A DNA stretch of 24,000 nucleotides, taken from assembly GCF_021474685.1 (NCBI RefSeq), contig NZ_JAKEIT010000001.1:187915-211914 (forward strand). Reading direction: 5' to 3'. Shown in pieces: positions 1 through 24,000 of the stretch. This stretch comes from Tetragenococcus halophilus (lineage in GTDB: Bacteria; Bacillota; Bacilli; Lactobacillales; Enterococcaceae). A program made the position numbers and the translations under genes. The notes under the pieces were generated by a model that searched no databases, was not told the DNA's origin, and saw only the letters and a list, made by a program, of their open reading frames with translations. Positions within the stretch are counted from its first letter, which is position 1. The number at the start of each line of letters is the position of its first letter.

Positions 1-156
1 GCTTTCAGTACTACTCATTGTACTCGATTGGCTCTGTGTCGTTTGCGTTGTCTGTGTACTACTATTTTGTTCTGTCTGTTCATTTCCATTTTGCGTACAG
101 CCAACTAGCATAAAAACCGTAGCTACGGGCATAATATAAAGCAGCATTCTTTTCAT
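1..156 (-). CDS. Putative lipoprotein, N-terminal part (gene continues beyond window start)
   Basis: The minus strand reads GGAGGAG-N7-ATG (ATG at 156..154). It translates as MKRMLLYIMPVATVFMLVGCTQNG..., a signal peptide with lipobox LVGC followed by a Ser/Thr/Gln-rich linker. It is absent from the ORF track because it is truncated by the window edge. Confidence 0.6.
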   Translation of the reverse strand, partial: MKRMLLYIMPVATVFMLVGCTQNGNEQTEQNSSTQTTQTTQSQSSTMSSTES

Positions 157-254
157 AAATTTCTCCTCCTTTTTTTATACATACAGCTTTTACTTTTACC
201 CTTCTTATTATTAATATTAGACTCAATTGACAATAAACACAATAATTTCAAACT

Positions 255-282
255 AAAAAACTCGGTACAATTTAGTACCGAG
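255..282 (-). terminator. Rho-independent terminator downstream of the P-type ATPase
   Basis: 8-bp stem CTCGGTAC/GTACCGAG (261..282) followed on the minus strand by TTTTTT (260..255), 14 nt after the ATPase stop. Confidence 0.75.
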
Positions 283-295
283 ACTTTTTCTTATA

Positions 296-2992
296 CTATA
301 TTTTTCCCATCGCACGTTGAACGGCTTTAACAATTTCAACTATTGGGATAATTGCAACAGAAGCGCCTAAAACAATCGCCCATTGATACATATCCAAATG
401 AGCAACTCTAAAGATATCATTTAACCCTGGGACAATGATAATAACCATCATCATCGCAAAGGATAACAAGATCGCCCAATTGAAAGTGTGATTTTTAAAA
501 GGTCCCACTTTGAATAAAGATTGATGGACTGATTTTACGTTAAAAGCATGGAACAATTGCATCAAGCCCAGGGTCGCAAATGCCATCGTCAAAGCATCTT
601 CATGGATAGCATCATAAGTGGCATGGACCGGCCACTGAATGGCGGACCAATAAACAAACAGTACCGAAGCTGCTTCGATGATCCCCTGGTAGATGATACT
701 GCTCATCACACCGCCGGAAAAGAAATTAGACTTTTTACCCCGTGGTTTATGTTTCATCAAATTCTTTTCCGCAGGTTCCATTCCCAAAGCAATCGCCGGG
801 AAGGTATCAGTCACTAGATTAATCCACAATAAGTGAATCGGTAGTAAGGTGTCCCAAGCCATCAAAGTAGAGATAAACAACGTCAATACTTCTCCTAAAT
901 TGGCAGCCATTAGATATTGAATGGCTTTTTGAATATTAGAAAAGACTTTTCGTCCTTCTTCGACTGCAACGACGATCGTCGCAAAATTATCGTCGGCTAA
1001 TACCATATCAGAAGCGCCTTTAGAAACTTCTGTACCAGTAATGCCCATACCAATCCCGATATCAGCTTGCTTCAATGCCGGCGCGTCATTGACCCCATCA
1101 CCTGTCATGCCGACAACTTTGCCTTCTTTTTGCCAAGCACTGACAATACGCACTTTATGCTCTGGAGAAACCCGGGCATAAACCGAATATTTCCCGACAT
1201 TTTGGCTAAATTCTTCATCTGACATTTTATCCAATTGTGCACCTGTCAATACGGCATCATCATCGCCTTCTTCAATGATCCCTAAACGTCCGGCGATCGC
1301 TTCAGCCGTATCTCGGTGGTCTCCTGTAATCATGATTGGACGAATGCCCGCTCCCTTAGCTTCTCTAACAGCTTCTTCTGCTTCAGTGCGTTCTGGATCA
1401 ATCATTCCTACTAAACCAGCAAAAATTAAATCATTTTCAATTGTTTGCGGGTCCAATTTTTCTGGAACTTCGTCAATATATTTATAGGCTGTACCTAATA
1501 CACGTAAAGCTTGTCTTGCCATATTTTGGTTATTGTCAAGTACTGTTTGTTTTTCCTTTTCATCCAGTGCTTTTACTTCACCTGAAAGTAATATTTCATT
1601 GGTGCGTCCTAATAAGACATCAGGTGCGCCTTTGACAGCCACCAAGTATTTGCCATTTTTTAATTGATGGATCGTACTCATCATTTTGCGGTCTGAATCA
1701 AAAGGAATATCTGCCACACGGGGCTCTTCTTGAACGGCTTGACGCACATCAAAATGTTTATTCAAACCAAATTGTACCAAGGCCGTTTCGGTTGGATCCC
1801 CTAATAATTGTTCTTCTTTACCAAACTGTGTATCATTAGCAAAGTTCATAATTTTAAGTGCCATATTATCTTGCGGGATTTCCTCTGAAGCTGCATATTG
1901 ATGATCATCTACATACAGTTTTTCGACCGTCATCTGATTTAGCGTCAATGTTCCTGTTTTATCCGAAGCGATAATATCCGTTGCACCCAGTGTTTCAACT
2001 GCTGGTAATTTTCTGATCATTGAATTACGTTTGGATAATACTTGGGTACCCAAGGCTAAAATAATCGTAACAATCGCCGGTAGTCCTTCTGGAATCGCGG
2101 CAACTGCCAAGGAGATAGATGTTAATAACATATCCACCCAGCCACGGTCATTGAGCCCTGTTCCTACAAAAAACATCACCACCGCAATCGCAATAATCGC
2201 ATAAGTTAAGAATTTCCCTAATTGATTGAGGTTACGTTTTAATGGTGTTTGGGTTTCATCGGCCGAAGCGATCATGCCGGCGATTTTCCCTACTTCTGTG
2301 GACATCCCCGTATTCACTATGACCCCTTTGCCCCGGCCGTAAGTTACATTACTATTGGAATAGGCCATGTTCACACGATCGCCAATACCGATATCTTCGC
2401 CATCCAGCACGCCAGTATGCTTTTCAACAGGAACCGACTCACCTGTGAGGGCGGATTCCTCAATTTTTAACGTACTGGCTTCTAACAGACGCATATCAGC
2501 TGGGACAACATCGCCTGCTTCTAGTAAAATAATGTCCCCCGGTACAAGCTTTTCACTATTGATCGTCACCCGATGACCATTACGTAAAACATTGGCTTCG
2601 GGTGTAGACATTTCTCGTAAGGCCTCGATTGCTTGTTCAGCTTTGGATTCTTGCACAACCCCCATGACAGCGTTAATCACAACAACTGCTAAAATGATGA
2701 TCGCGTCAACCCATTCTCTATGGCCTTCTTCATTGGGAACCACTGCAGAAATAGCTGCGGCTACTAATAGCACAATGATCATAAAGTCTTTGAATTGAGC
2801 AATAAATTTTTGTAAGGTAGACGTCGTTTTGCCCTCTTCTAACTCATTTGTCCCGTATTCTGACAAGCGTTGTTGCGCTTGATCATCTGTAAGTCCTTCT
2901 GCAGTTGTATCAAGCTCATCTAATACTTCCTCAGCATTTTGAGCATAAAAAGCTTGTGCTATTTGAACTTTTTTTTCATTTTCTTCTGGCAT
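296..2992 (-). CDS. PII-type cation-transporting P-type ATPase (Ca2+/Mn2+ class, PacL/YloB/MgtA-like)
   Basis: 898 aa. Motifs: TGES actuator, DKTGTLT phosphorylation site, IPEGLPA ion-site motif in M4, TGDGVNDAPAL hinge, and about 10 hydrophobic segments. GGAGGAG RBS upstream of the ATG. Confidence 0.93.
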   Translation of the reverse strand: MPEENEKKVQIAQAFYAQNAEEVLDELDTTAEGLTDDQAQQRLSEYGTNELEEGKTTSTLQKFIAQFKDFMIIVLLVAAAISAVVPNEEGHREWVDAIIILAVVVINAVMGVVQESKAEQAIEALREMSTPEANVLRNGHRVTINSEKLVPGDIILLEAGDVVPADMRLLEASTLKIEESALTGESVPVEKHTGVLDGEDIGIGDRVNMAYSNSNVTYGRGKGVIVNTGMSTEVGKIAGMIASADETQTPLKRNLNQLGKFLTYAIIAIAVVMFFVGTGLNDRGWVDMLLTSISLAVAAIPEGLPAIVTIILALGTQVLSKRNSMIRKLPAVETLGATDIIASDKTGTLTLNQMTVEKLYVDDHQYAASEEIPQDNMALKIMNFANDTQFGKEEQLLGDPTETALVQFGLNKHFDVRQAVQEEPRVADIPFDSDRKMMSTIHQLKNGKYLVAVKGAPDVLLGRTNEILLSGEVKALDEKEKQTVLDNNQNMARQALRVLGTAYKYIDEVPEKLDPQTIENDLIFAGLVGMIDPERTEAEEAVREAKGAGIRPIMITGDHRDTAEAIAGRLGIIEEGDDDAVLTGAQLDKMSDEEFSQNVGKYSVYARVSPEHKVRIVSAWQKEGKVVGMTGDGVNDAPALKQADIGIGMGITGTEVSKGASDMVLADDNFATIVVAVEEGRKVFSNIQKAIQYLMAANLGEVLTLFISTLMAWDTLLPIHLLWINLVTDTFPAIALGMEPAEKNLMKHKPRGKKSNFFSGGVMSSIIYQGIIEAASVLFVYWSAIQWPVHATYDAIHEDALTMAFATLGLMQLFHAFNVKSVHQSLFKVGPFKNHTFNWAILLSFAMMMVIIIVPGLNDIFRVAHLDMYQWAIVLGASVAIIPIVEIVKAVQRAMGKI

Positions 2993-3028
2993 TGCTCTCC
3001 TCCTCTGTGTTTATCACACAAATCTATC

Positions 3029-3165
3029 AAAAAAAATAGACTTGTGTATGCCAAAAACATACATAAGTCTCACTAATTAAGGCAACACCAGAAATTTCTT
3101 CCAGGGTTGGTGATGTTGCCACAGCTTATTTACTGCTAGTTACTCCCTTATGAAAAATTGTTGAT
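3029..3165 (-). promoter_or_regulatory. Probable yybP-ykoY (Mn2+) riboswitch leader with intrinsic terminator
   Basis: The minus strand after the promoter reads AAGGGAGUAAC...GGCAACAUCACC...GGUGUUGCC...AGUGAGACUUAUGUAUG-UUUUUGG-CAUACACAAGUCU-AUUUUUUUU. GGGAGUA, UGAGAC and CAAGUC resemble the conserved L1/L3 strands of yybP-ykoY recalled from memory. The terminator hairpin is at 3038..3070 plus a U8 run. The family is known to control P-type ATPases in Lactococcus and Streptococcus. Not verified with a covariance model. Confidence 0.5.
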
Positions 3166-3171
3166 AAAAGT

Positions 3172-3200
3172 ATTATACAAGATGTTTACCAGCATTACAA
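3172..3200 (-). promoter_or_regulatory. Sigma-A promoter for the riboswitch/ATPase transcript
   Basis: Minus strand TTGTAA (3200..3195), 17-nt spacer, TATAAT (3177..3172). Confidence 0.6.
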
Positions 3201-3386
3201 TTTTTAAAATACTATTATTTAAAAAAATGCGTTTACTTTAATATAAGTTACAACCTACATATTATAAAAAATATTCGAACGAAAGTGACTAGTTCTGTCT
3301 TTATCGCAATTTGCGAACACTGACGAACCTTATCAAACATCGTTCGAATATTTTTAGCTTGTTTTTATCATATTACATCACTAGTT

Positions 3387-5429
<2,043 letters not shown>

Positions 5430-5576
5430 TCATACTTTTGATAGTATAACATAATTTTACTTGCCTTGTTTTATTTTTTCTATGCTGATTTCCTATTTTC
5501 TTATGATTAAAAAATATTTTTGAGTTAAAAACAACTTTTGCTATAATGTATCTAGTCTAATTTTTAAGGAGATCTT

Positions 5577-5849
5577 ATGACCACAAAACAAAAAAAATCT
5601 GTTATTATCATTTTTATACTTACTATCTTGCATACTGTATTTTGTAACTTTTATACGCAAATCTATGCTTTCATGAATGTACAAAATTGGCTTTCACTAT
5701 TTATAGCCCTTACACTCATTTTACGATTGTTACTATTAATTGCTTTATTTTGGCTAGGTTTGCGCGCAATACAAAAAAATAAAAAGATCGCTTTGTTCTA
5801 TATACTTTTATTTTTCTTTAACTTAGTCATGTCTTTTATTTTTTATTAA
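5577..5849 (+). CDS. Small hydrophobic membrane protein (3 predicted TM segments), unknown function
   Basis: AAGGAG RBS 6 nt upstream of the ATG. TGcTATAAT extended -10 at 5539..5547. 90 aa, strongly hydrophobic. I recognise no family. Confidence 0.5.
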   Translation: MTTKQKKSVIIIFILTILHTVFCNFYTQIYAFMNVQNWLSLFIALTLILRLLLLIALFWLGLRAIQKNKKIALFYILLFFFNLVMSFIFY

Positions 5850-5934
5850 AGTTACTTTTTCATATGCTACAATACTAACGCAATTAACGCAAAACATTAT
5901 AACTGTGTATTTGCTAAAAAAGTGAGGGAAAGCT

Positions 5935-6756
5935 ATGGAATTCTCTTCTAAACAAGAAGAAAAACATTATTACCAGCATATCGCAAGTGAACAAGAGTTT
6001 TTAGCATGGCATAAAAACCAAGACCATCCAATGTATCAAAAACCTTCTGTTACTGTCGATATGGTTTTACTCTGTTATAACAAAGATACCGATCAGATCA
6101 AAGTGTTATTAATCCAGCGGCGCAAAAATCCTTATCGTAATTCTTGGGCTTTACCAGGAGGATTTATGACACCAAATGAATCAACAGACGATAGCGTCAT
6201 TCGTGAAACAAAAGAAGAAACCGGCGTAACTATTTCTGAAAAAAATATCGAACAACTACATACTTTTAGTACACCTGACCGCGACCCGCGAGGTTGGGTG
6301 ATTACCGTTAGCTATTTAGCTTTTATCGGAGAAGCGATACTTTCGGCTGGCGATGATGCAAATCAAGCACGTTGGTTTTCTTTAGAACGTAAAAATAACC
6401 GTCTCTACCTTACAAGCGGCGACACAAAAATTATTCTTGATCTAAAAACCCAAGCATCTTTAGGAGAAGATACCTTGGCATTTGACCACAGTCAAATTAT
6501 CATCAAAGCTTTTAACCGCATTGTAAATAAAATGGATCATGAACCACAAGTCTTGCAAGTTTTGGGGGATACTTTCACAATCACAGAAGCACGGAAGGTT
6601 TTTGCCAAATTTCTAGGCGTAGACTATCACTCCATTGATCATTCAAACTTCAAAAAAAGTTTAATTGGATTTTTAAAGGAAGTAGGAGAACGACCAGCCA
6701 GTATAGGCCGTCCTTCAAAACTTTATCAGTTAAAAGAAAATTTTCGTGAAAAATAA
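5935..6756 (+). CDS. NrtR-like Nudix hydrolase / winged-helix protein (ADP-ribose pyrophosphatase-type)
   Basis: Intact Nudix box GGFMTPNESTDDSVIRETKEETG (Gx5Ex7REx2EExG). N-terminal extension and about 90-aa C-terminal domain laid out as in the NrtR family. GAGGGAAAG RBS. TGcTACAAT extended -10 at 5865..5873. Confidence 0.75.
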   Translation: MEFSSKQEEKHYYQHIASEQEFLAWHKNQDHPMYQKPSVTVDMVLLCYNKDTDQIKVLLIQRRKNPYRNSWALPGGFMTPNESTDDSVIRETKEETGVTISEKNIEQLHTFSTPDRDPRGWVITVSYLAFIGEAILSAGDDANQARWFSLERKNNRLYLTSGDTKIILDLKTQASLGEDTLAFDHSQIIIKAFNRIVNKMDHEPQVLQVLGDTFTITEARKVFAKFLGVDYHSIDHSNFKKSLIGFLKEVGERPASIGRPSKLYQLKENFREK

Positions 6757-6806
6757 AAATGCCTATCCATTGTTTTGAAAACCCAAAATAATGGATAGGT
6801 ATTTTT
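6756..6806. terminator. Bidirectional terminator between the Nudix gene and mgtE
   Basis: 10-bp stem CCTATCCATT (6762..6771) / AATGGATAGG (6790..6799), with an A-run on the left and a T-run on the right. Confidence 0.8.
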
Positions 6807-6841
6807 ACAAAATTATTTAAAATAATATAACGTAAAATGAG

Positions 6842-8203
6842 TTAAAGAACGTGTATTAAACTGGTTGCGATACTGAAATAAAGCATTAAGCCTAAAGCAT
6901 CATTTATTGTGGTAATAAAAGGTCCACTAGCTACAGCTGGATCTACATGCAGCTTATCTGCAATCGCAGGAATAACAGCGCCCACTACAGTAGAAAAAGA
7001 TATAGTAAACCACAAAGAAATGCCAACAATAAATGCTAAAGTTACATTTTGATAAAAAATTGCTATTACTAAAAAGATAACAATCGCCGCGGCAATTCCT
7101 ATTAATATACCAGCACCAAACTCTTTTCTGATCGTCTTCCAAAGACTTTGTTTTTCATCTTTTTCTACATTTAAATTTCGTACAGAAACTGCCAATGACT
7201 GCGTGCCTACATTGCCTGCTGTATCCATCATCACAGGAATAAATGCGGCGAGTAACACAACTGATTCTAATGTTTCTTCAAAAGAACTGATCAATCCACC
7301 ATTAAGCATACCAAGAAAAATCAAAATAACAATCCAAGGTGCACGTTCTTTAGCTGTTTGTAGCGCGCTTTCTTCCTTAGGTTTATCACTGCGACGAATT
7401 GCCGCAATATCTCTAAAGTCTTCTGTAACCTCATTTTCGAGTATATCCATAACATCATCCACGGTAACAATACCTATCATAGTATCATTATCTTCAACCA
7501 CCGGTGCTGCTAATAAATCGTAATCTTGGATTATTCGTGCAACTTCTTCTTGGTCCATGTCAACTGGAACAGAAACCACTTGCCTAGACATAACATTTTG
7601 CATGATTTCATTTTCCGGTGCCAAAATCAAATTACGTAAAGACAAGACGCCCACTAAATCAGCTTGATTATCCAGTACATAAATATAGTAAATTGTTTCT
7701 GCTTTATTTCCTATTTCTCGAAGAAAAGCAATCACTTCGCTTGCTTTTTGATTCTGATTAACTGAAACGAATTCTTTCGTCATTATCGACCCAGCAGTTT
7801 CAAACTGATAGGATAACAACTCTTCTACTCTTAAACGTTTTTTTTCATGCATCAAGCCCAATGGATAACCTTGCTCTATATTAGAAGACTGTTTTAAAAA
7901 CTTCACCACATCATCTGTAGGCATAGTGTTAAATAATTTTGTTAAAAATGCTTTGGGGAAATAATTAACAACATACTCTTGATCTTCAATAGACATCCAT
8001 TCAAAAAGATCTGAAAATTCTTCCGGGGTCAAAAAATTTGCGATCTTTTGTTTTTTTTCGGGATATAATAGATGAAATACCTCATGTTGATCTCGGTCAT
8101 GCAAGCGTAAAAATAACTTACGAAATGATTTACGATCATTTTTCTTTGCAGCGCGATAAATTGCGTCATAGTATTGGTTTTTATTTAACTTAAGTTTTTC
8201 CAT
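6842..8203 (-). CDS. mgtE: Magnesium transporter MgtE
   Basis: 453 aa. MgtE N-domain, tandem CBS region, and C-terminal 5-TM domain with DTAGNVGTQS and PFITTINDALG motifs. GGAGGAAT RBS. Confidence 0.95.
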   Translation of the reverse strand: MEKLKLNKNQYYDAIYRAAKKNDRKSFRKLFLRLHDRDQHEVFHLLYPEKKQKIANFLTPEEFSDLFEWMSIEDQEYVVNYFPKAFLTKLFNTMPTDDVVKFLKQSSNIEQGYPLGLMHEKKRLRVEELLSYQFETAGSIMTKEFVSVNQNQKASEVIAFLREIGNKAETIYYIYVLDNQADLVGVLSLRNLILAPENEIMQNVMSRQVVSVPVDMDQEEVARIIQDYDLLAAPVVEDNDTMIGIVTVDDVMDILENEVTEDFRDIAAIRRSDKPKEESALQTAKERAPWIVILIFLGMLNGGLISSFEETLESVVLLAAFIPVMMDTAGNVGTQSLAVSVRNLNVEKDEKQSLWKTIRKEFGAGILIGIAAAIVIFLVIAIFYQNVTLAFIVGISLWFTISFSTVVGAVIPAIADKLHVDPAVASGPFITTINDALGLMLYFSIATSLIHVL

Positions 8204-8309
8204 TTCTATTCCTCCTCTAAGCTAAGGAGAAGTTACAGTGCTTGACTTCCAGCTAAAAACTCAATATTATGCTATGCATTCTACAAAAATATTTACCTCC
8301 TTTTCTATG

Positions 8310-9065
8310 TCACATAAATCATAACCACCCTTCAAAAGGGTGGTTTGCTCTGGGGCTATAAGCCCCCAATACTAGCCAGCGTCTCAAGGCGCTGGCTTTC
8401 ACTTTGTTCAAGCCACACTGGTTTTGTCGCTTTTGCTACCTCTCAAGAGGTGTTTTTATCACTCTCTAACCCTTAAAAGGGTCTGCATATTCTCGAACAC
8501 TTAGTTTATCTAAGGCCATATCATGTTTTTCTTGCTCTTGAATATATTTCTTGATGGTTGCCTCATTAAGACCCACTGTGCTCACATAATAACCTTCTGC
8601 CCAAAAATGACGATTCCCAAATTTGTACTTCAAATTGGCATGTTTATCAAACATCATCATGGCGCTTTTTCCTTTTAAATACCCCATAAAGCTAGAAATA
8701 CTTATCTTCGGTGGTATACTTACGAGCAAGTGAACATGATCGGGCATCATATGTCCTTCTAGGATTTCTACACCTTTATAACTGCACAATCTTTTGATAA
8801 TCTCTTGTAGACTTGCTCTGTATTGATTATAAACAATTTTTCTTCTATACTTGGGGGTGAATACAATATGGTATTTGCATAACCATTTTGTATGGGCTAA
8901 ACTATTTGCTTTGTTAGCCAACTGAATCTCTTCCTTTCATTACCATGTAGCCTGAACAACTACATTGTAACGCTAGTGAAGAGATTTTTTTAGTATAACT
9001 TTTTCCTTTCCACCCGCATAGCGGGTGGTTTTTTGTTTCGCACGCTACGCGAGCTCAACCCGGTC
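8310..9065 (-). mobile_element. IS200-type insertion sequence (IS200/IS605 family, tnpA only); boundaries approximate
   Basis: A Y1-transposase gene is flanked by subterminal hairpins sharing the AACCACCC arm: CCACCCGC-ATA-GCGGGTGG (9011..9029, left end) and ACCACCCTT-CAAA-AGGGTGGT (8323..8345, right end). Three more hairpins lie at 8350..8450. There are no terminal inverted repeats, as expected for this family. About 750 bp, typical of IS200. Confidence 0.8.
8466..8921 (-). CDS. tnpA: IS200/IS605-family Y1 (HUH) transposase TnpA
   Basis: 151 aa, TTG start. HUH motif PDHVHLLVSIPP. Catalytic-Tyr helix ATIKKYIQEQE. N-terminus AHTKWLCKYHIVFTPKYRRK is typical of IS200 TnpA. Confidence 0.95.
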   Translation of the reverse strand: MANKANSLAHTKWLCKYHIVFTPKYRRKIVYNQYRASLQEIIKRLCSYKGVEILEGHMMPDHVHLLVSIPPKISISSFMGYLKGKSAMMMFDKHANLKYKFGNRHFWAEGYYVSTVGLNEATIKKYIQEQEKHDMALDKLSVREYADPFKG

Positions 9066-9074
9066 TAAAGACTT

Positions 9075-9295
9075 AATAAAAAACACGCTTCTAAGAGCGT
9101 GTTTACCTTACGATATTGTATATATTTGCAAAGCACACCTCTTCGTTGAGTTTTGGCTCAATACAGCCTAGGGATTTAACCCAGCTACGTTAAAAACTCC
9201 TTAGGTCGGACATTTTTGTTAACCACGTTGGCATCTTTCGATATTTCCGGGCAGTAGCATTCCTCTGTATAGTAACCTCACCTAACAGGCTAATT
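9075..9295 (-). promoter_or_regulatory. M-box (ykoK leader) Mg2+ riboswitch with intrinsic terminator
   Basis: The minus strand reads GUUAGGUGAGG..CUACUGCCC..AAAGAUGCCAACGUGGUUAACA..CCUAAGGAGUUUUUAACGUAGCUGG..GGCUGUAUUGAGCCAAAACUCAACGA. This is colinear with the B. subtilis mgtE M-box (GUUAGGUGAGGCU..CUGCUGCCC..AAAGACGCUAAUGGGUCAACAG..AUAAGGUGAUUUUUAAUGCAGCUGG..GCCAUACAGUGCUAAAGCUCUACGA). The terminator is AAACACGCT/AGCGTGTTT (9081..9104) plus a U-run. Confidence 0.9.
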
Positions 9296-9311
9296 TTATT
9301 TTACCGGCCCC

Positions 9312-9340
9312 AATATAACCTTTATTTATAGTTATGTCAA
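9312..9340 (-). promoter_or_regulatory. Sigma-A promoter driving the M-box leader
   Basis: Minus strand TTGACA (9340..9335), 17-nt spacer, TATATT (9317..9312), about 15 nt upstream of the aptamer. Confidence 0.7.
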
Positions 9341-9391
9341 CGATAGAAGTGTAAAGTTGTACTAAACTTTCACTTATTTAGTATATTTTGC

Positions 9392-9428
9392 AAAAAAGGC
9401 TGTTTCCTTGTCGTAAAACAGCCTTTTT
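9392..9428. terminator. Bidirectional intrinsic terminator closing the opp-tldR-gRNA transcription unit
   Basis: 8-bp stem GGCTGTTT (9398..9405) / AAACAGCC (9416..9423), flanked by A6 (9392..9397) and T5 (9424..9428). Confidence 0.85.
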
Positions 9429-9618
9429 ATGGTTTTTATAATTAGTGAACAACATTCCTAGAAACAAAAATCTTAAAGATTTTTTCTATACCCTAGGCGA
9501 TCCCTGGCGTTCCTTCCAGTTCCTAACGATTTTAACTACTAGTTATCTGCTGGCCCAACTGCTCAATAGCAAAGCATTTGTCTTCACTTTCTTTTACGTT
9601 AGGAGTAACAAATGCCAG
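9429..9618 (-). ncRNA. Candidate omega-RNA-like guide RNA of the TnpB-derived protein (scaffold overlapping the ORF 3' end plus 3' guide segment)
   Basis: The position matches TnpB omega-RNAs: it starts inside the 3' end of the ORF and runs downstream. TGGTATAAT extended -10 at 9633..9625. Stem GCATTTGT/ACAAATGC (9615..9608 with 9581..9574). Long imperfect hairpin at 9497..9457. Then 28 nt AAUGUUGUUCACUAAUUAUAAAAACCAU (9456..9429), apparently unstructured (no self-complementarity seen by eye), directly before the terminator. No covariance-model or expression evidence is available. Confidence 0.4.
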
Positions 9619-10530
9619 CTGTTTATTATACCAACTTACTTTATACTGTATTTTCTTTAAAAGATGTTGCCAATCAGATTCCGAAAATTTTGCATTTTCA
9701 CTAAATTTCGGTTGCTTTTCTAGATAAATATGATCATAGTCTCTAACCAAATAATAAGTTAATTGATTAATATAATCTTTTTTTTGGTTGCCCATTGTCA
9801 TATGCAATTTCTGGACTTTTCTTTTTTGTTTTTGATAATTTTTTGCCTGACACAATAACACTTTTCTCTTTTTAGCTAACTTTGCTCGAAATTCCAATCT
9901 TTTCTTAGCTTTTTTCAATTGATAGTAAGAATTATCTTTACAGTTAAGAAAAACATCAGTAGATGACATTTGAACTAAGTTTTCAGGGCAATAAGCAATT
10001 CCTATAGACTTGCCTGTTTTTGATAAAGGCACCACGTTTTCTAAGCAAAGAATTGAAACAAAAAACAACTGATTATTTTTAGCTGAAATCGTCGCCGACT
10101 TTATTTCACCTAAAATTTCCCTGTGCAAGTTTACCTTTACTAGAGACTTAAGTTTAGGTAATTTCAATTCTTTTCCGACAAAATAAATCGTATGTTTTTG
10201 ATTATTTGTGGTATAAGATTGCCAACTACTTTTTTTCGATTTCCATTTAGGATAACCCGCTCTTTTACTAAAGTAATTTTTAAACGCTCGATCTAAATTA
10301 CGCTGGGCATTAGCTAAAGCTAGACTATCCGTTTGTTTTAAAAACGGATAGTCTTTTTTTAACTGAGCAGGAGTCATTCGCGTCTCATAATCTCCCTCTT
10401 GTAGGGATTTTTTTCGGGCATACAACAACTGATTATAGGTAAAACGTACACAACCGAAAGTCTGTATAAAATATTGTATTTGTTCTTCATTTGGATAAAT
10501 ACGAAATTTATAAGCTTTTAATACTTTCAC
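9532..10530 (-). CDS. tldR: TnpB (IS605 OrfB)-derived protein, RuvC-inactivated and C-terminally truncated; TldR-like RNA-guided DNA-binding protein candidate
   Basis: The N-terminus MKVLKAYKFRIYPNEEQIQYFIQTFGCVRFTYNQ is the canonical TnpB start. Other conserved blocks: GYPKWKSKK, KLPKL, IKSATIS..FFVSI. At the RuvC-I position the sequence is GIAYC instead of GIDLG (Ala179, GCT at 9996..9994). Glu271 is kept (YLEKQ). The protein ends at 332 aa, just after the KVSWYNKQL block. It has no CxxC..CxxC zinc finger and no RuvC-III Asp. GTG start with AAGGGGGA RBS, 66 nt after oppF, with no terminator in between. Confidence 0.7.
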   Translation of the reverse strand: MKVLKAYKFRIYPNEEQIQYFIQTFGCVRFTYNQLLYARKKSLQEGDYETRMTPAQLKKDYPFLKQTDSLALANAQRNLDRAFKNYFSKRAGYPKWKSKKSSWQSYTTNNQKHTIYFVGKELKLPKLKSLVKVNLHREILGEIKSATISAKNNQLFFVSILCLENVVPLSKTGKSIGIAYCPENLVQMSSTDVFLNCKDNSYYQLKKAKKRLEFRAKLAKKRKVLLCQAKNYQKQKRKVQKLHMTMGNQKKDYINQLTYYLVRDYDHIYLEKQPKFSENAKFSESDWQHLLKKIQYKVSWYNKQLAFVTPNVKESEDKCFAIEQLGQQITSS

Positions 10531-10596
10531 TAGGTCCCCCTTATTTATAAGGTCTTTAAAATAAGTTTGGTCTTCCCACCTGGAGAATAAATAAAT

Positions 10597-11556
10597 TTAG
10601 ACAGCCTGCTTTTTTTTTGCAGCTTTTTTATTTGCAAGTTTTTCTTGGTATTGTGTTTTCTCTTCTTCAGTAGCATAAACATAATGCCCTGACTCAATTT
10701 CTACCATTTCACGTGCTGTATCCGGATTATCTTGTTCTCCTGTATACTTAATACGTGTTCTTGTCTGTTCATACTCTGGATCAGGCATAGGGATAGCCGA
10801 AAGTAAACTTTCAGTGTAAGGATGAACACCATAATAGTAGATATCATCGCTTGTTCCTACTTCTAACAATTTCCCATCATGCATCACACCAATTCGATCA
10901 CTGATATGTTTAACCATGGACAAATCATGGGCAATAAATAAGTAAGTCAAATTATGTTCTTTTTGCAAGTCTTGTAACAAGTTAACTACTTGGGCTTGGA
11001 TAGATACATCCAATGCCGAAATAGGCTCATCACAAATAATAAATCTAGGATCTACTGCTAAAGCGCGCGCAACACCAATCCGTTGCCGCTGTCCTCCAGA
11101 AAATTCGTGCGGATAACGCGTTGCATGATTCGGATTTAACCCCACAGTTCTCAATAGCTCGTCTACTCGTTCATTACGTTCTTTTTCTGATTTTGCCAAG
11201 CTATTAATATCAATACCTTCAGCAATAATATCTTGAACTTTCATTCTTCCATTCAAAGATGCGTAAGGGTCTTGGAAAATCATCTGTACATCACGACGAA
11301 AAGTATTCATCTCTTTTTTTCCATGTAATTTCATTACATCTTTACCGTCAAATTCAACAGTTCCCCCAGTTGCTTGATTCAAACGAATAATCGTACGACC
11401 TGTAGTGGATTTACCACTACCGGACTCTCCCACTAAACCAAATGTCTCGCCTTCATAGATATGGAAAGTAATGTCATCGACTGCTCTAACTTCATTTTTA
11501 CTGCCTTTATTAAAGTATTGTTTTAAGTTTTTTACATCTACTAAAACTTTCTTCAT
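10597..11556 (-). CDS. oppF: Oligopeptide ABC transporter ATP-binding protein OppF
   Basis: Walker A GESGSGKST, signature FSGGQRQR, Walker B FIICDEP, and the oligopeptide/dipeptide C-terminal extension. The start overlaps the oppD stop (ATGA). Confidence 0.9.
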   Translation of the reverse strand: MKKVLVDVKNLKQYFNKGSKNEVRAVDDITFHIYEGETFGLVGESGSGKSTTGRTIIRLNQATGGTVEFDGKDVMKLHGKKEMNTFRRDVQMIFQDPYASLNGRMKVQDIIAEGIDINSLAKSEKERNERVDELLRTVGLNPNHATRYPHEFSGGQRQRIGVARALAVDPRFIICDEPISALDVSIQAQVVNLLQDLQKEHNLTYLFIAHDLSMVKHISDRIGVMHDGKLLEVGTSDDIYYYGVHPYTESLLSAIPMPDPEYEQTRTRIKYTGEQDNPDTAREMVEIESGHYVYATEEEKTQYQEKLANKKAAKKKQAV

Positions 11557-12617
11557 TTACTTTCCTCCGTTTCCGGCTGTTGTTTCTTTTTGAACGCTTC
11601 CCAACGCATCAAAATTTCTTTCGGCGGTTCTACCTTCGGCGCTTGTGGCGCTAATAACCAGGTAGCTGCTTTATGAGTTTTAGATAATTCAAAAAAGGGC
11701 GGTTGTTTTTGGGTATCGATTTTCATCGCATATTCATTTCTAGGATAAAAAGCATCCCCGGTTGGTGGTTCTAACAAATCCGGCGGCGTCCCTGGTATAG
11801 CATATAAACGATCATCTATACCTTCCAAAGTCGGCATAGAACCTAAAAGCCCCCAAGTATATGGATGTTGCGGATTATAAAAGATTTCAGCAGCTGTCCC
11901 GATTTCTACGATTTTACCTGCATACATAACAGCTACACGATCTGCTACATTCGCTACTACTCCCAAATCGTGGGTAATAAAAATAATGGAAGAATTGACT
12001 TTTTGTTGGATATCTTTCAATAACTCTAAGATCTGTGCTTGAATTGTCACATCCAAAGCAGTCGTTGGTTCATCTGCTATTAATATTTCCGGGTAACAAA
12101 TTAAAGCAACTGCAATGACGATCCGTTGACGTTGGCCACCAGAAAATTGATGGGGATAATTCTTTAATCGTTTCTTCGCATTAGGTATCCCTACAAGTTC
12201 TAATAATTCTAAAGCTTTTTGTAAAGCATCTTTTTTCGATACTTTGGTATGTTTTAATAATGATTCAGCGACTTGTTTTCCAATCTTCATTGTTGGATCC
12301 AATGAAGTCATGGGATCTTGGAAAATCATCGAGATATCTTTGCCTCGAATTTTTTGCATTCGTTTTTCCGAATTTTTTAAAATATCTTCATCATTAAATA
12401 AAATTTGGCCATTTTCAACAACTGCATTTTCAGCTAATAGACCCATGATGCTTCGAGTCGTTACTGATTTTCCACTGCCTGATTCACCAACGATTGCTAA
12501 CGTTTCACCTTGATATAAATCAAAACTTACATCACGGATCGCTTGAACCTTTCCAGCATAGGTGGTAAATGAAATTTCTAAATCTTTGACTTCTAAAACT
12601 TTTTTCACCATAATCAC
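11553..12617 (-). CDS. oppD: Oligopeptide ABC transporter ATP-binding protein OppD
   Basis: Walker A GESGSGKSV, signature FSGGQRQR, Walker B ILIADEP, and the HPYTWGLL motif of the OppD C-terminal domain. Overlaps the oppC stop. Confidence 0.9.
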   Translation of the reverse strand: MIMVKKVLEVKDLEISFTTYAGKVQAIRDVSFDLYQGETLAIVGESGSGKSVTTRSIMGLLAENAVVENGQILFNDEDILKNSEKRMQKIRGKDISMIFQDPMTSLDPTMKIGKQVAESLLKHTKVSKKDALQKALELLELVGIPNAKKRLKNYPHQFSGGQRQRIVIAVALICYPEILIADEPTTALDVTIQAQILELLKDIQQKVNSSIIFITHDLGVVANVADRVAVMYAGKIVEIGTAAEIFYNPQHPYTWGLLGSMPTLEGIDDRLYAIPGTPPDLLEPPTGDAFYPRNEYAMKIDTQKQPPFFELSKTHKAATWLLAPQAPKVEPPKEILMRWEAFKKKQQPETEESK

Positions 12618-13657
12618 TCCTTCATCTTCGGATCAAACGCATCTCGTAAGCCATCTGCCAGTAAATTAAATCCAATCATAATGACAGAAAGAACTACTGC
12701 AGGTATAGCCATTTGATAAGGCAAGAATAAGAAAGTCTTATATCCTTCATTGAGCAATGTCCCAAGAGATGCAGTCGGAGGTGTTAATCCAATTCCGATA
12801 AAACTCAAGAAGGCTTCAAAGAAAATGGCTTCTGGAATACTAAACATCATTTGAATAATAATCACACTAGAGATATTAGGTAAAATATGTTTAAAAGCAA
12901 TTTTAGTCCTACTTTCTCCTAAAGTTGTTGCCGCTAAAACAAATTCCTGATCTTTTAATTTAAGTGTCTGGGCTCGAGCAATCCTGGCCATCGGTATCCA
13001 ATTGGTAATGGCCATTGCCGCAACAATTGAGAAAATCCCAGGATTAAACACTACTAACATCAAAATCATTACAACAAGGTTAGGAATTCCGGCTAAAACT
13101 TCGATGACTCGCTGCATATAGTTATCCACTCTGCCACCTAATAGACCCGAAATGACGCCATAACTGACCCCGAAGAGAATATCTAGCGCTGCTGCAATAA
13201 AAGCGATCATTAATGAAATTCGTACACCCATAAATAAACGGCTTAATAAATCACGCCCTAGACCATCTGTTCCTAAATAAAAATGAACATCTTCTGGTAC
13301 ATCAGCAGCTTCATAACGATCCACCATTTCTCCGCCAACTTCAGATACCCCATTTAAACCATTAATGTCAATTCCGGGTATCTTAGGCGGTAAATTAATA
13401 TAACTAGAATTTTGCTCGGTTGGATCATGCGGTGTAGCAAAGATAGTTACGACTGATATGAGCAGCACAATGATAAGAAAAATAGAAGAAAAAACAGCCG
13501 CTTTATTTTTCTTTAGCCGACGCCATGAATCTTGTAAAAAATTTAGCGAAGGGGCTGTAATAGCTTCACGTTCCACTTTAGTACTTTTTTCTAAAGGCTC
13601 AAATTCAGAAGCTGGAATTTGTGTGATTTGGTCATTTGTATAATTTTTATCTTCCAT
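12614..13657 (-). CDS. oppC: Oligopeptide ABC transporter permease OppC
   Basis: 347 aa. N-terminal OppC-type extension and 6-TM BPD-transporter core. 1-nt overlap with oppB. Confidence 0.88.
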   Translation of the reverse strand: MEDKNYTNDQITQIPASEFEPLEKSTKVEREAITAPSLNFLQDSWRRLKKNKAAVFSSIFLIIVLLISVVTIFATPHDPTEQNSSYINLPPKIPGIDINGLNGVSEVGGEMVDRYEAADVPEDVHFYLGTDGLGRDLLSRLFMGVRISLMIAFIAAALDILFGVSYGVISGLLGGRVDNYMQRVIEVLAGIPNLVVMILMLVVFNPGIFSIVAAMAITNWIPMARIARAQTLKLKDQEFVLAATTLGESRTKIAFKHILPNISSVIIIQMMFSIPEAIFFEAFLSFIGIGLTPPTASLGTLLNEGYKTFLFLPYQMAIPAVVLSVIMIGFNLLADGLRDAFDPKMKE

Positions 13658-14598
13658 TATCCACGACTCCCTTCTGAAATACGGATACGAGGATCAACAA
13701 TACCATATAATACGTCAACAACAAAGATAATCGACACTAACATCGTAGAATAAAGAATAGTTACTGCCATGATTGTCGGATAATCATTGGTCATAATTGA
13801 TTTAACAAATTGCTCTCCAATACCTGGTATAGCAAAAATATTTTCAACAACAAGTGATCCAGTCATTAGCGCAACTGCTAATGGTCCTAGTAAAGTCAAA
13901 ATTGGGATCAAGCTATTACGTAAACCGTGTTTAAACGCTCTCTCCCAGCGACTTAGACCTTTTGATTTCGCTAGTTCAACTTGATCACTATGTAACACTT
14001 CGACCATTTCAGTACGTATAAAACGAGCTGAATCCGCTAGCGGTGACATTGCTAGTGCTAAAGTAGGTAAGATCGTATAGGCAAAACTATCCCATCTTGC
14101 AATCGGTAGAATTTCTAATTTAATCGCAAATACGTATTGCAATAATACAGCAAACACAAAGTTAGGAATAGAACGTCCTAAAATAGCAACCAAGGTACTT
14201 AAAGTATCCACCCAAGTATTTTGCTTCATTGCAGAAATCGTTCCTAAAACAATTCCAAAGATCGTTCCAAGTCCAATGGCTTGAATCCCTAATTGAAGGG
14301 ATGGACCAATACGTCCACCTAATAAACTAGATACAGCTTGGTTTTTAAATTGGAAAGAAATCCCAAAGTCACCTTGCATAATATTTACCAAATACTCTCC
14401 ATATTGTACGATCATCGGTTGATCTAGTCCCATTTGTTCATTTAATAAGGCAATTTGTTCTGGACTTAATCTTTCAGCGTTAGTATAAGGTGTTCCTGGC
14501 AAAAACTGCATCATGAAAAACGTGATGGTTGCAATCAACCACAATGTAATTGCCATGAAAAACACACGTTGCAATAAATATTTTATAAAATCGTTCAC
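13657..14598 (-). CDS. oppB: Oligopeptide ABC transporter permease OppB
   Basis: 313 aa. GTG start behind an AGGAGG RBS. Typical OppB/DppB permease, ending IVDPRIR. Confidence 0.88.
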   Translation of the reverse strand: MNDFIKYLLQRVFFMAITLWLIATITFFMMQFLPGTPYTNAERLSPEQIALLNEQMGLDQPMIVQYGEYLVNIMQGDFGISFQFKNQAVSSLLGGRIGPSLQLGIQAIGLGTIFGIVLGTISAMKQNTWVDTLSTLVAILGRSIPNFVFAVLLQYVFAIKLEILPIARWDSFAYTILPTLALAMSPLADSARFIRTEMVEVLHSDQVELAKSKGLSRWERAFKHGLRNSLIPILTLLGPLAVALMTGSLVVENIFAIPGIGEQFVKSIMTNDYPTIMAVTILYSTMLVSIIFVVDVLYGIVDPRIRISEGSRG

Positions 14599-14687
14599 GT
14601 TTTTTCCTCCTATTTCTTTGACTTCTAAACAATATTTTTATACATTAAATCTATCTTTATTTTTATAGCTAAGAGAGGTACCTCCTT

Positions 14688-15023
14688 ATGAGATTTAAAA
14701 AAAGTTCTTGGATCATCAGCCTAACAAGTTTGTTAGTTGGTATATTACTCACGATCATCCAAAAAGATTTTTCCCTTACTGCTTTATCAGATAATTTATT
14801 TTTATTTACTTTATTTTTTCTGATCATTGGCGGTTTTCTCTGGGTATTTTCTTCTGGTTTTTTTGATAATTTTCAACGATCTTTCAAGAAAAAAAATAAA
14901 AAAACAAAAACAGAAGGTATGAAATTGTCAGAAGTCGGTCGTTCCAGCTTTCGTTTCTGGCTAGAACCTGCCGGAATACTACTTTTATTAAGCCTGTTGA
15001 CTTTACTATTGGCAATTTTCTAA
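14688..15023 (+). CDS. Small membrane protein (possibly DUF3899-like), opposite strand, between oppA and oppB
   Basis: 111 aa. Three hydrophobic segments separated by a basic KKKNKKTK loop. GAGAGG RBS. Followed by the terminator at 15025..15076. The family name is tentative and from memory. Confidence 0.55.
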   Translation: MRFKKSSWIISLTSLLVGILLTIIQKDFSLTALSDNLFLFTLFFLIIGGFLWVFSSGFFDNFQRSFKKKNKKTKTEGMKLSEVGRSSFRFWLEPAGILLLLSLLTLLLAIF

Positions 15024-15024
15024 C

Positions 15025-15076
15025 AATAAAGACTGAGACACTGCAATAAAGCAGTTAGTTGTCTCAGTCTATTTTT
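15025..15076. terminator. Bidirectional terminator (end of oppA and end of the small plus-strand gene)
   Basis: 11-bp stem AGACTGAGACA (15030..15040) / TGTCTCAGTCT (15060..15070), with an inner CTGC/GCAG stem and T/A runs on both sides. Confidence 0.85.
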
Positions 15077-15097
15077 ATCTTCAAGTTAGCCTACAAA

Positions 15098-16762
15098 CTA
15101 TTCGTCGATAGTTACCCATTTGTAATCATACTGTGCACCTGTAGGATGGGTGACAAGACCGTTTACACGATCTGCTCTTAAGTGTGCTTCAGCATTTTGA
15201 TACAATGGAACTACCCCTTGTTCTTCCATAATGATATTTTCAGCTTCTACCAAATTATCCCAACGTGCTTCAGGATCATTGGCATTTTCATTCGTTGCTT
15301 CATCAATTTGTTGATCGTAATCTTCATTACTGTAATGCCCATGGTTATTTGACGTATCCGTTTGGAATAAGTCAAGGAAAGCACTTGGATCAGCATAGTC
15401 AGCACCCCAGCCACTTAGAGCCATGTCAAAATCTCCAGAAGTTGAACGATCTAAACGAACAGAAAAAGGTACCGGACTTAATGAAACACTTACTCCATCC
15501 AAGCTATCTTGAATAGATTCTTGTAAGAACTCTTGCGCTCTTCTAGAATTATCCGTATCATCTGCCAATAGATCTATTTCTAACGAATCTTCACCTAGTT
15601 CTTCTTGGGCTTGTTCCCAATACTCTTGCGCTTGTTCTTGATCATATTCTATCTGGCTACCTGCATCTTCAGTGAAATCATCTCCGGTTTCTGGATTTTC
15701 ACTCATATCACTTGGTACTAAGCCAGAAGGTTCAATCGAACCGTCAGCTAAAACGGAGTTAACTAAAGCTTCACGATCAATAGAGTAAGAAATCGCTTTA
15801 CGGAAGTTTTCGTTTGCAAATGGTGAATCTTCATCCTCTTGATTCATCTCCATATAGAAGGTAGATGCTTGAGGAACTGTGAGATAATCAGGATCATTGG
15901 CCATTTGCTGTGCAAGTTCGCCACTTAATGTAATCTCATCTGCTTGCCCATCTTGGAATAAGTTCAAAGCAGTTGAAGCTTCTTTAACAACATTCACATT
16001 CACTCGATCTAAAGAAACATTGTCTGCATCCCAGTAATCTTCATTTTTATCATAAGCCCATTCAGTATCTGATCCAGGACCGTCAAAATCAGCTAAAACA
16101 AATGGACCATTGTAAACCATATTATCACTTGTCTGTGCGTAATCATCGCCATTTTCTTCTACGACTTCTTCATTTTGCGGGAAGAAGACTGGAAAGGCCA
16201 ATAAATTGTCAAAATATTCTGTCGGCCTTTCTAAGGTAATTTCCAATTCATATTCATCAGTGGCTTCAATTCCTAGTTCATCCAGATCTGCATCGCCGTC
16301 CATTACAGCTTGCGCGTTTTCAACCGGTTCATAAATATACGCAAACTCTGAAGCTGTTTCTGGATCAACCGTACGTTGCCAACCATAAACATAATCATCA
16401 GCTGTTACTGGATCACCATTTGACCAAGTTGCGTCTTCGCGCAATTGAACAGTATAGGTTAACCCGTCCTCTGAGACTTCTGCTTCTTCGGCAGCACCAG
16501 CTGGTTGAGGTTCATCATTTTCATCTAAACGATACATCCCTTCATAAACATTGTTTAAGGCCGAAAAACTAACTGTATCTGTAGCCTGTGATAAATCCGC
16601 TGTTGGCATTTCCTGTCTTTCAATAAAAGTATACTCATTTCCTGAAGTACCAGAAGCACCTTCGCCCCCACCTTCACTTGAATCTTGTGTTTGTCCTGTC
16701 GTACAACCAGCAAGTACCAAGGAACACACCGCAAATAAACTATAAACATATTTCTTTTTCAC
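15098..16762 (-). CDS. oppA: Oligopeptide-binding lipoprotein OppA (ABC family-5 substrate-binding protein)
   Basis: I place the start at GTG 16762..16760 behind AAAGGAG, not at the track's 16804. This gives VKKKYVYSLFAVCSLVLAGC with lipobox LAGC. The mature protein is about 530 aa and very acidic, with the family-5 SBP layout. Confidence 0.88.
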   Translation of the reverse strand: MKKKYVYSLFAVCSLVLAGCTTGQTQDSSEGGGEGASGTSGNEYTFIERQEMPTADLSQATDTVSFSALNNVYEGMYRLDENDEPQPAGAAEEAEVSEDGLTYTVQLREDATWSNGDPVTADDYVYGWQRTVDPETASEFAYIYEPVENAQAVMDGDADLDELGIEATDEYELEITLERPTEYFDNLLAFPVFFPQNEEVVEENGDDYAQTSDNMVYNGPFVLADFDGPGSDTEWAYDKNEDYWDADNVSLDRVNVNVVKEASTALNLFQDGQADEITLSGELAQQMANDPDYLTVPQASTFYMEMNQEDEDSPFANENFRKAISYSIDREALVNSVLADGSIEPSGLVPSDMSENPETGDDFTEDAGSQIEYDQEQAQEYWEQAQEELGEDSLEIDLLADDTDNSRRAQEFLQESIQDSLDGVSVSLSPVPFSVRLDRSTSGDFDMALSGWGADYADPSAFLDLFQTDTSNNHGHYSNEDYDQQIDEATNENANDPEARWDNLVEAENIIMEEQGVVPLYQNAEAHLRADRVNGLVTHPTGAQYDYKWVTIDE

Positions 16763-16923
16763 ACCACTTGCTCCTTTTTTATTGGAAATTTTCAGAATTA
16801 TCACCTTTTTCTGAAGTTATATAAGATTGTAATTATTAATTATTAAAAAAGCAAGAGAAAATTGAAAATAAAATAAGGAAATACTTATCATTTATTTGAA
16901 AAGCGCTATTTATCAGCTTTTTT

Positions 16924-16960
16924 AAACAAAAATTCTCAGATGTTTATCTGAGAATTTTGT
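16924..16960 (-). terminator. Terminator of the C26 peptidase gene
   Basis: 10-bp stem AATTCTCAGA (16931..16940) / TCTGAGAATT (16947..16956), followed by a T-run on the minus strand. Confidence 0.8.
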
Positions 16961-16972
16961 TTATATATTTTT

Positions 16973-17680
16973 CTATAAGTTTTTTACCACATAGTTAAAT
17001 ATCCTCATCTCGTTTGGTTGTGCTTCAAAAGCAAAGTCCGGATGCCATTGAACACCTAATAGACGCTGTTTTTTATTTTCAACCGCTTCAATCACACCGT
17101 CAGGACAAAGAGCCGTTTCTGTAAGATTACTAGAAAGACGGTTTAGCGCTTGGTTATGAAAAGAATTAACACTGGTCCTTTCTCCATAAATTTCTTGCAA
17201 AATGCTACTACCTTTTGTAAGCAACTGGTGCGTTGGTTGCTCTCTAGGGACTGGATCTTGCATATGTAAAATTTTAGTAAAAGAGGATAATTCTTGTTTT
17301 AAATCGCCACCGAAAAATACATTCATTAACTGCATTCCACGACAAACCGCAAATACCGGCTTTTTTTGTAATAAGGCTTCTTCTAACAATGCTAATTCAA
17401 AATGATCACGTGCTTCAGAATAGTTTCCTTGAACAGTCTTTTCTTGTTTATAAAACTTCGGTAAAACATCTTGGCCGCCAGTTAATATTAGTTTGTCAAC
17501 TTGAGAAATATAATCCTTAGCTAAATCTTTTGTCCCCACCGGCAAAACAAGAGGCAGACCACCTGCTTGTTGAACCGCCTTAACATAACCATCCGGTGTA
17601 TAACTGATAGGCAAATGATGTAACGTTTCTCCAGAATCCAGTATATTATTTGCGGAAATACCAATAATTTGGCGTCTCAT
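16973..17680 (-). CDS. Peptidase C26 / class-I glutamine amidotransferase-like gamma-glutamyl hydrolase (PuuD-like)
   Basis: 235 aa. Nucleophile motif AVCRGMQL, plus the FHNQ and VQWHPD blocks typical of the family. TTGACA-17-TATTAT promoter at about 17740..17712. Confidence 0.8.
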   Translation of the reverse strand: MRRQIIGISANNILDSGETLHHLPISYTPDGYVKAVQQAGGLPLVLPVGTKDLAKDYISQVDKLILTGGQDVLPKFYKQEKTVQGNYSEARDHFELALLEEALLQKKPVFAVCRGMQLMNVFFGGDLKQELSSFTKILHMQDPVPREQPTHQLLTKGSSILQEIYGERTSVNSFHNQALNRLSSNLTETALCPDGVIEAVENKKQRLLGVQWHPDFAFEAQPNEMRIFNYVVKNL

Positions 17681-17894
17681 ATTACATCCTCCTTTCCTTT
17701 TTGTTTGCTAAAATAATAGTCTTTTAGTTTACAATTGTCAACAAATTGATTCCATTGTACTTATTTCCTATATAACAAAAATACCCTACTTTTAGCTAGT
17801 AAAAATACCTAACATTCCACATTTTTATGTGAAACTGCTAGGTATTGTTTTTTGTTCGAATGAACAGCTTTAAATACAATCTTAGTGATTACTT

Positions 17895-20327
17895 TTATTC
17901 CTGAGGTTCCCCTTGATAATTATCATCTGCCGGATCTTGAGCTTTGTCTACTAAAACTTTACGTGGTTTACTACCTTCTGAAGCTCCTACAACATGATTG
18001 GCTTCTAGTTCATCCACTAAGCGAGCAGCTCTATTATAACCAATCCTAAAGCGTCGTTGAAGCAAGGAAACACTGGCTGTTTGCATGTCCACGACTAATT
18101 CTTTGGCTTGATCGTACAACTCATCTTCGGATTCTTCTTTTTTATTATCTTTGGCGATCTCTTCGTCACTGACCATCATTTTCTCTTCGTAATTTGCCCC
18201 TTGCTGATCAGTCACAAATTTAACAACTTCTTCTACTTCATGATCAGAAATGAATGCTCCTTGTACCCGGATTCCTTTATTTTCACCCATTGGTAAAAAT
18301 AACATATCTCCGCGTCCAAGTAATTTTTCCGCACCATTGGAATCAATAATAGTACGCGAATCCGTACCGCTAGATACCGCAAAAGCAACTCGCGAAGGAA
18401 CATTAGCTTTGATAATCCCTGTAATGACATCCACACTTGGGCGTTGTGTTGCTAAAATCATATGGATCCCCGCAGCACGGGCCATCTGTGCTAAACGGGT
18501 AATAGCATCTTCTACCTCATTACTAGCGACCATCATCAAGTCAGCCAACTCATCTACAATAACCACGATAAATGGCATTGTCGGGTACTTCTGATCTTCC
18601 GTTTGATTTTTTTGTTTAATCATTTCATTATAACCAGTAATATTACGTACCCCTGTTGCCGCAAATTTTTCATAACGTTCTTCCATTTCTTTCACGACTT
18701 TTTGTAAAGCTTGTGCTGCTTTTTTAGGATTAGTTACAACAGGCGTTAAAAGATGAGGGATACCGTTATAAACATTTAACTCTACCATTTTTGGATCAAC
18801 CATCATCAATTTGACTTCATGTGGTTTGGCCTGCATTAAAATGCTAGTAATAATGCCATTAATAGACACCGATTTCCCACTACCAGTAGATCCTGCAACA
18901 AGTAGATGGGGCATCTTCGTCAAATCAACGGTCTGTATTTTCCCCGAAATATCTCGTCCTAATGGCACTTCAAGTAAGTGGTCAGGATGAGCGGGCGTTT
19001 CATCAATCATTTCCTTAAAGGCTACGGTGCTAACAGTTTCATTAGGGACCTCGATACCTATGAGAGATTTACCTGGAATAGGAGCTTCCATTCGAATGTC
19101 TTTAGCAGCAAGGGCTAAAGCAATATCATCTGAAAGATTAACAATTTTACTAACTTTAACTCCGATCGCCGGTTCTATTTCAAATTTTGTTACAGAAGGT
19201 CCTAAACTAGCTTTAACAACCTTAGCATTCACACCAAAGCTTTTGAATGTTTTTTCCAAAATCGTGATATTTTTTTCAATTTTTTTATATTCATCGCTTT
19301 GATCTGTCGATTTCACTTCAGTTAAAAGAGAGGACGGCGGTAATTCATAATCTTCATCCTCAACTTCTTGTGAGATTTCAAATTCAAGTGGTTTACCATC
19401 ATCTTCTGCTTCTTCGGCTGAAGCTTCATCTTTTCTTTCATTTTCTGCTTTTTTGTTTGTCGTTTGACTTTGTTGATAGCTATCAATAGGAACAAAACTT
19501 AACTGTTCTGCTTCACCACTGGCCTCATCTTTTTGGTCTTGAGCTAATTTTTCTGCCTCAGATAAAGAGCGAACTTGGTTTTTTTCCTGCTCTTTTACTT
19601 GCTGTAAAGCAGCTTCTCTTTCTTGTGCCTGTTTTTGCTCTTTTTGTTCTCTTTTTGCTTGTTTCTTTGCTTTTCTATCTGCTTGCTTTTGCGCTTTTTT
19701 CTCTGGATCCCCTTCAATGAACTTTTGTATCTTTTCCTTTAAGCCATGTAAAAGTTCTAATAATTGTTGGCTATCCATTGAACTTATAAAGTAAGCACCT
19801 AAAATAACCAGAAGGACTGCAACTACATAACTACCTACCTTGGAAACAAGAAAGAAGGTCATCTGATAAAGTAAAGCACCTAGCATACCGCCTCCCACAT
19901 TAGCACTCACTTGACTATTTTGAATATCGCTGACTAAAGTCTGCCAAGTCGTTGCTAAAAACTGTGGATCGGAGGTTTGGACTCTGCCGAATAATTGCGC
20001 ATGGAAAAAAATTAATACACCTAAATAAATGAGGATCCCGCCAAAAATTTTTCCTCCATAGGAGATTTTTCCCTTTCTTGGCTCGTTATTTTTAAACATT
20101 ACCCATGAACCATAGATGATTAACAAAGCACAAAGGAAAGGATAAGTATTACCGCCGATAATACGAAAACCATTAGCGATCAACGTTCCTAAAAAGCCCA
20201 GTTGAAATAATGCAAATACACCAAATAAGATAAATAAAAATCCAAAAGCAATCAGCGTTAACTTTTCTTGCTGACGCATCTGCTTTTTTGTTTTACGTTT
20301 TTTTGAACGTTTCTTTTTTTGTGCCAT
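17895..20327 (-). CDS. ftsK: DNA translocase FtsK/SpoIIIE
   Basis: I place the start at ATG 20327..20325 behind AAAGGAGGG; the track's 20354 start lacks an RBS. N-terminal TM segments and a K/E/Q-rich linker. Motor domain with Walker A GSTGSGKS and Walker [11 protein letters not shown]. Gamma w[26 protein letters not shown]. Confidence 0.95.
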
Positions 20328-20359
20328 GTGATCCCTCCTTTCACTCTTAACCATTATAC

Positions 20360-20392
20360 AAAAAAAAAGAAGGGAACAAAAGTTTCTTCCCT
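20360..20392 (-). terminator. Terminator after the amino-acid ABC operon
   Basis: Stem AGGGAA/TTCCCT (20371..20392) followed on the minus strand by a T9 run. A TGTATAAT -10 for ftsK follows directly (20358..20353). Confidence 0.65.
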
Positions 20393-20411
20393 ACTTTCTT
20401 TCACTTTTTTA

Positions 20412-21206
20412 TCAATCCATAGAAACATCTTCACCAAACCATTTTTCTGAAATCTCTGCAAATTCACCATTTTCCTGCAGTTCATTAAAGCCGTTATTAA
20501 TTTCTTCTAATAACTCATCGTCATCTTTTCTGATACCTACAGCAAAATTCTCATCTTCATACGGTGTTTCAACAAGATTAAAGTCATCCGTTTGTTCATT
20601 TTGTTTCAAGTAATATTCAGCATACACTCTATCAATCAACAATCCGTCAATACGACCGTTTTCTAAATCAATAAAAGCTTCATTGAAACTATCATAAAGT
20701 GTAGCATCCTCACTATCCACTCTGTCTTTTAATACTTCAGGATTTTGTGTAAAAGAGTTATAGCCAGAAGAACCTTCTTGTGCGCCTAGTATCTTTCCAT
20801 CCATTTCCTCAACAGAATCAATACCACTGTCTTTAGTAGTAACTAACAGTTGGCTATTACTCATATAAGGCTCAGAAAATGCTACCTTTTCTTCGCGTTC
20901 TGGTGTTTGACTATAACCATTCCAAATCAGATCAATGGTTTCATTGTTTAGTTCTGTTTCTTTCATAGACCAATCAATGGTTTGAAAAGCAACCGTAGTG
21001 TCATTTAACGCAAATACCGCTTTAGCTAAATCAATATCAAAGCCTGTTAAATTTCCATCATCATCACGAAATCCCATAGGAACAAATGTGTCGTCTAAAC
21101 CAATCACGACATCTGCATCTTTTGCATCATTATTTTCTCCAGATGAACAGGCACTCAATAGAAAAATACTGATTAACATAAGAGCGAATCCTTTGAACTT
21201 TTTCAT
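20412..21206 (-). CDS. Polar amino-acid ABC transporter substrate-binding lipoprotein
   Basis: 264 aa. Lipobox LLSACS. Family-3 SBP blocks (DTFVPMGF, IDLIWNGY). Confidence 0.88.
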   Translation of the reverse strand: MKKFKGFALMLISIFLLSACSSGENNDAKDADVVIGLDDTFVPMGFRDDDGNLTGFDIDLAKAVFALNDTTVAFQTIDWSMKETELNNETIDLIWNGYSQTPEREEKVAFSEPYMSNSQLLVTTKDSGIDSVEEMDGKILGAQEGSSGYNSFTQNPEVLKDRVDSEDATLYDSFNEAFIDLENGRIDGLLIDRVYAEYYLKQNEQTDDFNLVETPYEDENFAVGIRKDDDELLEEINNGFNELQENGEFAEISEKWFGEDVSMD

Positions 21207-21218
21207 TTTCTTCCCTCC

Positions 21219-21854
21219 CTATTTGATATCCTCTACTTCTAATAAATTATCAGCAATATTTTCAGCAAAGGTCATATCGTGGGTAACCACCAATTGAGTC
21301 ACGCCTTGTTGTTTTAAATCTAATATAATTTTTTCAACATGTTCCCGTAAAGCTGGGTCTAATGCACTGGTAGGTTCATCATAAGCTAAAACTTTAGGGT
21401 TCATCGCCATCGCTCTAGCAATTGCTACCCTTTGTTTTTGCCCACCAGATAACTGGTAAGGATATTGTTGCATTAACGTTTCTATACCTAGCTGACTAGC
21501 AATCTTTTTTGCTTTTTGAGTATAAACTTCTTTTTCTTCTTTTAAAACTAGTTTAGGCGCCAATACAATATTTTCAAATACACTTAAATGAGGAAAAAGC
21601 TCAAACTCTTGAAAAACAACACCTACGACTTGTTCCTGTTGTTTTGAATTTATAGGATCAAATTTTTCTCCATCTAATAAAAAATCTCCATTATCCACCG
21701 TTTCTAAACCTGCCAAGGTCCGCAATAGTGTCGTTTTCCCTCCCCCAGAGGGACCCACGATAGCTAAAATCGATCCATCAGGAATGGTTAAATCCAATGA
21801 GTTGATGATTTTTTTTGAACCAAAAGATTTACTGATATTTTTAAGTTCTAACAT
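21219..21854 (-). CDS. Polar amino-acid ABC transporter ATP-binding protein
   Basis: 211 aa. Walker A GPSGGGKTT, signature LSGGQKQR, Walker B VLAYDEPTSALD. Confidence 0.92.
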   Translation of the reverse strand: MLELKNISKSFGSKKIINSLDLTIPDGSILAIVGPSGGGKTTLLRTLAGLETVDNGDFLLDGEKFDPINSKQQEQVVGVVFQEFELFPHLSVFENIVLAPKLVLKEEKEVYTQKAKKIASQLGIETLMQQYPYQLSGGQKQRVAIARAMAMNPKVLAYDEPTSALDPALREHVEKIILDLKQQGVTQLVVTHDMTFAENIADNLLEVEDIK

Positions 21855-21866
21855 GTGTTTTTCCTC

Positions 21867-22514
21867 CTAACGATAATAATTCATGCGTTTTTCCAAAAGA
21901 CGAAGAATGAGTGTAAAAACTGCTGTCATAAGAAGATATAAAATCCCTACTCCTAACAGCGGAACTAATGAAACATCACGCTCCATCGCTACCTTTCCAA
22001 TCCGCATTACGTCTTGTAATCCTAGAATATAAACTAATGAAGTATCTTTCACCAAGTTAATAATCTCATTTCCTACAGAAGGTAAGGTCACTTTTACCAC
22101 TTGAGGAACAATGATTTTCCGTAAAGTTTGACCGTAAGTCAAGCGTAGAACTCGGGCTGCTTCATATTGACCGTTAGGTATGGATTGAATACCTCCCCGG
22201 AAAATTTCGGCAAAATAAGCGGCATAATTAAAAATAAAAGCAATCAATGCTGCGTCAAAACGGTCAAAAACCAAACCTATAAGTGGTAAACCATAAAATA
22301 CAAAAATCAGTTGTAGTAAAAGTGGCGTCCCGCGCATCAACCAGACATAAATTTGAATAATAGGTTTGAAAATTTTCGATCGACTACACAATACAAATGC
22401 TAAGATAATACCAATAGGAACTGAACCAATAATTGTTAAAGCAAATAAACGAAAAGTGACTGCCATTCCATTAAACAATTGTGGAAAAATAGAAATTAAA
22501 TACTCCATATACAT
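21867..22514 (-). CDS. Polar amino-acid ABC transporter permease (His/Glu/Gln/Arg/opine family)
   Basis: 215 aa, 5-TM permease. The real start is probably the second ATG (22508), 7 nt after AAAGGAGA. Confidence 0.9.
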   Translation of the reverse strand: MYMEYLISIFPQLFNGMAVTFRLFALTIIGSVPIGIILAFVLCSRSKIFKPIIQIYVWLMRGTPLLLQLIFVFYGLPLIGLVFDRFDAALIAFIFNYAAYFAEIFRGGIQSIPNGQYEAARVLRLTYGQTLRKIIVPQVVKVTLPSVGNEIINLVKDTSLVYILGLQDVMRIGKVAMERDVSLVPLLGVGILYLLMTAVFTLILRLLEKRMNYYR

Positions 22515-22519
22515 TCTCC

Positions 22520-22666
22520 TTTAAAATAAAAATATCCTCTGGTTTTACCCAGAGGACGCAAAAATACGTGGTTCCACCCCAATTTATCTTTTCCTCACAG
22601 AAAAGACCTCAGTAAGTTATCAATCGAAAAATAAAAACGTCCTTTAGCCAAACGGCTAAAGGACGT
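22520..22666 (-). promoter_or_regulatory. First terminator plus a second, partial T-box module (stem III, T-box sequence, second terminator; no stem I)
   Basis: Terminator 1 is ACGTCCTTTAGCC/GGCTAAAGGACGT (22637..22666) plus a U-run. A repeat of the upstream 3' half follows: UUGAUAACUUACUGAG, hairpin UCUUUUC-UGUGAG-GAAAAGA, T-box sequence UUGGGGUGGAACCACG (22580..22566), and terminator TCCTCTGG/CCAGAGGA (22535..22556) plus a U-run. Confidence 0.7.
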
Positions 22667-22895
22667 AAATTACGCGGTTCCACCTTTATTTATTCATTCT
22701 TTACAGAATAAAACTCAGTAAGTCATCAATCAATAACTTTGGCTATAACGGGCTGCCCGGACTTTTCTACTTCATTCAAAAAGACGACTCCAAGATGTGG
22801 TTCACCATAATTTTATTGTTTCTTCTCACCAGACAGAAACTCTCTTAAAACAAAACTAAAGTTACTCTTCTTGTTCGATGTCATTTATTTAAGTT
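22667..22895 (-). promoter_or_regulatory. T-box riboswitch leader (complete unit), probable His (CAC) specifier
   Basis: Minus strand: AGAGUA, the AAGAGAG bulge, and the distal loop UUUCU-GUCUGGUGAGA-AGAAA. Specifier-loop 3' side is GGUGAAC-CAC-A-U before the closing CUUG (CAC at 22799..22797). Stem III is AUUCU-GUAA-AGAAU. T-box sequence AAAGGUGGAACCGCG (22687..22673). The terminator at 22637..22666 lies just downstream on the minus strand, outside these coordinates. Confidence 0.85.
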
Positions 22896-22902
22896 GTTGC
22901 CT

Positions 22903-22931
22903 AGTCTACGTGTAGTAGACAAAAATGTCAA
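22903..22931 (-). promoter_or_regulatory. Sigma-A promoter of the T-box leader
   Basis: Minus strand TTGACA (22931..22926), 17-nt spacer, TAGACT (22908..22903). Confidence 0.65.
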
Positions 22932-23000
22932 GTATTTTTGTTGGAAAAATTTCTCTGTTTCAACTATTGTAAAGCACTGTTAAAATTAAAAGTTCGATTT

Positions 23001-23373
23001 CTATTTGCTGACCTTAGGTCAAAAGTTATGCTAACGGTCCCTTCTTTGTTTGAACTTCGGACCAATTACTCCGTTCATGGCCCTTTCTTTGCCAAACTTT
23101 GGGATAGTTACTCTATCCATGGCCCTTACCTAACCGTACTTAGGGACAATTGCCGAATAATTGGCCCTTCTTTTGCTTGACCTAGGGACAGATGCCAAAT
23201 AGTTGGCCCTTACTTTGCCGTACTTAGGTTAGAAAATCTTATTTGCTGACCTTACTTTGCCAAACTTAGGTCAGGAAATCTAACTTGCTAACCCTTCTTT
23301 GCTATACTTGGGTCAGAAAACTCTATTTGCTGACCCTAGTTCTTTACAGGTGGGTCCGCATTTCCGTTTGGCG
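23001..23373. repeat. Array of about 8-9 degenerate 42-43-bp direct tandem repeats, each carrying a short inverted repeat
   Basis: Unit starts at about 23010 (truncated, 26 nt), 23036, 23079, 23121, 23163, 23205, 23248, 23290 and 23332. Consensus is roughly GRCCCTTMCTTTGCCNAACTTAGGKNCAGAAAATCTNATTTGCT. Internal hairpin example: GACCT-N15-AGGTC (23248..23272). Units are head-to-tail with no spacers. Confidence 0.8.
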
Positions 23374-23431
23374 AAATTACAACTTTTGGTTACAATGAAA
23401 AAAACAGTTATATTTGAAAGGCAGATTAAAC

Positions 23432-24000
23432 ATGAATCAGCAAAAACTACAAGAAATTTATCCTGCGTCCTCTTTACATTCTTTTCCTACAATTAGCGAG
23501 GATTATTTATCCATCGCTGTAACGCACGGTTTTTTGTGGATTCCAAAGGAAAATCTATCTCCAAGCGAAGAAAAGTTATTACAAAGCATAGCTGATACTG
23601 ACTTAACAAATAATCTCCAAGATGGAAAGCATGATCACCCTTGGTATGCTGCTTTGTTTTTGAATGAAGTTATTCCAGCAAGTAAAGGAAGCTTTCGTTT
23701 GATTCAATTCGAAAACCATACTTTAGAAAAAAACGAACTTTTAGCTTTGCAAGAAGAAATGACCACGATTTTACCTCATACTGTCGATTTATTTTTCCTT
23801 AGTAAAAGTTATGGTGTCATTGTCGAATCTTTTAGTGAAGATGCTTTATCCACTGAAGAATTAGAAGGACTTTTTCTAGCCTTAGATAGTGATTTTAATA
23901 GTTATACACGGTTTTTTTGTGGAGCATTCCATTCTTTTGAAAAAAATTTTACGCAACTTTTTTACGAAGAAGAGCAGTTATTTCTTCACGCATTAAATGA
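23432..24000 (+). CDS. Hypothetical protein, N-terminal part (continues beyond window end); possibly a PucR/CdaR-like regulator N-domain
   Basis: Open frame from ATG 23432 (GAAAGG about 10 nt upstream) to the window end: MNQQKLQEIYPASSLHSFPTISEDYLSIAVTHGFLWIPKENLSPSEEKLL... The family assignment is a weak impression only. Confidence 0.45.
   Translation, partial: MNQQKLQEIYPASSLHSFPTISEDYLSIAVTHGFLWIPKENLSPSEEKLLQSIADTDLTNNLQDGKHDHPWYAALFLNEVIPASKGSFRLIQFENHTLEKNELLALQEEMTTILPHTVDLFFLSKSYGVIVESFSEDALSTEELEGLFLALDSDFNSYTRFFCGAFHSFEKNFTQLFYEEEQLFLHALN

Follow-up and report, generated by a model that had tools for sequence, protein, structure and literature searches.

The open reading frame (ORF) at 9532..10530 (-) of the 24-kb stretch of Tetragenococcus halophilus DNA analyzed here (referred to below as the window) very probably encodes a TldR, i.e. 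a domesticated, nuclease-dead TnpB homolog that has lost DNA cleavage and kept RNA-guided DNA binding; we put the probability of this reading at nearly nine in ten. The anatomy of the locus, its guide RNA, a TAM followed by a seed match, conserved synteny and purifying selection are all observed at the window locus itself. As a system it is already known: it is an oppF-associated TldR, of the type published between 2023 and 2026, and its genus is present in the existing catalogue.

The ORF, tldR, starts with GTG and encodes a protein of 332 aa identical to WP_234771384.1 of T. halophilus. The initial annotation of the window had described it as a TnpB/IS605-OrfB homolog with an intact frame of 332 codons and a GTG start, which could not be a nuclease, and these points are borne out by the ORF list and by all comparisons that we carried out. 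In Pfam the ORF matches HTH_OrfB_IS605 (PF12323, 3e-17) and OrfB_IS605 (PF01385, 2.5e-9) and gives no match to OrfB_Zn_ribbon (PF07282), as had been anticipated. In a HMMER search against the PDB, the best sequence match among solved structures is ISDra2 TnpB (E 7e-30), of whose 408 residues 7-330 pair with residues 5-315 of the window TldR. The RuvC-I motif, GVDVG with D191 in ISDra2 TnpB, corresponds in this alignment to GIAYC, where the aspartate of the GIDLG consensus cited by the initial annotation is replaced by A179 (codon GCT, 9996..9994); the RuvC-II glutamate is kept, with E278 in the ISDra2 motif IGTE aligned to E271 in IYLE (codon GAA, 9720..9718). Counterparts of the zinc finger and of the RuvC-III residue D361 are absent, the ISDra2 alignment ending before both, and the six cysteines of the window TldR (at positions 27, 162, 181, 197, 227 and 320) form no CxxC anywhere in its sequence. 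The tnpA-linked relatives, on the other hand, are 364-392 aa long and mostly possess two CxxC motifs, near residues 320 and 340. An AF2 model built from a 72-sequence alignment (pLDDT 93) has as its top PDB fold match in Foldseek the ISDra2 TnpB ternary complex 8h1j (TM 0.76); the mapping of the triad itself is based on sequence alignments, to the PDB entries with HMMER and to Efa1TldR.

The experimentally studied Efa1TldR shares 42% identity with the window TldR (E 5e-74), and TosTldR shares 71%. In Efa1TldR the contacts to the TAM and the heteroduplex are made by S74, L75, N79, Q81, N114, Q116, L167, Y307 and W311 (Xiao 2026, 10.64898/2026.09.22.753285); these correspond, in the same order, to S69, L70, N74, Q76, N109, Q111, L161, Y296 and W300 of the window TldR and are invariant or nearly so across 72 homologs. 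The maintenance of the TAM-contact residues across the family supports the retention of the TTTAA TAM, which has been published for Efa1TldR (Xiao 2026).

According to Pfam and the ORF list, tldR follows an oppBCDF block (10597..14598, -) comprising oppB (13657..14598, -), oppC (12614..13657, -), oppD (11553..12617, -) and oppF (10597..11556, -), in which the starts and stops of consecutive genes overlap, in agreement with the coupling proposed in the initial annotation. Further upstream lies oppA (15098..16762, -), which encodes an SBP_bac_5 lipoprotein, is the predicted regulated gene, and likely starts at the GTG at 16762, preceded by the ribosome-binding site AAGGAG. Between oppA and oppB, in antisense orientation, there is a DUF3899 gene (PF13038; 14688..15023, +), a conserved and described part of the published locus (Xiao 2026). 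The stop codon of oppF at 10597 is separated from tldR by a spacer of 66 nt (10531..10596, -), in which a terminator scan of the minus strand returned no terminator-like site; the 3' end of the spacer holds the tldR ribosome-binding site AAGGGGGA (10542..10535, -), at a distance of 4 nt from the GTG and not the 6 nt initially reported. An intrinsic terminator that closes the oppBCDF-tldR-gRNA transcript can be read from the sequence at 9392..9428 (-), with the stem GGCTGTTT/AAACAGCC (9423..9416 with 9405..9398), a 10-nt loop and a T6 tract (9397..9392). It was missed by our scanner, in which loops were limited to 3-8 nt; the initial annotation had likewise put the first strong terminator only after a structured tail at 9392..9428, and none between oppF and tldR.

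The guide-RNA scaffold occupies about 9445..9548 (-), as delimited by a covariance model and alignments; it begins within the last codons of tldR and has the 3' end ...GTTCAC. Beyond the tldR stop codon, the sequence ...AACTGGAAGGAACGCCAGGGATCGCCTAGGGTATAGAAAAAATCTTTAAGATTTTTGTTTCTAGGAATGTTGTTCAC / TAATTATAAAAACC... (the slash marks the junction between scaffold and guide) is conserved across Tetragenococcus and Enterococcus loci, and the junction ...TCAC/TAATTAT is invariant in 26 loci. This conserved junction defines the guide TAATTATAAAA (9434..9444, -), shown here as 11 nt, the guides of published homologs being 9-16 nt long; the terminator begins a few bases past it. A covariance model derived from 24 other species, with the window and T. 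halophilus excluded, matched 9434..9548 (-) with 104.6 bits (E 7e-21), its sole significant match in the window. The scaffold contains a stem CTGG/CCAG, an outer stem CCTAG/CTAGG and a hairpin AAAAATCT-TTA-AGATTTTT; the three specified helices are 88% paired and show compensatory changes at 8 of 17 pairs, a count reached by none of 500 shuffles, with slid controls much lower. Folding of the single gRNA sequence was uninformative (z = -0.26), and the structure is supported by covariation only. Rfam at gathering thresholds reports only an M-box and a T-box, and no family at the gRNA.

As the target criterion we used a TTTAA TAM followed by a perfect 6-nt seed (Xiao 2026). We relied on it because the target string given in the methods of that work, TAATTATTT, equals none of the guides met in the loci analyzed here. 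In the window the TAM (5'-TTTAA-3', 16843..16847, -, on the oppA sense strand) and the predicted TldR target TAATTAATAAT (16832..16842, -), identified by its match to the guide, fall within a predicted oppA promoter (16826..16854, -) with a -35 box TTGCTT (16854..16849), a 17-bp spacer and a -10 box TACAAT (16831..16826), so that the region upstream of oppA reads TTGCTT-T-TTTAA-TAATTAATAAT-TACAAT. All six seed positions (1-6) of the guide pair with the target, and over the 11 positions shown there are 8 matches. TAM plus seed, TTTAATAATTA (TTTAA+TAATTA, 16847..16837), occurs once in the 24 kb (0.19 expected), and the layout of -35 box, TTTAA-TAATTA and -10 box is kept in ~38 Enterococcaceae loci from different species. 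In every Tetragenococcus locus, guide and target disagree at position 7. The target is a near-palindrome, present as TTTAATAATTATTAAA in many species, and its opposite strand pairs with the guide at 11 of 12 positions, behind ATTAT, which is not a canonical TAM; the near-palindromic site and this opposite-strand pairing leave the strand bound by TldR uncertain.

Taken in order, the predicted mechanism would be as follows. As the last cistron of the oppBCDF transcript, tldR would be read on into the ~100-nt scaffold and short guide, up to the terminator, and the TldR protein would bind this RNA, composed of scaffold and guide and specified by the 3' end of its gene. The complex would recognize TTTAA, and the seed (TAAUUA...) would pair to the template strand in the 17 bp that separate the -35 and -10 boxes of the oppA promoter, which lies ~6.3 kb further upstream at this locus. 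There it may block RNA polymerase, so that oppA would be turned down with oppBCDF still on; oppBCDF is reported to have transcription signals separate from those of oppA (Xiao 2026). With oppA expression lowered, the permease could become available to other OppA paralogs. From experiments on homologs (Efa1TldR and others) we infer that the window TldR likewise binds RNA, binds DNA without cleaving it, and represses transcription. The initial annotation suggested that peptide-transport genes are under CRISPRi-like control: the predicted RNA-guided target is the oppA promoter in particular, and the gene under control would be oppA, not the transport genes at large.

It could be argued that TldR and its gRNA are functional and yet the palindrome at oppA serves mainly as the operator of a protein regulator, the real targets of TldR being elsewhere or its role being non-repressive. 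The site TTTAATAATTATTAAA is palindromic in the manner of protein operators, CodY-like boxes lie just downstream of it, and pairing with the guide is only seed-deep: 6 contiguous nt compared to the 9-bp heteroduplex in the cryo-EM structure of Efa1TldR (Xiao 2026), a difference that also counts against the TldR reading in general. Moreover, and likewise weighing against the TldR reading, deletion of the native tldR-gRNA in E. faecalis caused no de-repression of oppA, and repression was obtained only upon overexpression (Xiao 2026). Additional candidate targets in E. cecorum are reported in Wiegand et al. 2023 (10.1101/2023.11.30.569447). However, the combination of TAM and seed occurs nowhere else in the window and coincides with the oppA promoter in almost all loci, and no gene of E. 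faecalis V583 was repressed more strongly than oppA upon overexpression, ~40-fold according to RNA-seq (Xiao 2026). We therefore regard the operator explanation as improbable and prefer to see the oppA promoter as the target of the TldR-gRNA complex.

Scanning a single genome for each species, we identified 80 loci of tldR homologs, of which ~40 have oppA, the antisense DUF3899 gene and oppBCDF directly upstream. With a single exception, these ~40 opp-linked loci carry an intact homolog ORF of 311-367 aa; the E. innesii homolog is truncated to 226 aa, and the intact ORFs at the same position come from ~38 species and are 41-88% identical. The gene is present once in the window, and each representative genome of T. 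halophilus has a single locus. In the comparison with two other T. halophilus records, L001 (T. halophilus subsp. flandriensis, whose proteins encoded by the flanking genes are 97-99% identical to those of the window) and L002, the dN/dS of tldR is 0.12 and 0.16, and that of the opp genes and mgtE 0.005-0.07. Judged from these substitution ratios, tldR is under purifying selection, more relaxed than that on its neighbours. In several assemblies of T. halophilus the product of tldR is truncated. In another lineage of the species, of the GCA_037911195.1 type, the loss of 1 nt next to an A7 stretch, at window position ~10407, splits the gene into ORFs of 48 aa and 284 aa; the gRNA of this lineage is intact and its contig has been seen in at least 20 samples. 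It follows that tldR is dispensable in at least some strains. Synteny, dN/dS and copy number had been proposed as checks in the initial annotation and, over the window and the representative genomes covered, came out in its favour; its expectation of intact orthologs holds as regards purifying selection and the ORFs in all but one of the ~40 loci, but not for the frameshifted T. halophilus lineage.

These data also bear on the idea that the ORF is a decaying remnant of an IS605-family tnpB, a pseudogene that came to lie after oppF by chance and has no function. The loss of catalytic residues and of the C-terminus, a dN/dS several-fold to ~30-fold above that of the opp genes, the frameshifted conspecific copies and the truncation in E. 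innesii would all agree with it. Yet the dN/dS of tldR (0.12-0.16) is nowhere near 1, ~38 species have an intact ORF of 311-367 aa at the same position, the RNA scaffold has been kept with compensatory changes, guide and promoter target are both conserved, the functional residues are invariant, and homologs are active in experiments. Decay into a functionless remnant is thus very improbable, and domestication as a TldR is the preferred interpretation of the same features.

Approximately 610 nt downstream of tldR, on the same strand, there is an intact ORF of an IS200-type Y1 transposase (tnpA; 8466..8921, -; Y1_Tnp, Pfam E 2e-41). The initial annotation was silent on this ORF, on the guide RNA and on the target site. 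We considered the transposase as a partner of tldR and rejected it as a separate, strain-specific IS200 insertion: a 753-bp segment that holds tnpA (8318..9070) is missing from the otherwise collinear L001 and L002, which indicates that tnpA is independent of tldR. That tldR might serve as tnpB in an active IS200/IS605 element with this transposase, as the proximity and common orientation of the two ORFs could suggest, is hardly credible, since the insertion is strain-specific, the tldR terminator and an M-box riboswitch (9131..9296; Rfam, 125.6 bits) separate the two genes, in the relatives that are real tnpA-tnpB pairs tnpA immediately precedes tnpB and the TnpA shares no more than 26-29% identity with that of the window, and tldR is a single copy in the window that lacks both the nuclease triad and the zinc finger. 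More generally, the features of an active IS200/IS605 TnpB were not found, there being no D-E-D triad, no zinc finger and no mobile-element variation.

On the other hand, every sequence-level feature that defines the oppF-associated TldR clade and that we looked for was found at the window locus. The initial annotation had arrived at the TldR type by reference to an oppF-associated clade in Enterococcus; this assignment is supported, and the clade also covers Tetragenococcus. The clade, its TAM, short guides and oppA target were defined by Wiegand et al. 2023, who also describe RNA binding, DNA binding and repression by homologs on the basis of RIP-seq, ChIP-seq, interference and reporter assays. 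Their full dataset includes T. solitarius, T. koreensis and T. halophilus subsp. flandriensis BSUG01000004.1, the latter being the record recovered here as L001. The closest of the compared systems in terms of genus is TosTldR (T. osmophilus JCM 31126, WP_123935583.1), which has in common with the window TldR, besides the 71% identity mentioned above, the triad A/E/none and a similar guide, TAATTATAAAG... compared to TAATTATAAAA... in the window; it comes from another species, and its C-terminus is shorter by 11 aa. TosTldR is listed, with this triad and the guide TAATTATAAAG..., in the table of cloned and tested representatives, and its predicted guide in the dataset is TAATTATAAAGAACC... (Wiegand et al. 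2023); the available part of the main text of that report describes no TosTldR result.

Efa1TldR and the window TldR share the locus organization oppA-DUF3899(antisense)-oppBCDF-tldR-gRNA, a broken RuvC triad, a short C-terminus, the TAM-contact residues, the scaffold end ...TCAC and guide start TAATTAT, and a TTTAA-flanked target upstream of oppA. They differ in length (356 aa in Efa1TldR and 332 aa in the window) and in the triad (C/E/E compared to A/E/none), and the E. faecalis target lies downstream of the transcription start, whereas the predicted site in the window overlaps the promoter spacer, as reported for E. faecium. ISDra2 TnpB (8h1j, 8exa, 8bf8) has in common with the window protein the fold, the order of the WED, REC and RuvC parts, an omega-RNA at the 3' end of the gene and a TAM 5' of the target, but it is an active nuclease with D191/E278/D361, a zinc finger and a 16-nt guide, and it belongs to a mobile IS with tnpA and transposon ends. 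The fliC_P-associated TldRs of Enterobacteriaceae prophages are likewise nuclease-dead TnpBs, domesticated independently, which exert gRNA-guided repression of a host promoter; however, they form another clade, are prophage-borne, target the host fliC with a ~16-nt guide, and are accompanied by a replacement flagellin gene.

TldRs illustrate how RNA-guided nucleases of transposons have become programmable transcription factors outside CRISPR, a point that has already been made and tested. The window adds to it a fully annotated example from T. halophilus, with protein, guide RNA, TAM, target and promoter, and what remains of interest is that pairing is limited to the seed, that the target strand is ambiguous, and that the species has natural loss-of-function alleles. 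The frameshifted conspecific strains could provide a ready comparison for the physiological role of oppA repression. It is tempting to speculate that the TldR-oppA circuit of Tetragenococcus is drifting or being rewired, either by a shift in TAM or strand preference or by strain-level switching of RNA-guided oppA control on and off in a fermentation bacterium. The bare 6-nt seed on the TAM strand, the pairing of the opposite strand, the evolution of tldR several-fold to ~30-fold faster than the operon, and the frameshifted lineage all point in this direction, although we consider such rewiring unlikely.

The tldR gene, encoding the nuclease-dead TnpB homolog downstream of oppF, is not intact throughout T. 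halophilus. In one lineage (L083; GCA_037911195.1, contig JBBLWA010000078.1, 2782..3779), a 1-nt deletion adjoining an A7 run, at approximately position 10407 of the window, splits the gene into ORFs of 48 aa and 284 aa and leaves the guide RNA (gRNA) intact; the identical contig was found in at least 20 samples. Other assemblies of the species yield tldR products of 121 aa, 130 aa and 95 aa (P0124, P0122 and P0129, respectively), with different break points. The type strain, T. halophilus subsp. halophilus DSM 20339 (L002), seems to have suffered a disruption of the TldR-associated opp operon itself: compared with the window, it carries one insertion of ~1.66 kb (395..2055 in L002) at ~100 nt upstream from the promoter of oppA, and another of ~1.5 kb (4561..6084) in the 5' part of oppB.

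Among ~40 species representatives, the only clearly truncated tldR ortholog is the opp-associated one of E. innesii GAL7 (L052, 10001..10681), whose ORF stops after 226 aa. Nine Enterococcus loci (L021, L024, L026, L033-L035, L044, L045 and L065) carry truncated TldR-like homologs outside the TldR-associated opp operon, which are ~305-310 aa long, 47-54% identical, and devoid of the CxxC zinc-finger motifs. The members of a second group (L018, L022, L025, L037 and L046) follow a different ABC transporter (55% identity for OppD, 48% for OppF and 27% for OppA), and some genomes, namely those of E. lemanii, E. eurekensis, E. alcedinis and E. dispar, possess two such TldR-like genes.

The gRNA scaffold also varies. 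Loci from the group of E. faecium, durans and mundtii (L019, L028, L030, L032, L036, L039, L054, L059 and L061) have a scaffold with an additional hairpin of 15-25 nt, TTTTCTTT...AAAGAAAA, placed between ...CTAGGAA and GCTCAC, which is missing from the window and from the Tetragenococcus loci in the alignment of gRNA regions.

The CodY box has the consensus AATTTTCWGAAAATT, and the 5' leader of oppA contains two motifs, ATAATTCTGAAAATT and AACTTCAGAAAA (~16787..16801 and ~16807..16818, minus strand), which by their resemblance to it we take to be CodY-box-like. The pair lies directly downstream of the oppA -10 element and is kept in most TldR-associated oppA leaders. Conventional nutritional control probably acts on oppA as well.

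Elsewhere in the window, a T-box leader (22656..22887, minus strand, 121.8 bits) bears no relation to the TldR system. An M-box (ykoK) Mg2+ riboswitch (9131..9296, 125.6 bits) and its terminator-like hairpin (9104..9081) precede the Mg2+ transporter gene mgtE (6842..8203), all on the minus strand. Between the terminator and mgtE lies a 753-bp IS200-type element (8318..9070), with an intact Y1 transposase (tnpA ORF 8466..8921, minus strand) and a hairpin, CCACCCGC-ATA-GCGGGTGG, close to its upstream end; locus comparison found this element absent from both T. halophilus subsp. flandriensis (L001) and DSM 20339. The insertion may uncouple mgtE from control by the Mg2+ riboswitch in the window strain.

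Follow-up and report, generated by a model that had tools for sequence, protein, structure and literature searches.

A TnpB-like protein and its predicted guide RNA beside oppF in Tetragenococcus halophilus, with oppA as the predicted target

The window, by which we mean the whole 24-kb stretch of Tetragenococcus halophilus DNA that was analysed, carries a group of opp genes followed by tldR, which starts 66 nt past oppF (Table 1). The genes from oppB to oppF gave Pfam matches to BPD_transp_1 (twice, one of them with OppC_N), ABC_tran with oligo_HPY, and ABC_tran. The order oppA-DUF3899-oppBCDF-tldR recurs in 12 loci of Enterococcus and Tetragenococcus, as well as in the V583 operon as published, and the NUDIX, metG and ATPase genes keep their syntenic positions across genera. 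A Y1 tnpA gene (8466..8921) is found 610 nt downstream, beyond the gRNA terminator and an M-box riboswitch. It lies inside a separate 756-bp insertion (8318..9073) that is missing from two other T. halophilus genomes. Since tnpA belongs to this separate insertion, we rejected the idea that tldR and tnpA make up a single IS605 element. The separate insertion and the conserved synteny suggest that tldR and its gRNA form a stable chromosomal locus outside a transposon.

Table 1. Features of the tldR-opp region (window coordinates).
Feature	Position	Strand	Remarks
opp genes	10597..16762	- (DUF3899 gene on the opposite strand)	oppA, DUF3899, oppB, oppC, oppD, oppF; Pfam
Predicted promoter-like element of oppA	16826..16854	-	TTGCTT 16854..16849, 17 nt, TACAAT 16831..16826; identified by reading
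Predicted DNA target	16834..16847	-	TAM TTTAA 16847..16843 and TAATTAATA 16842..16834
oppA	15098..16762	-	Pfam SBP_bac_5; probable GTG start at 16762
DUF3899 gene	14688..15023	opposite to the opp genes	Pfam DUF3899
tldR	9532..10530	-	332-aa nuclease-dead TnpB homologue, identical to WP_234771384.1 (Tetragenococcus halophilus)
Predicted gRNA scaffold	9445..9528	-	core GAACUGG...CAC at 9523..9445; mature 5' end probably at ~9525-9528
Stem 1	9504..9519	-	CUGG 9519..9516 / CCAG 9507..9504; 8-nt loop holds pseudoknot strand GAAC 9512..9509
Stem 2, long imperfect hairpin	9457..9497	-	base CCUAGG/UCUAGG nearly invariant
Pseudoknot 3' strand GUUC	9447..9450	-	pairs with GAAC 9512..9509
Predicted guide UAAUUAUAAAA	9434..9444	-	length of 9-11 nt taken from E. 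faecalis data
Intrinsic terminator of the tldR-gRNA transcript	9392..9428	-	hairpin, then T-run

TldR proteins are TnpB-like, nuclease-dead repressors. The protein encoded in the window gave Pfam matches to HTH_OrfB_IS605 and OrfB_IS605 (3e-17 and 2.5e-9) and none to a zinc-ribbon domain, and its residues 5-315 align to structures of ISDra2 TnpB (PDB 8H1J/8EXA) with an E-value of 7e-30. In the alignment D191 of the ISDra2 RuvC site is replaced by A179 and E278 is kept as E271. The third RuvC Asp is lost along with the zinc finger by C-terminal truncation, the protein stopping at residue 332, before the position of D361. This A/E/- pattern is that of the published Tos entry. Sequence identity is 70% to Tos-TldR and 41.5% to Efa1TldR, and the protein is an allele, 88% identical, of the catalogued T. 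halophilus flandriensis protein. The Efa1 TAM and heteroduplex residues S74, L75, N79, Q81, N114, Q116, L4, L167, Y307 and W311 all have conserved counterparts. The TAM-reading equivalents are S69, L70, N74, Q76, N109 and Q111, and Efa1 V82 corresponds to R77. The roles of these residues were drawn from preprint text, because a PDB sequence search with TldR matched TnpB structures and no TldR entry.

A first-pass annotation, made from the letters of the window, had proposed a TnpB-family guide RNA 3' of this TnpB-like ORF, and we agree: the proposal accords with a covariance model, with a sub-threshold match to Ref70 and with published TldR constructs. It had suggested a covariance-model scan. 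Rfam has no family for TnpB omega-RNAs or TldR gRNAs; its only relevant match was RF02841, Ref70 (Enterococcus sRNA 70; E. faecalis), with 40.3 bits (E 5.3e-5), below the gathering threshold of 115 bits. A new model built from 14 other loci/species (including Tos and Eca), with the window sequence left out, matched at 9430..9534 with 115 bits (E 5e-26) and had no other strong match in the window. Ref70 covers the same RNA, in that stem 1, stem 2 and the ...CUAAUUAU 3' end align; its Rfam entry carries no link to TldR, and the RNA in the window is too divergent for membership. It is extremely improbable that the RNA is a free-standing, trans-acting sRNA, a Ref70 homologue that works by RNA-RNA pairing independently of the neighbouring protein. 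Its resemblance to a catalogued Enterococcus sRNA and its own terminator would suit such a molecule. However, both RIP-seq and cryo-EM structures show TldR bound to the homologue in E. faecalis, the RNA always lies immediately 3' of tldR, and the Ref70 score is far under the threshold.

Reading the RNA as a TldR guide RNA, we aligned it across 15 species. In the scaffold 97.1% of cells were paired and 6 pairs had compensatory changes, compared with 34.9-63.2% and at most 2 such pairs in slid-register controls. This covariation supports two stems and a pseudoknot. Stem 1 (96.7% of cells paired) shows one compensatory G-C to A-U change, in the T. osmophilus-type sequence, and stem 2 has three apical pairs with compensatory changes. 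The pseudoknot is paired in 100% of cells, and two of its four pairs changed on both sides (GAAC/GUUC, GAGC/GCUC, GGGC/GUCC); the Efa1 counterpart is GGAC/GUCC. Published cryo-EM work describes a pseudoknot in the scaffold, which we infer to be represented here by GUUC 9450..9447 and GAAC 9512..9509. The first-pass annotation had expected a cross-genome alignment to reveal compensatory changes in the scaffold and a 3' segment that varies with its target. The former were seen in the stems and the pseudoknot; the start of the guide was invariant in 15 loci.

The extent of the RNA differs from that first proposal, which had a ~200-nt omega-RNA with its own extended -10 (9633..9625), an overlap of ~100 nt with the ORF, a 16-nt guide AAUGUUGUUCACUAAU and a target outside the window. 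An overlap with the 3' end of tnpB is indeed found in canonical TnpB omega-RNAs, and the sequence strings on which the proposal was built are all present on the minus strand: TGGTATAAT (9633..9625), the two arms of an 8-bp stem, GCATTTGT (9615..9608) and ACAAATGC (9581..9574), which is perfect in the window, the stop codon TAA (9534..9532), the hairpin 9497..9457, and a 28-nt segment (9456..9429) followed by a hairpin and T-run. TGGTATAAT also occurs in three of the loci compared (L001, L002 and L008). However, it consists of the codons of W300-Y301-N302, its TGGTAT encoding the conserved W300-Y301. W300 corresponds to W311 of Efa1, which is conserved and stacks on the heteroduplex, and in other genera the three codons read TGGTATGGN or TGGCATGGA and form no -10. 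The stem within the ORF is 68.8% paired in nine relatives, against 65.6% when the register is slid by 2, a gap too small to set it apart. The conserved scaffold does not extend for ~160 nt back to 9633; it is ~80 nt long, and its start, at ~9523-9528, lies beyond the stop codon. We place its mature 5' end at ~9525-9528 because the Efa1 scaffold (97-100 nt) starts 2-5 nt before GAACUG, past the stop codon. The ~160 nt had also been called structure-rich. Compared with shuffled sequences, neither the complete 205-nt region (z = -0.34) nor its 116-nt 3' part (z = -0.01) has a more stable fold; statistically, therefore, the single sequence is not rich in structure.

The proposed guide AAUGUUGUUCACUAAU (9456..9441) turned out to be 12 nt of scaffold joined to the first 4 nt of the real guide. 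It includes the invariant ...UCAC end of the scaffold and the 3' strand of the pseudoknot, and it has no match of 11 nt or more in the window. The 28-nt segment, described as apparently unstructured, is a composite: 9456..9445 is a scaffold linker that contains the pseudoknot GUUC, and only the part from 9444 onwards is guide. Taken with the ORF evidence, this makes the longer omega-RNA very improbable as an account of the locus. For the guide RNA of TldR, homology to published constructs sets the start of the guide at 9444 (UAAUUAUAA...); in these constructs engineered guides were swapped in directly after ...CAC. The window reads CAC|TAATTAT at 9447..9438, and the sequence after ...CAC opens with TAATTAT in 15 of 15 homologous loci from two genera at one syntenic site, as do the published predicted guides of Efa1, Eca, Emu, Efa2 and Tos. 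Published oppF-TldR guides are effective at 9-11 nt with a seed of ~6 nt; the longest published convention, 20 nt, would reach 9425.

The arrangement of a guide 3' of the scaffold and then a terminator was borne out by the published TldR constructs and by folding. The terminator hairpin (9428..9393) has a predicted energy of -17 kcal/mol (z = -5.4), and none of 200 shuffled sequences folded as well. It was not called by the terminator scan (predicted loop of 8 nt), and folding confirmed the hairpin. Among 13 distinct readable homologous loci, 10 have a strong hairpin of differing sequence, usually with a T-run after it, that lies 16-22 nt past the start of the guide.

The predicted target of the guide lies ~85 nt upstream of the probable oppA start and follows the published description of TldR targets, a TTTAA TAM plus an intact 6-nt seed. 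Guide positions 1-6 and 9 match, as does position 10 if the guide is 11 nt long. TTTAATAATTA (TTTAA plus the TAATTA seed, 16847..16837) occurs once in the 24-kb window (0.19 copies expected), and in every opp-bearing relative the same site precedes the oppA start by 69-92 nt; the comparison covered the window and flanks of ~17-19 kb in the relatives. The first-pass annotation had suggested that the target might lie outside the window or that the scaffold/guide boundary might be misplaced. It missed this site because it required matches of at least 12 nt and used the wrong guide. A search of both strands of the window with 8-12-mers of the tail (9470..9425) likewise returned neither a match of at least 12 nt nor an 8-9-mer flanked by TTTAW; the target was found only once homology had fixed the guide boundary and the published 6-nt seed rule was used.

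TAM and target fill the spacer of a promoter-like element whose pattern, TTGMTT-17-TAMAAT, is kept in the loci of both Tetragenococcus and Enterococcus. From reading and conservation, this element is the predicted oppA promoter. A consensus promoter scan called an overlapping TTTTCA-18-AATAAT and not TTGCTT-17-TACAAT, because the -35 hexamer of the latter matches the consensus at only 3 of 6 positions. Nor did the scan call TGGTATAAT, and what we say about both elements therefore rests on reading and conservation.

Protein and RNA homology, covariation, the broken active site, conserved synteny and the conserved TAM and seed site together lead us to interpret the region 9445..9528 (minus strand), with the guide at its 3' end, as the gRNA of an oppF-associated TldR of T. 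halophilus, itself a predicted repressor of oppA, with a probability of about 0.87. OppF-associated TldRs have been described by Wiegand et al. 2023/24 (bioRxiv 10.1101/2023.11.30.569447) and Xiao et al. 2026 (bioRxiv 10.64898/2026.09.22.753285). The TldR-gRNA system is already known, since the same species stands in the published TldR catalogue, and no new kind of system is added here. In relatives (Efa1, V583; Tos in E. coli) RNA binding, target DNA binding and repression of oppA without cleavage are known, and RIP-seq, ChIP-seq, reporter repression and cryo-EM have been published for TldR-gRNA. By analogy with this work, TldR of T. halophilus would bind its RNA and the target DNA and repress oppA in a similar way, and the length of the guide and its 3' trimming would be similar too.

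In the mechanism that we propose, tldR and the RNA probably share a transcript, most likely forming the end of the opp operon, with termination at 9428..9393. TldR would bind and protect the ~80-nt scaffold (~9528..9445: stem 1, pseudoknot and stem 2) with its short 3' guide from 9444. The complex would read the TAM TTTAA through the conserved REC/WED residues while the guide seed pairs with TAATTA (16842..16837). Because the site sits upstream of oppA in the spacer that separates the -35-like from the -10-like hexamer, a bound complex would stand in the way of RNA polymerase, and the gene for the substrate-binding protein would be repressed. The target DNA would stay uncut by TldR, because the RuvC triad is broken.

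Guide positions 7-8 are mismatched to the target in all six Tetragenococcus loci. A search of the protein collection returned only 45-130-aa fragments of TldR for several T. halophilus genomes; the system may therefore be dispensable in the species. In E. faecalis overexpression of tldR-gRNA gave ~40-fold repression of oppA, and its deletion had no detectable effect under laboratory conditions. The mismatches, the many T. halophilus records that consist of fragments only and the lack of a deletion phenotype would also suit a vestigial system, in which RNA and protein are produced, drift has left the guide with no more than a 6-nt seed match, repression of oppA is no longer effective and the locus is on the way to decay. 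So would the faster evolution of tldR relative to the neighbouring opp genes (dN/dS 0.12-0.15 versus 0.00-0.06). We regard decay as quite unlikely, however. An intact ORF is present both here and in L001, L002, L003, L008 and L009, and it is under purifying selection (dN/dS 0.12-0.20), and by manual count the scaffold core differs from that of L001 at ~4 of 78 positions while dS is ~0.45. TAM, seed, guide start and TAM-reading residues are invariant in two genera, and the specificity published from ChIP-seq is that of a TAM and a ~6-nt seed.

Returning to the guide of a TldR repressor, we note that conservation of its positions 7-16 (UAAAAACCAU here; consensus ..RAWWAACCR) extends over two genera without a match to the oppA site. 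Because of this, the 3' segment may have an undescribed role, such as recognition of a second, longer target at another place in the genome, setting of a 3' processing point ahead of the terminator or formation of an auto-inhibitory stem-loop, or TldR may act regulon-wide with 11-bp specificity rather than on a single gene; we consider these ideas rather unlikely. An auto-inhibitory guide stem-loop has been seen in the binary complex of Efa1.

Among the closest known systems is the oppF-associated TldR-gRNA of E. faecalis (Efa1TldR / V583). Both have the same order of oppA, antisense DUF3899 gene, oppBCDF, tldR, gRNA and terminator, and the proteins are alike in the substituted first RuvC Asp, the truncated C-terminus and the conserved TAM-reading residues. 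The RNAs have the scaffold motifs GAACUG...CAGGGAUCGCCUAGG...UUCUAGGAA...CAC and the guide start UAAUUAU in common, and each system has its target, a predicted one in the window, upstream of oppA beside a TTTAA TAM. The window scaffold is ~17 nt shorter than that of Efa1 (core of 78 nt versus 95 nt), and contiguous guide-target pairing is limited to the 6-bp seed, compared with 9 pairs in E. faecalis. The target lies in the predicted promoter spacer, as reported for E. faecium, whereas that of V583 is downstream of the mapped TSS. Closer in sequence is Tos-TldR (T. osmophilus JCM 31126), which was cloned and tested in the Wiegand et al. dataset (10.1101/2023.11.30.569447); T. halophilus subsp. 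flandriensis NBRC 114546, T. koreensis and T. solitarius are also listed there. The TldRs catalogued for Tetragenococcus are orthologous and syntenic to the one in the window. By manual count the Tos scaffold core differs from ours at 5 of 78 positions, and the predicted guides are TAATTATAAAGAACCG (Tos) and TAATTATAAAAACCAT (window).

The canonical TnpBs of IS200/IS605 elements such as ISDra2 belong to the same protein fold family. Their RNA too is encoded on the 3' side of the gene and ends in the guide, and both canonical TnpB and TldR depend on a 5' TAM to recognise their targets. Canonical TnpB has an intact RuvC triad and a zinc finger, both missing in the TldR of the window, and its RNA-guided activity is cleavage, whereas that of TldR would be binding. 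The guide of a canonical omega-RNA is set by the right-end junction of the transposon and varies; the guide in the window is fixed and conserved across genera, and its locus probably lacks transposon ends. The fliC-associated TldRs of Enterobacteriaceae prophages are also nuclease-dead TnpB derivatives that repress promoters under gRNA guidance. They differ in forming an independent clade, in having fliC as accessory gene and a 16-nt guide, in their prophage location and in their TAM.

The practical value of these data is a correct annotation of the pair as a probable domesticated RNA-guided repressor aimed at the Opp peptide-binding subunit. T. halophilus is a halophile of protein-rich fermentations, in which control of peptide uptake is physiologically relevant. 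With a 6-bp seed and conserved mismatches at positions 7-8, the guide-target combination of Tetragenococcus offers a natural test of minimal TldR pairing.

The tldR gene and the guide RNA (gRNA) encoded behind it constitute the published oppF-associated TldR system. Its TnpB-like nuclease-dead repressors are encoded after oppF, chiefly in enterococci, and use gRNAs with a scaffold of ∼ 100 nt and a 9–11 nt guide to address a target upstream of oppA that is flanked by a TTTAA or TTTAT TAM (Wiegand et al., bioRxiv 10.1101/2023.11.30.569447). The supplementary tables of that study contain TldRs of T. halophilus subsp. flandriensis NBRC 114546 (our locus L001), T. koreensis, T. solitarius and T. 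osmophilus, the last of which (Tos) was cloned and tested. The element thus belongs to a published family in whose catalogue T. halophilus is represented. In the window, oppF, oppD, oppC and oppB lie 5′ of tldR on the same strand, then an opposite-strand DUF3899 gene and oppA; a terminator, a promoter-like site, an M-box riboswitch (125.6 bits) and mgtE lie on the 3′ side. This order, with a NUDIX regulator, metG and a cation ATPase farther along, recurs in Tetragenococcus and Enterococcus genomes; the locus is a stable chromosomal one and not a mobile element. The predicted promoter directly past the gRNA terminator tightly bounds the tldR–gRNA unit at its 3′ side. An IS200-type insertion parts the M-box riboswitch (9131..9296) from mgtE (start at 8203), the gene expected to be under riboswitch control. 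The tnpA of this element was rejected as a partner of the TnpB-like gene, because it is a separate insertion missing from L001 and L002, two other T. halophilus genomes that are uninterrupted at this point.

The tldR product is identical to WP_234771384.1 (Tetragenococcus halophilus). Alignment with ISDra2 TnpB shows catalytic D191 replaced by A179 and E278 retained as E271, and the protein ends ahead of the third Asp and the zinc finger; the published table scores the RuvC residues of Tos as A/E/-, the same pattern. In an alignment with six published TldRs, identity was 70% to Tos and 41.5% to Efa1 of E. faecalis. The protein keeps every Efa1 residue with a reported role in reading the TAM (S74, L75, N79, Q81, N114 and Q116) or holding the heteroduplex (L4, L167, Y307 and W311). 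Judged by dN/dS against five Tetragenococcus orthologues, tldR (0.12–0.20) is under purifying selection, weaker than that on oppD, oppF and oppA (0.00–0.06). In the 90%-identity cluster of this TldR, members named T. halophilus or lying on 2.5–2.6-Mb contigs include fragments of 48–130 aa, which suggests disruption of tldR in several strains of the species.

The first-pass annotation correctly recognized a TnpB-family guide RNA in raw sequence, as the TldR homology and a covariance model (CM) match confirm. The strings it quoted are all present on the minus strand: TGGTATAAT at 9633..9625, an 8-bp complementary pair (9615..9608 with 9581..9574), the stop codon (9534..9532), a long imperfect hairpin (9497..9457), a 28-nt segment at 9456..9429 and the terminator hairpin. 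Rfam holds no TldR or omega-RNA family; its Enterococcus sRNA Ref70 gives a sub-threshold match to 9433..9525 (40 bits, E 5e-5). A CM built from the region 3′ of tldR in 14 other species, from an alignment that excluded the window, gave one match, 9430..9534 on the minus strand (115 bits, E 5e-26; runner-up 10 bits). About 160 nt of the region had been called structure-rich, but neither its whole 205 nt (z −0.34) nor the 116-nt 3′ part (z −0.01) is more stable than shuffled sequence. With single-sequence folding at chance level, the case for structure has to be a comparative one. When 15 species are aligned, 97.1% of cells are paired in the proposed structure and six pairs carry compensatory changes, versus 34.9–63.2% and at most two pairs in registers slid by 1–3 columns, a contrast inflated because the pseudoknot was derived from the sequences on which it was scored; 0/500 shuffles match the observed values. 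The pseudoknot covaries (GAAC/GUUC, GAGC/GCUC, GGGC/GUCC), reads GGAC/GUCC in the Efa1 scaffold and agrees with that stated in published TldR work.

The ORF-internal 8-bp stem is perfect in the window. In nine relatives, 68.8% of its cells are paired, compared with 65.6% in a register slid by 2, and it falls outside the mature RNA of relatives. The experimentally defined Efa1 scaffold spans 97–100 nt and begins only 2–5 nt before GAACUG; by homology, the mature 5′ end would lie at about 9525–9528, just past the stop codon, so that a scaffold reaching into the ORF is over-extended. TGGTATAAT comprises codons W300-Y301-N302 of tldR, which read TGGTATGGN or TGGCATGGA in other genera, and Efa1 W311, the counterpart of W300, stacks on the first guide–target base pair. 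Its extended −10 match is explained by protein constraint, and the promoter proposed there is unsupported.

Published expression constructs join the engineered guide directly after ...CAC, and TAATTAT opens every native guide predicted for Efa1, Ero, Eca, Emu, Efa2 and Tos; together these place the guide start at 9444. Of the guide first suggested (9456..9441), 12 nt are scaffold and the remaining 4 nt open the actual guide. Of 13 distinct readable loci, 10 have a strong hairpin 16–22 nt past the start of the guide, with unrelated sequences and usually a T-run next; termination at this place is a conserved feature. With so short a mature guide, 3′ trimming or protection is implied, in line with the proposal of the TldR authors. 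Across two genera (loci L001–L016), guide positions 12–15 (AACC) and A/T-rich 9–11 are conserved (window 9429..9436); positions 9–15 are so without pairing to the oppA target.

Features of the tldR–gRNA locus and the oppA upstream region (window coordinates)
Feature	Position	Strand	Basis or remark
tldR ORF, 332 aa	9532..10530	minus	HTH_OrfB_IS605 and OrfB_IS605 domains of TnpB, without zinc ribbon
Conserved scaffold core, 78 nt	GAACUGG (9523) to ...CAC (9445)	minus	cross-species alignment
Stem 1	CUGG 9519..9516 with CCAG 9507..9504	minus	15-species alignment
Stem 2 (long hairpin of the first-pass annotation)	9497..9457	minus	15-species alignment
Pseudoknot	stem-1 loop GAAC 9512..9509 with GUUC 9450..9447	minus	covariation
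Guide, 9 nt: UAAUUAUAA	9444..9436	minus	homology to published constructs
Guide, 11 nt: UAAUUAUAAAA	9444..9434	minus	homology to published constructs
Terminator hairpin	3′ of gRNA	minus	−17 kcal/mol, z −5.4, far above shuffled stability
Near-consensus promoter TTGACA, 17 nt, TATATT (11/12)	9312..9340	minus	predicted to drive M-box/mgtE leader
IS200-type element, 756 bp	8318..9073 (tnpA ORF 8466..8921)	minus	Y1 transposase only (Pfam Y1_Tnp, 2e-41)
Predicted target, TTTAA + TAATTAATA	16847..16843 + 16842..16834	oppA sense strand	sole site in window
Inverted repeat TTCAGAAAA...N...TTCTGAAAAT	16787..16820	minus	between predicted oppA promoter and start codon

The target had been thought perhaps to lie outside the window; the rule taken from published work (exact TTTAA plus an intact 6-nt seed), applied with the corrected guide, instead finds exactly one site within it, upstream of oppA. 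The 11-mer TTTAATAATTA occurs once against 0.19 expected per window. The probable oppA start, a GTG at 16762 behind an AAGGAG, lies 85 nt downstream of the site and is predicted to yield a 554 aa product like the orthologues. The site occupies the 17 nt that separate TTGCTT (16854..16849) from TACAAT (16831..16826), a predicted promoter that a consensus promoter scan did not call; the arrangement TTGMTT, T, TTTAA, TAATTA..., TAMAAT recurs upstream of oppA in all relatives with the opp operon. The reported E. faecium target likewise overlaps the promoter, whereas that of E. faecalis V583 was mapped to the 5′-UTR. Guide and target match at positions 1–6 and 9 (plus 10 in the 11-nt guide), the mismatches at 7–8 being conserved in all six Tetragenococcus loci, and binding here is plausible. 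Such minimal pairing, the many fragmentary tldR protein copies among T. halophilus records and the lack of phenotype of a tldR–gRNA deletion in E. faecalis would fit the main rival reading, a system vestigial in T. halophilus; we consider this improbable given the purifying selection on tldR and the near-invariant scaffold.

Documented here are the homology, the disrupted active site, retention of the TAM-reading residues, covariation in the RNA and a conserved TAM and seed site. We put at nearly nine in ten the probability that this is the functional gRNA of an oppF-associated TldR, directing nuclease-free binding and repression in the oppA promoter region. Binding of RNA and DNA, guide length and repression are extrapolated from relatives; by analogy with these, the gRNA would guide TldR to the oppA promoter region, where binding without cleavage would repress the gene for the substrate-binding subunit of the permease. 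Overexpression in E. faecalis V583 repressed oppA ∼ 40-fold (Xiao et al., bioRxiv 10.64898/2026.09.22.753285).

Nearly all relatives retain the inverted repeat downstream of the predicted oppA promoter. The right half of the repeat is a weak match to the CodY box AATTTTCWGAAAATT (3 mismatches); the repeat suggests an additional, protein-based level of control over oppA beside the TldR site. Tandem SBP_bac_5 (oppA-like) genes lie upstream of oppB at two homologous loci, with TTTAA and seed before both genes in L013 (811-826, 2776-2791) and before the first only in L010 (1018-1033); the oppA paralogue under TldR control may differ between species. In L015 (Enterococcus olivae-like; tldR 9001-10002), which lacks the entire opp operon, the oppA-type promoter with TTTAA followed by TAATTATTT (8876-8896) precedes tldR by ∼ 125 nt; TldR there would be autoregulatory, or else an orphan.
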